Shown one piece after another: positions 1 to 64,000 of a stretch of 64,000 nt of DNA. The notes beneath the pieces are model-generated. The model worked only from the letters and a program-made list of their open reading frames with translations. It did not search any database and was not told the DNA's origin. The number at the start of each line of letters is the position of its first letter. Positions within the stretch are counted from its first letter, which is position 1. The stretch is from Candidatus Microgenomates bacterium (GTDB taxonomy: Bacteria > Patescibacteriota > Microgenomatia > UBA8517 > JACQJR01): assembly GCA_016204995.1 (NCBI GenBank), contig JACQJR010000001.1, forward strand, positions 473,666 to 537,665, in the 5' to 3' direction. The position numbers and the translations under genes were made by a program.

Positions 1-405
1 GCGGAGAATTGGCCAAAGTAATTCATTAAGCTTGTCAATTGAAACTCCGCCATTAGCCACACTAAAAACTTTATTAAAGACGGAAAATAAGCCAAAGAAG
101 ATAACCATCTGCAGAATTTGCGGCAGACAACCAGCCATTTGATTAACCCCATGTTGTTTATAAAGGTCTGTCTGGGCCTGCATTAGCTTCATTTTATCTC
201 CTTGGTGGCGAGCTTTCAGACGCGCCAGATGGGGCGCCAGCTCCTTTATTTTTTGCATTTGCTTTAGGCTGGGTAGGACCAGAGGTGTCAAAAGCAAACG
301 AATAGCCACTGTAAAGAGAATAATGGCCACCCCTAAATTGCCAAAGATTTTATAAAATATAATTAGGCCGTTTAATAATGGTTGAACAATCAGTAAATCC
401 CACAT
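1..405 (-). CDS. yidC: Membrane protein insertase YidC, partial. Start codon at 405; the gene continues past the window edge.
   Basis: Minus-strand translation from ATG at 403-405 gives MWDLLIVQPLLNGL...MAGCLPQILQMVIFFGLF, a typical YidC/Oxa1 motif. It sits in the canonical rpmH-rnpA-yidD-yidC order. Confidence 0.8.
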   Translation of the reverse strand, partial: MWDLLIVQPLLNGLIIFYKIFGNLGVAIILFTVAIRLLLTPLVLPSLKQMQKIKELAPHLARLKARHQGDKMKLMQAQTDLYKQHGVNQMAGCLPQILQMVIFFGLFSVFNKVFSVANGGVSIDKLNELLWPILR

Positions 406-407
406 AT

Positions 408-671
408 TTAAATTACCGGTTTATAACCACCTTTCCCGCCGGGATGGCAATTGGCAATTCTTTTAAATCCCATAGCGCCACCTCTTAACCAACCATATTT
501 TCTGACTGCTTGTTCAAAGTATTGCGAGCAAGTGGGAAAGTAGCGACAGCTGGAGTAAGTTCCAGTAAGTTGGTTTACCAAAGGAGATATCACTATTCTA
601 TAGAGCTTCATCCCCAAATTGAAAATTGAAAAGGGTGTTTCCTTTGGAAAGTGAAAATTGAAAATTATCAT
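408..671 (-). CDS. yidD: Membrane protein insertion efficiency factor YidD
   Basis: 87 aa with the YidD motif CRYFPTCSQYFEQAVRKYGWLRGGAMGFKRIANCHP. Lies between rnpA and yidC. Confidence 0.85.
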   Translation of the reverse strand: MIIFNFHFPKETPFSIFNLGMKLYRIVISPLVNQLTGTYSSCRYFPTCSQYFEQAVRKYGWLRGGAMGFKRIANCHPGGKGGYKPVI

Positions 672-1015
672 TATTTTATAGCTCCTATCTTGTTGAGAAC
701 CATAGCCAACACTTCTTCCGCCTCTTTTTGATTAGAATATAATAACTTATGTTTGGCTAAAATTACCACCATAAATCCCTTATCCATCTTTTCCAGCAAA
801 TGTCGTAAGGACTCCCGTAGAATTCTTTTAATCCTATTTCTATCCACCGCTCTTTTGGAAATTCGCTTTGAGACAATCAAACCAAAGCGGGATGGCAAGT
901 TATCAGTTAGTTTGAGATAGCCTAAACCAAACAAGCTTGTTTGCTCCATTAGTCCTTTTTTTAAAACACGATCGAAGTCGCGTTTTTCATTTAAGCGGTA
1001 TTGTGATGGAAGCAT
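671..1015 (-). CDS. rnpA: RNase P protein component
   Basis: 114 aa, basic. Position immediately downstream of rpmH and upstream of yidD is diagnostic. RnpA-like KRISKRAVDRNRIKRILRE motif. Confidence 0.8.
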   Translation of the reverse strand: MLPSQYRLNEKRDFDRVLKKGLMEQTSLFGLGYLKLTDNLPSRFGLIVSKRISKRAVDRNRIKRILRESLRHLLEKMDKGFMVVILAKHKLLYSNQKEAEEVLAMVLNKIGAIK

Positions 1016-1020
1016 AAAGA

Positions 1021-1106
1021 AAATTAACCTAATTAATCTAATTTCTAATTGACCTAAATTGGGATATTGGGATTTATTTAGAAATTAGATATTAGTAATT
1101 AGAAAT
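1021..1106. repeat. Partial copy of the AT-rich intergenic repeat family (aatttctaatt...cccaaattggga...gaaattag words)
   Basis: Shares the words taatttctaattgacctaaattggga and gaaattagatattag with copies at 9740, 18580, 19845, 21785, 22741 and 24606. Confidence 0.5.
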
Positions 1107-1244
1107 TTAAACGTTTAATCGCGCCCTACCCTTCTTTCGCCGGCTGGCCAAAACAGCTCTGCCTGTTCTAGTCCTCATTCGTTTTCTAAAACCATGGACA
1201 CGCGCTCGTTGTTTTTTATGTGGCTGATAAGTACGCTTAGGCAT
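1107..1244 (-). CDS. rpmH: 50S ribosomal protein L34. Not in the ORF track because it is under 60 aa.
   Basis: Minus-strand translation gives [45 protein letters not shown], a textbook L34 sequence. Confidence 0.85.
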
Positions 1245-1317
1245 ATTAATAAATTATACATTATACCTTCTCAATTGTAAATTAATTCTTCTTCGTCTTT
1301 TTTTCTTCTTGACTGAT

Positions 1318-1326
1318 TGTGGATAA
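1318..1326 (-). promoter_or_regulatory. Consensus DnaA box (TTATCCACA on the minus strand) in the rpmH-dnaA intergenic region, a candidate oriC element
   Basis: Exact tgtggataa, 52 bp upstream of the dnaA start, within an AT-rich spacer. Confidence 0.55.
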
Positions 1327-1377
1327 CTCTTGTAATAATACATACCAAACTCCTGCTCTGTTTCACCCCACAGTACC

Positions 1378-2772
1378 ATGGATGAACAACAAACTTTGTG
1401 GAAACAAACGCTGGAAGTGGTTAAAGTGTCTGTTTCGGCGGCCACTTTTTCTACTTGGTTTAGCCAAACATTTATTGTCAAAATTACTCCAGCCGCGCCT
1501 GACCGTCAAACAGTAGAAATCGGCTGCCCTTCCTCCTATATTTCTAACACCTTGGAAAAGCGCTATTTTGGCCTTTTACAAGATGGTTTAAATCAAATTA
1601 CTAAAAAAACCAATAATCTTATCTTTATAGTTAAACAAAATCCGTTTTTTGCCAAAACCAAAACAGAAATTGCTTCTCCGTTATTTAATCAAACCATACC
1701 TAGCTCCGACCATCTTAAAGACAGGCTAATCCGAGCCGGCTTACCAATCCATTTTACCTTTGAAAATTTTGCGGTTTCTGGATCTAATCAACTGGCTTGG
1801 GCCGCAGCCAACGCGGTAGCTAAAAATCCCGGCCATGCCTATAATCCTTTATTTATCTGGGGCGGAGTAGGGGTGGGTAAAACTCATTTAGCGATCGCTA
1901 CAGCCAGAGAAATTATTACCAGCCTTAACGACACCAAAGTTCTTTATTGCACTGGGGAAGAATTTATGGTGGAAATTATCAACGCCATCCGCACCAAAAC
2001 TACCAATGACTTCAAAAAAAAGTACCGCAATATTGAAGTATTAGTAATTGATGATGTCCAATTTATTGCCGGCAAACCTACAGTTCAGGAAGAATTTTTC
2101 CACACTTTTAATGCTATCCAAAAGGCCGGCAGCCAAATTATTATGACCAGCGACATGCCGCCTAATGATATTCCCAAACTGGCTGACCGTTTGCGCAGCC
2201 GTTTTGAAGCCGGCCTTATTGTAGATATTGGTCAACCCGACTTTGAACTACTATGCGCCATTCTTTTAATTAAAGTTAAAGAAAAAGAAATTGATCTGCC
2301 GATAGAGAGCATTCAAAAAATCGCTTCTTGTGTTGATTCACCAAGAGCTTTGGAAGGGTTTTTAATTAAACTCCAGTCTCAATCTAAATTACTTAATAAT
2401 CCTATCACTGAAGAATTAATTAATAAAATGACCGGCCAAAAAGAGGGAGTTAATAACTCCACTAATGGTAATGGCCAAAGCCACCAAGTTTCACCCCAGG
2501 AAGTTATTTCCCGGGTTTGTAATTATTTTTCGGTGCCTAAAAAGGCTATTATTGCTCATGGCCGGACTAAAACTTTAGCTCATGCCCGTCAGGTTTTAAT
2601 GTATATTTTAAGAGTAGAAATGAAATTATCTCTAGAAGAAATTGGTCATATTTTAGGTGATCGGGACCATACCACTGTTTTATATGGAGTAGGTAAAATT
2701 AATGAACTTATCCCCACATCTGGCGATGTGGAACAGCAAATCCTGGGGATAAAAAAACAATTATGGGGATAA
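1378..2772 (+). CDS. dnaA: Chromosomal replication initiator DnaA
   Basis: 464 aa. Walker A GGVGVGKTHL, AAA+ box VLVIDDVQFIAGK, and a C-terminal DNA-binding helix-turn-helix (VLMYILRVEMKLSLEEIG). Confidence 0.95.
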   Translation: MDEQQTLWKQTLEVVKVSVSAATFSTWFSQTFIVKITPAAPDRQTVEIGCPSSYISNTLEKRYFGLLQDGLNQITKKTNNLIFIVKQNPFFAKTKTEIASPLFNQTIPSSDHLKDRLIRAGLPIHFTFENFAVSGSNQLAWAAANAVAKNPGHAYNPLFIWGGVGVGKTHLAIATAREIITSLNDTKVLYCTGEEFMVEIINAIRTKTTNDFKKKYRNIEVLVIDDVQFIAGKPTVQEEFFHTFNAIQKAGSQIIMTSDMPPNDIPKLADRLRSRFEAGLIVDIGQPDFELLCAILLIKVKEKEIDLPIESIQKIASCVDSPRALEGFLIKLQSQSKLLNNPITEELINKMTGQKEGVNNSTNGNGQSHQVSPQEVISRVCNYFSVPKKAIIAHGRTKTLAHARQVLMYILRVEMKLSLEEIGHILGDRDHTTVLYGVGKINELIPTSGDVEQQILGIKKQLWG

Positions 2773-2918
2773 TTTTTAAATTATTAACAAACTAGTTTAG
2801 TTATCAAGATTGATTATTAACACAAGATCGTATTTAATATACACATTGGTATTTAAGTTGGTGTAGGCTTAATTATTCAGATATCAACAGTTACTACTAC
2901 AACTACTAGTATTAATAT

Positions 2919-4025
2919 ATGCAAATATCACTATTACAAGAAGAATTAATAAAGGGGATAAATACAGTTTACCGCTTTGTCAGTACTAAATCTCAACTTC
3001 CCATTCTTTCCCATATTCTAATTTCAATTGAAAAAGGTAGAATTAGACTTTGTGGTACTAATTTAGAATCAGGTATTAATTATTGGTTAGGAGCAAAGGT
3101 AGAAGAAGATGGGCAAATAGCAGTTCCAGCCAAGATTTTAGTAGATACTATTAGTAGTTTAAAACCGGGTAAAATAGAACTTACGGAAAAAGAGGGAATA
3201 TTAACCATCTCTTCTGGTAATTCATTAATTACTATTCCTACTATTCCAGCTAATGATTTCCCCCAAGTTGATTATGAGTTATCTAAACAAAAAATAGTTT
3301 TACCTAAAAATTTACTTGAAAGTATTGTTCATCAAGTATTATTTACCGCCGGAGGCGAGGAAGGGAGAGTAGAATTTACTGGGGTGTTATTTTGGCCTCG
3401 TGATAAAGAATTAGTAGTGGTAGCTACAGACGGTGTCAGATTATCTGTTAAAAGATTAACTACCTCTCTGGATTTACCAGGAAAAATGTTAATTCCCGCT
3501 AAAATTATCGGTGAAATTAATAAAATTTTTAATAACTCTGAAGTTAAATTTAGTTTTGATGAAGATAAAAATCAGGCATTATTTGGTAATGAAGATATAG
3601 TAGTAGTTTCTAAAGTATTGGATAGCGAGAAATATCCTGATTTTGAGCGAATTATTCCTCAAGGTGTTAATGTTACCATACTAGCTGATAAAGAAGAATT
3701 ACAAAATACCCTGAAACTCTCGGCTATTTTTTCCCGAGATTATGGAGTAAGACTAGAATTTGCCAATAATGAATGTGTTTTGGTTTCGGAAAATCCCCAA
3801 ACTGGCACTCAAAAATCCACAATTCCGGTTAAACTGGAGGGTGATAGTTTAATTATCTCCTTTAACTGGCGTTTTCTTAATGACTTTTTAAATTCAGTGA
3901 GTGGTAGCGAGGTAGAATTTAAGTTTGTTAATAATATGTCGCCTGGTTTATTTATTGACCCCAAAGACAAAACCTATACTCATTTAATTATGCCCATCCG
4001 GACTAACGAAGCAGAAAGTAGTTAG
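2919..4025 (+). CDS. dnaN: DNA polymerase III beta sliding clamp
   Basis: 368 aa immediately after dnaA. Three-domain clamp-like length. N-terminus MQISLLQEELIKGINTVYRFV is typical. Confidence 0.9.
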   Translation: MQISLLQEELIKGINTVYRFVSTKSQLPILSHILISIEKGRIRLCGTNLESGINYWLGAKVEEDGQIAVPAKILVDTISSLKPGKIELTEKEGILTISSGNSLITIPTIPANDFPQVDYELSKQKIVLPKNLLESIVHQVLFTAGGEEGRVEFTGVLFWPRDKELVVVATDGVRLSVKRLTTSLDLPGKMLIPAKIIGEINKIFNNSEVKFSFDEDKNQALFGNEDIVVVSKVLDSEKYPDFERIIPQGVNVTILADKEELQNTLKLSAIFSRDYGVRLEFANNECVLVSENPQTGTQKSTIPVKLEGDSLIISFNWRFLNDFLNSVSGSEVEFKFVNNMSPGLFIDPKDKTYTHLIMPIRTNEAESS

Positions 4026-4968
4026 AAGAAATGGCTGGGATACCTATTTGGGCAGTATTATTTTCTCCACCCAGAATAAATACCGGTGAAAGGATGGTAT
4101 TTTTAGGAGATAGGTAATAAACCAATTTACTTTTAGTGATTCCCAAACTATTGAGGGTAATTTGATCGTTTTCAGTAGATTGTCCACTATTAAAAATTTT
4201 TCCTTCAGTTAAAATCATTGCCTGGATTTCGCGAATATTTTTCAAAGGATAAGATGGGCCGGCTGTTAAATTAGGCAAAATAGTTGTTTTTAAGCTGTAA
4301 AGAGTTTTGTCGCGGCTAATTCTCATTATGGCTAGAGGTTGGCCAAAAAAGGTGGTAATGGAGATGTTATTAATTTGGGGAGTGGCAGTTAATTCCAGTA
4401 AATTTGCCCGGCTGATATCAGTTTCAGCTAAATTGTAGCCATTAGTTTTCAAAAAGCGCGTTTGTTGGACTTTAAATTCTAAATTTGAACTCAAACCTAA
4501 ATTTTTCGCCAGCTCGTTAAATAAATTTTCTACTTCATCGGTAGTGGGAAAAGGAAGTGTATTATCCTGGGGAGCTTGATAATGACCAAAACTAATTTCC
4601 CCATTGTTAATATTAACTGACAAAAACTTATCCTGATCATTCCAATAATAAACAGTTGATTGGGAATCCTGGACCATAGAAGGGGAGACAGTGAAGTTTA
4701 ATATTTTGGCTATATTGTTAATTTGTTCACTGGTTAAAGCAGTGTTTTTATAAGTATAAATAACAGCTTGGGTGGGAAGTGGGCTAGTGATATTAAAACT
4801 CAAAGAAGTATTAAGACTAATAGCCGGCCCTTCCAGTTCGGAGATGGTGATTTTTGGTAGGATGGGTAGTTTTTGTAAAGATTGGCCATATAACCATAGG
4901 GTTACCAAAAAAGTAGCCAACGCTCCTAAAAATATAAATAGCCAGTGCTTTTTAAGAAAATTAATCAT
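4003..4968 (-). CDS. Hypothetical membrane-anchored protein. Last gene of the T4SS-like operon.
   Basis: One N-terminal TM helix (HWLFIFLGALATFLVTLWLY), then a large extracytoplasmic domain. Start taken at the internal Met (MINFLKK) to avoid overlap with the upstream stop. Confidence 0.45.
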   Translation of the reverse strand: MINFLKKHWLFIFLGALATFLVTLWLYGQSLQKLPILPKITISELEGPAISLNTSLSFNITSPLPTQAVIYTYKNTALTSEQINNIAKILNFTVSPSMVQDSQSTVYYWNDQDKFLSVNINNGEISFGHYQAPQDNTLPFPTTDEVENLFNELAKNLGLSSNLEFKVQQTRFLKTNGYNLAETDISRANLLELTATPQINNISITTFFGQPLAIMRISRDKTLYSLKTTILPNLTAGPSYPLKNIREIQAMILTEGKIFNSGQSTENDQITLNSLGITKSKLVYYLSPKNTILSPVFILGGENNTAQIGIPAISSNYFLLR

Positions 4969-4970
4969 CT

Positions 4971-7241
4971 TTACCAACTGACTCCGCAATTATCAGCACA
5001 ACCCCGTTTAATTGCCAACGGAATAAATGGTGGTTCTATTGGTAAGCCTATAAATTGATAATGTAAATGCGGTCCTGTGGTGTAGGCGCCGGTGTTGCCG
5101 ACATTGCCTACCCGCTCTCCTTTATTAACATTTCTATTAATAATATCAGCATTATAAGAAGATAAATGGACGTAGCGGCTTCTGAATTCTTTACCGTTGC
5201 AAACTCCTACCACTTCCACTACATTGCCGCCGCCATAGGTGGGAGTATAAATAGCCCGGCCTTGATGGCTGGTAAAAACCGGCGTACCCACTTCATTGCC
5301 GCCAATATCTAAAGCCTCCAGGCTTTGATGTGAGTAGACTCCATCAGGACCTTGAGTAACTGTACCATGTTCTAACGGCCAGCCGGAGGGACAATCTTGT
5401 GGTGGAGAGCCGATGATGATGGTGACAGTCGTGCTATTGGTTTGAGTAGGTTGTTTTTCCACCGAAGCAGAAACAGTGACGGTGTTAATTAATAAACTAT
5501 CTTTCAACTGTTCTTTAATCTGACTAACATCAACAGTAAAAGTTTTTTGCCAACTATCAATTATTTCATCAGCCGTCCAGCTTTGAGAAGGAATAGTCGG
5601 GGCACTGCCTTGTTTACTGACGGTAAATTTATCTTCAATGGTGGCAGCAGTTAATTTGCCGCTTTTAGGAGAAACGGTAATGGTATAGGAAATACTATCA
5701 GGCAGATTGTCGTTGGTAAAAATTGTTTGGGGAGTGGTTTTAACGATGTTAATATATTTTGATTCTTCTTCTGCTCCGCCTAAAAAGGCGCTTTGGTGGG
5801 TATTAATATTAATCATAGTTAGTAAGATTAATACAGCAAAAATTCCAATAATAACTGCTAATACAATACCCCCTGAAACACCGGCAATGGTACCACCAAA
5901 CACCCCACTTACAGAAACTCCACCCAGGGAAGTTAAGCCTTTGAGAAAATTAAGGCCACCGCCTAAAAATTTACCCATTCCAGAAAAACCAGCTTGTAGG
6001 CCGCGAGCAGTAAGAGTTTGACCTGGACCAGTGATGGCGCGAGTGGCCATCTGTCCAATCTGACCTACCTGCGTAGGCAGGCCCACCGGACCAAAACCTA
6101 AAGCACTTTTCAAATCCTGGGGTGCACGAATGGTAATAATTTGTAATCGGGAGATAATGTTTGCTGATAAGTTACGCAAAGGAGAAGTAATAGTTCTAAC
6201 CAAAGGGCTTTGGCCAAGGCTGGTTAAGATGTTTTTTCTATTGCCGCCAGTGGTATTTTCCACTCCAACAAGCTTTTGATTTAGATCAAGTTTCAACTTA
6301 AAAACTTCCAGCTTAGCTTTTAATTGAGGTGTGGGTTCGCCAGAGCCACCAGCAATAGGTGGGCGGGTAGACATTGACCATTGGATATTTTCCGGATGAT
6401 TAATAGTATTAAGAATTGAAGAAAGTAAAGGATGTTGTCTTTCCCAGAGATTAAGAATACTAGCTTGTTTGAGTATGGCTTGGGCTACGTGGCGTTCACT
6501 TAAAGATGCTGTTTGACTAAAATTATTGGCGGCAGTAGTCAGTGATTGAGCAGTTACCCCCACTTGAGCTAGAGCTAAAGTAGAAGCTCCTTGAGGATTT
6601 TGTTTACCGAGAGCTTCTTGACCGAGAGAAATAGTACCTCGGATAATTTGTAAAGGTAAAGAGGAAATGGCATTGGTGACTTCTTTTAAAATAGGGGCGC
6701 TAACTTGGTTTTTGACTAGGTAAACTTCGCTGGGAACTGATTCAGTAGTGGGGGTAGAAGTTGGGGGCTGTGGGGCGGGCCGCAGGCTTTGAGCGCCTGC
6801 AGTGAGCGAAGTCGAACTGGGGTTAAGGGGTGGAGTGGCAGGAGAAGTAGTAGTAATAACCGGTCTTGTCTTAGTTAATGGTTCTGTTGTAGCCGCAGGC
6901 TGATCTGGCGGTTGGAATTTACCTTCTTTAATTAAATATTGGGCTACCACATATTGTCTAACCCATCTGCGGGCGTTCATTTTTATTTCTTCGTTGCGAC
7001 TTTGAACATCTTCCAGTTTTTGCACTAATTCTTTAAGGTTAGGGGGAATATTGGCAGTCAATTCACCACCGGCTATTTTTTCCAAAGTGATCACAACTTG
7101 TGAGAGGTCTTGCTTACCGAATAATTCAGTGACTATTTGGAAGAATTCTTCCCGGCTAAAATCCTGCCATATGAGCAAATGGGGGTCGCCGGCAAAGGCT
7201 TTAACGCCTTGCAATAAAAAATTGGCTAAATTTTGATTCAT
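4971..7241 (-). CDS. Membrane-anchored M23 (LytM-type) peptidoglycan peptidase. Cell-wall hydrolase of the T4SS-like locus (PrgK/TcpG-like role).
   Basis: 756 aa. Central TM cluster (IVLAVIIGIFAVLILL). The C-terminus has M23 motifs (HQSLEALDIG, GPHLHYQF). It is translationally coupled to virB4 by an ATGA overlap. Confidence 0.6.
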   Translation of the reverse strand: MNQNLANFLLQGVKAFAGDPHLLIWQDFSREEFFQIVTELFGKQDLSQVVITLEKIAGGELTANIPPNLKELVQKLEDVQSRNEEIKMNARRWVRQYVVAQYLIKEGKFQPPDQPAATTEPLTKTRPVITTTSPATPPLNPSSTSLTAGAQSLRPAPQPPTSTPTTESVPSEVYLVKNQVSAPILKEVTNAISSLPLQIIRGTISLGQEALGKQNPQGASTLALAQVGVTAQSLTTAANNFSQTASLSERHVAQAILKQASILNLWERQHPLLSSILNTINHPENIQWSMSTRPPIAGGSGEPTPQLKAKLEVFKLKLDLNQKLVGVENTTGGNRKNILTSLGQSPLVRTITSPLRNLSANIISRLQIITIRAPQDLKSALGFGPVGLPTQVGQIGQMATRAITGPGQTLTARGLQAGFSGMGKFLGGGLNFLKGLTSLGGVSVSGVFGGTIAGVSGGIVLAVIIGIFAVLILLTMININTHQSAFLGGAEEESKYINIVKTTPQTIFTNDNLPDSISYTITVSPKSGKLTAATIEDKFTVSKQGSAPTIPSQSWTADEIIDSWQKTFTVDVSQIKEQLKDSLLINTVTVSASVEKQPTQTNSTTVTIIIGSPPQDCPSGWPLEHGTVTQGPDGVYSHQSLEALDIGGNEVGTPVFTSHQGRAIYTPTYGGGNVVEVVGVCNGKEFRSRYVHLSSYNADIINRNVNKGERVGNVGNTGAYTTGPHLHYQFIGLPIEPPFIPLAIKRGCADNCGVSW

Positions 7242-9736
7242 GTTGACGGTTTGGGATTAGGAGTGAGGTTCCAAGTGACAGTGGCGGGTATGGTAGCAGT
7301 GGGTGGTTCTGGATTAGGGGCGGGTTGTGGATTTTGAATTGAGCCGAAGGATTGCCTAGCAGCTAGTTCTTCCGGCTTAGTAGTGATTAACGCATGTTCT
7401 TTTTCCGAAGCGACCGAGCGCATGGCGACGTGATGGGGTCCGGCAAAGAAAATACCTTCGCCAATATCAGCAGATAACAATAATTGTTTTTCTCCTTCAG
7501 AGAGATGAAAAACCTCACCCACCCGGTCAATAGCGCTAGCCGATTGTTTCATCAGAATCCGCATGGCGGCATTATTAACAATGGCTTTGCCGATTTCTTG
7601 AGCCAAGAAATCTTCTACGTCTTGGGTAATAGTGGATAGTCCCAGCCAATATTTACGGGCTCGCTTGGCAACAGACCATAGAAACATGGCTGAGTCTGGA
7701 TAGCGCATCATATGCCAAGCTTCATCCACAATTAAAATCCGCCGCTTGATATCGCGCCGGACCCTGGTCCAGATAAAGTCCAGAATAATAAACATGGCAA
7801 TTGGCCGCAAGGCATCCTCCAAGTCCCGCACGGAAAAAACCGTAAAAGGATTGGTAATATCAACCGTGGTATGCTGGTCAAAGATGCCGGTAAAACTACC
7901 CTTGACAAATTTTTCCAAACGGGCGGCTAAATTGGCCGCTTCCGGCTCTTCCATGCCGATAAAAGTTTTATATAAATCTTCCATTAAAGGGGCTTCGCGG
8001 TTGTGCGTTTGGGGGTCTTGGGTGATGCCTTTGGCCCGATAGGTAGATATCATCGCTCTGTCCAGCAAAGCCTCTTCCTGGGGCGTTAGTGCGCCCATAA
8101 TAACCTTAAAAAGGGAGTGGAGAGATAATAGTTTTAATGCCAGTTGGTTTTCCCCCGGCGCCTGGACGGTTTGTAAGTCAAAAGGATTAATTTTACTGGG
8201 GGAGCCAAAAGAAAAAGAAATTAATTGGCCGCCGACTGCTTCACATAAAGTCTGATATTCTGCTTCCGGGTCAATAATAATTATTTCTGTGCCTACCATC
8301 AAATAGCGTACAGCTTCTAATTTTACAAAGTAAGATTTGCCGCTGCCGGAAGTACCAAAAATAGTGGTATTGGGATTTTCCAGCTTAAAGCGGTCAAAAA
8401 TAATTAAAGAACCATTGTCTTCGTTAATGCCATACATTACCCCTTCTTCTTGAGATAGTTCTGCCGAGGTAAAGGGAAAGGTGGTAGACAGAGAAGAAGT
8501 GTCCATATTGCGGGTGATGGTCAACTCGTCATAACCCAAGGGCAAAGAAGAAATAAAGCCGTCTTCTTGAGACAGAGTAGCGGGTTTGGCATTAATTAAT
8601 AAAGCTCCTAAAGTGGACTGGATTTGTTTGGTAACATTTTCCAATTCTTCCCGATTGTCCGCCGGGATGGTAATGTAAAAACCAAACTGGAAAAAACGTT
8701 CGGCACCCCGCACCAGCTGCTCTTGCAGGCCAATAGCATCTTCCAGTTTAGCTTGGGTGCCGGGATTAATAATCCGGCCCCGTTGGACATCAGTAGATAT
8801 TTCTGCTTCCATCTCGGCAATTTTGCGGCGCAAATCATCCAAGACAGTTTTTCCTTCTACCGGATAGATAAAGAAAGATAAATTAAGAGTGTGGTCAAAA
8901 TTAATAATCGGATCCAGCCAGCCGGCGGTGACAAAGCGGGGATACCCCGAGACAAAGATGGTGCGATATAAACGGTTGTCCATATTAATAAAGGAAAAAT
9001 CAATTTCCATAGACAGGGGGGAGAGCAAATCTACCAAATTATTGTTATCATTTTGCAGGCCTGCCTGCGCAGACAGGCTGGAGCGCTCCAGATTTAAAGT
9101 TTGCTGTTGAGCCAGTAATTTATCCCGTATTTGCGGATTATAAAGTTCAAAGAAAACATCAGTCAGTTCGTCGGTGGTTAGTTGTCTAATTTTTAATCCC
9201 AGTCTGCCGGCCTGGCGGATTAAGTGATCGCGTTTAGGGTAAAGAGAAGTTTTGGCCTTTTTAATAATATAAGAACGGGAATAAGGTAATTTTTTCGGTT
9301 TTCTGGCCAACGTCAATAAAGCTTGCTTGACTCCTAATTCTAAAGGAGAGAAAGGAATAACAATAAAAAATCTTTTAGACAGCACCCCTTTTTTCTTGAC
9401 AGTTTGAGAAATAAAGTTTTTATACTCATCCATCATTTGTGACAGTTTGGGATTGGTTTGCTTTTGCCGGGCCTCTTCTAAAAAGTCCAGATACTGCAGA
9501 ACATCTTTTTTCTCTGAGCGAACGACAATTTGGGTGGGGAATGAAAGAGAGTTAATAAAGGAGGCGTAAGCGGCCAGAATAGCTTCCTGTTCCCGTTCAG
9601 ATAGTAAAGAAAAATTAAGGGAAGTAGAAGTAAGTACTAAAGCCGCGCCGCCATTTTTTAAAAGAACTAAATCTTCGGCAATATCGGCAATAGGTAACTG
9701 TGTTTGGGTGGAGGCAGTGATCGGTTTAGCAGCCAT
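7238..9736 (-). CDS. virB4: VirB4/TrbE/TraC-family type IV secretion ATPase
   Basis: 832 aa. Walker A GTSGSGKS, Walker B ILIVDEAWHMM, and a VirB4-like LGLSTITQDVEDF segment. Confidence 0.8.
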   Translation of the reverse strand: MAAKPITASTQTQLPIADIAEDLVLLKNGGAALVLTSTSLNFSLLSEREQEAILAAYASFINSLSFPTQIVVRSEKKDVLQYLDFLEEARQKQTNPKLSQMMDEYKNFISQTVKKKGVLSKRFFIVIPFSPLELGVKQALLTLARKPKKLPYSRSYIIKKAKTSLYPKRDHLIRQAGRLGLKIRQLTTDELTDVFFELYNPQIRDKLLAQQQTLNLERSSLSAQAGLQNDNNNLVDLLSPLSMEIDFSFINMDNRLYRTIFVSGYPRFVTAGWLDPIINFDHTLNLSFFIYPVEGKTVLDDLRRKIAEMEAEISTDVQRGRIINPGTQAKLEDAIGLQEQLVRGAERFFQFGFYITIPADNREELENVTKQIQSTLGALLINAKPATLSQEDGFISSLPLGYDELTITRNMDTSSLSTTFPFTSAELSQEEGVMYGINEDNGSLIIFDRFKLENPNTTIFGTSGSGKSYFVKLEAVRYLMVGTEIIIIDPEAEYQTLCEAVGGQLISFSFGSPSKINPFDLQTVQAPGENQLALKLLSLHSLFKVIMGALTPQEEALLDRAMISTYRAKGITQDPQTHNREAPLMEDLYKTFIGMEEPEAANLAARLEKFVKGSFTGIFDQHTTVDITNPFTVFSVRDLEDALRPIAMFIILDFIWTRVRRDIKRRILIVDEAWHMMRYPDSAMFLWSVAKRARKYWLGLSTITQDVEDFLAQEIGKAIVNNAAMRILMKQSASAIDRVGEVFHLSEGEKQLLLSADIGEGIFFAGPHHVAMRSVASEKEHALITTKPEELAARQSFGSIQNPQPAPNPEPPTATIPATVTWNLTPNPKPST

Positions 9737-9739
9737 AAC

Positions 9740-9832
9740 ATTAAATTTTTAATTTCTAATTACTAATTTCTAATCAAATCCCAAATTGGGAAATTTCTAA
9801 ATCTTGGTAATTTTTTAGGTCAATTCTTTAAT
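9740..9832. repeat. Intergenic repeat copy (module A plus a partial module B) upstream of virB4
   Basis: ttaatttctaattactaatttctaatcaaatcccaaattgggaaatttctaa...ttaggtcaatt, directly abutting the virB4 start codon. Confidence 0.6.
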
Positions 9833-10982
9833 TTGCCCTAGCTTTAATGGCCAAAGGTTGAACGATTTGATTACTAATTTCTACTTGAATCGGGTCGAAT
9901 ATCAAACCTTCTTTCTCTACCATAATTTCATATTGGCCTGGCATTAAAGGGGTGGCGGTTAAAAAGTGGCCGACTTTATTAGTGCGTAAAGCCCGGACTG
10001 GCCGGCCCTCACTGTCTTTAATTTCAATAATGGCCGCTTCAATTACTTTATCTTGGGGATCTATGACTTGGCCAACAATAATGTTGGGAGCAGCCGGAGC
10101 AGGCGGAGGCACAGAGGATATTTCCAGCCTTGGTGCATTTAGACGGGGGCGGCCAGGGCCACGGCGGGGCATCACCTCTGGTCTAAAGACTGGCGATAAT
10201 GGTGAAAAAGGCATAGGCGTAGCACTGGTAAACATGGAAGGAGGATTTTGGGGAGGAGGGGGCGCCACCTGAACCGGTGCATTATAGGGTACAGTAGTCA
10301 CTTTTTGATTGAGCCAGACAGGAATTTGGGTTGGGGGTTGTGGGTTAGGAGTTATGGGTGGAGAAGGTGGGGCGTATTGGGTTTGCAGTGATGGTTCAAT
10401 CGCGGAAGTCTGTGCTGCCTGAACTGGTTCTACCTCTTGGACAGGCTGGACCGATTGGGGTGCCGATGTTGGCCGCAGGCCCTGAGCGGAGTCGAAGGGT
10501 GATTTGACAGTAGGAAATAAAGAAAGCATTTTTTGGAAAAATGATCGTTCTTTTTCTTCCAGGCTAGAAACAGCTGGTTCTTCAGAAGTAGCAGGGGTGG
10601 CTAGATAAATTTCCGCCGCTTGCTCTCCGCCAGGCGTGGCCGCTATTTGCATGACCGAGACCGGCCCGGTTTCCGGCGCAAAGGTGTCAAAAGCGGCTCC
10701 TTTTTGCCAGGCAAATTTAGTAGGAGAATAAATGGCCCGCAAAAAGGCCACAAACCACATTGATAAGGGCCGATCTTCAATCGGCAGGAAAGCAAAGGCG
10801 ACGCCTAAACCGCTAAACAAAAAAATAATTGGCCATTTGATAAAACCGGGTAAAGGCGAAGCGTAAAAAAGCAAAGCCACTAAGGCGCCACCAGCCACTT
10901 GAAAGAACTGCTTTAAGGTCATGTCGCCGACCAAACGGAACTCATAACTGGCAATATTTTGCGGTACCGGGTGCTGCTGCAT
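9828..10982 (-). CDS. Two-TM membrane protein with a proline-rich linker and a C-terminal transthyretin/CarbopepD-regulatory-like beta domain. First gene of the virB4 operon; possible VirB3-like role.
   Basis: N-terminal hairpin of 2 TM helices (GGALVALLFYASPLPGF / IIFLFSGLGVAFAFL). Long P/Q-rich low-complexity segment. C-terminal GQYEIMVEKEGLIFDP motif. Confidence 0.45.
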   Translation of the reverse strand: MQQHPVPQNIASYEFRLVGDMTLKQFFQVAGGALVALLFYASPLPGFIKWPIIFLFSGLGVAFAFLPIEDRPLSMWFVAFLRAIYSPTKFAWQKGAAFDTFAPETGPVSVMQIAATPGGEQAAEIYLATPATSEEPAVSSLEEKERSFFQKMLSLFPTVKSPFDSAQGLRPTSAPQSVQPVQEVEPVQAAQTSAIEPSLQTQYAPPSPPITPNPQPPTQIPVWLNQKVTTVPYNAPVQVAPPPPQNPPSMFTSATPMPFSPLSPVFRPEVMPRRGPGRPRLNAPRLEISSVPPPAPAAPNIIVGQVIDPQDKVIEAAIIEIKDSEGRPVRALRTNKVGHFLTATPLMPGQYEIMVEKEGLIFDPIQVEISNQIVQPLAIKARAN

Positions 10983-10989
10983 AAAAGTT

Positions 10990-11100
10990 TAAAATTCGAA
11001 GCACGAATATCGAAGCTCGAAACAAATTCTAATGTTTTGAATTTTAAATATTTGAAACTTAAATATTGTTTCGGATTTCGGATTTAGGATTTCGTGCTTA
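10990..11100. promoter_or_regulatory. Long imperfect inverted repeat in the divergent intergenic region between the T4SS operon and the methyltransferase gene
   Basis: ttcgaagcacgaatatcgaagctcgaaac ... gtttcggatttcggatttaggatttcgtgcttat. The arms are reverse-complementary over about 30 nt. Confidence 0.4.
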
Positions 11101-11192
11101 TATTCTAAGGTATCATATGAAACGCAAGATGCAAGTTTTGTAAATTTACACGGAAGTTGCGGGTAGAGTACACTTAGGTCATATTTGAGACC

Positions 11193-11723
11193 TTGGGCAT
11201 ATTATTGTTACTCTTAGTGGCTTTATTTTTTATGCTGCCGTATTTGCGCAGCGGCACGAAATTCGGCGCGCCGTTTGTACCAATGGGTAAAGATGTGGTA
11301 GCGCGGGTGATGAAATTAGGAGAAGTAGGTCCGGGTAAAAAGTTTTATGATTTAGGATCAGGTGATGGCCGGTTGGTGATTGCCGCAGCCATGTTGGGAG
11401 CAGAGGCGGTAGGGGTGGAAATTGATGCGATCCGGGTTCTTTATTCAAGGCTGTGGTTAAAAGTGTTGGGTATTAAGAATGCCAGAATTATTAAGGGAAA
11501 TTTGTTTGATCAGGATTTAAGTAGCGCTGATATTGTCAGTCTGTATCTACTAGAAGAAACTAACGAAAAGTTAAAACCCAAACTGGAAGAAGAATTAAAA
11601 CCAGGAACGCCAGTAGTAGCCACCGGTTTTCCTATTCCCGGTTGGAAGCCAATTAAAGTTGATCCCCATGGTCCAGTCTACGGACCGATATACTTTTATA
11701 AAAAGATAAATTCTAAGCACTAA
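11193..11723 (+). CDS. Small class I SAM-dependent methyltransferase (TTG start as drawn in the ORF track)
   Basis: SAM-binding motif I YDLGSGDGRLVIAAAMLGAEAVGVEID, followed by an acidic post-motif II. Confidence 0.55.
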   Translation: MGILLLLLVALFFMLPYLRSGTKFGAPFVPMGKDVVARVMKLGEVGPGKKFYDLGSGDGRLVIAAAMLGAEAVGVEIDAIRVLYSRLWLKVLGIKNARIIKGNLFDQDLSSADIVSLYLLEETNEKLKPKLEEELKPGTPVVATGFPIPGWKPIKVDPHGPVYGPIYFYKKINSKH

Positions 11724-11747
11724 GCCCTAAATTCTAAATAAATTAGA

Positions 11748-12110
11748 ATGATCAAACAGCAAAATTCAAAACAATATGATTTAGAAGAGAGGACGCTAAA
11801 TTTTGCTAAAAGAGTGAGGTTGTTTGTCGTTAAGTTTCCTAAAACAATTAGTAATATTGAAGATGGAAAACAACTAGTAAGATCTTCAGGATCGGTAGGA
11901 GCAAATTATATAGAAGCAAATGAGTCTTTAAGTAAAAAGGATTTTGTAATGAGAATTAAGATTTGTCGCAAAGAAGCAAAAGAAAGTAGGTATTGGTTAT
12001 TGTTAATTGAACCCTTAGAAGAAAATAGAAAAGAAAAAGACGAATTATTACAAGAAGCAATGGAATTAACAAAAATTTTCGGCTCAATTGTAGAAAAATC
12101 TAGAGTTTGA
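11748..12110 (+). CDS. Four-helix-bundle protein (TIGR02436 / 23S rRNA intervening-sequence protein family)
   Basis: 120 aa. Family signature YDLEERT...SSGSVGANYIEAN...KICRKEAKESRYWL. Paralog of 19906..20298. Confidence 0.7.
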   Translation: MIKQQNSKQYDLEERTLNFAKRVRLFVVKFPKTISNIEDGKQLVRSSGSVGANYIEANESLSKKDFVMRIKICRKEAKESRYWLLLIEPLEENRKEKDELLQEAMELTKIFGSIVEKSRV

Positions 12111-12169
12111 AAATTTGTTAAATTTGAAATTGAATATTATTTAGGATTTAGATATTAGAATTTAGGATT

Positions 12170-13120
12170 TTAGAGTGTATCTGCACATGGTTGGCAGATC
12201 TTGCACGGACCTACTTCGCGGCTTTTATTACAGACTCGGCAAACTCCAAAATGCCATCCTTCCTCATGTGTTGCTGTTTTCAAACTGCCATCAGCATTCA
12301 TTTGATAATAATTAAATTCATATCCTTGCATTAATTCTAAATTAGAAATACCGCAGCCAAATTTTTTAGTATCCATTCTCCACCCCATTTCCATCATTTG
12401 TCTTTCTGCCAAAGCTCCAGCCAGTAAATAATCGTAATTAGTTTGGGCTTCACTAATAAGAGAGATTACTGCTTGGGTAATTGAGCGCGCATCTTGTTTG
12501 GCTACTTCCTTAATTTTTTCCGGAGCGGCGGTTTTAATGGCTTGCCAGATTTGGGGTAAGGGAATAAGATTTTCCAAAAAGGTAAATTCGTCATCCGGTC
12601 TGGGAAGGTGAAAAGTCATGCTTCTGATATCTTTAATATTGGTAATCGGCGGATAGGGCATGGGTGATAAATCGGTAATTTTCCTGGCTATGTCTATATA
12701 TTTTTCCTCAATCCATGAATCAATAGGAATGCCCCAACAATTAATAATTTTCCCTGAAAGGGCCCCTTCGGGGTTGGTGGTGCTGATACCAACTACTAAT
12801 CTACCTTCTGGATAGGGTTTAGGCGGGCTGAACCAGATGGCTAGGCTATCTTCTTTTTGGCCTAGAAAATAATTTTTAAACATTAATGCAGCCAGAGCTG
12901 TCTCGCGGTCTAATTCTGTCTCCCAGGCACAACCTTCTACTAAATCTCTATCATTTTCATTAACCAGTTGATCTTGGTTTACCTTTAACTGATAAGGATT
13001 AATTCGTTGATCTGGGGGAACATCATTAACTTCAATTGCGAGAGATGCTAAATCATCCACCAGTTGGAAGGAAGAAGCTTTCTGATATAAACTGGTATCA
13101 AAGGCCAGACGTTCAGCCAT
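12170..13120 (-). CDS. Hypothetical protein with a C-terminal Cys-rich zinc-ribbon-like tail
   Basis: 316 aa, no TM. C-terminus CRVCNKSREVGPCKICQPCADTL (CxxC...CxxC...C). Confidence 0.45.
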   Translation of the reverse strand: MAERLAFDTSLYQKASSFQLVDDLASLAIEVNDVPPDQRINPYQLKVNQDQLVNENDRDLVEGCAWETELDRETALAALMFKNYFLGQKEDSLAIWFSPPKPYPEGRLVVGISTTNPEGALSGKIINCWGIPIDSWIEEKYIDIARKITDLSPMPYPPITNIKDIRSMTFHLPRPDDEFTFLENLIPLPQIWQAIKTAAPEKIKEVAKQDARSITQAVISLISEAQTNYDYLLAGALAERQMMEMGWRMDTKKFGCGISNLELMQGYEFNYYQMNADGSLKTATHEEGWHFGVCRVCNKSREVGPCKICQPCADTL

Positions 13121-13281
13121 AGTTCCTGCTCGGGATAAATTAAGAAGTTGCTAGTTTTCTGGCTATAACAGTTGCGGCACAGCTCCGGAATTACACCGGA
13201 ATTCCTTCAACACAACTTCGTTATTGACTATGTCAAAGATAGAATTGACTGTCAAGGGGGTTTTCGTGTTAAAATGCAGAC

Positions 13282-15681
13282 ATGGATGAAACTGCCCAAG
13301 ATAATCCTATGAGCATAGAACAACCACGATCAATTGAAGAAGCTCAAGTGGCTAAAGCCGTAGAACAGGCTTCTGGTTTTGAGCAGTTCCGCCGCGCCGG
13401 CGAAATAAAATCTCCTGCAGATTTAGCACCAAGTGTCCAGGCGGTGAAAGGTGTAGAAAATATGGCACAACAAGTCGAATCAGATGAAGAGAGGAGTAGG
13501 CGTGAACAAGCAGAAAGAGAGTTTGCGGAGTTAACTCATTTAGAATCGTTAACAGCGGAGCGCTCTTTCAGAAAAATAGAGAGAGCATCAGTAGAGGAGT
13601 TGGAATATTATTCTCCAGAACAAGTAGGGCTTCTTTTCTTAAGAAAAATTGAGAATACATTAGTGGCATTACAGGAATACGGGAAAATGCCTGAAGATTT
13701 TAGATGGGTTTCTCAAAGCGAGTTAAGAGAATTAGAAAAAGTTATCCAAACATTAGAAGAATTACCAACCTCCACTGTTCAGCAAAGAATACGGCAAGGT
13801 TATCCCGAAATAAGGATGGAGCATTTAGTTAAGATGGGAAATGAGCAATTGGGAGATTATATCAAAATAGATCGGGCTTTAAAAATATATCGTAGTTTAC
13901 AGGAAGCGGTTGTTTTAGAGCCCAGAGAATTGAGGCTGCAACAAGCTTTAGAAGCTACTATACTGGTCGCTGCCAAAAAAGAGGGTGTAGAAAGAGAAAA
14001 TAAGGAAGAATCCATTAGTGAGTTGGATAAGTTGGTTAGGCGAAAAGTACAAGATGCGATAAAAGAAACTTTTGGTAGTAGAGCAGAAAAGCTTAAGGCA
14101 TTAGAAAAAGCTATGATTGGTTTTAATCATATTGTAGAGTTTTATGGTGAGGTGCAAAAACCTTTGTCTGCGGAGGTTAGAGAATATCATCATTTTGTAG
14201 GAAATGCTGCTAGAAGGGATAAGGTTGTTCCAACAGGATCTGACTACAAGGGTTTGTTCTTCGCACCCGAGCTTTTGCCTGATACCCCCCCCCTAAGCCA
14301 ATTAATAGAAGGAACATTAAGGCCTTTACTTGATGTAGTAATGGGTGAGGAGGAGAATATGCCCAATATATATATTAGAGAACCATCTGCGGAAAAAAGG
14401 AGACAGCTTTTAGAATTTTTAGAGAATAAATTATTTTATGATCAACATTTAAATGATAAAGAGATTGTTATTGATCCTTCTAAAGAGATGCACAAACATC
14501 TTGCAAATGTAGCTGCTAGGATCGCATTATTATTAATTCATCATTGGGATGTTCATGAATCAGCTGTTTGTGCTGCAGAATATGGTGAAGAAGGCAAGTT
14601 TAAAAAAATTACCGTAGAAACAAGTTACGGTGATCAATACAAAATGCAGTTTCCTGCTGCTAGAGCTATTGGGGAATGGAAAGCATTTCGTTCCCCCTTT
14701 GGCAATCCCGCCTATACCGGAGCAATGTTTGCCCTGACCGATAATTATCTTAAGGTAGTAGCTCCTTTGCTAGAAAGTAATGATGGTATTTCGTTGAGAG
14801 TGTCCTTATGGGATTTAATAAAAACCCATGGTTTTAGTTTAAAAGATGTGCCTTGGCTGGGAGAAGATTTAATAATTGATCCAAATGAGTTAATAATTAA
14901 AGAAGAAAAAGATGAAGGTAAGATAACTGCGCAAAGGCTTCCTTTAAATCTTAGAACTAACCTTCAAAATATTAAATATAGAGGTGAATCCAAAAATTGG
15001 AAGAAGATGACTGGTTTTCGAGAGGATTCGTTAGCAGTACCTTGGGGATTACATCTTGCCTATCTAGGTGCCTTTTATGATGCCATGACCACCACAAATT
15101 TTGCTAAATTACTAGAAAATATGGGCAATGTGGATTTTTGGGATGATTTTAATAAAGGCTTTGATATAGGGTCCAAAATTTATTTAAGTTCTAGGGGTCT
15201 TAACGAAGAAACAATATTTAAATTAATGCTAATTGCCAAAATTAATTTAGTGGCAGGTATAAATGCTGCTATACAAGATAAGCAAATGATTACAGATGTT
15301 GAATTACGTCGTTTGCGGACCAGGCATGGTGGTGGTGCCGGTTTAAGTGAGCAAGAAATCTTTGATGCTATTTTTAAAAGTGGTTTTTTAGCAGAGAGCA
15401 TGAATGTGGTAAAAATTGGCCAAAGTGAATACCCTATAAATATTGATGTTAGAAATTTAATAAATAATGTTAAAAAACAAAAGAGGGGTATTGTTCCAGG
15501 AGATGTATTAATAAAAGATTTGTTTAGTAATATAGAAATACAGCAAATAGAAAATAGTAAAGTCTATAGACCATACCGCTTACATCGTGAAAAAGAGTTT
15601 ACCGATCAAAAAGGAAAAGATCCTCTTTATATTATTGACGCTCTTGAGGATGCTATCGCTAATCCTCTAGATAGGGCTTGA
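13282..15681 (+). CDS. Large hypothetical soluble protein (799 aa) with an acidic coiled-coil N-terminus and no recognisable domain
   Basis: Long uninterrupted ORF with coding-like composition. Divergent from 12170..13120. No TM helices and no known motif found by eye. Confidence 0.5.
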   Translation: MDETAQDNPMSIEQPRSIEEAQVAKAVEQASGFEQFRRAGEIKSPADLAPSVQAVKGVENMAQQVESDEERSRREQAEREFAELTHLESLTAERSFRKIERASVEELEYYSPEQVGLLFLRKIENTLVALQEYGKMPEDFRWVSQSELRELEKVIQTLEELPTSTVQQRIRQGYPEIRMEHLVKMGNEQLGDYIKIDRALKIYRSLQEAVVLEPRELRLQQALEATILVAAKKEGVERENKEESISELDKLVRRKVQDAIKETFGSRAEKLKALEKAMIGFNHIVEFYGEVQKPLSAEVREYHHFVGNAARRDKVVPTGSDYKGLFFAPELLPDTPPLSQLIEGTLRPLLDVVMGEEENMPNIYIREPSAEKRRQLLEFLENKLFYDQHLNDKEIVIDPSKEMHKHLANVAARIALLLIHHWDVHESAVCAAEYGEEGKFKKITVETSYGDQYKMQFPAARAIGEWKAFRSPFGNPAYTGAMFALTDNYLKVVAPLLESNDGISLRVSLWDLIKTHGFSLKDVPWLGEDLIIDPNELIIKEEKDEGKITAQRLPLNLRTNLQNIKYRGESKNWKKMTGFREDSLAVPWGLHLAYLGAFYDAMTTTNFAKLLENMGNVDFWDDFNKGFDIGSKIYLSSRGLNEETIFKLMLIAKINLVAGINAAIQDKQMITDVELRRLRTRHGGGAGLSEQEIFDAIFKSGFLAESMNVVKIGQSEYPINIDVRNLINNVKKQKRGIVPGDVLIKDLFSNIEIQQIENSKVYRPYRLHREKEFTDQKGKDPLYIIDALEDAIANPLDRA

Positions 15682-15707
15682 AAATCGTTTTTATTTAATT
15701 ACCTAAC

Positions 15708-17093
15708 CTATCCAAAGAATCTTCTTGTTACACCTTGTGTTATACCGCCCAAAGCTTGTTGGATTTGTGCTTGAGCTTGGGGTAGTTGTATAGGAATAGG
15801 TTTCGTGCCAAGTAGTTGATTAATTATATCTGGTATAGTAGGCAGAAGCATAACAGCTCCTAATCCAATCATACCCTGAATTATAGTTGCTCCTCCTCCT
15901 ACGTAAGGGGGTGTCCATAATGCTCCTCCTGCTTGTCCTACTAACTCAATTAAAACTCCGGTTAAAAAAATAATTATTCCAACTGTTGGAAAAACAAGAA
16001 CATTTGCTAAAACTCCTCTTAACCATGAATTCCATATTCCTTCTCCGCGTATAGCTCCCCACAGTATAAAAAGAGGAGCTAGTATAAGGTAAAATAATAG
16101 AAGTAGATAGGATCTAGCAAGAGCGAATAATACGCGAATAAGAAAGAATAAAACTGCGAGTATAAGCATAAGTAGAACTGGTAAAAATGGACTGGCAACC
16201 GCCCCAATCGCTTGCCCTAGAGTAAGTACGGTGCCAGCGGCTGAAGGTATTTTTGTCAATAGTAATACTACAGCTGCTAGTATGCCAGCTATTGCCGCTC
16301 CAATACCTGCCGATAGTCCCCCTAATCCTTGAGCAATATTCCAAGCCCCCCCCATTCCTTGGCTAGAGATGAATCCTATTGTTTGGGCAAAACCCGCTGA
16401 TGTATATTCCTGATATCTAGCTGAGGGATCAATTATGACAGTGAGACCTGTAGAGTGTAAACCAAATACCAGTAAGCCAAAGCCCAAGTATGTCAGATCG
16501 ATTATAAATCCCACAATAGCATAAGAGAATGTTACAAATATGAGGGCTATAACAATACGAGGTAAAGCTGATTGTATGGTGATAACTGCTTGAGGGGAAA
16601 TCTTAGTGCGTAGCATAATAGCTACACCAAAACCTACTGCTGCTATCACGAAAAGTAAGTAGGTAAAATTCCTGGTGGCACTCCAAGCCATTTGAAATGG
16701 GTTAATAGCATTAAAGCCAAATCCGGTTTGGGCGTAAGCTGGTTGAACTATATTCATTCGTCGTCCCAGATCTGCTAGGTAACTCACGCCCGAGGCTGGT
16801 GGGTGTGTAACCATGCCTGCTATAGCGTTTCCGGTAGCAGGTATAGCGCCTATTTTCAACTCATCTGGACAGGTTTCATTAGCACACCCTACTAACATAG
16901 TTGTTAATCCTCCCATTAATCCTGTTAGGCTTTGGAAATCAAAGCTTTCTTTGTTATATTGATTCTTTGATATATTTAGCTGGAAATCTCCTAAATTAAG
17001 AGTGCCAATAGTTGCATAGGCAGGTGAGGTTGTGAACAAGAGTCCAAAAATAAAGATTAAAATAATTACTTTCCAGTTTTTAAGAATATTCAT
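15708..17093 (-). CDS. Polytopic membrane protein, VirB6/TrbL-like candidate of the T4SS-like locus
   Basis: 461 aa. Signal peptide (FTTSPAYA), a periplasmic segment, then at least 6 hydrophobic helices rich in G/A/L. Confidence 0.45.
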   Translation of the reverse strand: MNILKNWKVIILIFIFGLLFTTSPAYATIGTLNLGDFQLNISKNQYNKESFDFQSLTGLMGGLTTMLVGCANETCPDELKIGAIPATGNAIAGMVTHPPASGVSYLADLGRRMNIVQPAYAQTGFGFNAINPFQMAWSATRNFTYLLFVIAAVGFGVAIMLRTKISPQAVITIQSALPRIVIALIFVTFSYAIVGFIIDLTYLGFGLLVFGLHSTGLTVIIDPSARYQEYTSAGFAQTIGFISSQGMGGAWNIAQGLGGLSAGIGAAIAGILAAVVLLLTKIPSAAGTVLTLGQAIGAVASPFLPVLLMLILAVLFFLIRVLFALARSYLLLLFYLILAPLFILWGAIRGEGIWNSWLRGVLANVLVFPTVGIIIFLTGVLIELVGQAGGALWTPPYVGGGATIIQGMIGLGAVMLLPTIPDIINQLLGTKPIPIQLPQAQAQIQQALGGITQGVTRRFFG

Positions 17094-17135
17094 GCTTTAA
17101 TTATACATTGTCAATTTTCAATTATGAATTAGCTG

Positions 17136-18578
17136 TTATCTACTAACTTCATCATACCAGTTTTTTAAGTTGTTGACAAAGTTGGGGTTATTAGCACAGA
17201 TTGGTTGAACTTGGGGACCGCAGAAATATTTCATCCATTCGGTAAAGTCGTTAGGATGTTCTATAGAAGTGAAATTTATAAAGCAGTTTAATGATTTATC
17301 AAAGGGTACGCGTTGACTAGTATCGCCGTTAGGAAAACAGCCAAATTCACTGTATCCTCCAGTGACCGGGATAGCGCCGCCGGCTGCACTTTCTTCAATC
17401 CAAATAGCCATGGTAAAAGCCGGATTGACGCCAGCTGATCGGGACCGGCTGACAACAGTATCCCAATAATCAAAAATTTTACTGTTGGGCCAATTTTGTA
17501 AAACCCGCTGGATTAATCTTTGTTTAGTCTCATTAGAAATAATAAAATTGGCATCGCGATAGGGAAGAGTATAAGTTAAACCAGTGCCGGTATTGGTGGT
17601 AGTACCGCCATTGTCAGTAGTCCCGCCAGAACTTACTAAATATTGCAGTTCTTGGGGATAAAGAGATTGTTTAAGTAAAGTTTCCCCTTGCCTGGCTCCG
17701 GCCACGCCTCTAAAGGCAATTTTTATATCTTTAGTATCATTGCCTATAGCATAGTCTGTGTTTACTAATTCATCTACTTGTTTAGGGCATAAATTTTCTG
17801 GACAGAAGCTTCTTAGAAAACCCATTTCTTCTGATGTTTGTCTGGCAAATGCTGCTTCTCCTTGAAGGAACTTTTGAGGCTTGATAATGACTGAGGCGAC
17901 TTGGGATTGTCCAGGTAAGAAACCCTTGACGATCTCAATAATTTTTTCCAACCAACTAAATTTAACATTAGTGAAAGTTCCATGTGTTTCGGTATCAACA
18001 CTACTATTTGAAGTAATTCCGGCTAATTCGGGAGGGCAATTAGGAAGTTCCTGGTTTCCATCAGGAATGGAGGAGGGAGAATTTGGCAAAGATAATTCTA
18101 CATCGGAAGAATTGCCTGGTACACCAATGGCTTGATTTAATTTAGTGGCACCAATTAATTTAGACCAATAATCCGGCGCAGAGAATTCTTTACTACCCTT
18201 AGCTTCTGCAGATTTTTCTCCTTGAGTTTTGCAGCCGGGGTTATAAATGACTCCTTTTAAATTTGTATTTGCTTCTGGTAATTTTAGTTTTTGTAGCTGG
18301 TCATCTGGTAATAAAAAGGGTAAGGCTCGGGTAGCAGTATTAGTTAAGTCATTAAGGTCAGGAAACTTTACCTTATCCCTGGGTCCGACATTAACTTCTG
18401 TGGGAGGATGTTTAACTGTAACCGCCCCTGGTGTGCCTTCAGCTACCACACTATCTCCCAAGGGTATGTTTTCTCCGAAGGTGGGAGTGTCAGCGCTCGT
18501 ATCAATTTCTTCAGCATAAACAGGAATGGTAAGCAGTAGGCAATAAGTAATAAGCGATAAAATAAATAAGAAGCGCAT
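17136..18578 (-). CDS. Secreted protein with a C-terminal lytic-transglycosylase-like (VirB1-like) region
   Basis: 480 aa with a signal peptide. The C-terminal AGVNPAFTMAIWIEESAAGG resembles the SLT motif V.P.L..AIA..ES. Confidence 0.4.
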   Translation of the reverse strand: MRFLFILSLITYCLLLTIPVYAEEIDTSADTPTFGENIPLGDSVVAEGTPGAVTVKHPPTEVNVGPRDKVKFPDLNDLTNTATRALPFLLPDDQLQKLKLPEANTNLKGVIYNPGCKTQGEKSAEAKGSKEFSAPDYWSKLIGATKLNQAIGVPGNSSDVELSLPNSPSSIPDGNQELPNCPPELAGITSNSSVDTETHGTFTNVKFSWLEKIIEIVKGFLPGQSQVASVIIKPQKFLQGEAAFARQTSEEMGFLRSFCPENLCPKQVDELVNTDYAIGNDTKDIKIAFRGVAGARQGETLLKQSLYPQELQYLVSSGGTTDNGGTTTNTGTGLTYTLPYRDANFIISNETKQRLIQRVLQNWPNSKIFDYWDTVVSRSRSAGVNPAFTMAIWIEESAAGGAIPVTGGYSEFGCFPNGDTSQRVPFDKSLNCFINFTSIEHPNDFTEWMKYFCGPQVQPICANNPNFVNNLKNWYDEVSR

Positions 18579-18579
18579 G

Positions 18580-18693
18580 TTTTAAATTTCTAATTACTAA
18601 TTTTTAATTTCTAATCAAATTCCAAGATTGGGAAATTTCCCCAATTAGGATTTATTTAGATTAATTAGAATAATTAGGTCAATTAGGTTAATT
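18580..18693. repeat. Full intergenic repeat unit (module A + module B)
   Basis: taaatttctaattactaatttttaatttctaatcaaattccaagattgggaaatttcc...ttaattagaataattaggtcaattaggttaattct. Confidence 0.65.
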
Positions 18694-19023
18694 CTATTGT
18701 GTTACTTTAAATATCGTTACGTCTACTCCGGTAAACTCTTTGATAAATTGAAGAATAAGGAAGGCCGAGATAATAACCACAAATCCAATTAAAGCATAAG
18801 TTAAAGTTTGTTTGGCGCCTTCCACTCCTTGTTTATCGCCGCCGGCAGTTAAGAATTTAAACCCTCCACTAATTAACATGATAAAAAGAGCAATACCAGC
18901 TAGAGCTATGGCAATGGTAACTACATTGGAAAAAATTACCTCTAACCCTTTTATAGTAGCTACGCCGTTTTCAGTAGCTCCGGGTACATCTTCTAACTTT
19001 GTTTGCGCCAAATAATTAACCAT
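18694..19023 (-). CDS. T4SS pilin-like protein (VirB2/TrbC-like), paralog 1
   Basis: 109 aa. Core SGGFKFLTAGGDKQGVEGAKQTLTYALIGFVVIISAFLIL is shared by all eight paralogs. Confidence 0.65.
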   Translation of the reverse strand: MVNYLAQTKLEDVPGATENGVATIKGLEVIFSNVVTIAIALAGIALFIMLISGGFKFLTAGGDKQGVEGAKQTLTYALIGFVVIISAFLILQFIKEFTGVDVTIFKVTQ

Positions 19024-19112
19024 TAATTTAGTGTATCAATAGCTTAGGCAAGAAGCAAGTCATGACAGTGAGTTATGTTGAAATACTTATAGTAGTGAGC
19101 AACGCCGAACTA

Positions 19113-19502
19113 TTAAGGTTTAAGGCTGGGGATAGATAGATTAAGAATGTTGATGCCGAATAGGGCGTTAATTAATTGTAAGATGGCCCAAGCGGAAAAG
19201 ACAATGACCAATCCCACGAGAGCGGCGGTAATTTGACCTCTGGCGCCTTCAGTAGCTTGTTTATCCCCTCCGGACATAATCCAGCGGATACCGCCAATTA
19301 CTAAAATGAAAAAGAAAACTAAAGCGGCAATAACTAAAGTTAAGCTGACTAATCCAGAAACTACGCTAGCAGGAGTTAATTTACCAAGAGGCTCAAAATC
19401 TCCTTTAGCATTAAGATCAATTTTATCGGCAGCAAATGCGGGTAAGGCTGATAATAAAAAAGCCGCTCCGGTAGCGGTGGCGGTTTGCAGGGTTCTTTTC
19501 AT
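19113..19502 (-). CDS. T4SS pilin-like protein, paralog 2
   Basis: Signal peptide, then IGGIRWIMSGGDKQATEGARGQITAALVGLVIVFSAWAIL. Confidence 0.65.
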   Translation of the reverse strand: MKRTLQTATATGAAFLLSALPAFAADKIDLNAKGDFEPLGKLTPASVVSGLVSLTLVIAALVFFFILVIGGIRWIMSGGDKQATEGARGQITAALVGLVIVFSAWAILQLINALFGINILNLSIPSLKP

Positions 19503-19517
19503 AGTTACAATTAAATT

Positions 19518-19841
19518 TTATAAGGCCAATTTGCTAATGTCAAGAACTAAAATATTTATGTCAAAAAGTCCTTCTAGCAGGGTGGCTAAGGCAAAAACGG
19601 TAAAAACGATAAATAAACCAATTAAAGCGCTCGTCAGATGGCCGCGGGCTGATTCCACTTTTTGTTTGTCGCCGCCAGCCGTCATCCAAGAAATACCGCC
19701 TAAGAGCATCATAAAGATAAAGATAATAGCGGCTATGACTAAAGTAACTGTAATCAGCATCGGCAAAAGTTTAGCAAAAAAGTCCTCTCCTGACAGATTC
19801 TGTAAATCTTTATTTAATAAGGGATTAGTAACGCCTTTCAT
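19518..19841 (-). CDS. T4SS pilin-like protein, paralog 3
   Basis: LGGISWMTAGGDKQKVESARGHLTSALIGLFIVFTVFAL. Confidence 0.65.
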   Translation of the reverse strand: MKGVTNPLLNKDLQNLSGEDFFAKLLPMLITVTLVIAAIIFIFMMLLGGISWMTAGGDKQKVESARGHLTSALIGLFIVFTVFALATLLEGLFDINILVLDISKLAL

Positions 19842-19844
19842 AAT

Positions 19845-19905
19845 TATATTTAAATTTCTAATTACTAATTTTTAATTTCTAATCAAATCCCAATTCGGAA
19901 ATTAT
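19845..19905. repeat. Intergenic repeat copy (module A)
   Basis: taaatttctaattactaatttttaatttctaatcaaatcccaattcggaaat, abutting the paralog 3 start. Confidence 0.6.
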
Positions 19906-20298
19906 TTAGAACAATGAGAAATTAGGTTGATTTCTTTTCTGCTTTAGTTTATTAACTATTGAATTAAAAATCAAGTTTAATTCTTTAGCTTCTTGCCAAA
20001 TGATTTTTGCTTCATCTTTTAATTCTGGAACAGCTATAGGAATTATTCTTAGCCAATGCTTTACCTCTCTAGCTTCCTTTTTACATATACCAATTTTATG
20101 TTTAAAATCATCTCTGCTTTCTGCATCATCAGCTTCGCAATAATTTGCGCCTACGCTCGTTCCCGCCTTAACAAGCTGGGTTATTAATGGATCGGTGGTA
20201 GGACTTCTTGGAATTTTTCTACAAAATTTAATAATTTCCTCTCCAAATTTAGCTGTTCTTTCTTCCAGATCATATTGAAACTTTGTGTCATTGGGCAT
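19906..20298 (-). CDS. Four-helix-bundle protein (TIGR02436 family). Second paralog, inserted inside the pilin array.
   Basis: YDLEERTAKFGEEI...AGTSVGANYCEAD...ICKKEAREVKHWL. Aligns with 11748..12110. Confidence 0.7.
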   Translation of the reverse strand: MPNDTKFQYDLEERTAKFGEEIIKFCRKIPRSPTTDPLITQLVKAGTSVGANYCEADDAESRDDFKHKIGICKKEAREVKHWLRIIPIAVPELKDEAKIIWQEAKELNLIFNSIVNKLKQKRNQPNFSLF

Positions 20299-20347
20299 TC
20301 TTTAGATCAATTAGAAATTAGGTCAATTAGAGTAATTTAATTCTCCT

Positions 20348-20725
20348 CTATTGAGGAGATAAGGTTTTAACTACGTTTTCAATATCCAAAATAGTACTGA
20401 TGCCAATCAAGTTGGTAATTAGGCGGATTAAGAAAATGGCAAAGACTACTACTGCCAAACCGATAATGGCGCTGGTTAATTTACTGCGTGCTTCGCCCAA
20501 TTTATTTTTATCTCCGCCCGAGCTTAACCATTGAATGCCGCCAACTAACAGCTGAAAGATAAACCAGATGGCGGCAATAATGGTCATAAAGCCGATGACG
20601 TTGGAAATTAATTGAGCAAAAATTGCAGGGGCGTCAAAAGCGCTTTTATTATCGCCCAAACCCAGAGGTCCGATACCGCGAAAGCCTTTTCCACCAGAAA
20701 TATCAAAGGGTATTTGTAGTAACAT
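20348..20725 (-). CDS. T4SS pilin-like protein, paralog 4
   Basis: VGGIQWLSSGGDKNKLGEARSKLTSAIIGLAVVVFAIFLI. Confidence 0.65.
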   Translation of the reverse strand: MLLQIPFDISGGKGFRGIGPLGLGDNKSAFDAPAIFAQLISNVIGFMTIIAAIWFIFQLLVGGIQWLSSGGDKNKLGEARSKLTSAIIGLAVVVFAIFLIRLITNLIGISTILDIENVVKTLSPQ

Positions 20726-20732
20726 ATTTTAT

Positions 20733-21095
20733 TTATCCATCAATACTTGGTCCGCCGCTGGGTGGACGGAAAAGTTTTGGTTTAATCAAAATGGTGGGAT
20801 CGCCGAAGAGTATTTGTCCGAAAATAGCGCCTAAGACTAATGCTCCGGCAATAAATAATAAACCTAACAGAGATTGCCAAATTTTGGCCCAGGCTTTAGC
20901 CATATCGTCCGGCTTACCGCCGGCTGACAAGAACTGATAGCCGGCAATAATGATATTAAATAAAGTATAAATACCACCAGCGATAGTGAGAAAAAGAAGG
21001 ATATTGTTTAGAAAATCCACCAGTCCTCCCTCTTGCAGGCTGCCATACCTAGAAACACCAGGAGGGGGGTTTACTTCGCCGAAAATATTGATCAT
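20733..21095 (-). CDS. T4SS pilin-like protein, paralog 5 (more divergent)
   Basis: IAGYQFLSAGGKPDDMAKAWAKIWQSLLGLLFIAGALVLG. Confidence 0.55.
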   Translation of the reverse strand: MINIFGEVNPPPGVSRYGSLQEGGLVDFLNNILLFLTIAGGIYTLFNIIIAGYQFLSAGGKPDDMAKAWAKIWQSLLGLLFIAGALVLGAIFGQILFGDPTILIKPKLFRPPSGGPSIDG

Positions 21096-21097
21096 GT

Positions 21098-21457
21098 TTA
21101 AAATATTGGTTTTAGTATAGAAACTCCAGTAATAGTCTCAATTATTTGAATTATCCAATAACTGGTAAAAATAATCAAGAAGCCTATAACTGCGGCAGTA
21201 ATAGCCTGTTTGCCTTGAGCGGTTTTTTGTTGTTCTCCACCGCCTGCGCTCATAATAATTTTCAAACCTCCGAAAACAAGCAAGAAAAGCACAATAACGC
21301 CAGCAATGATATAGGCATTGGAAATAATAACAGAAATCAGTGAACCAAAACTTTTGACAGGGGAGTTAAAAGTGTCTCCAATATCCACAGCATAAGTAGC
21401 AGTTGGTATTAAAAACCCTAAGAGCCCAATTGCCCAAAAGCCTAATAGCTTCCTCAT
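21098..21457 (-). CDS. T4SS pilin-like protein, paralog 6. Start moved to the internal Met (MRKLLGFW) so it does not overlap paralog 7.
   Basis: FGGLKIIMSAGGGEQQKTAQGKQAITAAVIGFLIIFTSYWII. Confidence 0.6.
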   Translation of the reverse strand: MRKLLGFWAIGLLGFLIPTATYAVDIGDTFNSPVKSFGSLISVIISNAYIIAGVIVLFLLVFGGLKIIMSAGGGEQQKTAQGKQAITAAVIGFLIIFTSYWIIQIIETITGVSILKPIF

Positions 21458-21458
21458 A

Positions 21459-21782
21459 TTATTTGCTAAATATTTGTTGAATTTGATTAACACCAAAAAT
21501 TAAACCGATAGCTTGCACCAGCCAATAAGCAGTAAAGATAATCACAAAACCGATAAGAGCATGGGTTACTTTATCCTTGCCTTCTTTTAGTCCTGCCGGA
21601 TCTCCGCCGGAAGTCATCATTTGAAAGCCGCCAAAAATAAGAAAAAGAAGTACAGTAAGTCCCGCAAAGACGAAAAGGTACTTAAGTAATTCCGAAGTAA
21701 TACTACCCACAGAATTTAAATTTTGCTTTAAGCCTACAGCTCCTTGCAGCTGGTTCCAATCAATTTGAGCTAAATATTGCAT
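21459..21782 (-). CDS. T4SS pilin-like protein, paralog 7
   Basis: FGGFQMMTSGGDPAGLKEGKDKVTHALIGFVIIFTAYWLV. Confidence 0.65.
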   Translation of the reverse strand: MQYLAQIDWNQLQGAVGLKQNLNSVGSITSELLKYLFVFAGLTVLLFLIFGGFQMMTSGGDPAGLKEGKDKVTHALIGFVIIFTAYWLVQAIGLIFGVNQIQQIFSK

Positions 21783-21784
21783 AG

Positions 21785-21915
21785 TTTAAATTTCTAATTA
21801 CTAATTATTTTAATTAACCTAAATAAATCCCAATGACCAAATTGGGAAATTTCTAATTTTTAGTCATTATTTAGAGCAATTAGAAATTAGATTAATTAGG
21901 TCAATTTAAAATTCT
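21785..21915. repeat. Full intergenic repeat unit (A + B). A short insertion splits the cccaa..ttggg palindrome.
   Basis: taaatttctaattactaattattttaattaacctaaataaatcccaatgaccaaattgggaaatttctaa...gcaattagaaattagattaattaggtcaattt. Confidence 0.65.
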
Positions 21916-21920
21916 CTATA

Positions 21921-22703
21921 TTAGAATCCTGGTAAACCTAAAATATCAAGTCCGATTAATTTTAACAGAAATACGGCAAAAATCAGAAATAGCAAACCGG
22001 AAATAGCAGCAGTCAATTGTTCTTTACCGCCCTTTAGCTGATCTGGATTTCCACCCGAAGTGAGAATTTTGAGGCCACCTACTAAAATTAACAAAAAGGC
22101 AATTCCTCCGGCAATACCCAATATCCATCTTAGAGTCCATGTTACAAATTCGCTAGTATTAGTTACAGGGATGCATCCAAGTGCAGTGACTATACCCTCA
22201 TTCCCATCTGGGCAATTTGTAATAGCAGCCCCTTTTCCAGCCTCGCCGACTATAGGAGGGGAATTGGGATCTCTTACTATAAAAAGATTTTCCCCTACAT
22301 ATTTATCGGTAGGATCTAAAAATTCGCTGCTTTGTTCATATAACATAAGATGCCAAACTCCTTCTGTAAAGGTGAGTGAACCGCAATCGTTGTGTACATG
22401 TGTATCGCCACAAAAGTACTGTACTACTATTTTTCCTGCTGCATCAGGTTTCTGGTTATAGAATACATTTGCCTCGGCACCCTTTTTACCATCTCTGGCA
22501 ATTCTTTTTGTTATTAAGGTATATTCCTTATCGGCTTTTAATCGGCTAATAGTAATTTTGACATTCTGGGGTGTAGTAGGCGCAAAAAGGGAGGGATTAA
22601 TACTGATAACTTGAGCATTTGCTATGCTGTAATTTTTGGGAAAAACAAATAAAATAGTCCATAACCCCAGTAGTAAATAGAGGGCCAATAAAATCTTTGC
22701 CAT
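21921..22703 (-). CDS. Pilin-like protein, paralog 8, with a roughly 190 aa Cys-containing N-terminal globular domain fused to the conserved pilin core
   Basis: 260 aa. C-terminal VGGLKILTSGGNPDQLKGGKEQLTAAISGLLFLIFAVFLL matches paralogs 1-7. N-terminal domain has CGDTHVHNDCGS and NCPDGNEGIVTALGC. Confidence 0.6.
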   Translation of the reverse strand: MAKILLALYLLLGLWTILFVFPKNYSIANAQVISINPSLFAPTTPQNVKITISRLKADKEYTLITKRIARDGKKGAEANVFYNQKPDAAGKIVVQYFCGDTHVHNDCGSLTFTEGVWHLMLYEQSSEFLDPTDKYVGENLFIVRDPNSPPIVGEAGKGAAITNCPDGNEGIVTALGCIPVTNTSEFVTWTLRWILGIAGGIAFLLILVGGLKILTSGGNPDQLKGGKEQLTAAISGLLFLIFAVFLLKLIGLDILGLPGF

Positions 22704-22740
22704 TTACTAAATTGTAGCATGAAGGAAAACAAGGGGCAAA

Positions 22741-22860
22741 TCAATTTAATTTCTAATTCCTAATTACTAATTTCTAATCAAATCCAAATTTTGGGAAATT
22801 TCTAATTTTAGTCATTTTTTAGGTCAATTAAAAATTAGAATAATTAGGTTAATTCTAACT
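22741..22860. repeat. Full intergenic repeat unit (A + B) in the divergent region between pilin paralog 8 and the SpoIID-domain gene
   Basis: taatttctaattcctaattactaatttctaatcaaatccaaattttgggaaatttctaa...ttaggtcaattaaaaattagaataattaggttaattct. Confidence 0.65.
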
Positions 22861-22874
22861 GGTATAATTACTTT

Positions 22875-24602
22875 ATGAAATTGGTGTTAGCTGTTTTAGT
22901 AATCTTACTTTCCCTCTACGTTCTCGGTTCTAAGTTCTATACTCTAGCATCTAATTGTCCAGCGACGGATTATGATTGTCAGATTAAGGAAATCCAAGCA
23001 GAAATTGACGCCCTCAAACCAGCCCATGAGCAAAATGAGAAAGAACTGGCTGATTTACGCAAACAAATTAATAGTATTAAAAGCAGATTGGCCAATATTG
23101 ACAGCCAATTGTCAGCCTTGGCCAAAAGTATTGCCGCACGGGAAGAAGATTTGGAGCTACAAAAGCAACTATTGGAAATTCGGGTCAGTAATTTGTATGT
23201 GCGAAGCAGAGTTTATTCGCCGTTAATAGTTTTTCTGGCGGCCAACTCGGCGGCAGAATTTACCAGGGAATTAGTAATTAGGGAGCAGATTACTGCCGAA
23301 GACAGGCGGGTAATTGGAAGCCTGGCCGATGAGCTAATTAAGTTAAACCAGGATAAAGAAACTTTGAAAAACGCCCAAGCCAGTTTAACTAAAACTAAAA
23401 CCCAGCTAGATCAGCAGGCGGGGTTTTTAGCCAAAGAAGTAGAAAAAGTTGGTTCCTATCTTTCCACGCTTTCTTCCCGGCAAAATGAGCTACTGGCCTT
23501 AAAAGCCGGCGGCTTTTCTGCTTCCATTGGAGATACTCCACCGACACTTGAGCCTTGTTCGGGCCCGCCAGGTTCTTCTGCTTTTTGCGACCCCGGGTTT
23601 CGGGCCGCCTTTGCCGCCTTTTCTTTCGGGGCGCCGCATAGAAAAGGCATGAGTCAGTTTGGCGCTTTTGGCAGGTCTAAAGCCGGCCAAAGCTACCAGC
23701 AAATTTTACAAAGCTATTATGGCGATGTGGAGATTAGAAAAGTAGGCATGCCTGCTCAAATTAATACTACTGTCGGCGCCTTGGCTTTTGAAGGCAGATA
23801 TTTACGGGGCATTGCCGAAATGCCCACTAAATGGGCAGATGAAGGCGGCTATGAAGCCTTAAAGGCCCAGGCAGTCGCCGCCCGCAGCTATGCCCTGGCT
23901 TATGTCGGTTGGCGAATTGGTAATCCTAGTGCCGGGGGTAAAATTTGCGTCACCGAAGCCTGTCAAGTTTATAAAAATAGCAAAGCCGATAGTCCTGGTA
24001 GGTGGGCTGAGGCGGTTAGTCAGACTGAAGGAGAAGTATTGGTCAGTAAGGCGAGCGGTGAAATTGTCAATGCTTTTTATGCTTCAACGGCTGGCGGTTA
24101 TACCTTTTCTTATGCGAGCATTGGTCATAATACGCCGGGTTTGTGGGATACTTCTGATGGTAAAGGCGGCTGGCCGGATCAGTCTTGGGAGAAAAAGGCC
24201 GGCTCGCCATGGTTTTATAAAGCCTGGTTTAAAACCAGAAGTGGTGCCAGTTGCGGCAAAGCCAATCCTTGGTTAACCAGCGAGGAACTGGCTGATATTT
24301 TAAATGCCTGGCGGGTACTGGCGGGCGCTGGTGGTGACGTCTCGCGAGTTTCACCAATTACTACTTCGTGCTTTTCCGGCAATCCATATTCTCTTTCTGA
24401 TTTACAAAATATTGGCGGTTTTAACAGTGTTAGTGATGTTTCCGTAGTTTATGGTAATGATGGTTCTACTCAAACAGTCGGTTTTACTACCAACAAAGGG
24501 CAAGTCGGTGTGCCGGCGGAAGAATTTAAAAAGGCTTTTAATTTACGCGCCCCCGGCTATATCGGGATTAAGAGTAGCTTGTTTAATATTGTGAAGCTAT
24601 AG
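22875..24602 (+). CDS. Secreted coiled-coil protein with a C-terminal SpoIID/LytB-type peptidoglycan-remodelling domain
   Basis: Signal peptide, then a long heptad-rich region (QAEIDALKPAHEQNEKELADLRKQ...). The SpoIID signature is EGGYEALKAQAVAARSYALAYVGWR. Confidence 0.6.
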   Translation: MKLVLAVLVILLSLYVLGSKFYTLASNCPATDYDCQIKEIQAEIDALKPAHEQNEKELADLRKQINSIKSRLANIDSQLSALAKSIAAREEDLELQKQLLEIRVSNLYVRSRVYSPLIVFLAANSAAEFTRELVIREQITAEDRRVIGSLADELIKLNQDKETLKNAQASLTKTKTQLDQQAGFLAKEVEKVGSYLSTLSSRQNELLALKAGGFSASIGDTPPTLEPCSGPPGSSAFCDPGFRAAFAAFSFGAPHRKGMSQFGAFGRSKAGQSYQQILQSYYGDVEIRKVGMPAQINTTVGALAFEGRYLRGIAEMPTKWADEGGYEALKAQAVAARSYALAYVGWRIGNPSAGGKICVTEACQVYKNSKADSPGRWAEAVSQTEGEVLVSKASGEIVNAFYASTAGGYTFSYASIGHNTPGLWDTSDGKGGWPDQSWEKKAGSPWFYKAWFKTRSGASCGKANPWLTSEELADILNAWRVLAGAGGDVSRVSPITTSCFSGNPYSLSDLQNIGGFNSVSDVSVVYGNDGSTQTVGFTTNKGQVGVPAEEFKKAFNLRAPGYIGIKSSLFNIVKL

Positions 24603-24605
24603 TGA

Positions 24606-24690
24606 TATAATTGACCTAAATAATGTCCAAGATTGGTAAATTTCTAAAATTTGGGATTTATTTAGATATTAGATATTAGAAATTTTTACC
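24606..24690. repeat. Intergenic repeat copy (module B-like, gaaatttc/attag words)
   Basis: ttgacctaaataatgtccaagattggtaaatttctaaaatttgggatttatttagatattagatattagaaattt. Confidence 0.5.
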
Positions 24691-24693
24691 TTT

Positions 24694-25389
24694 ATGCCGG
24701 ATATTTACATAGATAATTCAAAAAAAGATAGTTCTGGGTCTGGAGTTGGTAGTTCGGCGAAGGATAAAAAAATAGTATCAGATTCTCCTAACCCTGAACT
24801 TATCACTCATAACCAACCTGGCCATACTCATAATCCCTTAGCCTCCTATTGCTATCAGCCGGAAAATGTTTCTTTTGAAACACAAGATCCCCAAGAAAAA
24901 ATAATTTTATTTCTACGCAAGCACCCTATTATCAATCTTCCTTGGATAATTATTGCGGTAATTCTATTACTGGCGCCCACTTTTATTTTACCAATTTTTC
25001 CCTTGCTTTCCTTCCTGCCGGCTAAATTTCAGCTAGTAGCTATTTTAGGTTGGTATCTGGTGACAGTGGCTTTTATTTTGGAAAACTTTTTATCTTGGTT
25101 TTTCAACGTGGATATAGTGACTGATGAAAGGGTGATTGATATAGACTTTCATAATTTAATTTATCGTGAGGTATCGGAAACAAAGATAGATAAAGTTCAG
25201 GATGTAACTTATAAAATGGGAGGTGTACTGCGAGCTATGTTCAATTATGGTGATGTATTTTTACAGACAGCCGGTACGGTGCCTAATTTTCAATTTTTGG
25301 CAGTGCCTAGGCCAGATGAGGTAGTAAAAGTCTTGCAAGCTTTGAGAATGGAAGAAGAACAGGAAGCTTTGGAGGGGAGGGTTAGATAA
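24694..25389 (+). CDS. Membrane protein with a bacterial PH domain (bPH_2, YdbS/YdbT-like)
   Basis: Two TM helices, then DERVIDIDFHNLIYREVSETKIDKVQDVTYKMGGVLRAMFNYGDVFLQTAG, typical of bPH_2. Confidence 0.5.
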   Translation: MPDIYIDNSKKDSSGSGVGSSAKDKKIVSDSPNPELITHNQPGHTHNPLASYCYQPENVSFETQDPQEKIILFLRKHPIINLPWIIIAVILLLAPTFILPIFPLLSFLPAKFQLVAILGWYLVTVAFILENFLSWFFNVDIVTDERVIDIDFHNLIYREVSETKIDKVQDVTYKMGGVLRAMFNYGDVFLQTAGTVPNFQFLAVPRPDEVVKVLQALRMEEEQEALEGRVR

Positions 25390-25390
25390 A

Positions 25391-25606
25391 ATGCCGGTTG
25401 ATAATTCAGTAATTTGGCTGGCTGGTAAATTATTTGCCATTGTGGCTTTTGCTATTTATGTGATTTTTGCGGCGGTGGTAGTGCGCCAGGTCTATTTAAT
25501 GACTAAAACTATTAGTGTGGGTTTTGAGTTACCTGTTCAGACAATAGCCTGGATACACCTTATAATAGCGGTGGCGATCTTATTATTTGTGGTTGTTTTT
25601 CTCTAA
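25391..25606 (+). CDS. Small two-TM membrane protein
   Basis: 71 aa, two hydrophobic helices. One-nucleotide gap from the upstream gene. Confidence 0.35.
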   Translation: MPVDNSVIWLAGKLFAIVAFAIYVIFAAVVVRQVYLMTKTISVGFELPVQTIAWIHLIIAVAILLFVVVFL

Positions 25607-25625
25607 ACGAAATTCCCTTCACCCT

Positions 25626-27413
25626 GCCATGCTGCAAATTACAAAGATTATCGGTCGTCAAACTGATGCCTGGTCTGAAGTCTACGTTAAAAACGGTTTA
25701 GTAATTTTACTAATAGCCCCCAGCCAGGAAATTGGCAGTCCCATTTTAAAAGAGATAGTTGAGTCTAATAATCTACCTTCTACCCTCCACCATCTACCAT
25801 CCGATGATATAACTGCAATTGCTTTATTATTTAAAAGCGGTTATGTCCGCGGCTGGGTTTTAGGAAATGTTCAACTCAACATTGGCCGCAATGGCAAAAC
25901 CGGCATTTTGGTGGCTGGTAAAAAAGGTGAAGCAAAATCAGTCAATGGTCCGGCAAAGCCGGGTGATACTTTGTTGTTAACAACTACTTCTTTATTTGCG
26001 GCTGTGCCGGATAAAGAAATTACGGCTGGGTTAGTCAATCCCACCAGTGAATCTTTTTCTCAAATTGCCAGTTTTATTGGTAAGTACAATAAAGATTTAG
26101 TAGCTAGTGTTTTCGTACACCTGCCTGCGCAGGCAGGCTTACCCCGATCTAATCAGGGTCTGTCAGGCAAAAAATTTAATATCAAGGTGGTGCGGGTAAA
26201 ATTGCCTAAGTTGCCCCAAGCATCCAGACGAGCTTTCAGTAATACCATATTTTTATCTTCACTTTTCCTCAAACGCTTAAGAAGGCGGGAAATTTATATT
26301 AGCGAAAACCATCCTAAAAGAAGCGCTTTTATTATGGGAATTAGCTTTTTGGTGATGGTGACCTTAGTAGTTGTAATTGGTATGCAACGATCTTCCCAAG
26401 AAACAGCTTTAGCCAAATATCAACCATTAATGATCCAAATTGGTAGCAATCTGCAAGCAAGTAAGGATTTGGTAGAGCTTAACGCGGCTCGGTCGCAAGA
26501 GCTGGCCCGTCAGGTTAAAAATGATTTAGCAAGTCTGGCCGCGGACAGTCCTAAAAATAAAAATGTACTGGAATTTATTAATCAAACAGAAAGCGACTTA
26601 AACGACTTATTGGGGGAATATCGGGTAACCCCGTCGGTGTTGGTTGATTTAAGCTTGGTCCGGGATGGATTTCAAACGGGGGAAGTAGCCCTAGATGGCG
26701 AGAAAATCACCGTTTTGGATAACCAAAAGCGTCTATTGATCTCTTTTGACTTTGCCGGCCGTAATATGAAAGTGTTGGCTGGACCGGATACAATTCCTCA
26801 AGCCAGACTGGTAGCTATTGATGACGGTCAAGTTTTTGTTTTGGACGGTCAAAGGGTGGCTCGCATTGAGCAAAGCAGTAGTCAAACCACCGCTCGTTCA
26901 GCGATTATTCCTGAAGGCAGCTGGGGCAGAATTTCCCATCTAGCCGCTTTTACCGGCAATCTTTATCTTCTGGATTCGGCTAAAAATCAGATTTGGCGCT
27001 ATAGTGAGGCAAGTTCGGAACGGGCAGGAGCAGGTGAAGCTTGGCTAGCTAAAGATACAGTTATTGATTTAAGTAATATTAATTCCATGGCCATTGATGG
27101 ATATCTTTGGTTATTGGATAAAAATGGCCAGATCAGTCGCCTGTCGCGGGGGAATAAGGTAGGTTTTAATGTGACAGGGTTAGAAAAGGCTTGGATTACA
27201 CCTGTTGCCTTATTTACCGCTGAAAATCTGAAAAATCTTTATATTTTAGATGCTGAAAAAAAGCGGGTAGTGGTAATTGATAAATCCGGTGTTTATCACG
27301 CTCAATATTTATCAGATCAGTTAAAAGAGGCAACAAATTTAGTAGTTTCCGAGGAGAATAAAAAGATGTTAATTTTTGCCGGCAGCAAAGTCTATGAAAT
27401 TGAGCTAAAATAG
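25626..27413 (+). CDS. Hypothetical protein with one mid-protein TM helix. Start placed at the internal Met (MLQITKII).
   Basis: Long ORF. TM segment SAFIMGISFLVMVTLVVVIGM. The C-terminal half is repetitive and beta-rich (possible propeller). Carries an in-frame LPAQAGL palindromic insert. Confidence 0.45.
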   Translation, partial: AMLQITKIIGRQTDAWSEVYVKNGLVILLIAPSQEIGSPILKEIVESNNLPSTLHHLPSDDITAIALLFKSGYVRGWVLGNVQLNIGRNGKTGILVAGKKGEAKSVNGPAKPGDTLLLTTTSLFAAVPDKEITAGLVNPTSESFSQIASFIGKYNKDLVASVFVHLPAQAGLPRSNQGLSGKKFNIKVVRVKLPKLPQASRRAFSNTIFLSSLFLKRLRRREIYISENHPKRSAFIMGISFLVMVTLVVVIGMQRSSQETALAKYQPLMIQIGSNLQASKDLVELNAARSQELARQVKNDLASLAADSPKNKNVLEFINQTESDLNDLLGEYRVTPSVLVDLSLVRDGFQTGEVALDGEKITVLDNQKRLLISFDFAGRNMKVLAGPDTIPQARLVAIDDGQVFVLDGQRVARIEQSSSQTTARSAIIPEGSWGRISHLAAFTGNLYLLDSAKNQIWRYSEASSERAGAGEAWLAKDTVIDLSNINSMAIDGYLWLLDKNGQISRLSRGNKVGFNVTGLEKAWITPVALFTAENLKNLYILDAEKKRVVVIDKSGVYHAQYLSDQLKEATNLVVSEENKKMLIFAGSKVYEIELK

Positions 27414-27418
27414 TCATC

Positions 27419-27859
27419 ATGCAGATTCTTAACCGCCGCGCCCCTTACGAGTACATATTATTAGACAGAATTGAAGCTGGAATTATGCTGGCTGGCAGTG
27501 AGGTTAAATCTATCAAAAACGGCCGCTTAGATCTCTCTACCAGCTTTGCCAGAATTAATAATGGAGAGGTTTATCTGGTTAATGCCAATATCCCTCCTTA
27601 CCAGGGAGGAGTACCGGAAAATTATGATCCTAGCCGTAGCCGTAAGCTTCTTTTAAGTAAAGATGAAATCCTGTCTTGGGAGACTAAATCCAAGCAGCAA
27701 AAATTGACAATTGTGCCCACCAAAGTATATACTAAAGGACAGCTGGTTAAGGTGGAATTAGCCTTGGCCAAGCCTAAACGCCAGTTTGAAAAACGTGAGG
27801 CTAAGAGAAAAAAAGATGTGGCGCGTGAGGTAGAAAGAGAACTTAGATTACGGGGATGA
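27419..27859 (+). CDS. smpB: SsrA-binding protein SmpB
   Basis: 146 aa. RRAPYEYILLDRIEAGIMLAGSEVKSIKNGRLDL...SRKLLLSKDEI is a classic SmpB sequence. Confidence 0.9.
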   Translation: MQILNRRAPYEYILLDRIEAGIMLAGSEVKSIKNGRLDLSTSFARINNGEVYLVNANIPPYQGGVPENYDPSRSRKLLLSKDEILSWETKSKQQKLTIVPTKVYTKGQLVKVELALAKPKRQFEKREAKRKKDVAREVERELRLRG

Positions 27860-28215
27860 CAGGTTTCGACGGAGAGCACCTTAACACTATAGCAAGCCGG
27901 CTTTGATGAATAGCCGTTAAACAGCATCAAAACAAAAGCGTCAACTCAAAAGGTAACGCTCCAGCATACGCTTACGCGTCTTAAACTGCTGGCATCTTTA
28001 CTAGGCTCTCCTGTGGTTTGGATAAAGGTGTAAAAATAGCAGGATGCTTTTCAAGTTTGGTTGATCAGCAAACTTGAAGAAAAGACTTTCTGAAATTACT
28101 TAAAAATGAGTGTCAATTATCAAATTTTTAAGGACATAAAATAATTGACTAAGCTTGTATAACTATAGTATTTCGGTCTTTTCGGATGAGGGTCCAATTC
28201 CCTCCATCTCCACCA
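27852..28215 (+). ncRNA. ssrA: tmRNA (ssrA)
   Basis: 5' end GGGGATGACAGGTTTCGACGG. 3' tRNA-like end GGATGAGGGTCCAATTCCCTCCATCTCCACCA with encoded CCA. The 5' GGGGATG pairs with the 3' CATCTCC. A candidate tag ORF ends ...NAPAYAYAS-stop. Confidence 0.85.
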
Positions 28216-28324
28216 TAAGATACTTTCATTTTTTTTGCGAATTCTATTTGTTTCTTTTCCTTGCCACACCCTCCCTGCGCGGAAAAAGGCAAAGTACCCC
28301 TAAAACCAATAAACTTATGTGCTA

Positions 28325-28369
28325 ACTATAGTATGTAGAACCAAAGTTAGCAAGAGCGTAGACTATAGT
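28325..28369. promoter_or_regulatory. Two copies of the palindrome ACTATAGT upstream of the C-protein gene, a candidate C-box operator
   Basis: aACTATAGTatg at 28325-28332 and gACTATAGTt at 28362-28369. The latter ends 9 bp before the ATG. Confidence 0.35.
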
Positions 28370-28377
28370 TATCAACT

Positions 28378-28590
28378 ATGAAAAGAGAGATTTTAATAAA
28401 ATTTGGTAAAAAAGTTCGTGAGCGACGCTTTGAGCTTGGATTGTCGCAAGAGGAATTAGCGGCAAGAGCGGGTGTACATCGCACCTATGTTGGCATGATA
28501 GAGCGAGCGGAAAAGAATATCACACTAACGAATATCGAAAAAATTGCAAAAGCTCTCGATTTTTCACTAGACGAAATCACGAAATTATAA
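28378..28590 (+). CDS. Restriction-modification controller (C) protein, XRE-family HTH
   Basis: 70 aa HTH (LSQEELAARAGVHRTYVGMIERAEKNITL). Gene ends 2 bp before the endonuclease gene, as in C-R-M systems such as PvuII. Confidence 0.55.
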   Translation: MKREILIKFGKKVRERRFELGLSQEELAARAGVHRTYVGMIERAEKNITLTNIEKIAKALDFSLDEITKL

Positions 28591-28592
28591 AT

Positions 28593-29189
28593 ATGGGAAC
28601 AAACGAATTAAGAAAAAGAAAAATTTGGCAGGATGTCAGCGGTGGAAAGGCCGGAGTTGCAGAGAAGAAATTTTTTGACATCTTCACGAAGGAGTTTAAA
28701 GGTACAAATTTTAGAATTCGCTCAAAACCGAGAGAATTCAAAGATATTTACTCAAAAATAAAACTTACCGCAGAAATATTAAAGGGTATCTATAACCCAA
28801 ACGAAACTTGGGTACACGGACTAATTCCTGACTACGCAATAGATAACATCAAGACAGGGAAAACACTGTATGTAGAGGTTAAAAGGCAGGATGGGTGGGT
28901 TGAGGGTAAACCTTGCAAAGCTGGTAGAGGAAATGCCCATGAGAGATCGAATAAACTGTTCACTCCAGGAATACTAAAATTAATGAGAGAACACGGAAAA
29001 ATAGGAAAGGACGTGTTGCCGTTCTGGGTTGTTTTTCAGGGAGATATAGCTCGCGACCCCAAAAGAGTTAGGGAAATACATTTTTGGTACGGGGATTATT
29101 CCGACAACTTCTTTTTATGGAGTAATTCTTTGGATGAGAAATCTGTAATTAATCACTTCAACAAAAAACTGAAACGCTTTTTACTTTAG
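28593..29189 (+). CDS. Putative type II restriction endonuclease (PD-(D/E)xK)
   Basis: 198 aa. LIPDYAIDNIKTGKTLYVEVKRQ gives a PD...EVK catalytic motif. Lies between the C gene and a convergent methyltransferase. Confidence 0.45.
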   Translation: MGTNELRKRKIWQDVSGGKAGVAEKKFFDIFTKEFKGTNFRIRSKPREFKDIYSKIKLTAEILKGIYNPNETWVHGLIPDYAIDNIKTGKTLYVEVKRQDGWVEGKPCKAGRGNAHERSNKLFTPGILKLMREHGKIGKDVLPFWVVFQGDIARDPKRVREIHFWYGDYSDNFFLWSNSLDEKSVINHFNKKLKRFLL

Positions 29190-29191
29190 TT

Positions 29192-29908
29192 CTACCGTTC
29201 CGTAAAAACATCTAAGCCCCACGCTGTCCATCCATCGGCTTTATTGCGAGCAAATAACTCAATTCGTTTGTGGTGAGGAAACATTTTTTCTATCGCCCCC
29301 ATCACTTCTTTTGGTTTTTCGCTGTGCTCTCCTCTCCGAACTCGCACAAGCTGTTTAATATTTCTTGCGCCTCTCGGTTTTGGTATTTTGCCGCGCTTAA
29401 ATACCAAGCATAACTCACAATTTGAAAGTGTATACTGGCCTGGATTGTGATTCATTTTGTCCCAAACAAAAGCAACGGTTTTGTAATTAAATCCCCACGC
29501 CTCGCCCAATGCGACTGCTTGGGCTAAATGAGGATTTGATGTCCACATGAACAAAAGGCAATCATTATTTGCAATCTCTTGTACTGGTAATTTTTTTAAC
29601 TCTTCCGTTTTGAGTGTTGGATACTTAAACGATGCCGAGCTTATAAATATTTTTCGGGATAAATCGATTTTATCGACGCTAGCACTACTTTTATCAAATT
29701 GCAGTTTGCCATTGTAGTCCCAAGGAGGGTCGGCGTAAATTATATCGAACTTTTGATTGGGTAATTTTGGATAAAGCTCATCCAAAGTGTTTTGCCTTGT
29801 TCGTTTCTTGGCGTCGTGTTTGTAAATTGAATAACCAGTTTGTTTTTTCGATAGACCAAACATAGTTTGTTGACTAATTTCTCTCATGTTGATAACTGTA
29901 GTATACAC
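29192..29908 (-). CDS. MT-A70-family N6-adenine DNA methyltransferase. Start is GTG at 29908 or ATG at 29887.
   Basis: Motif IV IIYADPPWDYN. Convergent with, and 2 bp away from, the endonuclease gene. Confidence 0.7.
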   Translation of the reverse strand: MYTTVINMREISQQTMFGLSKKQTGYSIYKHDAKKRTRQNTLDELYPKLPNQKFDIIYADPPWDYNGKLQFDKSSASVDKIDLSRKIFISSASFKYPTLKTEELKKLPVQEIANNDCLLFMWTSNPHLAQAVALGEAWGFNYKTVAFVWDKMNHNPGQYTLSNCELCLVFKRGKIPKPRGARNIKQLVRVRRGEHSEKPKEVMGAIEKMFPHHKRIELFARNKADGWTAWGLDVFTER

Positions 29909-29944
29909 ATGCTAAAATAACTATGCAAGTGGAATAAGCACAAA

Positions 29945-30694
29945 ATGACAAAATCTTTCAAGGAAATAGCTCATGAAATCCTAAAGGGAGCAGGTAAGCC
30001 GCTTCACAGTAAAGAAATAACGAGAATAGCAAAAGAACGCGGCTTGCTTCAAACCGAAGGAAAAACGCCAGAGGCGACAATGAACGCCCAGCTTCTTGTT
30101 GATGTAAATAGCAGAGGTGAGTTATCAAGCTTTAAAAAAGTTGGACCAAGCACATTTACTATCAATGATAAAAAAGTTGAAATTCAAGAAGAAGCAAAAC
30201 CTGATCGCATCATCGAGGAACTGGAGCTTGAGGAAGAGAAACAGGTTGAGGGTGGATACATTGGAAAAGCTGGTGAACATACCGTACTTTCAGAACTTCT
30301 ATTCCGCGGATACAATGCCGCGCTTATGTCGGTTGATGTTGGCGTAGATATTCTAGCGACGAGAAATAACGAAACTTTCCATATTCAGGTTAAAACGCGG
30401 AATATCAGCAAGCGACATGATGCTTTCCATTTCAATTTACGAATTGTCTCGTTTGAGAGGCACAACGCAGGAAAAACTTTTTATATCTTTGTCTTGAGAG
30501 AAAATGGAAAGCTAGATTATTTGATTTTGCCACTGCTTGAAGTAGAAAAAGCGATAGAGCAAGAATTTGTTCATGTTGTTGGGAAAGGGAAACTCTATCG
30601 CATTACAATTACACGCAGAGAGGGCAAAATTTATCTTGGCAGACGAGATAATGAAGTTTCGTACTTTTTGAATAAATGGGATATTATTAAATAG
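29945..30694 (+). CDS. HARE-HTH + Mrr_cat-like restriction endonuclease (Mrr-like)
   Basis: N-terminal FKEIAHEILKGAGKPLHSKEITRIAKERGLLQTEGKTPEATMNAQL is a HARE-HTH domain. C-terminal DVGVDILA...FHIQVKTR is an Mrr-type D..(Q)xK core. Confidence 0.55.
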   Translation: MTKSFKEIAHEILKGAGKPLHSKEITRIAKERGLLQTEGKTPEATMNAQLLVDVNSRGELSSFKKVGPSTFTINDKKVEIQEEAKPDRIIEELELEEEKQVEGGYIGKAGEHTVLSELLFRGYNAALMSVDVGVDILATRNNETFHIQVKTRNISKRHDAFHFNLRIVSFERHNAGKTFYIFVLRENGKLDYLILPLLEVEKAIEQEFVHVVGKGKLYRITITRREGKIYLGRRDNEVSYFLNKWDIIK

Positions 30695-30774
30695 AATTCG
30701 CCAAAAAATTTTTGTGAAGCCCAAGCCAAGGCGCGGCGGTTAAGAATAGTCATGACCTATTATATACTAGCCTA

Positions 30775-31455
30775 ATGGGTTTATCTCTGCTTGACCTAAT
30801 TTTTCCCAGGAAATGTGTTAGCTGTTTTAAGTTTGGTAGTTATCTCTGTAATGATTGTAGAGATAAAATTAAGCCTGGCGCACCGCAGATTTGTCCGGTC
30901 TGTGAGCGAGCTGCTATTGACGGATTAACTCATGTTAGTTGTAAAAATAACCTTGCCTTAGATGGTTTGAGCTATTTATTTATCTATAAACCGCCAATTT
31001 CTCTGCTTTTGAAGAAGCTAAAGTATCAATTTGGGACGGATGTGAAGAATGTTATTTTAGAATTGGCGTTAAATGAACTTAAAAACTACCTCTTAATGAA
31101 AAGAAAATTAACCTTAATTCCTATTCCTTTACATAATTTGCGCCGTAATTGGCGGGGATTTAACCAGTCGGCTTTATTGGGTCAGGAAATAGCTAATAAG
31201 CTGGGCTGGGAATTTCGTGAGGACCTGCTTTGGCGCATAAAATTAAAACCACCTCAAGCGAGCCTTAAAGGCAAAGCCCGCCAAGCTAATGTATCCGGCA
31301 TTTTCTCAACTAATCCTAAGAGCCTAACAGCCCAATTACCTAATGTCCTCTTATTTGACGATGTCTGGACCACTGGTTCTACCATGAAAGAAGCGGCCAA
31401 GGCGCTGAAAAAGGCCGGAGTCAAATTCGTTTGGGGAATAACAATTGCCAGATAA
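30775..31455 (+). CDS. comFC: ComF family phosphoribosyltransferase (competence protein ComFC)
   Basis: N-terminal double zinc ribbon (CVSCFKFGSYLCNDCR...CPVCER...HVSC). C-terminal PRTase motif VLLFDDVWTTGSTM. Confidence 0.7.
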   Translation: MGLSLLDLIFPRKCVSCFKFGSYLCNDCRDKIKPGAPQICPVCERAAIDGLTHVSCKNNLALDGLSYLFIYKPPISLLLKKLKYQFGTDVKNVILELALNELKNYLLMKRKLTLIPIPLHNLRRNWRGFNQSALLGQEIANKLGWEFREDLLWRIKLKPPQASLKGKARQANVSGIFSTNPKSLTAQLPNVLLFDDVWTTGSTMKEAAKALKKAGVKFVWGITIAR

Positions 31456-31460
31456 AAAAT

Positions 31461-31787
31461 CTACTCTTTAAACAAAGTTACTTTATTTTGTGAGTCATAT
31501 CTAGTTCCAGTAATTGAGTCATCTACCAGTCTGTCATATGCATGAGGGTTGATTTTAATATAAAAACCAGTTGCTGTTCTTTCAAGAATAACACCATCGC
31601 CTAAGTCATCAAAAAGTAGCTTTTGCACCACTACGGTTAAATCTTTTCCATTATCAGCTAGGCAGGAAATTGTTAAAGGAATTCCGATAATTTTATTGCC
31701 TTCTATCATTATTTGGCCTAGCTTCCGGGTTTCATCCTCGGAAAGGTAAATGTTTAGATCATCATTGAAATATTCAGCGCGTCCCAT
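31461..31787 (-). CDS. Small hypothetical protein. Start trimmed to the internal Met (MGRAEYF) to remove the out-of-frame overlap.
   Basis: The ORF-track 172 aa call overlaps the upstream gene by 158 nt in another frame. The shorter version removes that overlap. Confidence 0.35.
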   Translation of the reverse strand: MGRAEYFNDDLNIYLSEDETRKLGQIMIEGNKIIGIPLTISCLADNGKDLTVVVQKLLFDDLGDGVILERTATGFYIKINPHAYDRLVDDSITGTRYDSQNKVTLFKE

Positions 31788-31821
31788 AATCTTTTTCTTC
31801 AAGGGGGTTAATAAGAAATTA

Positions 31822-32700
31822 TTATTTAAGTAAGTTCTCGTCGATATGCCCCGATGCACTTGTTCCGATCTTTCTCCACGATACATGCACATCGCCAGTT
31901 TTTTTATCAAGCGTATTGGTAACGATATGGTACGTGTATTCGGCGGGTACGCCCCAGTCTGCAGGGTGTGTAAGTGCAACCTTAAATGAAATTATTACAT
32001 TGTCTGTATTCTCCATAATCGATACGTTATGAAGCTTGTTTTCGGTAATATAGGTCCAACCTTGACCATAGTAATATTCAAGAAAATTTAAAAAACTGTC
32101 AGCGGTTTTAGGAGAATATTTAAATGTACCAATCGATAGTGAATAATCACTGCCTAGAGTTATGGTATGTTCTTTGGTAGTTGGAGTAAAATAATTGCAA
32201 TTTTCTAATAGAATATGTCTCCAAAAGGATTCTCCCGCAGTTGAAATTACATAGTGGTAATGGGTATCAGCTTTCCAGTGATCAACAAGGTGCCAGGTAC
32301 CATAACCTTCTGCCATTCGTTGTTTTTTCTGTTCGGGTGTCTTTTGAGGGTCATCAAGCACGATGTCGTGATTTTCAGCGGCTAGATATTTTGTAAAAAT
32401 CGACATAGCTGAATCCTCATCGGTTCCACAGAGTTTATAGTACTGTGTTGATGTTGAATCAGTTGGAGTTAATATTCTTGCATCTATGAAATTATATGGC
32501 ACATTATTGGGATTTTTTACATATTTACCGAAACCCAACGATTCAGAGACATTCTTTATTTGAATAACTTTAATTGTCTTGATATCTTGATTTTTATTCG
32601 TTAGTTTCTCTTGTCTAGAAAAAATAAAATAGCTACCACCAATTAGGATTGTACTAATAATTACAATTAGGGCTAGATTCACAAATCCTTTTTTATTCAT
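31822..32700 (-). CDS. Hypothetical membrane-anchored protein. Start moved to MNKKGFV; the track's N-terminal extension runs over a tRNA.
   Basis: TM helix FVNLALIVIISTILIGGSYFIF follows the proposed start. The first 48 codons of the track ORF overlap tRNA-Ser. Confidence 0.45.
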   Translation of the reverse strand: MNKKGFVNLALIVIISTILIGGSYFIFSRQEKLTNKNQDIKTIKVIQIKNVSESLGFGKYVKNPNNVPYNFIDARILTPTDSTSTQYYKLCGTDEDSAMSIFTKYLAAENHDIVLDDPQKTPEQKKQRMAEGYGTWHLVDHWKADTHYHYVISTAGESFWRHILLENCNYFTPTTKEHTITLGSDYSLSIGTFKYSPKTADSFLNFLEYYYGQGWTYITENKLHNVSIMENTDNVIISFKVALTHPADWGVPAEYTYHIVTNTLDKKTGDVHVSWRKIGTSASGHIDENLLK

Positions 32701-32704
32701 ATCT

Positions 32705-32789
32705 GCGGAAGGGGCGAGATTCGAACTCGCGTAGGGATTACTCCCTATGGTTTTCAAGACCATCCCGTTTGGCCGCTCCGGCACCCTTC
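32705..32789 (-). tRNA. tRNA-Ser (anticodon TGA)
   Basis: Minus strand GGAAGGG..CTTGAAAAC (anticodon loop)..long variable arm GGGAGTAATCCCTAC..GCGAGTTCGAATCTCGC..CCCTTCCG. The 7 bp acceptor stem is perfect. Confidence 0.8.
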
Positions 32790-32850
32790 CTAGACTTGCG
32801 CGATAAGCGTAGCTTGGCCCTTGCGGGCTAAACCGCTCGGCCAACCCTCC
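32790..32850 (-). other. tRNA-like 5' fragment (Ser/Leu-type D-arm, GGAGGGTTGGCCGAGCGG...) directly upstream of tRNA-Ser(TGA); possible remnant
   Basis: Shares its acceptor/D-arm start with tRNA-Ser(GCT) at 33535 (GGAGGGT) and the GCCGAGCGG D-loop. Lacks a T-arm. Contains a GCCC-GCAA-GGGC tetraloop hairpin. Confidence 0.3.
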
Positions 32851-32855
32851 AATAA

Positions 32856-33116
32856 TTATTTAGCCATTCCCTCAAAAAGAAGCTTTTTGATTAAAGCTTG
32901 ATAGGGCACATCCATTTTATTAGCCGCTATTTTCAATCTCTCAATCAAAGTTTGCGGTAAGCGGATAGTAATAGGTTTGCTAGTTAATTTGAGGTTGGGA
33001 AACTTTACATTTTTGACAGAACTATAGTCAACATATTCAGTAGAATCATGAGTTTGCCAAAATTTCCTTTCCTCAGCTTCATTTTTAAAGTGGGGTATGG
33101 TTTTTAATTGTTTCAT
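32856..33116 (-). CDS. brnA: BrnA antitoxin (CopG/RHH-like)
   Basis: 86 aa. FKNEAEERKFWQTHDSTEYVDYS...RLPQTLIERLKIAANKMDVPYQALIKKLL matches the BrnA family. 4 bp overlap with brnT. Confidence 0.75.
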   Translation of the reverse strand: MKQLKTIPHFKNEAEERKFWQTHDSTEYVDYSSVKNVKFPNLKLTSKPITIRLPQTLIERLKIAANKMDVPYQALIKKLLFEGMAK

Positions 33117-33409
33117 ACTTTTTTATAATAAACCTCTCTTTCTTTTTTATTTGCTAGCCTGCCTGATATGACCCTTACTTGATTACTCCTAACAGTAAAT
33201 ACCACAAACAAGATTTTATTCTCTGTAGTTTTACCAATGGCGATAAAACGTTGCTCTTGTTCTTGATGTTTAATATCCTCTTCTATTTTAACATTTTCAT
33301 CCAAAAATATTTCTTCAGTTTCATTGGGTGTAATATTATGTTTTTGATAACTCTTATCAAGGTTGCCTTTATCCCATTCAAACCCAGAAAGTTTTTTAAA
33401 ATCAGTCAC
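33113..33409 (-). CDS. brnT: BrnT toxin (DUF497 ribonuclease toxin)
   Basis: 98 aa. FEWDKGNLDKSYQKHNITPNETEEIF...RFIAIGKT...ILFVVFTVRSNQVRVISGRLANKKEREVY matches the BrnT family. Confidence 0.8.
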   Translation of the reverse strand: MTDFKKLSGFEWDKGNLDKSYQKHNITPNETEEIFLDENVKIEEDIKHQEQEQRFIAIGKTTENKILFVVFTVRSNQVRVISGRLANKKEREVYYKKV

Positions 33410-33410
33410 T

Positions 33411-33445
33411 GTACATATTATATATGTACAAATTTATATTGTCAA
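33411..33445 (-). promoter_or_regulatory. brnTA promoter with an overlapping near-palindromic operator
   Basis: Minus strand reads TTGACA (33440-33445), 17 nt, TATAAT (33417-33422). The -10 lies inside the palindrome gtacatattatatatgtac (33411-33429). Confidence 0.45.
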
Positions 33446-33534
33446 CATATAATTTTTGTTGAATATGATCTTTCTGCTGAACAGAAACGGTTAGTTTACT
33501 AATTCCCATAATTAGTTTATAATTGGGCTGCCCA

Positions 33535-33618
33535 GGAGGGTGGGCCGGACGGTAAGGCACAGGTTTGCTAAACCTGCAGGGCGAAAGTCCTGAGTGGGTT
33601 CAACTCCCACACCCTCCG
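33535..33618 (+). tRNA. tRNA-Ser (anticodon GCT)
   Basis: GGAGGGT..CAGGTTTGCTAAACCTG (anticodon loop)..long variable arm..GGTTCAACTCC..ACCCTCCG. Confidence 0.8.
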
Positions 33619-33625
33619 CTTGTAT

Positions 33626-34147
33626 ATGGATACAACTGCCGAACAAAACAGGGATAGTACTTTGAAAAAAGAGGAGATGCTGTTTTCTTGGAAAGCTCCT
33701 GTGAGGCCATTTAAGGCTCGGGGAAGCCAGTTTTTTTCAACAGTAGTCTTGTTAGGCATTTTACTATCAGTAATTGGCTTTGTTTTAGAAGGACCGATGG
33801 TAGTAGTTCTAGTCTGGGCAGTGGTATTTTTGGTTTTTGTCTTGTTTAGCGTTCCGCCGGAAGAGATTGAATATACTATTACTAATAAAAATATCGTTAT
33901 CGCCGGTAAAAAATATGGTTTGGATGAAGTATCGCGTTTTTGGTTAACCGAAAGGTGGGGGCATAATTTATTAGTTTTTGAGATGCCAGTGAGGTTTCCA
34001 GGCAGACTAGAAATGGTAATTAATTCTGGGGATCGCGAGAAAATTAAAGAGACTTTAGAAAATTATTTAACATATGAGGAAGAACCACCGGGTATGGCTG
34101 ATAAAACAGCTAGCTGGCTGTCTAAAAAGCTATCGCTTGATAATTAA
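33626..34147 (+). CDS. Hypothetical membrane protein with two adjacent TM helices. ATG start at 33626.
   Basis: FFSTVVLLGILLSVIGFVL and VVVLVWAVVFLVFVLF helices. The track start at 33620 is a TTG abutting the tRNA. Confidence 0.4.
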   Translation: MDTTAEQNRDSTLKKEEMLFSWKAPVRPFKARGSQFFSTVVLLGILLSVIGFVLEGPMVVVLVWAVVFLVFVLFSVPPEEIEYTITNKNIVIAGKKYGLDEVSRFWLTERWGHNLLVFEMPVRFPGRLEMVINSGDREKIKETLENYLTYEEEPPGMADKTASWLSKKLSLDN

Positions 34148-34165
34148 CTTGCCCGCAAGGAATAT

Positions 34166-34239
34166 GTGCTCGTAGTTCAATTGGATAGAACACCAGGTTG
34201 CGGACTTGGCGGTTGGAGGTTCGAATCCTCTCGGGCACA
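34166..34239 (+). tRNA. tRNA-Arg. Anticodon reads GCG, which is unusual and needs confirmation.
   Basis: GTGCTCG TA GTTCAATTGGATAGAAC A CCAGG TTGCGGA CTTGG CGGTT GGAGGTTCGAATCCTCT CGGGCAC A. Cloverleaf is good; loop is TTGCGGA. Confidence 0.6.
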
Positions 34240-34329
34240 CTAAATAAATTAGGAGAGGTGCAGGGAATGGCTATCCGGACGGTTTCGCCACCGCGAAGCG
34301 GGGTCCCGCTCCGCGGGAAAAACCATCAG

Positions 34330-34411
34330 GGAGGGTTGGCAGAATGGTAATGCGCCGGTTTCGAAAACCGGTGGGCGAAAGCCCATAGAGGTTCGAGCCC
34401 TCTACCCTCCG
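34330..34411 (+). tRNA. tRNA-Ser (anticodon CGA)
   Basis: GGAGGGT..CCGGTTTCGAAAACCGG (anticodon loop)..long variable arm TGGGCGAAAGCCCATA..GGTTCGAGCCC..ACCCTCCG. Confidence 0.8.
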
Positions 34412-34429
34412 CCCTGAGTTCACCGAAGG

Positions 34430-34503
34430 GCTCTCGTAGCGCAACTGGACAGAGCACCAGCTTCCGGAGTTGGGGGTTGCGAGTTCAAATCTCGCCGAGA
34501 GCA
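34430..34503 (+). tRNA. tRNA-Arg (anticodon CCG)
   Basis: GCTCTCG..CCAGC TTCCGGA GTTGG (anticodon loop)..GCGAGTTCAAATCTCGC..CGAGAGCA. Confidence 0.75.
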
Positions 34504-34505
34504 CT

Positions 34506-34955
34506 ATGGCAGATGAAATATTTGTTAGCGGAGCCCTGGTTTTCAAACCAAGGGGTAAAAAAACGCTGTGGTTAGTGGTTAAGCCGTCGCATGAAGATGC
34601 TTGGCAATTACCTAAAGGGGTGGTGCGGCCAGGTGAATCTTCGGTCAGGGCGGCCATGCGAACAGTGTCCAAGCTAACTGGATTGCGGGCCAATGTGGTG
34701 GAAGAAATCAGTAGAATTAATACTACCACCACCCGCAACAGCGCTCCTATTCCCCGTAGGACCCTTTATTACTTAATGGAAGGCAAGGAGAAAGATATTG
34801 AAGTAGAAGTTACCCCCAACGTCAGACTGGAATGGAAAGAATTCCCCACGGCCAAATCTAGATTGGCTACTTTAACTGAAAAAAAGATCCTTTCCCAAGG
34901 TCGGTCAGTACTTGCCTCATGGTACAAAAGAGACGGACAAAGACTAATGCAATGA
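34506..34955 (+). CDS. NUDIX-like hydrolase (degenerate Nudix box). ATG start at 34506, directly after the tRNA.
   Basis: LPKGVVRPGESSVRAAMRTVSKLTGL approximates G-x5-E-x7-RE..EE.G. Confidence 0.45.
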   Translation: MADEIFVSGALVFKPRGKKTLWLVVKPSHEDAWQLPKGVVRPGESSVRAAMRTVSKLTGLRANVVEEISRINTTTTRNSAPIPRRTLYYLMEGKEKDIEVEVTPNVRLEWKEFPTAKSRLATLTEKKILSQGRSVLASWYKRDGQRLMQ

Positions 34956-35362
34956 AGCGGGAATTTTCTGCCGGTGGAGTAGTCTTCAATGATCAAGGCC
35001 AAGTTCTTTTAATAATAGTTGACGCAGCCAAGCGTCATTACTGGGAATTCCCCAAGGGTCATATTGATGGAGATGAAACAACGAAAGTTGCTGCTTTAAG
35101 AGAAGTAGAGGAAGAAGCTGGTATTAAAACGGAAATTGCGGATAAAATTGATATCTCCAAGTATATTTACACCAGCAGGACCGGCGAGAAAATCTTTAAG
35201 GTAGTGACTTTCTTTTTGATGAAATACCTCAACGGAGAACCAAAGCCGATGGAAGGTGAGATAGCAGAAGTGGGTTGGTTTACTCCCCAAGAAGCGATGA
35301 AGAAATTAAGCTTTGCTCAAGACAAACAACATCTGGCAAAGGCTTTAGAGATGTTAAGTTAG
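34952..35362 (+). CDS. NUDIX hydrolase
   Basis: Canonical Nudix box GHIDGDETTKVAALREVEEEAGI. Start at MKREFSAGG, a 4 bp ATGA overlap with the upstream gene. Confidence 0.7.
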   Translation: MKREFSAGGVVFNDQGQVLLIIVDAAKRHYWEFPKGHIDGDETTKVAALREVEEEAGIKTEIADKIDISKYIYTSRTGEKIFKVVTFFLMKYLNGEPKPMEGEIAEVGWFTPQEAMKKLSFAQDKQHLAKALEMLS

Positions 35363-35390
35363 CGGGCGCTTTGTTTTGATATAATGCGCT

Positions 35391-35741
35391 ATGGATGAAC
35401 AATGGAAAATACTCTTATACAGAACTCTTCAAGGAGACTCGCCAGTACAAAAATTCATTAATAGTTTAGAATTAAGAGCGCAAGCAAAAGTTTATGATGC
35501 AATAAACTTATTGAGGAATTTTGGCATAAAGTTAGGTTCACCACACGTCAAGAAAGTGGCTGGAACTCAAATCTGGGAACTGCGCATTTTAGGAGCGGAT
35601 AGTATACGATTGTTTTATATTGCCATAACTGGTAAAACATTCTTAATCTTGCATGGCTTCAAAAAGAAAAAGGATAAGACTTCGCCAAAAGAGATTAGAA
35701 TCGCCGAAGAAAGACTAGTAAATCATAGATCTCGGGTATAA
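35391..35741 (+). CDS. RelE/ParE-superfamily toxin (HigB / phage Gp49-like addiction-module killer)
   Basis: 116 aa. GTQIWELRILGADSIRLFYIAITGKTFLILHGFKKK is typical of HigB/Gp49-like toxins. Followed 1 bp later by an HTH gene. Confidence 0.6.
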   Translation: MDEQWKILLYRTLQGDSPVQKFINSLELRAQAKVYDAINLLRNFGIKLGSPHVKKVAGTQIWELRILGADSIRLFYIAITGKTFLILHGFKKKKDKTSPKEIRIAEERLVNHRSRV

Positions 35742-35742
35742 A

Positions 35743-36105
35743 TTGAAATCTTGCAATTATAAGCAGAGCTTGAAATTTGCAATTATAGCAGTTCTGCTAT
35801 ATAATAGATTTATTATGAAAAATTATGGACATTTAGATTGGAAAGATTTTGAAAAAGAATTACTGGCAAGGCCTGATTTCAAAGAAGCACAAAAGGAAAC
35901 AAGACTTGAGTATGAGATTGCTAGAGCTTTGATCAAGGCCAGACTTGAAAAAGGCTTAACTCAAGCTGAGATTGCCAGAAGGATGAATACTAAACAATCT
36001 GTTATTTCTCGCGTTGAAAACGCCAGAACTATACCTTCTCTTGCTTTCTTAAAAAGATTGGCAGAGGTTTTAAATGCTTCTTTAGAAGTCCAATTTAAAT
36101 TCTAA
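35743..36105 (+). CDS. XRE-family HTH antitoxin (HigA-like)
   Basis: LTQAEIARRMNTKQSVISRVENARTIPSLAFLKRLAEVL helix-turn-helix. Lies downstream of the toxin, as in higBA. Confidence 0.55.
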   Translation: MKSCNYKQSLKFAIIAVLLYNRFIMKNYGHLDWKDFEKELLARPDFKEAQKETRLEYEIARALIKARLEKGLTQAEIARRMNTKQSVISRVENARTIPSLAFLKRLAEVLNASLEVQFKF

Positions 36106-36115
36106 AATTATTTAT

Positions 36116-36379
36116 CTATATTTCTATCAACTTGTCTATAGATACCCCGAGCACTTTAGCAATTTTCCACATCACAAATACAGTTGGATGGTACTTACCT
36201 AATTCTAAATGTCCCACATAAGTCAAATGTAACCCTGCCTTATCAGCTAATTCCTGTTGGGTCATTTTCTTATTCCTTCTAGCCTCTTTTATTTGCTGAC
36301 TTAAATGTTTAGCAAACTTATCCTTGAGTCTTCTATTCTCCTTAGCATCTACCGGAGTTTTGAAATTTAAAGTAGCCAT
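36116..36379 (-). CDS. XRE-family HTH transcriptional regulator
   Basis: MTQQELADKAGLHLTYVGHLELGKYHPTVFVMWKIAKVLGVSIDKL. Confidence 0.55.
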   Translation of the reverse strand: MATLNFKTPVDAKENRRLKDKFAKHLSQQIKEARRNKKMTQQELADKAGLHLTYVGHLELGKYHPTVFVMWKIAKVLGVSIDKLIEI

Positions 36380-36465
36380 ACCTTAAATTTTCTAGAGTAG
36401 TCATATATTTTTATATAGCGTACTCATCTAATTTCTGATAAGATATTGATGGAGAAATTACCTAT

Positions 36466-38202
36466 ATGTCTAATTTTGTAAGAGCAAATTTTTATTTAAT
36501 TCTGGTTTTCTTTTTAGCTTTTTTATTAAGAGTGTGGTGGTTAAATATTTTTCCAATAGCCATAACGCATGATGAGCAAGAGTATATTATGCAGGCTAAA
36601 TCTTTATTCTTTACAGGGCAAGGGATACCGACTGCTCCTATGTTTGGTTTATTCTCCTGGGGACAACAAAGTTCTGGTAATGTATTGGCTGAATTACCAT
36701 CTTTCTTAATTGCACCGATAATAGGACTATTTAGTTCTTCCCAATTTATTGCCAGATTACCATATGCCTTTGTTTCCTCCCTTACAGTAGTGATTGTTTA
36801 TTTCATTTTTAGTTTTCTAACTAAGAAAAAGTTTCTAGCACTTTTAATAAGTTTGATCTTAGCCTTAAATCCTTGGAGTATCCATTTTGGGAGAACAAGC
36901 TTTGAGTTTACATTTTCTGTATTCTTTTATCTAACTGGTATTTATTTTGCAGTTAAGGCTAACAAATGGAGTATTTTTTATGCTCTACCCTTTTTTACAT
37001 CAGGTTTCCTAAGCTATCATGGAGCTAAATTATTATTTTTTCCTTTAATAGCTTTAGTTTGTCTATGGAAATATTTAGATAATAGGAAAATAGACTGTAA
37101 ACCATTACTATCTCTAGTCACTTTAGCCTTGCTTATCAGTTTTTCTTATTTTGTCACACTTAAATATCAGCCATCTAACGCCAGAGCAGGAGAATTAGTT
37201 TTCTATAATAGTGACATTGCAAGTAGCAGCGTTGATAATGAAAGAAAATCAGCTGTTCCAGGATTTCAGCAACAGATCTTTTTGAATAAGGCAACATATT
37301 TTTACAAAAGGCTTACAGATACCTATCTACACACTTTTTCAACAGACTTTCTATTCGTTTCGGGAGAGAATCGGGGAGCATATTCATTCTGGATCCACGG
37401 ACTATTTTACTATATAGATTTTCCTTTAATAATTCTGGGGTTAATAGGTCTTTACACCATCAGTAAGAGAGTCTGGTGGCTGATTGTTGGTATTATAGCC
37501 ATATCTCCTATAACTTCGGTGCTAAGCGGAGGAGAACCATCATACGTAATCAGATCTGGATTAATTTTTCCATTATTAGCAGCTTTATCAGGAATAGGGA
37601 TTTGGTTTTTATTGAACCAATTAAAAAGGTACAGAGTTTTTATAGGAGGAGCCATTCTGATTATTTACCTTTTTTCGGTAGCCAACTTTCTTAATCTATA
37701 TTTTACTCGTTATCCAATTTACAACAGTGAAGGGTTCTTCTTTAGTAACAAAGTTTTATCAAGGTATGTTGATTTAAATTTAGCCAAAGGATCGGCAACT
37801 CCAATCATAATTTCAGTAGTAGAACCAAGAATAGTCTTTGAAAAATTTCTTTTCTACAATAATTTCTACACCAAAGGAAGTGCTAGAGACATTAACCAAA
37901 AAATAGCTCAAAAGGATTTTAGTTATAAAAATATAAGATTTATTGATAAATGTGATCAGATTACAGCTACTAGTAGTGCCACTTACGTCTACGAAGCAAA
38001 AATGGAATGCAATAAACAACTTCAACCAACTACAAGAATTTTGTCCCCAGTTGATGCTGGATCGTTGTTTATCATTAAAAATGATAAATTATGTAAATCA
38101 TATAATTTATCTAGGTACCCAAGAATAAATAAAATATCTGAGTTTAATGTTTATAAACTTTCAGAAGACGACTTTTGTAAGATTTGGATCTCCATGCTTT
38201 AA
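36466..38202 (+). CDS. GT-C fold membrane glycosyltransferase (ArnT/PMT, family 39-like)
   Basis: 578 aa, about 11 TM helices. An early loop carries an acidic motif (AITHDEQEY). Similar architecture to 54850..56508. Confidence 0.55.
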   Translation: MSNFVRANFYLILVFFLAFLLRVWWLNIFPIAITHDEQEYIMQAKSLFFTGQGIPTAPMFGLFSWGQQSSGNVLAELPSFLIAPIIGLFSSSQFIARLPYAFVSSLTVVIVYFIFSFLTKKKFLALLISLILALNPWSIHFGRTSFEFTFSVFFYLTGIYFAVKANKWSIFYALPFFTSGFLSYHGAKLLFFPLIALVCLWKYLDNRKIDCKPLLSLVTLALLISFSYFVTLKYQPSNARAGELVFYNSDIASSSVDNERKSAVPGFQQQIFLNKATYFYKRLTDTYLHTFSTDFLFVSGENRGAYSFWIHGLFYYIDFPLIILGLIGLYTISKRVWWLIVGIIAISPITSVLSGGEPSYVIRSGLIFPLLAALSGIGIWFLLNQLKRYRVFIGGAILIIYLFSVANFLNLYFTRYPIYNSEGFFFSNKVLSRYVDLNLAKGSATPIIISVVEPRIVFEKFLFYNNFYTKGSARDINQKIAQKDFSYKNIRFIDKCDQITATSSATYVYEAKMECNKQLQPTTRILSPVDAGSLFIIKNDKLCKSYNLSRYPRINKISEFNVYKLSEDDFCKIWISML

Positions 38203-38233
38203 AAATTGACTTTTTCTGCACTATCCCGAAATG

Positions 38234-38317
38234 CGGAGGAGGTGGGATTCGAACCCACGAGAGCTTGCGCTCACACGCTTTCCAAGCGTGCGGAATAAAC
38301 CGCTATCCGACTCCTCC
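38234..38317 (-). tRNA. tRNA-Ser (anticodon GGA)
   Basis: Minus strand GGAGGAG..ACGCTTGGAAAGCGT (anticodon loop)..long variable arm..GTGGGTTCGAATCCCAC..CTCCTCCG. Confidence 0.8.
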
Positions 38318-38344
38318 AATTAGTGTATAATTCTACCACATATT

Positions 38345-38794
38345 ATGGCTGAAAGACTAGAGAAGGGTGTTGATTATCCCGGCGTGACTATTGTTTATTT
38401 TTGCCATGACGGTAATGGCAAGTTCATCATGGCTAAAAGAAGTCATAATACCCGCGATGAACATGGTAGGTGGGATATTAGGGCTGGCGCTTTAGAATTT
38501 GGAGATACACCAGAGCAAACACTCCGTAAAGAAATAAGCGAAGAATATTGTACAGAAGTAGTTAGTTTTGAATTTTTAGGTTTTAGAGATGTCCAAAGGG
38601 AACATCAAGGAAAAAAGACTCATTGGCTTGCTTTAGATTTTAAAATGCGAGTTGATCCTAGCAAAGTTAAAAATGGTGAGCCACACAAATTTGAAGCAAT
38701 AGGTTGGTTTAGTTTAGATGATAGGCCAGCGGACGAGGAAGTTCATTCTCAATTCCCGCATTTTCTAGAATTGTATACATCAAAACTTCGTTAA
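38345..38794 (+). CDS. NUDIX hydrolase
   Basis: Nudix box GALEFGDTPEQTLRKEISEEYC. Confidence 0.7.
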   Translation: MAERLEKGVDYPGVTIVYFCHDGNGKFIMAKRSHNTRDEHGRWDIRAGALEFGDTPEQTLRKEISEEYCTEVVSFEFLGFRDVQREHQGKKTHWLALDFKMRVDPSKVKNGEPHKFEAIGWFSLDDRPADEEVHSQFPHFLELYTSKLR

Positions 38795-38835
38795 AAAATT
38801 TCCTTTTAGTGTTACAATAGAGGCCACCAAATCTT

Positions 38836-40656
38836 ATGGACTCGCTGGAAGAAATTAAATCTAAATTGGATATTGTTAGTTTTATTTCCGAGTCTGTTAA
38901 TTTGACCCGCAGTGGCCGCAATTTTAAAGCTCCCTGTCCTTTCCATAAAGAAAAAATCGCCTCTTTTATTGTCTCGCCAGAACTGCAACTGTGGCATTGT
39001 TTTGGCGCCTGTAATGAAGGGGGGGATATTTTTAAATTTTTGATGAAAATGGAGGGGATGGATTTCGGGGAGGCCCTGCGTGAAATGGCCAAGCGTACTG
39101 GTGTCAAACTGGCGTCAATTTCTGCCACTCAAGTCAGCGAAAAAGAGCAGCTTTATAAAGTTAATTATGAGATTGCCAAGTTTTATCATTATGCTTTAAC
39201 CGGCCACGAAGTGGGGCAAAACGCTCTTTATTATTTGCAACATGTGCGCGGTTTAAACATGGAAACCATCAAAACTTTTGGTTTAGGATTTGGGCCGGAT
39301 AATTCTAACTTACTGACTCAATTTCTCTTAAATAAACGTCAATTTAGCCGACTTGATGTCTTAAAAAGCGGGGTGATGATTGAGTCTAATGGGAAGCTGG
39401 TAGATAGATTTCGCAACCGCCTGGTTTTCCCTTTGCGAGATAGTCAATCTAATGTAGTTGGATTTTCCGGCCGGATTTTGCCAAAAGACGAGAATAAGGA
39501 TTTAGCTAAATACGTTAATACCCCGGAAACGTTGGTTTATCAAAAACGGCGGCATTTGTTTGGAATTGATATTACCCACCGGGCTATTAAAGAAGCAGGC
39601 TACGTCGTAGTAGTAGAAGGAGAATTTGATTTATTAAGCATCTGGCAGGCCGGCCTGCCTGCGCAGGCAGGGATTCGCAATATAGTAGCGATTAAAGGGA
39701 CGGCTTTTACAGCCGATCAAGCCAGGCTGTTAGTTCGTTTTACTAGCGAGGCAGTTTTTGCTTTAGATAGCGATAGCGCAGGCGAGCATGCGACCAAACT
39801 CGGAATTTTGATTGCCCAGGAGCAAGGTTTAAATGTCAAGGTGGCAAGTCTGGGCAGTTTTAAGGATCCGGATGAAGCAGTCCGGAGCGATGTAGTTAAA
39901 TTCAAACAGAGGCTTGAAACGGCTGTACCGGCTTATGACTTTTTTATTGATTCGGCTTTTACTAAATTTAGCGCCACCACCGCCGGAGGCGTGGCGGCAA
40001 TTAGCAAAGAACTCTCTCCTATTATTGCCGGAATTTCCGATAAAATTGTCCAGGCTCATTACATTAGGGTGCTGGCCGAAAGGTTAAGAATTAACGACGA
40101 GGCAGTGGCGGCTCAAATTGAGGGGTTAGTGAAAAGAAACAGTCTAAGTTTGCCTGCCCTGCCTGCGCAGGCAGGGCAGGCAGGTTTAAGTGGTGAAGGT
40201 CAGAAGGAAGTCGGTAAGAGCCGGCGGGAATTAATTGAGGAACAACTGGTCAGTTTAAGTTTACAGAGAGACCCGTCATTATTAACTAATGATTCTCTAA
40301 ATGAGTTGCTGCAAACGCCCATTTTAAAACGGATTAAAGAAGAATTAAAAAAATTTATCCAGGATCATCATAAATTTACCCCTCGGCAATTTTTAGAGAG
40401 TCTACCAGCAGAATTGAAAGATGAGACTGCTTCTTTACTTCTGGTAGAAGTGGCTAATGAGGATAAAGCCAAGGGCGAATTTGATCATCTTTGCGACGAA
40501 ATAGCTACAATAGATTTAAATTCCCAGATTGAACAAGTGACCAGTTTAATGAAAGCCAAAGAGCAAAAAAGTGAAAGTTTAAGTGTGGAGCAGGCCGAGC
40601 TGGCCCGACTGGTGATTGCCCTTTCGGTGATCAGGAAGCGAAACTTGTCAATTTGA
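38836..40656 (+). CDS. dnaG: DNA primase DnaG
   Basis: CHC2 zinc finger CPFHKEKIASFIVSPELQLWHCFGAC. TOPRIM (VVVVEGEFDLLS). Located upstream of rpoD. Confidence 0.9.
   Translation: MDSLEEIKSKLDIVSFISESVNLTRSGRNFKAPCPFHKEKIASFIVSPELQLWHCFGACNEGGDIFKFLMKMEGMDFGEALREMAKRTGVKLASISATQVSEKEQLYKVNYEIAKFYHYALTGHEVGQNALYYLQHVRGLNMETIKTFGLGFGPDNSNLLTQFLLNKRQFSRLDVLKSGVMIESNGKLVDRFRNRLVFPLRDSQSNVVGFSGRILPKDENKDLAKYVNTPETLVYQKRRHLFGIDITHRAIKEAGYVVVVEGEFDLLSIWQAGLPAQAGIRNIVAIKGTAFTADQARLLVRFTSEAVFALDSDSAGEHATKLGILIAQEQGLNVKVASLGSFKDPDEAVRSDVVKFKQRLETAVPAYDFFIDSAFTKFSATTAGGVAAISKELSPIIAGISDKIVQAHYIRVLAERLRINDEAVAAQIEGLVKRNSLSLPALPAQAGQAGLSGEGQKEVGKSRRELIEEQLVSLSLQRDPSLLTNDSLNELLQTPILKRIKEELKKFIQDHHKFTPRQFLESLPAELKDETASLLLVEVANEDKAKGEFDHLCDEIATIDLNSQIEQVTSLMKAKEQKSESLSVEQAELARLVIALSVIRKRNLSI
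40152..40181. repeat. 30 bp perfect GC-rich palindrome (gcctgccctgcctgcgcaggcagggcaggc) inserted in frame in dnaG. One member of a dispersed palindromic element family.
   Basis: Exact self-reverse-complement. Encodes LPALPAQAGQAG. 18 bp core copies at 39654-39671 and 26120-26137; a degenerate copy at 9060-9077. Confidence 0.85.
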
Positions 40657-40671
40657 GGTATAATTATCTTA

Positions 40672-41757
40672 ATGGTGAAGCTAAGGAAAAATTCCCAGGA
40701 ATTATTAGGCAAAGGGCAAAAGCAGGGATTTCTGACCATAGAGGAAATCCTGGAGATCTATCCTGATGCCGAGGAAAGGTTAGTAGAGCTGGATGAATTG
40801 TTTAGGCAATTAGTGTTAGAGGGGGTGGATGTTTTTGAATCTATTAGCGAAGAAGAAATGTTGGATGTGGCTAAATCTCAAGATGATTTTGAGCGGGAGA
40901 TTGAGGCTTTGGCGAAACTGGAGCAAGGAGAAGCCACCGATCCGGTGCGACAATATCTGCGGGAAATTGGTCGCTATCGCTTATTGACTTCCGAAGAAGA
41001 AGTGGAGCTAGCTAAGCGAGTAGAGAAAAGTGATCGTCGGGCTAAGGAAAAATTAACTCAATCCAATCTGCGTTTAGTAGTTTCCATAGCCAAAAAGTAT
41101 GTCGGTCGCGGTTTGTCTCTTTTGGATTTAATCCAGGAAGGCAATCAGGGTTTAATCAGGGCCGTGGAAAAATATGACTGGCGCAAAGGTTTTAAGTTTT
41201 CCACTTATGCCACTTGGTGGATTAGACAAGCGATTACCCGGGCTATTGCCGATCAAGCCCGCACCATCCGTATCCCCGTCCATATGGTGGAAACCATTAA
41301 TAAAGTTTTCCGTACATCGCGCCGTTTGATGCAAGAGTTAGGCCGGGAACCCACTAATGAAGAAATTGGCCATGAACTGGAATTAACTGGTGACCGGGTA
41401 GCAGAGATTTTCAAAATTGCCCAGGATACTACTTCTTTAGAAACACCGGTTGGCGAAGATGATGACTCAATTTTAGGTGATTTTATTGATGATACCATTA
41501 CGCCAAAGCCCGAGGAAGTGGCGGCCCGCGAACTTTTAAAGCAACAATTAGAAGAGGTATTATCTACTTTAACTCCTCGTGAAGCCCAAGTGTTGCGGAT
41601 GAGATTTGGTTTAGATGCCGGTAAAGCCCGGACTTTAGAAGAGGTAGGTCGGGAATTTGGGGTGACGCGCGAGCGGATTCGCCAAATTGAAGCTAAAGCT
41701 TTGAAAAAACTGCGCCATCCGTCCCGTCGCAAAAAACTGCAGGATTACCTTGACTGA
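40672..41757 (+). CDS. rpoD: RNA polymerase sigma-70 factor RpoD
   Basis: Regions 1.2-4 present. Region 2.4 [27 protein letters not shown]. Region 4 [16 protein letters not shown]. Confidence 0.9.
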
Positions 41758-41760
41758 TGT

Positions 41761-42900
41761 ATGATTCTTTACGAATTTGAAGGTAAAAAACTTCTCGTCA
41801 GTGCTGGCATTAGTGTCCCTAATTCTCAATTAATTGAATCAGCTTCTGAAAAAATAAATCTAACGGCACCTCTAGTTTTGAAGGCCCAAGTATTATCGGG
41901 TAAAAGAAAGGATGTCGGCGGAATAGTCGTAGTTGACGAAATCTCAAATCTCAAATCTCAAATCTCAAATCTCTTAAGAAAAGAAATTAATAAAGAGAAA
42001 GTAGAGAAAATTTTAGTGGAAGAAAAAGTAGATTATGAAGGCCCAGAATATTACATTTCAATTTCTTATGATACTGACAGTCGCGGGCCGGTGTTGACAA
42101 TCTCTGAAAGTGGCGGGACAGGTGTGGAAGAAAGGAAAGTTCAAGTTTATCCCATCTCTCCTCTTAATCCAGACCTTCCAGTCACTGATATTCCAGTGGA
42201 AATTTTACAAAAACTGGTGAATTTATTTTTTGATCAGGATATGTTACTTTTAGAGATTAATCCTTTGGTAAAAACTAAAGATAATCAATGGTTGGCTCTT
42301 GATGCCAAGATTAATTTAGATGATACCGCAAGAGATCGTCATCAAGAGTGGAATTTTCCGCCCCGGGCTGTAGCTGGTCATAGTCCTACGGAAGCAGAAA
42401 TTGCCGCTAAAAAAATTGATGAGGGTGATTATCGGGGGACGGCTGGCTCTACTTATTTTGATCTAGACGGCGACATTGCCATTCTGGCCTCAGGCGGCGG
42501 GGCCTCGCTGACCGCCATGGATGCACTGCTGACTGCCGGTGGCAAGCCGGCCAATTACACTGAATATTCTGGTAATCCGCCTCGCGAAAAAGTAACTAAA
42601 CTGACGCAGATTGTGCTATCCAAACCTAATTTGCATGGCTTGTGGATTGTAGGGGCTGTTGCTAATTTTACTGATATTTATGAAACATTGTCTGGTTTTA
42701 CTGAAGCTTTGCGGCAGGTTAAACCTAAACCTAATTATCCGATTGTGATTCGGCGGGGCGGGCCGCGAGATACAGAAGCCTTTGAAATGTTAAAAAACGT
42801 TCGCGATTTTGATTTACATATTTATGGGGCTGAAACGTCAATTAACGAATCGGCTAAAATTATGAGCAAGCTTGCTAAAACTTATGCTGCTGCTTCCTAA
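41761..42900 (+). CDS. Succinyl-CoA synthetase beta-subunit-like ATP-grasp protein (candidate citryl-CoA synthetase large subunit)
   Basis: 379 aa. ATP-grasp N-terminus (LYEFEGKKLL...VLKAQVLSGKRKDVGGIVVV). CoA-ligase domain (LLEINPLV, ILASGGGASLTAMD). Confidence 0.75.
   Translation: MILYEFEGKKLLVSAGISVPNSQLIESASEKINLTAPLVLKAQVLSGKRKDVGGIVVVDEISNLKSQISNLLRKEINKEKVEKILVEEKVDYEGPEYYISISYDTDSRGPVLTISESGGTGVEERKVQVYPISPLNPDLPVTDIPVEILQKLVNLFFDQDMLLLEINPLVKTKDNQWLALDAKINLDDTARDRHQEWNFPPRAVAGHSPTEAEIAAKKIDEGDYRGTAGSTYFDLDGDIAILASGGGASLTAMDALLTAGGKPANYTEYSGNPPREKVTKLTQIVLSKPNLHGLWIVGAVANFTDIYETLSGFTEALRQVKPKPNYPIVIRRGGPRDTEAFEMLKNVRDFDLHIYGAETSINESAKIMSKLAKTYAAAS
41943..41974 (+). repeat. Heptanucleotide tandem repeat (tctcaaa) x4.5 inside the sucC-like coding sequence
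   Basis: atctcaaatctcaaatctcaaatctcaaatctc encodes ISNLKSQISNL. Because the unit is 7 nt, adding or losing one unit would shift the frame. Confidence 0.8.
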
Positions 42901-43789
42901 AGGCGCCAAAATTATCGGTCAGGGAATTACCGGTTCTGAAGGATCGGTGGCAACGGGCTGGATGAAGGCTTATGGCACTAATTTAGTAGCCGGAGTGACG
43001 CCGGGCAAAGGCGGGCAAGTTGTGGAAGGGGCGCCCATTTTTAATACCATAAAAGAAGCGTTGGAGAAGGTTGACCCCGATAAAATCGGGGTTGATGGAG
43101 CAGTTCAATTTGTACCGCCTTTGCGCGTTAAAGATGCAGTGCTGGAAGCAATTGAAGCTGGCATCAAGTTTATTTTAATCGGGGCTGAAAAAGTACCCAC
43201 CAAAGACGCGGTTATTATTTATAGCCAAGCCCAGAAAAATAACGTTAATATTATCGGTCCGAGTTCTGTTGGTTTAATTAATCCGGCCAGAAAACTAAAG
43301 ATTGGTTCTATTGGCGGAGCCAATCCTGATCGGGTGTTTGCCGAAGGCTCTGTTGCGGTAATTTCCAAATCCGGCGGCATGACTTCAGAAATTGGTTTAC
43401 TATTAAAAAATAACGGTTTAGGGGTGTCGTGGGCGGTGGGAATTGGCGGAGATAGAATTATCGGCACTGATTTTAGCGATTTTTTACTGGCCGTTGAGGA
43501 AGATAGCGAAACACAGGCTTCAGTGATGTTTGGGGAATTAGGGGGCACTTATGAAGAAAGAGTGGCAAAACTGGTGAAGGAAGGTAAGATTACTAAGCCA
43601 GTGGTAGCTTTTATCGCCGGTGAATTTACTGCCCTGTTACCCAGCCAGGTGCAATTTGGTCATGCAGGTGCCATAATTGAAGGAAAGCGGGGTTTGCCTG
43701 ATTATAAAAGGAAAGTCTTAAAAGAAGCCGGAGTATTGGTAGCAGAAACGCTTGATGATATAGTAAAATTACTATTGCCTAATGCCTAG
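42872..43789 (+). CDS. Succinyl-CoA synthetase alpha-subunit-like CoA-binding protein (candidate citryl-CoA synthetase small subunit)
   Basis: CoA-binding Rossmann fold (KIIGQGITGSEGS). GVTPGKGG motif. Phosphohistidine loop region (QFGHAGAII). Confidence 0.75.
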   Translation: MLKLMLLLPKGAKIIGQGITGSEGSVATGWMKAYGTNLVAGVTPGKGGQVVEGAPIFNTIKEALEKVDPDKIGVDGAVQFVPPLRVKDAVLEAIEAGIKFILIGAEKVPTKDAVIIYSQAQKNNVNIIGPSSVGLINPARKLKIGSIGGANPDRVFAEGSVAVISKSGGMTSEIGLLLKNNGLGVSWAVGIGGDRIIGTDFSDFLLAVEEDSETQASVMFGELGGTYEERVAKLVKEGKITKPVVAFIAGEFTALLPSQVQFGHAGAIIEGKRGLPDYKRKVLKEAGVLVAETLDDIVKLLLPNA

Positions 43790-43795
43790 TCCCTA

Positions 43796-44476
43796 GTGCC
43801 TAATAATATGGCAAAAACAGTGACGCATCAAAATCTGCAAAGTTTATTTGGCCAAGATGATCTTTTGGCGGTCAGTCAAAGTAAAAGTTTTGTCGGCATG
43901 ATTTTTGAATTGTTATCTGAAAAAGAACCAACAGGGCAAGAACTAGCCATTTTTGAATTAATTTTGAATTTGTCAATTGACCATGGTCCAGAGACTCCTT
44001 CGGCTACAGCCGTGATTGAAGCAGCTAAAACCGGTAAAACTATTTCTGAAAGTTTGGCCGCAGGAATTTTACAAATTAATGATGTTCACGGTGGTGCCGG
44101 AGAACAGGCAATGGAACTTTTTTATCAAGTTCAAGGTGAAAAGTTAAAAGTGCAAAGTTTGGTGGAAAATTCTTTAAAAGAAGGAAAGAGGATGGCTGGA
44201 TATGGGCATAGATTGTATGAAGATATAGATCCGCGGGCGCAGTTGATTTTACAAAAACTACAGGAAGTAAATTTAGGAGAGGAATATATTAAGATTGCTC
44301 AAGAAATTGAAGCAGAATTGGCCAGTCAAAAAGGTAAAAAATTACCCTTGAATATTGATGGAGCCATTGCGGTCGTTCTTTGTAGCTTTGGTTGGGAGCC
44401 TAAACTTGCTAAATCTGTCTTCATCATTGCCCGCACTCCCGGCCTCTGTGGACAATTTTTAAATAATTCAAAATAG
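43796..44476 (+). CDS. Citrate synthase-like small protein (candidate citryl-CoA lyase)
   Basis: 226 aa holding only the C-terminal catalytic core of the citrate synthase family (SIDHGPETPS, NDVHGGAGEQAM, GYGHRLYEDIDPRAQ). Confidence 0.65.
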   Translation: MPNNMAKTVTHQNLQSLFGQDDLLAVSQSKSFVGMIFELLSEKEPTGQELAIFELILNLSIDHGPETPSATAVIEAAKTGKTISESLAAGILQINDVHGGAGEQAMELFYQVQGEKLKVQSLVENSLKEGKRMAGYGHRLYEDIDPRAQLILQKLQEVNLGEEYIKIAQEIEAELASQKGKKLPLNIDGAIAVVLCSFGWEPKLAKSVFIIARTPGLCGQFLNNSK

Positions 44477-44512
44477 ACTTAATGTGTTCAAAATGGTAAA
44501 ATATGGCAACAT

Positions 44513-44587
44513 TCCGGTGTAGCTCAATGGTAGAGCAGGTCGCTGTTAACGACAAGGTTAGAGGTCCGAATCCTCTCGCCGGAGCCA
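44513..44587 (+). tRNA. tRNA-Asn (anticodon GTT), CCA encoded
   Basis: TCCGGTG TA GCTCAATGGTAGAGC A GGTCG CTGTTAA CGACA..GAGGTCCGAATCCTCT CGCCGGA G CCA. Confidence 0.8.
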
Positions 44588-44644
44588 GGTGGCACTTAAT
44601 GTACGCAGACTTATTTGTTATGATGGATAAAAGGAGATAAAAGC

Positions 44645-44989
44645 ATGGCAAGTAAAAATATCAACAATAATCTTTTCGTCTATCTGGCAGTAGCTGTTTT
44701 AGTTAGTGGCCTGGTTGGCTACTTGATTGGTAAAAATAACAGACCATTTTCCGAAAGTTATATGAGTGAGACTATTTCAATGATGAAAAGCAATGGTTCT
44801 ACTATGATGCAGATGGGGAAAATGATGATGAGCGATGGTCAGATGATGCAACAGAAGGGTCAAAAGTATGGAGATTCGGAAATGATGCAGCAGGGTAAAG
44901 AACTGGAAGAAAATGGCTCAATGATGCAAAATACAGGGAATGGCATGATGGAACGAGGTACGGGTATGAGTCAAATGATGGGGCAATGA
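44645..44989 (+). CDS. Small N-terminally membrane-anchored Met/Gln-rich low-complexity protein
   Basis: 114 aa. TM helix LFVYLAVAVLVSGLVGYLIG. Then repeated MMQ/MxM motifs (MMQMGKMMMSDGQMMQQKGQ...MMQQGK...MMQNTGNGMMERGTGMSQMMGQ). Confidence 0.5.
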   Translation: MASKNINNNLFVYLAVAVLVSGLVGYLIGKNNRPFSESYMSETISMMKSNGSTMMQMGKMMMSDGQMMQQKGQKYGDSEMMQQGKELEENGSMMQNTGNGMMERGTGMSQMMGQ

Positions 44990-45209
44990 AGATCATACTC
45001 TTGCTTTACCATAATATTATTTCTTCAATCTGGAATACAAGCTTCCACCTTCCAGTCCCGCGTCTAGGCGGGCGGGTGTAATCGGAAGCATGATATCTGC
45101 CAGGTGAGTTAAGTCCCGTAATTGATTTAAGGTGTTGATTTTGCTATATTTCCTCCATGCTCTTACCAGAGATGGAGTTGATATAAGTCTAGAAGGTGGA
45201 GAAGTTTAA

Positions 45210-45692
45210 ATGAAATTAAATAATAGATATTTTATTAGTGGGTTAGTAATGGTGATTATTATTGTTGTTGTAGGTGGGTTTTTAGTTTTAAGACAGAAGG
45301 AAACTGCTCCAAAAATTCACCCCTCGCCAAGTTCCACGCCAGCTGCTACTATTAGTACAGTAAATATGGAAGGATTAAAAATTGAAGAAATCACAGTAGG
45401 TACAGGGGAAGAAGCTGTCAGTGGCAAAAAAGTGACGGTCAATTACGCCGGTACTTTAACTGACGGCACTAAATTTGACAGTTCCTACGATCGCGGCACT
45501 CCTTTTAGCTTTAATTTAGGAGCGGGAGAGGTGATTAAAGGTTGGGATTTAGGGGTAGCCGGGATGAAAGTGGGCGGTAAAAGGAAGCTAACTATTGCCC
45601 CGGAGCTGGGATATGGGGCCAGCGGGGCTGGCGGCGTCATCCCTCCCAACGCTACCTTGATTTTTGAGGTAGAACTACTGAAAGTGGAGTGA
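45210..45692 (+). CDS. FKBP-type peptidyl-prolyl cis-trans isomerase, membrane-anchored
   Basis: VTVNYAGTLTDGTKFDSSYDRGTPFSFNLGAGEVIKGWDLGVAGMKVGGKRKLTIAPELGYG...LIFEVELLKV is a canonical FKBP domain. Confidence 0.8.
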   Translation: MKLNNRYFISGLVMVIIIVVVGGFLVLRQKETAPKIHPSPSSTPAATISTVNMEGLKIEEITVGTGEEAVSGKKVTVNYAGTLTDGTKFDSSYDRGTPFSFNLGAGEVIKGWDLGVAGMKVGGKRKLTIAPELGYGASGAGGVIPPNATLIFEVELLKVE

Positions 45693-45888
45693 AATTAGCT
45701 TTAAATTGGACTTTTAGACTAAGCTGTGTTATACTTCTGTATCGGCAGATTGAGATAATACATCTGCTTAACGAGACTTTTTGAGTTTGTTAGATAAAGG
45801 TACCCCAAATTTATATTAATTTTTTATTGTATCTTTTCTCCATACTTCAGCAATTTCTCCCTTAAGCAGTTGCGTTCTTTCAATTTAT

Positions 45889-47085
45889 ATGTACAGAAAC
45901 AGAAATTCCTCATTTGGGCGACCTAGATTCCGCCGGGGAGGAAACAACCACTTTCGTTCCGGAGGTTTTAGGGGCGGACGCCAAATCAAAAGGATTGATC
46001 CACGTTTCTTTGTGCAAAAAGCGACTGGCGAAGCAGAGGAAGTTTACCAGCCTCAACATGCCTTTGCCGATTTTACATTGCATTGGCAACTGGCCCAAAA
46101 CATTGTCAGCCGCGGTTATATCAATCCTACTCCTATTCAAGACCAGGCTATTCCCTATTTATTGGCAGGCCGTGATTTAGTAGGGACAGCCAGCACTGGT
46201 ACTGGTAAAACCGCAGCCTTTTTAATTCCGCTAATTAATAAAGTAGCTCAAGATCCATTTCAACGGGTTTTAATTGTGGTGCCAACTCGTGAACTGGCAG
46301 TCCAAATTAGGGATGAATTTAACCAATTTGCCAGAGGTTTAAATCAATTCTCCGCTCTTTGTATTGGCGGCGTCAGCATGCGGCCGCAAATTCAATCTTT
46401 ATCCCGCCGGCCTCATTTTGTGATTGGCACACCCGGCCGTTTGCAAGATTTGGAAAGACAAAGAAAATTGTCGTTTGCCTCTTACAATAATATCGTTTTG
46501 GATGAGGTGGATCGGATGTTGGATATGGGCTTTGTCCATGAAGTAACCGAGATAGTTCCCAAGCTGTCTTATCCCCGCCAATCATTATTTTTCTCCGCTA
46601 CTATGACCAGTAATGTCCAACGCGTGATGCAGGGATTTTTGAATAATCCAATCACAGTCGCTGTGCGAGCGACTCAACCTTCTGCCAATGTAGATCAGGA
46701 TATCGTTCGTCTGGCTGGGCAGGCCAAAGTAGATGTCTTGCATAATCTGCTTCAACAAGAGGGTTTTGATAAAGTGTTGGTTTTTGGCCGGACTAAATGG
46801 GGGATGGAGAAATTATCACAAGCATTAGCCCAGAAAGGCCATCGGGTAGCTTCCATTCATGGCAATAAAGGCCAAAGCCAAAGACAAAGAGCCATCACCG
46901 ACTTTAAACAAAATCGGGTTAAGGTCTTATTAGCCACTGATATTGCCTCTCGCGGTTTGGATATTGAAAATGTTACTCATGTGATTAATTTTGACCAGCC
47001 GGAAAGCTATGAAGATTATATTCACAGAATTGGCCGGACCGGCCGGGCTAACCGCAAAGGCATTGCCTTAACCTTCGTGGAGTAA
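45889..47085 (+). CDS. DEAD-box ATP-dependent RNA helicase with an R/G-rich N-terminal tail
   Basis: Q-motif. Walker A ASTGTGKTAAF. DEVD box. SAT. HRIGRTGR. Confidence 0.9.
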   Translation: MYRNRNSSFGRPRFRRGGNNHFRSGGFRGGRQIKRIDPRFFVQKATGEAEEVYQPQHAFADFTLHWQLAQNIVSRGYINPTPIQDQAIPYLLAGRDLVGTASTGTGKTAAFLIPLINKVAQDPFQRVLIVVPTRELAVQIRDEFNQFARGLNQFSALCIGGVSMRPQIQSLSRRPHFVIGTPGRLQDLERQRKLSFASYNNIVLDEVDRMLDMGFVHEVTEIVPKLSYPRQSLFFSATMTSNVQRVMQGFLNNPITVAVRATQPSANVDQDIVRLAGQAKVDVLHNLLQQEGFDKVLVFGRTKWGMEKLSQALAQKGHRVASIHGNKGQSQRQRAITDFKQNRVKVLLATDIASRGLDIENVTHVINFDQPESYEDYIHRIGRTGRANRKGIALTFVE

Positions 47086-47089
47086 ATTT

Positions 47090-48928
47090 ATGAATATCCG
47101 CAACGTTGCCATTATTGCTCACGTTGACCATGGTAAAACTACCTTGGTTGATGCTTTGCTGACCCAATCAAAAACCAAACTCAAAAAATATACGGCGGCG
47201 ACTTTGATTATGGATAGCAATGAGTTGGAGCAAGAACGGGGTATTACTATTTTTTCTAAAAATGCCTCTGTAGTTTGGCAGGATACAAAGATCAATATTA
47301 TTGATACACCAGGCCATGCTGATTTCGGGGGAGAAGTGGAACGGGTTTTAACCATGGCTGATGGCTGTTTACTGTTAATTGATGCCAAAGAAGGGCCGAT
47401 GCCTCAAACCAGGTTTGTTCTTAAAAAAGCTTTGGAAATGAAGCATAAAATTATTGTGGTAGTTAATAAAATTGACCGGCCGGACGCCCGGATTAATTAT
47501 GTTCTTGATAAAACTTTAGATTTATTTTTAGAGTTAGGGGCAGATGACGAGACAGCTGATTTCCCCATTGTTTATGCTTCGGCCAAAGTTGGTAAGGCAG
47601 GTTTCGCCGATAAACTTAGTGAGATGACTGATATCTCGCCGGTTTTTGAGGCCATTTTAGAGCATGTACCTGCTCCTTCCGGAAATAATGAAACTCCTTT
47701 ACAGATGTTAGTGACCAATATCACTCGCGATCTGCATCGGGGTCGGATTGCTATTGGTAGAATTTACAATGGTACTATGAGCGCGGGACAAGAGGTTATG
47801 TATATTAACCGACAAGGTGTACAAAATAAATATAAGTTAACTTCTTTGATGACTTTTGAAGGCTTAGAACGAGTGGAAACAACCTGGGGTGAAACCGGCG
47901 ATATCGTGGCTATTTCCGGAATTTCCGATATTACTATTGGTGAAACCATTGCCGATGTGACAAATCCTATCGCTTTACCACTCCTTGACATTGAAGAGCC
48001 GACCATGAAGATGACTTTTATGGCCAATTCTTCTCCTTTTGCTGGCCTTGAAGGTGAGTTTAAAACCGCCCGCCAAATCCGCGAGAGGCTTTATAAAGAA
48101 TTGGAAACAGACATGGCCTTAAAGGTAGTAGATGATGCGCGAGGGGGTTGGGAAGCCTCCGGCCGGGGCGAGCTGCATTTGGCTATTTTAATTGAGCGGA
48201 TGAGACGGGAAGGCTATGAATTTCAGGTGGAAAGTCCGCAAGTAATTGAAAAGCAAACTGCCGATGGTATTCTGACTCCTTATGAACGGGTATTAATAGA
48301 AGTGCCGGAAGAATTTTCCGGTATTGTCATGCAAAAAATGGGCTCCAGACATGGCGAGCTGCAGGATATGAAGTCGGAAAACGGCCTAGTCACCATGGAA
48401 TTTGTAATCGCGACCCGCAGCTTTTTCCGCTATAGAAGTGAGTTTATGACAGATACTCATGGTTTAGGAGTAATTAATGCCTCGTTTTATCAATTTGGCA
48501 AGGGCGGCGAGTCTTATAATCGGGAACAAGGGTCACTGGTGGCTCATGAAAGCGGCCTTACTAATGCTTATGGGTTAACCAATGCCCAAGACCGTGGTTT
48601 ATTGTTCATCGGGCCAGGAGTACCGGTTTATAAAGGACAAGTAGTGGGGAGGCACGCTCGGTCAGGAGATTTGCGGGTGAATGTTTGTAAGACTAAACAG
48701 CTGACTAATCATCGCTCTAAAGGAGAAGGAGTGACAGAATATTTTAAGACCCCGCATGTGATGGATTTGGAAGAGGCTTTGGAATATATCGCAGATGATG
48801 AATTAGTAGAAGTAACTCCCAAAAATATTAGGATTCGCAAGAAAATATTAGATGAGATGGAGGAACGTCGTAAACGCTCTCAAGGCTTGATGTCTAGGGA
48901 GAAGGTAGATATGGTAAACTTAATTTAA
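47090..48928 (+). CDS. typA: Translational GTPase TypA/BipA
   Basis: AIIAHVDHGKTTLVDALL G1 motif, DTPGHADF G3 motif, NKIDR G4 motif. 612 aa. Confidence 0.9.
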   Translation: MNIRNVAIIAHVDHGKTTLVDALLTQSKTKLKKYTAATLIMDSNELEQERGITIFSKNASVVWQDTKINIIDTPGHADFGGEVERVLTMADGCLLLIDAKEGPMPQTRFVLKKALEMKHKIIVVVNKIDRPDARINYVLDKTLDLFLELGADDETADFPIVYASAKVGKAGFADKLSEMTDISPVFEAILEHVPAPSGNNETPLQMLVTNITRDLHRGRIAIGRIYNGTMSAGQEVMYINRQGVQNKYKLTSLMTFEGLERVETTWGETGDIVAISGISDITIGETIADVTNPIALPLLDIEEPTMKMTFMANSSPFAGLEGEFKTARQIRERLYKELETDMALKVVDDARGGWEASGRGELHLAILIERMRREGYEFQVESPQVIEKQTADGILTPYERVLIEVPEEFSGIVMQKMGSRHGELQDMKSENGLVTMEFVIATRSFFRYRSEFMTDTHGLGVINASFYQFGKGGESYNREQGSLVAHESGLTNAYGLTNAQDRGLLFIGPGVPVYKGQVVGRHARSGDLRVNVCKTKQLTNHRSKGEGVTEYFKTPHVMDLEEALEYIADDELVEVTPKNIRIRKKILDEMEERRKRSQGLMSREKVDMVNLI

Positions 48929-49089
48929 TGAGAGGAATTAAAAAGTTAATATTTGTGGGTTTAATTGGAATTGGAGGACTACTTCTAACTTTAGCCGGAC
49001 TTAATTTAATCTCTCTATCAGAAACTTTAATTTTATACGCCGGTATCTTACTATTGGTGGTTTCCACGCTGTTATATTTCTTCCTGTAA
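48928..49089 (+). CDS. Candidate small two-TM membrane protein (53 aa) whose ATG overlaps the typA stop (TAATG). Not in the ORF track.
   Basis: MRGIKKLIFVGLIGIGGLLLTLAGLNLISLSETLILYAGILLLVVSTLLYFFL gives two clean hydrophobic helices. Confidence 0.3.
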   Translation: MRGIKKLIFVGLIGIGGLLLTLAGLNLISLSETLILYAGILLLVVSTLLYFFL

Positions 49090-49092
49090 ATT

Positions 49093-49110
49093 TACGTAAT
49101 TAGTTACGTA
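49093..49110. terminator. Hairpin tacgtaa-ttag-ttacgta between convergent genes (candidate bidirectional terminator)
   Basis: 7 bp perfect stem, 4 nt loop, between the small ORF's stop and the GDSL gene's stop. Confidence 0.35.
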
Positions 49111-49915
49111 ACTCGCGCAGTTTTATACTTTTGGCAATCAATTCGGCGACGTATATTTGTCCTTCTTTGGACGGATGAATGTTGTCATAAGAATCGGTGT
49201 ATCTTCCATCTCCAAACTTTCCATTCACAGAGGTGGCTGTATAAGCATCAATTAATTTAACTTTGGGTATCTCATGCACTAAGGTAATGACATTTTCCAA
49301 ATTATTGGCAATTTGAGTAGATTGAGCGCGGCTCAATTCTTCCGGCCAATTTGGTCCGCCTTCTCCCTTTCCAAAATCTTTCTCCAGTGGCGCAATTTCG
49401 GCCAGGAGATAAACTTGTGATTGAGTATTAATTGCTTCCTGGACGAGCTTTGCTAAGTTTTCCTTATATTTTGATGAGTCGTAAGGAAAAGGTGGGTTAT
49501 AGGCAAAAGAACCTACAATCAGAATGTCAGGGTGTAAATGAGTAAGCGACGGATAGTCTCTATCGCCATGATTAAAAGGTAAAGAAAAGCGTGCCAGACC
49601 TTCCACGACATTTTGCGAGCCAAGGCCATAGTTATAAAGCTTAAAAGTGACGCCTGGATATTTTTCCCTTAAGGCGGCATCCAAATATTCCAAACCCTCT
49701 CCCATAGTTTCCACCATAGAATCGCCGATAATGGCAATAGAATAGACTCGCGTAGTATCTATGCCTAACACATTGGGAAATTTAGAGAAAATCGTCAGTT
49801 TAACAAATCCAATAAGCAGAAGAAAAATTATAAACCAACGCAGGGACTGCATGTAACTATCATACCATCTTGGTGAAACTGTATAATAAAAAATAACATG
49901 AACTACGTTCATCAC
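49100..49915 (-). CDS. SGNH/GDSL-family hydrolase, membrane-anchored
   Basis: N-terminal TM. GDS motif IAIIGDSMVETMG. A DxxH-like motif near the C-terminus (DNIHPS). Confidence 0.6.
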   Translation of the reverse strand: MMNVVHVIFYYTVSPRWYDSYMQSLRWFIIFLLLIGFVKLTIFSKFPNVLGIDTTRVYSIAIIGDSMVETMGEGLEYLDAALREKYPGVTFKLYNYGLGSQNVVEGLARFSLPFNHGDRDYPSLTHLHPDILIVGSFAYNPPFPYDSSKYKENLAKLVQEAINTQSQVYLLAEIAPLEKDFGKGEGGPNWPEELSRAQSTQIANNLENVITLVHEIPKVKLIDAYTATSVNGKFGDGRYTDSYDNIHPSKEGQIYVAELIAKSIKLRELRN

Positions 49916-50458
49916 TGGAAATATAAAAATCTCACCATTGCTTTAACTGGTATTATACTGGCCATTATTCTTTCTCAAATTGAGGCCTTTCATTATTTCC
50001 TTTTGCATCTGGGTAGTTTTGGCTATGTGGGGTTATTTATTGGGGGAATGCTTTTTACTTCCATGTTCACTGCGGCAACCAGCATTTTAATTATCTCCAC
50101 GCTGGCTGAAAACATTTCTCCTCTAACAATCGGTTTAATCGGAGGAGCTGGAGCAGTGATAGGCGATCTATTAATCCTTAATTTGATTAAAGACAATTTG
50201 GCTGCCGAAATTGAGAGTGTTTATGACAATTTAGACAGTAAGGGCTATTTCAAGAAATTATTTCACTCTAAATATTTTAATTGGATGTTGCCGGTAATTG
50301 GAGCTATGATTATTGTTTCACCACTGCCGGATGAACTGGGTATTAGTTTAATTGGATTGTCCAATATCAGTAAAACCAAGTTTATTCTTCTATCTTACTT
50401 TTTAAATTCTCTGGGAATTTTTTTGATTGCTTCGGCTTCCATGCTCATCAGGCTTTAA
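49898..50458 (+). CDS. Polytopic small membrane protein (hypothetical)
   Basis: 186 aa with 4-5 hydrophobic helices. Confidence 0.4.
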   Translation: MNYVHHWKYKNLTIALTGIILAIILSQIEAFHYFLLHLGSFGYVGLFIGGMLFTSMFTAATSILIISTLAENISPLTIGLIGGAGAVIGDLLILNLIKDNLAAEIESVYDNLDSKGYFKKLFHSKYFNWMLPVIGAMIIVSPLPDELGISLIGLSNISKTKFILLSYFLNSLGIFLIASASMLIRL

Positions 50459-50468
50459 GAAAACTACC

Positions 50469-52916
50469 ATGCTGCCAAATGAACCGGGCTTATCGGATGA
50501 AGAAGTAAAAAAGAGCCAGCTTAAGTATGGCTTAAATATTTTACCTGAAAAACCGCCTCCGAGTAAGTTTGCTTTGCTCGTTCAACAATTAAAGAGTCCC
50601 CTGATTTACGTTTTACTGGTAGCAGCCCTTATTACTCTGGCGATTGGTCATTTTTCCGATGCGGCAATTATTTTATTAGCAGTTTTTATTAATACTATTT
50701 TAGGTTTTATTCAGGAAAATAAAGCTACCAAGGCGTTGCTGGCGCTTAAGGAGTACGTTACCAATAAAGCTATAGTCATTCGATCGGGCAAGAGGATGTC
50801 TGTTAACACTGCGGAAGTTGTGCCCGGGGATTTAGTGATTTTAGATCAGGGGGTAAGGATATGCGCAGATGGTAAGCTGGCATTTGCCAATCGTTTTTAT
50901 GTAGACGAGTCTATTCTCACCGGCGAGAGCGTGCCGGTTAATAAGACTCGTGGGGAAGATGTTTTTATGGGGACCATCGTGGCTGCCGGACAAGCGTTAA
51001 TGAGAGTGGAGGCAATTGGCTTGGCGACCAAGATGGGGATAATTGCCCGTCATTTACAGAAACCAGAAGAGGAAACACCGCTTCAGCGTCAGCTCAAAGG
51101 TTTCAGCAAACAACTGGTATTAATGATTGGGTTACTAACAGTATTGGTTTTTATTTTAGGTATTTTATATAAATTCAGCGTTACGAAAATATTTATTACT
51201 TCTGTGGCACTAGCTGTCTCCAGCATTCCTGAAGGGTTATTAGTATCGCTAACTGTGGTGCTGGCTATAGGTATGCAAAAGATAGTTAAGCGTCGGGGTT
51301 TGGTGAGGAGACTATCAGCAGCTGAAGCATTAGGAGGAGTAACAGTAATTTGTGTGGATAAAACTGGCACCTTAACGCAGGGAAAGATGAAAGTAGTTGA
51401 ATTTATGGGAGACAAAAAAGCCCTAGCAGAGCAATCTCTTTTAGCAAATGATTTGGATGACCCAATTGTTATTGCGGCATTTGAATGGGGGCGTACCATC
51501 ATAAAAAATTTTGTCGCCGAGCATCTTCGGTTGGACAGCATTCTTTTCTCTTCACAGGAACGGTTTTTTGTCAGCCTCCATCAGTGGTCGGACAAAAGTA
51601 ATATGTTGTATGTTAACGGAGCTCCAGAGCTTCTTTTGGGATGGACAAAGGTGTCAGAAGAAGAGAAGAAAGAGATTATGGCTAACATTGATGCTTTGAC
51701 CAAACAAGGTAAAAAGTTGATCGGTTTTGCCCGCAAAGAGATATCTTCCGCTAAGAAAAATTTAGAAGGAGTTGCTATTAAGGAAAGTTTAACTTGGGTA
51801 GGTATTCTGGCTTTTTCCGATCCCGTGCGGTTAGGGGTGAAGGAGGCGCTTAAGCTAGCTCAAGAAGCCGGTATAAAAACCGTGGTGATTACCGGGGATT
51901 ATCAGAAAACCTCAGAGTTTGTCTTATCAGCTCTAGGGTTAACTGTTAACAAAAAAGAAATCATGACAGGGCAGGATCTGGGAAATTTAACCGTTGATGA
52001 GTTGTCGCACCGAGTAAAATCAATCCGGCTATTTGCCAGAACCACGCCTGACCAAAAATTAATGATTGTGGAGGCGCTTAAAAGAAATAGAGAGGTAGTA
52101 GCGATGATGGGTGATGGGGTGAATGATGCGCCGGCTTTATATAAAGCCGATATAGGTATAGCAGTGGGTGAGGCGACTGACGTAGCTAAAGAATCATCAG
52201 GTTTAATCCTGTTGGACTCTAATTTTTCTACCATAGTGGCAGCCATTGAGGAAGGAAGGGCTATTTTTGAAAATATCCGCAAAATCATTTTGTACTTGAT
52301 GAGCGATGCTTTTGTGGAGATTATGGTAGTCGTCGGCAGTATAGCTTTAGGTTTACCTTTGCCTATCACAGCTGCTCAAATTCTTTGGATAAATTTAGTG
52401 TCTGATGGATTTCCCGTCTTGGCTTTAACTGTTGATCCAAAGAGAGTTAACATTATGCGGGAGAAACCCAGGCGGTTGGGCGAGCGCCTGTTTAACAGAT
52501 GGATGATAATACTTATAAGTTTAGTAAGCGTAGTAGCTGGTTTGATAGCCCTGACTTCCTTTATTGTTGTCTACAAGGTTTCAGGTGATGTTACTGTGGC
52601 TCGTTCTTTTACTTTTATTGTACTGAGCCTCAATTCTTTAGCCTATGTTTTTTCGGCTAGAACTCTGATGACACCTTTCTGGAAGAACCATTTGCTGGAG
52701 AATAAATGGTTGGTGTTGGCCGTACTCGCGGGATTTAGTTTGCAGATACTACCCTTTTTAACACCTGCTTTAAGACAGTTTTTTGGCCTGGAAAGTCTTA
52801 GCTTAATTTATTGGCTAGTGGCAGTTGGTTTATCAATTTTACTGTTTTTAACAGTGGAGGTATTTAAATTAATTTATCAGCAAAAAGCAGAAAACCACGG
52901 ATTTATCCGTGGATGA
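50469..52916 (+). CDS. P-type cation-transporting ATPase, type II (Ca2+/Mg2+-like). Start placed at MLPNEPGL.
   Basis: DKTGTLTQG phosphorylation motif. PEGL motif in TM4. MMGDGVNDAPAL hinge. No CPC metal-binding motif. Confidence 0.85.
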   Translation: MLPNEPGLSDEEVKKSQLKYGLNILPEKPPPSKFALLVQQLKSPLIYVLLVAALITLAIGHFSDAAIILLAVFINTILGFIQENKATKALLALKEYVTNKAIVIRSGKRMSVNTAEVVPGDLVILDQGVRICADGKLAFANRFYVDESILTGESVPVNKTRGEDVFMGTIVAAGQALMRVEAIGLATKMGIIARHLQKPEEETPLQRQLKGFSKQLVLMIGLLTVLVFILGILYKFSVTKIFITSVALAVSSIPEGLLVSLTVVLAIGMQKIVKRRGLVRRLSAAEALGGVTVICVDKTGTLTQGKMKVVEFMGDKKALAEQSLLANDLDDPIVIAAFEWGRTIIKNFVAEHLRLDSILFSSQERFFVSLHQWSDKSNMLYVNGAPELLLGWTKVSEEEKKEIMANIDALTKQGKKLIGFARKEISSAKKNLEGVAIKESLTWVGILAFSDPVRLGVKEALKLAQEAGIKTVVITGDYQKTSEFVLSALGLTVNKKEIMTGQDLGNLTVDELSHRVKSIRLFARTTPDQKLMIVEALKRNREVVAMMGDGVNDAPALYKADIGIAVGEATDVAKESSGLILLDSNFSTIVAAIEEGRAIFENIRKIILYLMSDAFVEIMVVVGSIALGLPLPITAAQILWINLVSDGFPVLALTVDPKRVNIMREKPRRLGERLFNRWMIILISLVSVVAGLIALTSFIVVYKVSGDVTVARSFTFIVLSLNSLAYVFSARTLMTPFWKNHLLENKWLVLAVLAGFSLQILPFLTPALRQFFGLESLSLIYWLVAVGLSILLFLTVEVFKLIYQQKAENHGFIRG

Positions 52917-52960
52917 ATGCTTTTCTTCGCCGAAGGCGAGTCAGCGTAACAGCTTTGCTG

Positions 52961-53015
52961 TGAAGCTGTATGAGAAGATACCACGGCTCCAGCCGTGGAG
53001 CTTCATCAAAAGTTA
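52961..53015. terminator. Nested hairpin (tgaagct...cacggctccagccgtg...agcttca) between the convergent ATPase and the minus-strand gene
   Basis: Outer 7 bp stem and inner 7 bp stem (cacggct/agccgtg), GC-rich. Confidence 0.4.
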
Positions 53016-53033
53016 CATAAAAATCGTCTGTAG

Positions 53034-53459
53034 CTAGAATGACAATCGGTGGCGGAGGCGGTCGCCTAGACTTTCACCTTGGTGGTGTGTAGCTTCATGA
53101 GTTTTTTCGCGCGCTTCCATCCTTAATTTTTCATTTTCTTCTTCCAGATCATGAATTTCTTTCTGTAGATTAGAAATAGTTTTTTCGTCGTCTCTAATTT
53201 GGCGGTCTTTGTCAGAAATCATGGCGGTAGAGGATAGCCAGCCGCCCAGGTTAAACACCCAGGCAGCGAGCACTCCCGCCATCAATGACCCCAGTGCTAT
53301 TAAATATAAAGGAAAAGTCCAGGTATAAATTCCAGCATGCAAAGTTATCAGAGCCGTGTTTTGAGTAGCTAAGAAGGCAAAGCCAGCTCCTAATATTACT
53401 GCCAAAATAAGAGTTAACATATAACTTATATAATAGTAAAAGGGTGAGAAACCAAGCAA
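53034..53459 (-). CDS. LapA-like membrane protein with a C-terminal coiled coil
   Basis: Two N-terminal TM helices, then a heptad region (ISNLQKEIHDLEEENEKLRMEARE). Confidence 0.4.
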   Translation of the reverse strand: MLGFSPFYYYISYMLTLILAVILGAGFAFLATQNTALITLHAGIYTWTFPLYLIALGSLMAGVLAAWVFNLGGWLSSTAMISDKDRQIRDDEKTISNLQKEIHDLEEENEKLRMEAREKTHEATHHQGESLGDRLRHRLSF

Positions 53460-53583
53460 AGGAAGGCAAGAAATAGGTAAGAATTACATTTTCTTCTCTT
53501 ACACAGTTCTTGCTTATTGTTGCTTTAATTTTAATTATTGGTCTTTATAGTCTAAAAAGACAAAGGAGGTGAGAATAAATTTT

Positions 53584-53835
53584 ATGGGGATTATATCTTG
53601 GATTATTTTTGGAGCAGTAGTGGGGATTATTGCTAATGTTCTTGATCCTCAACCTGCCAAAGGAGGTTTGCTAGGTGCTATTGTTTTGGGCGTAATCGGA
53701 GCGATGGTGGGAGGTTTTTTGAGCAGTTTATTCTTAGGTATAGATGTGACTGGTTTTAACTTACCATCATTTGCGATTGCCGTCGGAGGATCGTTATTGC
53801 TACTATTTATTGGACGGGCACTGGCTCGTTATTAA
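53584..53835 (+). CDS. GlsB/YeaQ/YmgE-family small membrane protein (transglycosylase-associated protein family)
   Basis: MGIISWIIFGAVVGIIANVLDPQPAKGGLLGAIVLGVIGAMVGGFL. Strong SD AAGGAGGTGA 9 nt upstream. Confidence 0.65.
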   Translation: MGIISWIIFGAVVGIIANVLDPQPAKGGLLGAIVLGVIGAMVGGFLSSLFLGIDVTGFNLPSFAIAVGGSLLLLFIGRALARY

Positions 53836-53850
53836 GGAGGTGAAAAAACG

Positions 53851-54033
53851 ATGGCAAAGTACGGTAAAAAAGCTCAAGAAAAAGTAGAGCAGACGATGCA
53901 TGAGTATAAGCAAGGTAAGCTGCGCTCCGGCAAAAGCGGTCGGGCGGTCAGAAGCCGAAAACAGGCGATTGCAATTGGTTTATCCAAAGCGCGTCGCGCC
54001 GGAGCGAAAGTGCCACCTGCGCGCGAAGAGTGA
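53851..54033 (+). CDS. Small basic hypothetical protein (60 aa)
   Basis: Preceded by SD AAGGAGGTGA. K/R-rich. Confidence 0.4.
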   Translation: MAKYGKKAQEKVEQTMHEYKQGKLRSGKSGRAVRSRKQAIAIGLSKARRAGAKVPPAREE

Positions 54034-54046
54034 AATATAATATAAT

Positions 54047-54853
54047 TTGGGCGTGACACGACTCATCATTGTTCTTAGTTTAATTTTTTGGCCCCTTAGT
54101 TTATTTTTAGCCAATACTGTAGGTGATTTTGTTAAATACTTTTTTCCAGTCTTATTGCTTATTTTAAGTTGGCAATTATTTAAAAAGAACAACTCGCTAT
54201 TTTTATGGCCTACTTTGCTAATTCCTTTTTTTGAGCCAAAACTGGCTGTTCTCCCTTTGCTGTTAGGAGTAATGAATCTGAAACGCCACTGGTTATTTAT
54301 TGGAGCAACAGCGATAGTTTTAGCGTTTAATTTTAAAGCTTTTTGGGGTCAAACTATTTTTAAGGCTGATTATGAGGCCCAGCAGGAAATTATTGGCAAG
54401 TCATATCTTTATCCTAATGTGCCGCTGGCTCGGCTTTTTCAAAATAAAGGCCGGATTTATGTAAATAAATTTACTGCTAATTTTCTAGCATTAAGCGATC
54501 CTAATAATTATTTTTTTGGTTTTCATCCTCGGGAAATAAAAGTTGATAATCAAAATTTAAGGAAATTTCCCTTTTTAGGAATAATGTTTATGTTGTTAGG
54601 ATTTTATTATTTGGCCCAGTTGCCGCAAAAGAAATTTGTCATGGTGCTTTTAACTGCTTCTTTCATTTCTTTAACTGTTTTAAATATTTTTGACCGTCAT
54701 GATGTTATTTTATGGTTACCCCTATCTATACTTTACATTCATGGGGTAAAAGAATTTTCTACTAAGAAGTGGTGGTGGCACCGACTTAATCGGGGTTTTT
54801 ATGTAGTGTTTATTATTTTTACTGTCTGGGAATTAATTAGATTATTTTTATGA
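54047..54853 (+). CDS. Polytopic membrane protein, partner of the downstream GT-C glycosyltransferase
   Basis: 268 aa, about 8 TM helices. 4 bp overlap with the downstream gene. Confidence 0.45.
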   Translation: MGVTRLIIVLSLIFWPLSLFLANTVGDFVKYFFPVLLLILSWQLFKKNNSLFLWPTLLIPFFEPKLAVLPLLLGVMNLKRHWLFIGATAIVLAFNFKAFWGQTIFKADYEAQQEIIGKSYLYPNVPLARLFQNKGRIYVNKFTANFLALSDPNNYFFGFHPREIKVDNQNLRKFPFLGIMFMLLGFYYLAQLPQKKFVMVLLTASFISLTVLNIFDRHDVILWLPLSILYIHGVKEFSTKKWWWHRLNRGFYVVFIIFTVWELIRLFL

Positions 54854-56508
54854 TTAAAAGGCTGTTGATTTTATCCATTCTACTAACAGCTATTGTTTTG
54901 GCCATAGTCACTCGCTTTTATAAACTAGGGACGGCGCCGGCCGGACTATATTTGGATGAGGCAGGTCAAGGTTATAACGCTTATTCAATTTTAAAAACTG
55001 GACGAGATGAGTTTGGTAAATCATTTCCTTTTGTTTTTCGATCGTTTATTGATTTTAAAACCCCAGTGTATGTTTATTTAATTGTACCCTTAATTCCTTT
55101 TTTTGATTTAACCCCCCTTACAGTCCGTTTACCCTCATTTATTTTCAGTATTTTAACTTTGCCGATTTTGTTTCTATTACTTAGGAAACTTTCACCGCCA
55201 AAATTAGCTATTCCTTTATCATTACTTTCTACTTTGCTCTTAGCTATCTCGCCTTGGCATATTCTTTTCGGAAGGACGAATTTTGAGTGTAATGTAGCCT
55301 TATTTTTTTTCTTAGCAGGAGTTTATTTTTTCTATAAATCTCTGGCTAAGCCTATTTGGCTGATACCGGCGGCAGCACTATTTGCTGTTGCTATTCCGGC
55401 TTATCATTCGCAAAGAATTGTTACGCCAGCCATCTTAATATTTTTATTAATTCGTTATCGGCAAAAGCTGCTGGCCAAGAATTTTCGCCCCTTTTTAATT
55501 TTAAGTTTGGCAATTGGATTGATTATCTCTTTGCCGACGATCAGCATTATGTTTACACCAGGATTTTTGGCGCGCGCTGCTGGACTTAATATTTTTTCAA
55601 GTCCTCACCCAGCCGGTTTTCTAGATAATTATCACGGATGGTGGGAATGGTTAGTTAACAACAGAATTTTTCTATCAACTTGGGAGTTTGCCTCGCTGTA
55701 TGTTTCTTATTTATCACCGCGCGATATGTTTTTATTGGGGGATTATGGGCCGCGCAGTTCATTTCCGGAACTAGCCACTTTCTATCTTTGGCAATTTCCT
55801 TTTTATCTTTACGGAATTTATCTATTAATTAAAAACAAAACTTTAGGCGAGCTGCGGACTTTTTTAATGGCCTTTTTATTAATTGCTCCCATTCCGGCCG
55901 CTTTAACCCGCGATCCATATTCCACCATTCGGGCTTTACCTTTAGTAATTCCCCAGCTAACTATTATTGCTTTGGGGATGATATTTTTTTGGCAAAAATT
56001 TAGTAGTAAATTATGGCGATGGGGGATGATGATAGCTTTAGCGATAATAGTTTTTTATTCCCTGACTAAACTTTATAGTTCAGTGATTATCTTAAATGAA
56101 TTTTTTAGGGCCAAGTATTGGGATTATGGCTGGCAAAAAGTAGTAGAAGTTATTCAACGTGACTTGGATCCAAAATTACCGATTGTGGTAGATAACAGCC
56201 GCTTTGAGCCTTATAGCCAGTTAGTTTTCTTTTTAAAATATGATCCCCTTAAGTACCAGCATGATAATTACGAGGTACCTTTGAATGAGTATTACGCCAA
56301 TATGAATAGGAATAGGACCAAAATAATTGGCAACATTATAACGCGAGCAATTGATTGGGAGCATGATTTGTTAGCAGAACAATATTTGATTGGCGATGAG
56401 TTGTCTATTTCTTACACTCAAATTAAGGAACATAATTTAACATTAATTTCCGAAATTCTTTATCCCGACAGAAGCGTGGCTTACCGAATTGTCAAAATCA
56501 AGAAATAA
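54850..56508 (+). CDS. GT-C fold membrane glycosyltransferase (ArnT/PMT family-like), second copy
   Basis: 552 aa. First loop YLDEAGQGYNAYSILKTGRDEFGKSFPFVFRSF carries DE..RDE acidic motifs typical of GT-C. Confidence 0.55.
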   Translation: MIKRLLILSILLTAIVLAIVTRFYKLGTAPAGLYLDEAGQGYNAYSILKTGRDEFGKSFPFVFRSFIDFKTPVYVYLIVPLIPFFDLTPLTVRLPSFIFSILTLPILFLLLRKLSPPKLAIPLSLLSTLLLAISPWHILFGRTNFECNVALFFFLAGVYFFYKSLAKPIWLIPAAALFAVAIPAYHSQRIVTPAILIFLLIRYRQKLLAKNFRPFLILSLAIGLIISLPTISIMFTPGFLARAAGLNIFSSPHPAGFLDNYHGWWEWLVNNRIFLSTWEFASLYVSYLSPRDMFLLGDYGPRSSFPELATFYLWQFPFYLYGIYLLIKNKTLGELRTFLMAFLLIAPIPAALTRDPYSTIRALPLVIPQLTIIALGMIFFWQKFSSKLWRWGMMIALAIIVFYSLTKLYSSVIILNEFFRAKYWDYGWQKVVEVIQRDLDPKLPIVVDNSRFEPYSQLVFFLKYDPLKYQHDNYEVPLNEYYANMNRNRTKIIGNIITRAIDWEHDLLAEQYLIGDELSISYTQIKEHNLTLISEILYPDRSVAYRIVKIKK

Positions 56509-56543
56509 CTTGACAAGTCATATTGTGATGTGTCCATAATGAA

Positions 56544-56777
56544 GTGGTGAACGAAAGAGGAATTGTTACCCTAATTCCCCTACTCCTTTTACTGCTAGCA
56601 GTAGTAGTTATCTATCTTCTGGTCTCTGGCGGGATCATCAAAAATCTTAACCTACCTGGTTTGAAAAAAGAGGCCAAAGTAGAACTGCAAACACAATATC
56701 AAAATCCCTTTGATAAAGATGCTCAATATGTCAATCCTTTTGCTTCCTACAAAAACCCATTTGACCAACTAAAATGA
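56544..56777 (+). CDS. Small single-TM protein
   Basis: 77 aa. TM LIPLLLLLLAVVVIYLLVSGGII. Overlaps the downstream gene by 4 bp. Confidence 0.3.
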   Translation: MVNERGIVTLIPLLLLLLAVVVIYLLVSGGIIKNLNLPGLKKEAKVELQTQYQNPFDKDAQYVNPFASYKNPFDQLK

Positions 56778-58426
56778 GAAGACTTATTTTTTTGGCAGTC
56801 ATGATGATTTCCTTGGTGGTAGTGACTCCAGCTTACGGTCAAAGTACTGCAAATAACCCAGAAGAAATTGCCCAGAAATATAATGTTACCTTTCCCATTG
56901 CTGATTTGGGAGGATGTACAGATTATGCCTCATGCAGGACTTTTTGCGAAGATCCGGTCAATGCCGCCAGCTGTATAAATTACGCCAAGTCAAAAGGTTT
57001 TTATAAAGAAGACGTCATTGAAACCAAAAAAGAAGTAGTTTTGCGGGCTGCCAGGCAAACACTAGGCTGTGATTCCCAGGAGTCATGCGTGAGTTTTTGT
57101 TCTTTGGCAGAAAATCACGACAAATGCGACGCTTTTGCCAAAAGACAAGGATTGGCTGGCGGACGGGTAGAGGATCCCAGTAAAACCCAAGTAATTGCTA
57201 AAGCTAAGGAAATTCTGGGTTGCGATTCTGCTGTTGGTTGCCAATCTCTTTGTTCTCAAGAGGAAAACAGACAGAAGTGTTCAGATTTTGCCAGACAAGT
57301 GGGTTTGCGGGGCGGCGAGCGACAGGTTGGCCCGGGAGGATGTAATAGCGAAGAATCCTGTCGGTCCTATTGTAGCGATCATGAAGATGAGTGTCGGGGA
57401 GTGGGGGGCCCTGGCGGCTCTCCGCCGCCTGGTTATAATCCGCAGGAAATGTGCAGTAGAACTCCCAATTGCCGCTGGGAAAATGATACTTGCCAATGCA
57501 GTTCTTACGGGAGGCCAGAGGATGCCGCCAAAAGAGCGGAAGAATACGCCAAGTTCTGTCGGGAGAATCCTGATAAGTGTAGACCGGGCCAACCAGGGGA
57601 TTTTAGAAATGAGAAGGAACGGAACAGCTTTGAAGATTATTGCCGCCAAAATCCTGAAAGATGTATCTATCAGGGTACAGCTTCCTGTTCAGGACCAAGC
57701 GGCGGATGTGGCTCGGGATACAGTTGGGATAAAGGGACTTGTACTTGTAAACCATCGTCTGGCTGTCCGGCGGGTACTTCCTGGAATGGTTCATATTGCA
57801 TGAAAGATTCTGGCCCTTCTGGCGGAGGTTGCTCTCCGCCTGCTGGAGGATGCGGCAGCGGTTGGTTTGACAATAGTTCCTGTTCTTGTAAACCGGCTTC
57901 AGCAGAAGGTTGTTACAATGTGTCGGCCTCCAGTTGCGGCAGCGGATTTACTTGGGATGCCTCTGCCTGCACTTGTCGCTCTAATACGCCTAGCGGTGGC
58001 GGAGGTAGTTGCGGTTCCGGTACCTACTGGACCGGCTCTTATTGTAAAGAATATTCTGAAGGTTCAACGCCGGCCGGCGGAGGTGGTTACACCAATACTC
58101 AAACCCAATATGAAGATCCGGCTACTGCTTGCGCGAGAGGTACTAACTGTACTTGGACCGGCAGCAGTTGTAATTGCACTCCTTCCGGCGGCTCATCGGG
58201 ATCCAGCACTCCTGCTCCTGAACAGCCGCAGCAATCCACTCCTCAGCCGGAGCAACCCGCCCCCCAACCTGTTCCAGATTCCGGTTCTTCCGGCGGCTCA
58301 TCAGGCGGTAGTTGCCCGGAGGGTTCTTACATGAAAGACGGAGCTTGTGTGTCAGGAGTTCAGGGAGTCAGTACTGTCAGGGGCATCTTTAAACAACTGT
58401 TAGATCTTTTCAGTGTTTGGTTTTAA
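56774..58426 (+). CDS. Secreted Cys-rich protein with four tandem 35-40 aa Cys modules and a G/S/C/P-rich tail
   Basis: Signal peptide, then repeats GC(T/D/N)(D/S)..SC(R/V/Q)(T/S)(F/L/Y)CS......C..(Y/F)A(K/R).G x4. Then CxxGxxW and GGSSG low complexity. About 45 Cys in total. Confidence 0.55.
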   Translation: MRRLIFLAVMMISLVVVTPAYGQSTANNPEEIAQKYNVTFPIADLGGCTDYASCRTFCEDPVNAASCINYAKSKGFYKEDVIETKKEVVLRAARQTLGCDSQESCVSFCSLAENHDKCDAFAKRQGLAGGRVEDPSKTQVIAKAKEILGCDSAVGCQSLCSQEENRQKCSDFARQVGLRGGERQVGPGGCNSEESCRSYCSDHEDECRGVGGPGGSPPPGYNPQEMCSRTPNCRWENDTCQCSSYGRPEDAAKRAEEYAKFCRENPDKCRPGQPGDFRNEKERNSFEDYCRQNPERCIYQGTASCSGPSGGCGSGYSWDKGTCTCKPSSGCPAGTSWNGSYCMKDSGPSGGGCSPPAGGCGSGWFDNSSCSCKPASAEGCYNVSASSCGSGFTWDASACTCRSNTPSGGGGSCGSGTYWTGSYCKEYSEGSTPAGGGGYTNTQTQYEDPATACARGTNCTWTGSSCNCTPSGGSSGSSTPAPEQPQQSTPQPEQPAPQPVPDSGSSGGSSGGSCPEGSYMKDGACVSGVQGVSTVRGIFKQLLDLFSVWF

Positions 58427-58440
58427 AAGGAGGTGAGAGA

Positions 58441-58650
58441 ATGATGAAAATGTTGCACATAGCCGCCTATACGCTGTTATGGGTAGGTGGTTTGAATTGG
58501 TTACTGGTGGCTTTTAATTTTAATTTAGTGGAAACCCTATTGGGAACAGGTTCCATGTTAACCAACGTAGTTTATATTTTAGTAGGTTTGTCTACAGTTT
58601 ATATTATTGCGGCCCATAAGAGTGATTGTAAGGTATGTGGGAGTAAATGA
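58441..58650 (+). CDS. DUF378-family small membrane protein
   Basis: MMKMLHIAAYTLLWVGGLNWLLVAFNFNLVETLLG...VYILVGLSTVYII. SD AAGGAGGTGA. Confidence 0.6.
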   Translation: MMKMLHIAAYTLLWVGGLNWLLVAFNFNLVETLLGTGSMLTNVVYILVGLSTVYIIAAHKSDCKVCGSK

Positions 58651-58702
58651 TTAAAAGTAGTACAAAAATGCTTATCAGATAGAAGCTGGAGTTGGATGAT
58701 GG

Positions 58703-59083
58703 TTATATCTTTTTGGTGTAGGAAATTGATCCGCCGTTTTTGAGGGTGAAATCTACATTTAGTTTGATATTTTTTACCCCTTTATGATAAACACAAACTT
58801 TCTTGGAGCAGGTGCCTAAAAGCAGAGTGCGGGCGAGAGTCGCGCCTTTGGGTTTAACGGTGCCGCTGACACCTTGGGCGCCTTTGGTGGAATCATAAGT
58901 TAAAGTGTATTTAAACGATTTGACGTTTGTTAAATTGGCAAAGTTGATGATGACCGATAATTTATTCTTAGATAAAGTAATGCCCGCGGAGGGATTTTTG
59001 CCGACCTTTTTAGGAGCAGCTTGTATAGGAACCGCCAGTCCCAGAAAAAGTAATAGTCCCAACACAAAAACAATTTTCTTCAT
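58703..59083 (-). CDS. Secreted hypothetical protein
   Basis: Signal peptide MKKIVFVLGLLLFLGLAVPIQA, then a beta-rich region. Confidence 0.4.
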   Translation of the reverse strand: MKKIVFVLGLLLFLGLAVPIQAAPKKVGKNPSAGITLSKNKLSVIINFANLTNVKSFKYTLTYDSTKGAQGVSGTVKPKGATLARTLLLGTCSKKVCVYHKGVKNIKLNVDFTLKNGGSISYTKKI

Positions 59084-59140
59084 TATTTAAACTTTCTTAA
59101 GTCAAGCTTTGCTTATAATAGCATATTCTTGACTTCGATT

Positions 59141-59175
59141 AAATCGGTCCCGATTTAATCGGGATCGGGGTTGAC
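59141..59175. promoter_or_regulatory. Cluster of overlapping perfect palindromes (cgattaaatcgg tc ccgatttaatcgg gatcgg) in a divergent promoter region
   Basis: ccgatttaatcgg is a 13 bp perfect palindrome. ttaaatcgg / ccgatttaa form a 9 bp inverted repeat with a 2 nt spacer. Confidence 0.4.
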
Positions 59176-59225
59176 AAAGGGAAAAGATAATAACTAAACT
59201 GAAATACAAGGAGGTGATGGAGTAA

Positions 59226-59432
59226 ATGGCAAAGAAAAAAGCGACAACAAAGGCCTGGCACGAGCAATGGAAAGAGTACGCTCATTGGTTAATTGCAGGC
59301 AGCATTTTAGCAGTCATTTTAGCTAGTGTTGGCTATATGGGTGTTGATATTTGGTTGGCTTCTACTCAATGGCTCTTGGTAGCGGCAGTGTTGGCGGCTC
59401 TGGGCGTCTACGCGAAACTGGAATCAAAGTAA
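59226..59432 (+). CDS. Small two-TM membrane protein
   Basis: SD AAGGAGGTGATGG upstream. Two hydrophobic helices. Confidence 0.4.
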   Translation: MAKKKATTKAWHEQWKEYAHWLIAGSILAVILASVGYMGVDIWLASTQWLLVAAVLAALGVYAKLESK

Positions 59433-59525
59433 GTGACGGCTACGTTCATGTAAACTGAACGTAGCGGGTATTCTGCGGTCATTATGCGGTATTTTTTGCT
59501 TCTTGTACTGTGTTAAACTAACTTC

Positions 59526-60248
59526 ATGCTTGATATCAGTTTGCCGGTGGCTTTTGTGGCCGGAGTTGCTTCGGTTTTTGCCCCCTGCGTAGTGCCTTTG
59601 CTGCCGGTTTATGTGGCTTATGTGACCGGCATAACGCTGACTGATTTAAAAAAGCATAATGATGCCATTTACCAGCGCAGACTTCTTTTAGCCTCCCTTT
59701 TTTACGTGTTGGGATTTTCTCTAATTTTTATAATGTTGGGTCTGGCCGCGGCCGGCATCGGGGGATGGCTGCGTCATTATCAGTCAATTTTACAGATCAT
59801 TGGCGGCATCTTAATTACTATCTTTGGTTTAGAACTGGCCGGGATTATCAATTTGCCGCTTTTGGCTCGGGGCAAAATGCTAATTTTGCCAGCCTGGACT
59901 GCGCGACTTGGTTACGGGCGACCACTGCTGATTGGTATGCTTTTTGCTCTGGTCTGGGCTCCTTGTGTGGGAGTGATATTGGGGGCCATTTTGACTATCG
60001 CAGCCGTTCAGGGCCAAGCGTTTCTGGGAGTGCAGCTATTATTTGTTTACTCACTGGGCATCTCTCTTCCCTTTATCCTTATTTCCTTAACCTTAGGCCA
60101 TTTACATAAGTATTGGAGTTTTGTGAGTCAAAGTAGCATCATCCTATCCCGTGCCAGTGGTTTTTTATTGCTGATGATAGGAGTATTATTAATGACTAAC
60201 ACTTACAAATATGTCAATAATTGGATTTTTGCCTTATTATTAAAATAA
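59526..60248 (+). CDS. ccdA: CcdA/DsbD-core thiol-disulfide transporter (cytochrome c biogenesis protein CcdA family)
   Basis: Two conserved Cys, each within a TM helix (VFAPCVVPLLP and VWAPCVGVILG). 6 TM helices. Confidence 0.7.
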   Translation: MLDISLPVAFVAGVASVFAPCVVPLLPVYVAYVTGITLTDLKKHNDAIYQRRLLLASLFYVLGFSLIFIMLGLAAAGIGGWLRHYQSILQIIGGILITIFGLELAGIINLPLLARGKMLILPAWTARLGYGRPLLIGMLFALVWAPCVGVILGAILTIAAVQGQAFLGVQLLFVYSLGISLPFILISLTLGHLHKYWSFVSQSSIILSRASGFLLLMIGVLLMTNTYKYVNNWIFALLLK

Positions 60249-60379
60249 GGTATATGAAAAAGAGTCAGCAGGAATTATTATTTAGGATAGGAGTGGTGAT
60301 TACAATCGGAAGTGTTGCTTTATTAATTTTTTGGTGGGGAGGAAGACTGGCCGGGTTCTAAATATGTTAAAATATTTTA

Positions 60380-60808
60380 ATGAGTAAAAATTCCTTGATC
60401 ATTTTTGGTGTTTTAGTGGCGCTGGCTTTAGGAGCTTTAGTTTTTGTGATGCTGGCTCCTAGTAAGAATATTCCTGGGCCAACTGCGACTATGACACCTG
60501 TTGTAAATCCTGCTGCTCCTCAAGCCGGTGCGGTACAAGAAATAGAAGTAAGTGGTAGTGAATATAAATTTACTCCTCGCACCTTAGTCTTTACCAAAGG
60601 CGAGAAGGTGAAATTAACTTTTAAAAACATGGGCAAAATGCCGCATAATTTAATGATTCCCGAACTTAATGTAGCGACTGACACCATTGCCGGCGGTGAG
60701 ACCACTACTGTGGAATTTACTCCGGGAGAGAGCGGTAGCTTTGCCATGTTTTGCAGCGTGGGCAATCATCGGGCCCTAGGCATGGAAGGAATGATGGAGG
60801 TAAAGTAA
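60380..60808 (+). CDS. Membrane-anchored cupredoxin (plastocyanin/azurin-type blue copper protein)
   Basis: N-terminal TM, then type-1 Cu ligand set H (MPHNLMIP) ... C-x2-G-x-H-x4-M (FCSVGNHRALGMEGMM). Confidence 0.65.
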   Translation: MSKNSLIIFGVLVALALGALVFVMLAPSKNIPGPTATMTPVVNPAAPQAGAVQEIEVSGSEYKFTPRTLVFTKGEKVKLTFKNMGKMPHNLMIPELNVATDTIAGGETTTVEFTPGESGSFAMFCSVGNHRALGMEGMMEVK

Positions 60809-61063
60809 ATGCGGGTTAAAATTTATTCCACAGTAACTTGTCCTTATTGCAAAATGCTTAAGGACTATCTAACTGAAAAAAAGATTACCTTTGAAAATGT
60901 GTTTGTGGATCAGGACGAAAAGGGTAAGGAAGAAATGATGCAGGCTTCAGGCGGATTTTTAGGGGTACCATTTACGGTGATAACTAAGGGTGATGGGATC
61001 AAAGAAACAGTATTAGGATTTGACAAGAATAAGATTAATGACGTACTCGGAATAACCGGATAA
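60809..61063 (+). CDS. Glutaredoxin / NrdH-like thiol-disulfide oxidoreductase
   Basis: KIYSTVTCPYCKMLKDYL is a CPYC active site in a thioredoxin fold. 84 aa. Confidence 0.7.
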   Translation: MRVKIYSTVTCPYCKMLKDYLTEKKITFENVFVDQDEKGKEEMMQASGGFLGVPFTVITKGDGIKETVLGFDKNKINDVLGITG

Positions 61064-61083
61064 TCGGCGAACTCTGATTTAGG

Positions 61084-61752
61084 ATGATTTTTGTTAACTT
61101 TAAAACTTATCAGGAAGCGACCGGAACTCGGGCGGTGGAACTGGTGCGGATTTTATCACTTTGTCAGTCGCAAACGAAAATTCCTATTATTCCGGTAGTG
61201 CAAGCGATGGATATCCGTTCTTCGATGATTGCCACAGACTACAATATTTGGGCCCAACATATAGATGGGGTAGAGCAAGGCCAAACTACCGGTTGGATAA
61301 CAGCTCCGGCCGTGAGTCAAGCTGGAGCCGTCGGCACTTTTTTAAATCACAGTGAACATAAATTGCTAGATAAAGAATTAACAGCTGCTTTTGCCCAAGC
61401 AGCAGCCATGGCCTTAGATACTTTAATTTTTGCCGCCGATATTCCCGAATTAAAAAAAGTTATGAAGCTGGCACCTACTTATATGGCTTACGAGCCGCCG
61501 GAGTTAATTGCTGCCAAAGATACTTCAGTTTCTCGCGCCAAGCCACAAGTAATTGCCGAAGCAGTTAAAATTGCCCAAGCAGCCAATATTCCCTTAATTG
61601 TAGGGGCAGGAGTTAAAACGGCCGCTGATGTTAAAAAAAGTTTGGAATTGGGTGCAGCTGGAGTTGCCGTGTCGTCAGCAGTAGTACTGGCCGATGATCC
61701 TAAAAAAGCTATTTTGGAACTGGCGAAAGGATTTAAGCCAAGCTTGGCTTAG
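61084..61752 (+). CDS. tpiA: Triosephosphate isomerase, archaeal-type (short, about 220 aa)
   Basis: VNFKTYQEATG...AGAVGTFLNHSEHK...YMAYEPPELIAAKD...VGAGVKTAADVKKSLELGAAGV aligns to the archaeal TIM pattern (NFKTY, LNHSE, EPPELIG). Confidence 0.6.
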   Translation: MIFVNFKTYQEATGTRAVELVRILSLCQSQTKIPIIPVVQAMDIRSSMIATDYNIWAQHIDGVEQGQTTGWITAPAVSQAGAVGTFLNHSEHKLLDKELTAAFAQAAAMALDTLIFAADIPELKKVMKLAPTYMAYEPPELIAAKDTSVSRAKPQVIAEAVKIAQAANIPLIVGAGVKTAADVKKSLELGAAGVAVSSAVVLADDPKKAILELAKGFKPSLA

Positions 61753-61764
61753 GAAAGCTAAAAA

Positions 61765-62217
61765 ATGACAGAAATTTATATTGGGGCTGATCATGGAGGT
61801 TACGAATTAAAGGAAGAGCTCAAGAAATATTTGAGTGAGTTGGGGTATCAAGTGGAGGATGTGGGAAATCATCAAGTAGATCCGCAAGATGATTATCCGG
61901 ATTTTATTATTCCGGTAGCTCAAAAAGTGGTGGAAAATTCCGATAGTTTAGGAATAGTTTTAGGCAGATCAGGCAATGGCGAGCAAATCGCCGCCAATAA
62001 AATTAAAGGTATTCGGGCGGCGCTATGTTTAAGCGAAAAAATGGCCGAACTAGCCCGGACTCATAATGATGCTAACGTGTTGTCGTTAGGAGGAGATTTT
62101 GTCAGTGTAGACGAAGCCAAAAAAATTGTTAAAACCTTCCTGGAAACCCCCTTTTCCCAAGAGGAACGGCACAGCCGCAGGATAGATAAAATTAAAGTTT
62201 ACGAGAATCAGCCTTAG
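61765..62217 (+). CDS. rpiB: Ribose-5-phosphate isomerase B
   Basis: IYIGADHGGYELKEELKKYL...GIVLGRSGNGEQIAANKIKGIRAAL is a canonical RpiB/LacAB sequence. Confidence 0.8.
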   Translation: MTEIYIGADHGGYELKEELKKYLSELGYQVEDVGNHQVDPQDDYPDFIIPVAQKVVENSDSLGIVLGRSGNGEQIAANKIKGIRAALCLSEKMAELARTHNDANVLSLGGDFVSVDEAKKIVKTFLETPFSQEERHSRRIDKIKVYENQP

Positions 62218-62293
62218 CTTCTACCTATAATCCTATAGTTTTGATTTGTAGTATTTTAATGGTATAATTAGCCATCCTGAATGGGGTCAGCTT

Positions 62294-63103
62294 ATGAAGA
62301 AGCGCCCAAAGAAAGGGGACAGCCGTGGCAAACGCCCGGGGACAACCTCGGTGGATCGCAGACTGGTAGAGCATACAGTTCAGGCGGTTCCAGGAGACGT
62401 TAGGGAGGAGGTTATCAAAGGCCATCTCAATAACAAAGCACGTTCACATAATTTAATAAGGGAACTTTTAGGGACAGACCCGACGAAGGTTAACCTAGAG
62501 CTTTTCGCTCAAGCTCTGAAAGGCACAAATATTCCTGTAGCAATACGGGAATTTGCCTCGTCAGATATGCTGGAGCAGGTTAAGGCTTTAGGAGGTCAAT
62601 TCGGCGAAGCGTGGATGACCGAAGTACCAGGCGGGGAAACATTTGACCAGCAAAGAGACAGGGTGATAAAATTCTGGTCGTCATGGCACTGGGAGAAAAA
62701 AGAGAAGGTCAGACTGACAATTGAACCCAGTATTGCCTCACAGGTTATCTATTTTCCCAATCTTATTGAAGGCAGTTTAGGCTGTACTTACGACAAGATT
62801 GATGAAGAAGGGAAACTCTGTGCCGACGAAATACGCGACTCATTACCTCATGTGGCAGGACTCCGTTGGATAGTTGGTAATCCACCGACTGTTACCAGAG
62901 TTCTGGCCAATCACTTGCAGGAGACAGGCGAGTATTTATTGCCAAACATTTACACCTGGACGAATGGCAAGTGCCAGCCACAATACGGTCTCCGCCAGTT
63001 GGTCGTTGGTGGCTTCCATGGCGGTGGTGTCGGTGTCGGCAGCCTGCGGTCTGGTCACTGGGATGACGTTGTCGGTCTGTTTGTCTTGGGAGTTCCTGAT
63101 TAG
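62294..63103 (+). CDS. Hypothetical protein with a basic N-terminus and a G/V-rich C-terminus
   Basis: 269 aa ORF. Promoter-like TTGATT-16-TATAAT upstream (62240-62268). Confidence 0.4.
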   Translation: MKKRPKKGDSRGKRPGTTSVDRRLVEHTVQAVPGDVREEVIKGHLNNKARSHNLIRELLGTDPTKVNLELFAQALKGTNIPVAIREFASSDMLEQVKALGGQFGEAWMTEVPGGETFDQQRDRVIKFWSSWHWEKKEKVRLTIEPSIASQVIYFPNLIEGSLGCTYDKIDEEGKLCADEIRDSLPHVAGLRWIVGNPPTVTRVLANHLQETGEYLLPNIYTWTNGKCQPQYGLRQLVVGGFHGGGVGVGSLRSGHWDDVVGLFVLGVPD

Positions 63104-63170
63104 AACGTTAGTTTTGGGTTCTTTGGCCTTTGGCTTGGTCATTGGAGCTTGACACAACGTCATGATTTGG

Positions 63171-63224
63171 GGCCGCGGTAGTGGTGAATTAAAAAATCAT
63201 CAACTACTTGCGGCCCCTTTTTCT
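63171..63224 (+). terminator. Rho-independent terminator candidate downstream of 62294..63103
   Basis: ggccgcggtagt...actacttgcggcc stem, followed by CCTTTTTCTT. Confidence 0.4.
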
Positions 63225-63260
63225 TGGTTGGAAGTGCTAAAATACAATTAGATATTTGTC

Positions 63261-64000
63261 ATGAAACTGCCTAAACTTCAAGATTTAAAGGTCGGGGGTA
63301 AGATAGTTTTGGTACGGGTGGATTTGGATATGCCACTAGTGGATGTGGAAAACAAACAAGATAGGACCCATGAGTTCAAGGTTTTAGATGATAGTAGATT
63401 AAGAACAGCAATTCCTACGATTAAACTTCTTTTAGATAAAGGCGCAGAACATGTTCTGATAATGGGGCATATCGGCAAATTAAAAGTTTCCAGCTTCTGT
63501 TTATATCCAGTTTTAAATAAACTTTTAGGAGAGAGAATGTCTTTTTGGGGAGAGGAGACAATAAATTCTGGTAAACGATTTAAGGCTGATCCAACAGAAG
63601 ATGGAAGAGTTCATCTAATGGAAAACCTTAGATTATTTGAGGGTGAAGAAGAAAATGATCCAGTCTTTGCCAAAAAGCTAGCGTCTTTGGGCGATATCTA
63701 TATTAATGAATCATTTGCTGATTCACATCGGGCGCATGCTTCAATCGTTGGATTACCTAAATTATTACCCCATGCTGCTGGTCTTCATTTAATGGAAGAG
63801 ATAGAAAATTTAAGTAAAGTTTTAGAAAAACCTAAGTCTCCTGTGGTATTTATTATCGGTGGAGCCAAGAGCGATAAAGTGCAATATATAGATAAGCTGC
63901 TTGATCGGGTAGATTGGGTGTTAGTGGGAGGATTATTACCACGGATGGTGGAATCCTATTGCCGGGATGATAACAAAATCTGTGTCATAGCTGCTAAATT
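63261..64000 (+). CDS. pgk: Phosphoglycerate kinase, N-terminal part. Runs off the window end.
   Basis: MKLPKLQDLKVGGKIVLVRVDLDMPL...DSRLRTAIPTIKLLL...NLRLFEGEE...FIIGGAKSDK are conserved PGK motifs. Confidence 0.85.
   Translation, partial: MKLPKLQDLKVGGKIVLVRVDLDMPLVDVENKQDRTHEFKVLDDSRLRTAIPTIKLLLDKGAEHVLIMGHIGKLKVSSFCLYPVLNKLLGERMSFWGEETINSGKRFKADPTEDGRVHLMENLRLFEGEEENDPVFAKKLASLGDIYINESFADSHRAHASIVGLPKLLPHAAGLHLMEEIENLSKVLEKPKSPVVFIIGGAKSDKVQYIDKLLDRVDWVLVGGLLPRMVESYCRDDNKICVIAAK

Follow-up and report, generated by a model that had tools for sequence, protein, structure and literature searches.

Bacteria of the CPR (Patescibacteria) account for a large share of bacterial diversity, are mostly uncultured and seemingly live attached to other cells, and to our knowledge their envelope proteins are almost entirely uncharacterised. 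Short helices joined by disulfides are familiar from CHCH proteins (twin-Cx9C), small Tim proteins (twin-Cx3C) and plant alpha-hairpinins (Cx3C...Cx3C), all of which have symmetric CxnC motifs, one on each of two antiparallel helices. NPF motifs are recognised by the EH domain in eukaryotic endocytosis, and the exported enzymes PBP5 and PBP6 of E. coli are anchored in the membrane by a C-terminal amphipathic helix. Within the CPR, Peribacteria encode large, functionally unannotated Cys-rich extracellular proteins (~1,650 aa, ~7% Cys) that weakly resemble Myxococcus Cys-rich repeats or FG-GAP and for which roles in rigidity or surface attachment have been proposed (Anantharaman et al. 2016, PMC4736985). 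CPR bacteria are also enriched in an MdbA-like oxidoreductase and VKOR (PMC6744442; bioRxiv 10.1101/335083).

Here we describe a Cys-rich gene in a 64 kb stretch of DNA (the window, in its entirety) and compare its locus with these systems. Judged by its sequence traits, the encoded protein is a member of a large unnamed family of exported, Cys-pinned repeat proteins of Microgenomates-type CPR bacteria: it has a signal peptide, the (F/Y)P(I/V)xxLGxC start and tandem GPGGC-x5-C-x3-C-x8-C..FA...GL modules (alignments A1, A3 and A7), as well as an upstream gene for a small NPF-motif transmembrane protein and a tail made of VQGxST and an amphipathic helix.

The Cys-rich protein begins with a head of tandem four-Cys modules

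The gene and the N-terminal part of its product comprise the following features.

56774..58426, + strand: gene for the Cys-rich exported protein (ATG start, 550 aa, 46 Cys; GenBank MBI4059143.1)
56774..56839, + strand: Sec-type signal peptide, aa 1-22, read from the sequence (MRR, hydrophobic core, PAYG/QS)
56885..57007, + strand: head module 1, aa 38-78 (VTFPIADLGGC-x5-C-x3-C-x8-C..YAKSKGFYK)
57008..57160, + strand: head module 2, aa 79-129 (linker helix and two helices with C99, C105, C109 and C118)
57161..57313, + strand: head module 3, aa 130-180 (C150, C156, C160 and C169)
57314..57418, + strand: head module 4, aa 181-215 (GPGGC190-x5-C196-x3-C200-x6-C207)

A first-pass annotation of the window had placed an open reading frame for 550 aa at 56774-58426 on the + strand, and we recovered the same frame; its estimate of about 45 Cys compares with 46 counted, alongside 73 Gly, 70 Ser and 38 Pro. 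Its description of the product as exported, very rich in Cys and built of four tandem modules followed by a low-complexity tail is borne out by the sequence and by repeat scores. Cys makes up 8.4% of the protein, compared with 0.61% in the window's other predicted genes (113 Cys in 18,493 aa), and ~29% of the Cys codons in the 64 kb sit in this single gene. The GenBank record, from Candidatus Microgenomates bacterium, is titled 'hypothetical protein HY404_02800'. Essentially every family member has a signal peptide (alignment A1), which is conserved in position but not in sequence (occupancy 0.98, identity 0.19), and in the window protein AF2 predicts a helix at aa 2-15 of this region, followed by a low-confidence segment. 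A promoter and terminator scan of 53400-59300 gave the same counts as shuffled sequences.

The head modules are true repeats, with Smith-Waterman scores 5.5 to 17 SD over those of shuffles, and modules 2 and 3 are identical at 22 of 49 residues (45%). The four tandem modules reported in the first-pass annotation are therefore confirmed, but their size of ~38 aa is not: the first three copies have a period of 51 aa and the last one of 40 aa, and the conserved core of the repeat is ~35 aa. Modules 1 to 3 follow the pattern C-x5-C-x3-C-x8-C, with the first Cys at positions 48, 99 and 150, and the fourth is shorter, C-x5-C-x3-C-x6-C from Cys190. This fourth module is a fusion of modules 4 and 5 of the relatives by an in-frame deletion of ~47 aa (alignment A1, columns 237-300), and the window protein has four modules where complete members have five (71 of 80) or six (9 of 80). 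All four Cys of each module are invariant (alignments A1, A3 and A7), and in module 1 they are joined by P41, L45, G46, K74, G75 and F76 as invariant positions (with C48, C54, C58 and C67; alignment A1). Identity to the window protein over the head is 46-63% across 93 relatives. AF2 predicts the head confidently as small helical modules (pLDDT 82, with 114 residues at or above 90), and module 1 exceeds a pLDDT of 90.

A conserved middle part and tail enclose a variable stalk

The remainder of the protein divides as follows.

57419..57673, + strand: conserved middle part, aa 216-300 (YNPQEMC-x5-C-x-W-x4-C-x-C knot and two helix staples)
57674..58183, + strand: variable stalk, aa 301-470 (array of small Cys-stapled beta-hairpin modules)
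58184..58309, + strand: Pro/Gln/Ser/Gly-rich low-complexity linker, aa 471-512 (by composition; pLDDT <50)
58310..58354, + strand: last hairpin, aa 513-527, C514-x10-C525 (AF2 strands 518-521 and 524-527, pLDDT ~78)
58355..58423, + strand: conserved C-terminal tail, aa 528-550 (VQGVST, short spacer, amphipathic helix GIFKQLLDLFSVWF)

The middle part (occupancy 0.79, identity 0.38) contains a beta-hairpin knot with C227, C233, C240 and C242, followed by two helix staples, F-C262-x6-C269 and Y-C290-x6-C297; AF2 places strands at 233-236 and 239-242 and helices at 248-264 and 280-292. The stalk is poorly conserved (occupancy 0.34, identity 0.09), and in relatives it is PQ-rich, YYTP-rich or Gly-rich. 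Its modules are of two types, CGSG(Y/F/W)xW...C(xC) and C-x10-C, in agreement with the C..G..W and C.C(K) mini-modules noted earlier downstream of the repeats, and AF2 predicts hairpins at 316-327, 335-344, 392-401, 417-426 and 459-468. It closes with the canonical 'DPATACARGTNCTWTGSSCNC' knot (aa 448-470), within which aa 451-470 reach a pLDDT of 92-93. The PQ/GS-rich low-complexity segment that had also been claimed is found at about aa 471-512; relatives have other low-complexity stretches in its place, for example YYTP repeats.

The tail is kept in 84% of 93 relatives, and its G531 is invariant or nearly so (alignments A1 and A7). A profile HMM built from 96 tails and run against all open reading frames of the window and 56 loci (~550 kb) matched family genes only, always at the C-terminus, and gave the window protein 25.2 bits (E 2e-6 over the loci set). 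AF2 predicts a helix at 538-549 (pLDDT ~84); the helix of ~14 residues includes K, Q and D, and neither the short length nor the polarity of the tail suits a normal transmembrane anchor. Hydrophobic moments of eight family tails range from 0.28 to 0.78, at or above 0.5 in six and 0.28-0.33 in two, and the tails of some distant members are more plainly hydrophobic. VQGxST with its invariant Gly could alternatively mark a site of processing or sorting, judging from the motif; LPXTG, PEP-CTERM, GlyGly-CTERM and similar sorting signals gave no NCBIfam match at E<=1.

The family is large and matches no known domain or fold

Homology searches with the Cys-rich protein returned 315 homologues, with E-values down to 1e-144, and the family counts at least 1,793 representatives at 50% identity (E<=1e-3). 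Of the 80 complete members, 79 have an even number of Cys. In distant members the modules are joined to a Laminin_G_3 lectin-like domain or to Big_13 Ig-like domains. A literature search on the family, on NPF motifs in Patescibacteria and on Cys-rich CPR proteins yielded general statements only.

The first-pass annotation could name no family for the protein, and our searches agree. NCBIfam (E<=1) and PADLOC gave no match, a PDB profile search gave none at E<=10, PHROGs gave weak, non-significant matches only (E 0.37 and 0.072), and no catalytic-type domain was found with Pfam, NCBIfam or PDB. A granulin-, EGF- or anaphylatoxin-like identity, raised earlier as what the repeats might turn out to be, is contradicted by the lack of any Pfam or PDB-profile match and of fold similarity to solved structures. 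The only family listed by hmmscan against Pfam-A at E<=1 was CP12 (PF02672; E 0.58), which we rejected because its match of 16 residues scored 11.4 bits, far below the cut-off of 22.7. A local (F/Y)E.YC..NPE..C motif does resemble the C-terminal loop of CP12, but the loop here is C-x6-C and the protein is exported rather than a chloroplast or cyanobacterial regulator.

Base composition reflects amino acid content

As had been noted, the Cys-rich gene is GC-richer than its surroundings (0.50 compared with 0.41 +/- 0.05). The excess lies entirely at codon position 2 (GC2 0.60 compared with 0.38 +/- 0.04), where codons for Gly, Ser, Cys, Pro and Ala raise it. GC3 matches that of neighbouring genes (0.41 compared with 0.36 +/- 0.07), as does the choice of synonymous codons for Gly, Cys, Ser, Pro and Ala that of the window's other genes. 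We therefore see no signal of horizontal transfer, for which a check of GC3 and codon usage had been suggested, and we reject transfer as the source of the GC excess in favour of an amino-acid-composition effect.

An NPF-motif membrane protein is the only strictly conserved neighbour

Directly upstream of the Cys-rich gene lies a small gene that was absent from the first-pass annotation.

56544..56777, + strand: partner gene, 77-aa single-pass membrane protein (GenBank MBI4059142.1)
56562..56630, + strand: predicted transmembrane helix of the partner, about aa 7-29, IVTLIPLLLLLLAVVVIYLLVSG, read from the sequence
56697..56774, + strand: three NPF motifs at the partner's C-terminus (YQNPFD, QYVNPF and YKNPFDQLK; N54-F56, N64-F66 and N71-F73)

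The two genes overlap at ATGA, where the partner's stop codon runs into the start codon of the Cys-rich gene. A search with the partner gave 830 matches; the 120 homologues listed have a median length of 82 aa, their best 19-aa window starts at about residue 8 with a mean Kyte-Doolittle hydropathy of 3.1, and the positive charges on either side are about equal (2.3 and 2.1), which leaves the positive-inside rule ambiguous on orientation. All three NPF motifs are invariant in alignment A2, and three copies occur in 85 and four in 34 of the 120 homologues listed.

An NPF membrane protein is encoded directly upstream of 46 of the 47 family genes in loci L008-L053, and a small NPF open reading frame occupies the same place in L001, L003, L005-L007, L054 and L056. 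Where the cassette is tandemly duplicated (L007, L026 and L031) both copies have their partner, and the distant members with 8-12 modules (L054 and L056) have an upstream partner with four NPF(E)/NPL(E) copies. The number of NPF copies (3-4) does not follow the number of modules (4-12). The gene pair keeps 40-65% identity over several Microgenomates classes and outside them, and the partner is the only strictly conserved neighbour of the Cys-rich gene. The pair therefore looks like a two-part cell-surface structure and not like a redox module.

A tethered surface scaffold or adhesin is the favoured reading

We favour, at a little short of an even chance, a non-enzymatic role at the cell surface for the Cys-rich protein: that of a scaffold or adhesin stapled by disulfides and tethered by its tail, its NPF partner or both. 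The Cys-rich gene is the larger member of a strictly conserved gene pair found in Microgenomates-type CPR bacteria (Patescibacteria). Gene 1 encodes a single-pass membrane protein of ~80 aa whose C-terminal end, with three invariant (Y)xNPF(D/E) motifs, would face outward, and gene 2 is translationally coupled to it through the ATGA overlap. From its N-terminus, the Sec-exported gene 2 product comprises a conserved head of four (normally five) three-helix modules of ~50 aa, each pinned by four invariant Cys; a conserved middle in which a beta-hairpin knot containing Trp is followed by two C-x6-C helix staples; a hypervariable stalk made up of tiny hairpins, stapled by Cys, and a low-complexity linker; and a conserved C-terminal amphipathic helix. 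The even Cys counts, the invariant module Cys and the two-Cys units speak for disulfide pairing, and the lectin-like and Ig-like fusions of distant members, together with the attachment role proposed for the Peribacteria proteins, speak for a surface function. The rigid head could be displayed at the tip of the flexible, wall-spanning stalk, and the protein could be tethered by the C-terminal helix in the outer membrane leaflet, by docking of head modules on the partner's NPF peptides, or by both. Its disulfides would be made by general MdbA/VKOR-type machinery rather than by the CcdA, cupredoxin and glutaredoxin encoded nearby.

A broader interpretation, which we consider rather unlikely, is that the cassette represents an undescribed, CPR-wide two-component surface system in which the modules would form a new class of NPF-peptide receptor (a prokaryotic counterpart of EH/NPF), the partner would act as anchor or assembly platform, and VQGxST with its helix would be a new sorting or anchoring signal. 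Such a system could belong to the host-contact apparatus of episymbiotic CPR cells.

Genomic context raises the alternative that the protein is an accessory factor of envelope biogenesis or division that would, for instance, regulate or scaffold peptidoglycan synthases, and not a displayed structure. Four related loci have a class A PBP gene (Transgly and Transpeptidase) as the next gene downstream, and L007 has one close by; L056 has FtsE/FtsX upstream and L054 has SecD/SecF downstream. The cassette sits amid housekeeping genes with apparently vertical inheritance. A Pfam census of up to two genes per side at 46 further loci also showed a weak envelope theme, with PBP1 in 4 loci, GT2 in 10 upstream genes, and VanW and FemAB among the neighbours. 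However, these associations occur in a minority of loci, mostly of one Daviesbacteria-like clade, and none of the PBP, FtsEX, SecDF, VanW or FemAB-type neighbours is adjacent in the window. Since the neighbours vary widely, housekeeping genes included, context supports a function little beyond this weak theme, and hypervariable stalks and fusions to lectin or Ig-like domains are more typical of displayed proteins. We consider an envelope accessory role quite unlikely.

The cysteines themselves allow another alternative, that of an extracytoplasmic metalloprotein in which each four-Cys module binds Zn, Cu or Fe-S for metal sequestration or electron transfer at the surface. Each head module has exactly four invariant Cys at fixed spacing, which could equally form a metal site; even Cys counts are compatible with Cys4 sites too, and the source organisms come mostly from anoxic groundwater, judged from record titles. 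Many units, however, have two Cys only (C-x6-C and C-x10-C) and can only be disulfide loops, the protein has no conserved His or CxxC-type metal motifs, and Pfam, NCBIfam and fold comparison gave no match to a metal-binding family or fold. Export of an unfolded chain through Sec and the enrichment of MdbA and VKOR in the CPR also favour disulfides, and we regard metal binding as decidedly unlikely.

The first-pass annotation had proposed a dedicated oxidative-folding or redox surface module on the basis of these neighbours of the Cys-rich gene.

54850..56508, same strand as the Cys-rich gene: GT-C glycosyltransferase (PMT_2 2.2e-9)
59526..60248, same strand as the Cys-rich gene: CcdA (DsbD_TM 2e-18)
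60380..60808, same strand as the Cys-rich gene: cupredoxin (Cupredoxin_1 1.9e-13)
60809..61063, same strand as the Cys-rich gene: glutaredoxin (Glutaredoxin 1.1e-12)

The Cys-rich protein would be the client or working part of such a module. All four neighbours are nearby on one strand with it and have the domains ascribed to them, and an exported protein with 46 Cys needs thiol-disulfide chemistry. None of them (CcdA/DsbD, cupredoxin, glutaredoxin, GT-C), however, recurs in the five related loci inspected (L001, L003 and L005-L007), and the same redox families and GT-C are not among the most frequent Pfam families of the 118 flanking genes at the 46 further loci; with its neighbours thus unconserved, a dedicated module is unsupported. 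In the window, a DUF378 gene, a gene on the opposite strand and a further small open reading frame stand between the Cys-rich gene and CcdA, and the glutaredoxin lacks a signal peptide and is therefore probably cytoplasmic. Synteny largely refutes the redox module, which we consider very improbable.

A secreted toxin or bacteriocin paired with the NPF protein as its small membrane immunity protein would fit the common layout of bacteriocin pairs, in which a small membrane protein lies beside a secreted disulfide-rich one, but this is barely credible for a pair conserved at 40-65% identity across Microgenomates classes in variable housekeeping contexts (rather than patchy or mobile), with the immunity-like gene first and translationally coupled, no PADLOC match, PHROGs matches no better than E 0.072, and no catalytic or pore-forming domain.

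A large family that combines a new four-Cys helical module, an obligatory NPF membrane partner and a conserved tail is a well-defined candidate, open to testing, for a surface structure specific to this lineage. The Cys-rich gene suggests heavy investment in extracytoplasmic disulfide chemistry by such organisms, and the head module and the NPF protein are each usable as a profile family for annotation. The practical value would be modest if the product were merely a structural 'hypothetical' surface protein.

Comparison with known systems

Our proposal bears architectural similarity to the wall-spanning surface proteins of Gram-positive bacteria that are LPXTG sortase substrates, which likewise have a signal peptide, a functional head, a low-complexity stalk rich in Pro, Thr, Ser and Gly, and a C-terminal signal that is conserved; the family described here differs in lacking an LPXTG-type motif and the hydrophobic span of ~20 residues with a basic tail. 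The C-terminus is instead reminiscent of PBP5 and PBP6: in both cases a Sec-exported protein without a transmembrane span ends in an amphipathic helix of ~15 residues, a possible tether to the outer leaflet of the cytoplasmic membrane, but here the helix comes after VQGxST, a motif that is specific to the family and contains an invariant Gly.

The partner's C-terminus recalls the EH/NPF system by analogy only, in that several NPF motifs, close to one another and with acidic residues after them, would be offered as short linear motifs to a small helical domain. The head modules have no EH or EF-hand signature (no Pfam match and no fold match), and the setting is a bacterial envelope.

In the predicted models, the modules share with CHCH proteins, small Tims and alpha-hairpinins short helices that would be joined by two disulfides, with one Cx3C on a helix face. 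They are, however, asymmetric, with one Cys before helix 1, a single Cx3C in helix 1 and one Cys in helix 2, so that the second CxnC motif of these hairpins is replaced by two isolated Cys, and no CHCH match was found by Pfam, profile or fold comparison. A third (linker) helix, tandem repetition and occurrence in an exported bacterial protein further set them apart. With the Cys-rich proteins of Peribacteria, finally, the window protein shares export, Cys-richness, the absence of functional annotation and a CPR lineage, and it differs in its much smaller size, its C-x5-C-x3-C-x8-C three-helix unit without a Pfam match, its obligatory NPF partner gene and its conserved C-terminal helix.

A cysteine-rich protein with no match to named families

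56544..56777 (+), NPF gene, encoding a 77-aa membrane protein; ATGA overlap with the start of the next gene
56774..58426 (+), Cys-rich gene, encoding a 550-aa protein with 46 Cys, 73 Gly, 70 Ser and 38 Pro

The Cys-rich gene is present as the first-pass annotation described it, and its product is identical in sequence to GenBank MBI4059143.1 ("hypothetical protein HY404_02800", Candidatus Microgenomates bacterium), which is encoded on a contig of 609,565 bp. Cysteine makes up 8.4% of this protein versus 0.61% of the products of the remaining predicted window genes (113 Cys in 18,493 aa). An N-terminal Sec-type signal peptide precedes four related modules, the first three of the form C-x5-C-x3-C-x8-C (first Cys at 48, 99 and 150) and the fourth C-x5-C-x3-C-x6-C from Cys190. 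The modules are genuine repeats, with local alignment scores 5.5-17 SD over shuffled controls and 45% identity between modules 2 and 3; their number is as first proposed, but their period is 51 aa rather than ~38 aa. The units that follow are, in order:

C-x5-C-x-W-x4-C-x-C, one unit
C-x6-C, two units
CGSGxxW...C(xC) or C-x10-C, about eight small units (mini-modules)
PQ/GS linker, a last C-x10-C unit, and a hydrophobic/amphipathic end

Searches of Pfam, NCBIfam, PADLOC, PHROGs and PDB sequences, and Foldseek against the PDB, bore out the impression that the protein resembles no nameable family, as none returned a named family or solved fold. NCBIfam and PADLOC gave no match, PHROGs a weak one (E 0.37), PDB sequences nothing at E<=10, and Foldseek a best E of 1.3. 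The sole Pfam line, CP12, is below threshold (E 0.58) and arises from the C-x6-C staples at 57611-57664 and 57527-57580 (aa 280-297 and 252-269), whose shared motif, (F/Y)(E/A).(Y/F)C..NP(E/D).C, is similar to the disulfide loop at the C-terminus of CP12.

Structure prediction, suggested as a check in the first-pass annotation, gave a confident AlphaFold2 model of the head, i.e. the 4-Cys modules (121 sequences, mean pLDDT 82), in which each module is predicted to be a three-helix unit (a linker helix, a Cx3C helix, and a helix with the fourth Cys) and the CRWENDTCQC unit a beta-hairpin. In the full-length model the mini-modules are likewise predicted beta-hairpins, with a canonical knot at aa 451-470 (pLDDT 92-93); the PQ linker is modelled as disordered and aa 538-549 as a C-terminal helix. 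Within each module, the four Cys may pair as two disulfides or make up a metal site.

As noted at first pass, GC content is higher in the gene than around it, which raised the question of horizontal transfer; the values are 0.50 vs 0.41 +/- 0.05. The excess is carried by codon position 2 (0.60 vs 0.38 +/- 0.04), while GC3 (0.41 vs 0.36 +/- 0.07) and synonymous codon choice are those of the neighbors. We therefore reject a transfer signal; the raised GC follows from amino-acid composition, through the codons for Gly, Ser, Cys, Pro and Ala.

A conserved head and tail joined by a variable stalk

A search with aa 1-305 yielded 315 homologues, at up to 65% identity, in Daviesbacteria, Roizmanbacteria, Gottesmanbacteria and other Microgenomates; all are unnamed and lack a Pfam domain. 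A pattern scan of species-representative genomes contributed 46 loci and added Woesebacteria and Levybacteria, and a profile run against 1.84 billion representatives found 1,793 proteins at E<=1e-3 (1,021 at E<=1e-30). Many cassette-bearing MAG records (L011, L014, L015, L017, L018 and others) are titled "uncultured Gammaproteobacteria bacterium"; the genes in them match the CPR type of the others, and the taxonomy in the titles is apparently a placeholder or a mislabelling.

Conservation of the window protein among 93 relatives
Region; identity to window protein; occupancy
Head modules; 46-63%; about 1.0
Stalk (hairpin array), aa 301-447; 9%; 0.34
Tail (VQG motif and helix); 32%; 0.84

Relatives' stalks are PQ-rich, YYTP-rich or Gly-rich. 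The Gly of the VQG motif is invariant or nearly so, and within the ~550 kb of loci the tail motif is confined to family members. An even Cys count holds for 79 of the 80 complete members. Distant members have 8-12 modules of the form GPGGC-x5-C-x3-C-x8-C..FA...GL; in three (P0249, P0129, P0199) the modules are fused to Laminin_G_3 (ConA-like lectin) or Big_13 Ig-like domains, and in others the C-terminal segment is more plainly hydrophobic.

Most of the family has five head modules, one more than the window protein, which has undergone an in-frame ~47-aa deletion (window 57380-57390; aa ~203/204; columns 237-300 of its alignment with relatives) that joins "GPGGCNSEESCRSYCSD" to "HEDEC"; nearly all homologues keep the lost module. 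Because the identical 550-aa sequence is recorded in an independent Logan assembly, the deletion is probably genuine and not an assembly error.

A membrane protein with NPF motifs accompanies the family

The partner protein has an N-terminal transmembrane helix, whose flanking charges leave its orientation ambiguous, and a C-terminal tail, YQNPFD...QYVNPF...YKNPFDQLK. An equivalent ORF lies directly upstream in L001, L003 and L005-L007, and across L008-L053 accompanies 46 of 47 family genes, the lone exception being at a contig end. Distant 8-12-module members also have it, in a version with four copies of NPF(E)/NPL(E). A profile of the partner found 830 relatives; the 120 listed have a median length of 82 aa, and 85 of them have three NPF-type motifs and 34 have four.

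The cassette is tandemly duplicated at L007:7705-13806, L026:5660-9565 and L031:2-7764, with an NPF gene in both copies. The second L007 copy (941 aa) keeps head and VQGVST tail with a ~500-aa Tyr/Thr/Pro-rich "YYTP" repeat instead of the stalk, and between the L007 cassettes (9493-10680) lies a different 395-aa Cys-rich protein with an N-terminal hydrophobic segment and no Pfam match recorded. The first L031 copy is apparently interrupted by a stop or frameshift. Between the GT-C and NPF genes, the 35-nt gap (window 56510-56540) contains TTGACA and CATAAT with a 19-nt spacer, a length that caused the promoter scanner to miss the pair; transcription from this candidate promoter would give an almost leaderless NPF mRNA.

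Neighboring genes and other elements of the window

The first-pass annotation proposed a dedicated oxidative-folding or redox surface module with the upstream GT-C and downstream CcdA, cupredoxin and glutaredoxin genes. These have the domains it stated, but none recurs beside family members in the other loci inspected. Recurrent minority neighbors are class A PBP (4 loci), GT2 glycosyltransferases (10 upstream genes) and MsrB (3 loci). Glycosyltransferases often lie 5' of the cassette on the same strand, as a PMT_2-type GT-C in the window (within 54047-56508) and as GT2 pairs in ~5 related loci (L010, L012, L015, L018, L045); together with Ser/Thr/Pro-rich stalks, they hint at O-glycosylation of the Cys-rich protein. 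The end of the Cys-rich gene is overlapped or directly followed by the start of a DUF378 membrane protein gene on the same strand (58417-58650, Pfam E 5.8e-16), which is not conserved beside family members elsewhere.

Elsewhere, the window contains an AdoCbl-II (cobalamin) riboswitch aptamer (13145-13218 (-), 41.7 bits, gathering score 36.5) upstream of a minus-strand ORF (12170-13120; 8 Cys, CxxC motif), a tmRNA gene (27852-28215, 145.8 bits) directly following a 146-aa ORF that is presumably smpB (27419-27859), and a tRNA gene cluster at 32.7-34.5 kb.

A putative two-gene surface system

Our data fit an exported, non-enzymatic, disulfide-stapled surface protein, which would combine a head that is rigid and conserved with a rapidly evolving stalk and a conserved amphipathic helix at the C-terminus, and would work with a co-translated membrane protein offering three NPF peptides. 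It may be held at the cell by insertion of the tail helix into a membrane leaflet, by docking of the head on the NPF motifs, or by both. We infer a surface or adhesive role, which the Laminin_G_3 and Big_13 fusions of the same modules in distant members support.

CPR genomes are enriched in MdbA-like oxidoreductases and VKOR (PMC6744442; bioRxiv 10.1101/335083), making disulfides in exported proteins plausible in these organisms, and very Cys-rich extracellular proteins, proposed to serve attachment, occur in another CPR lineage (PMC4736985). The general kind, extracellular repeat proteins rich in Cys in CPR bacteria, is already known. The 4-Cys module, obligatory NPF partner and C-terminal tail seem not to have been described before, judging by the libraries and literature searched, and define a solid, well-delimited uncharacterized family of putative function, for which the two-gene hypothesis is testable.
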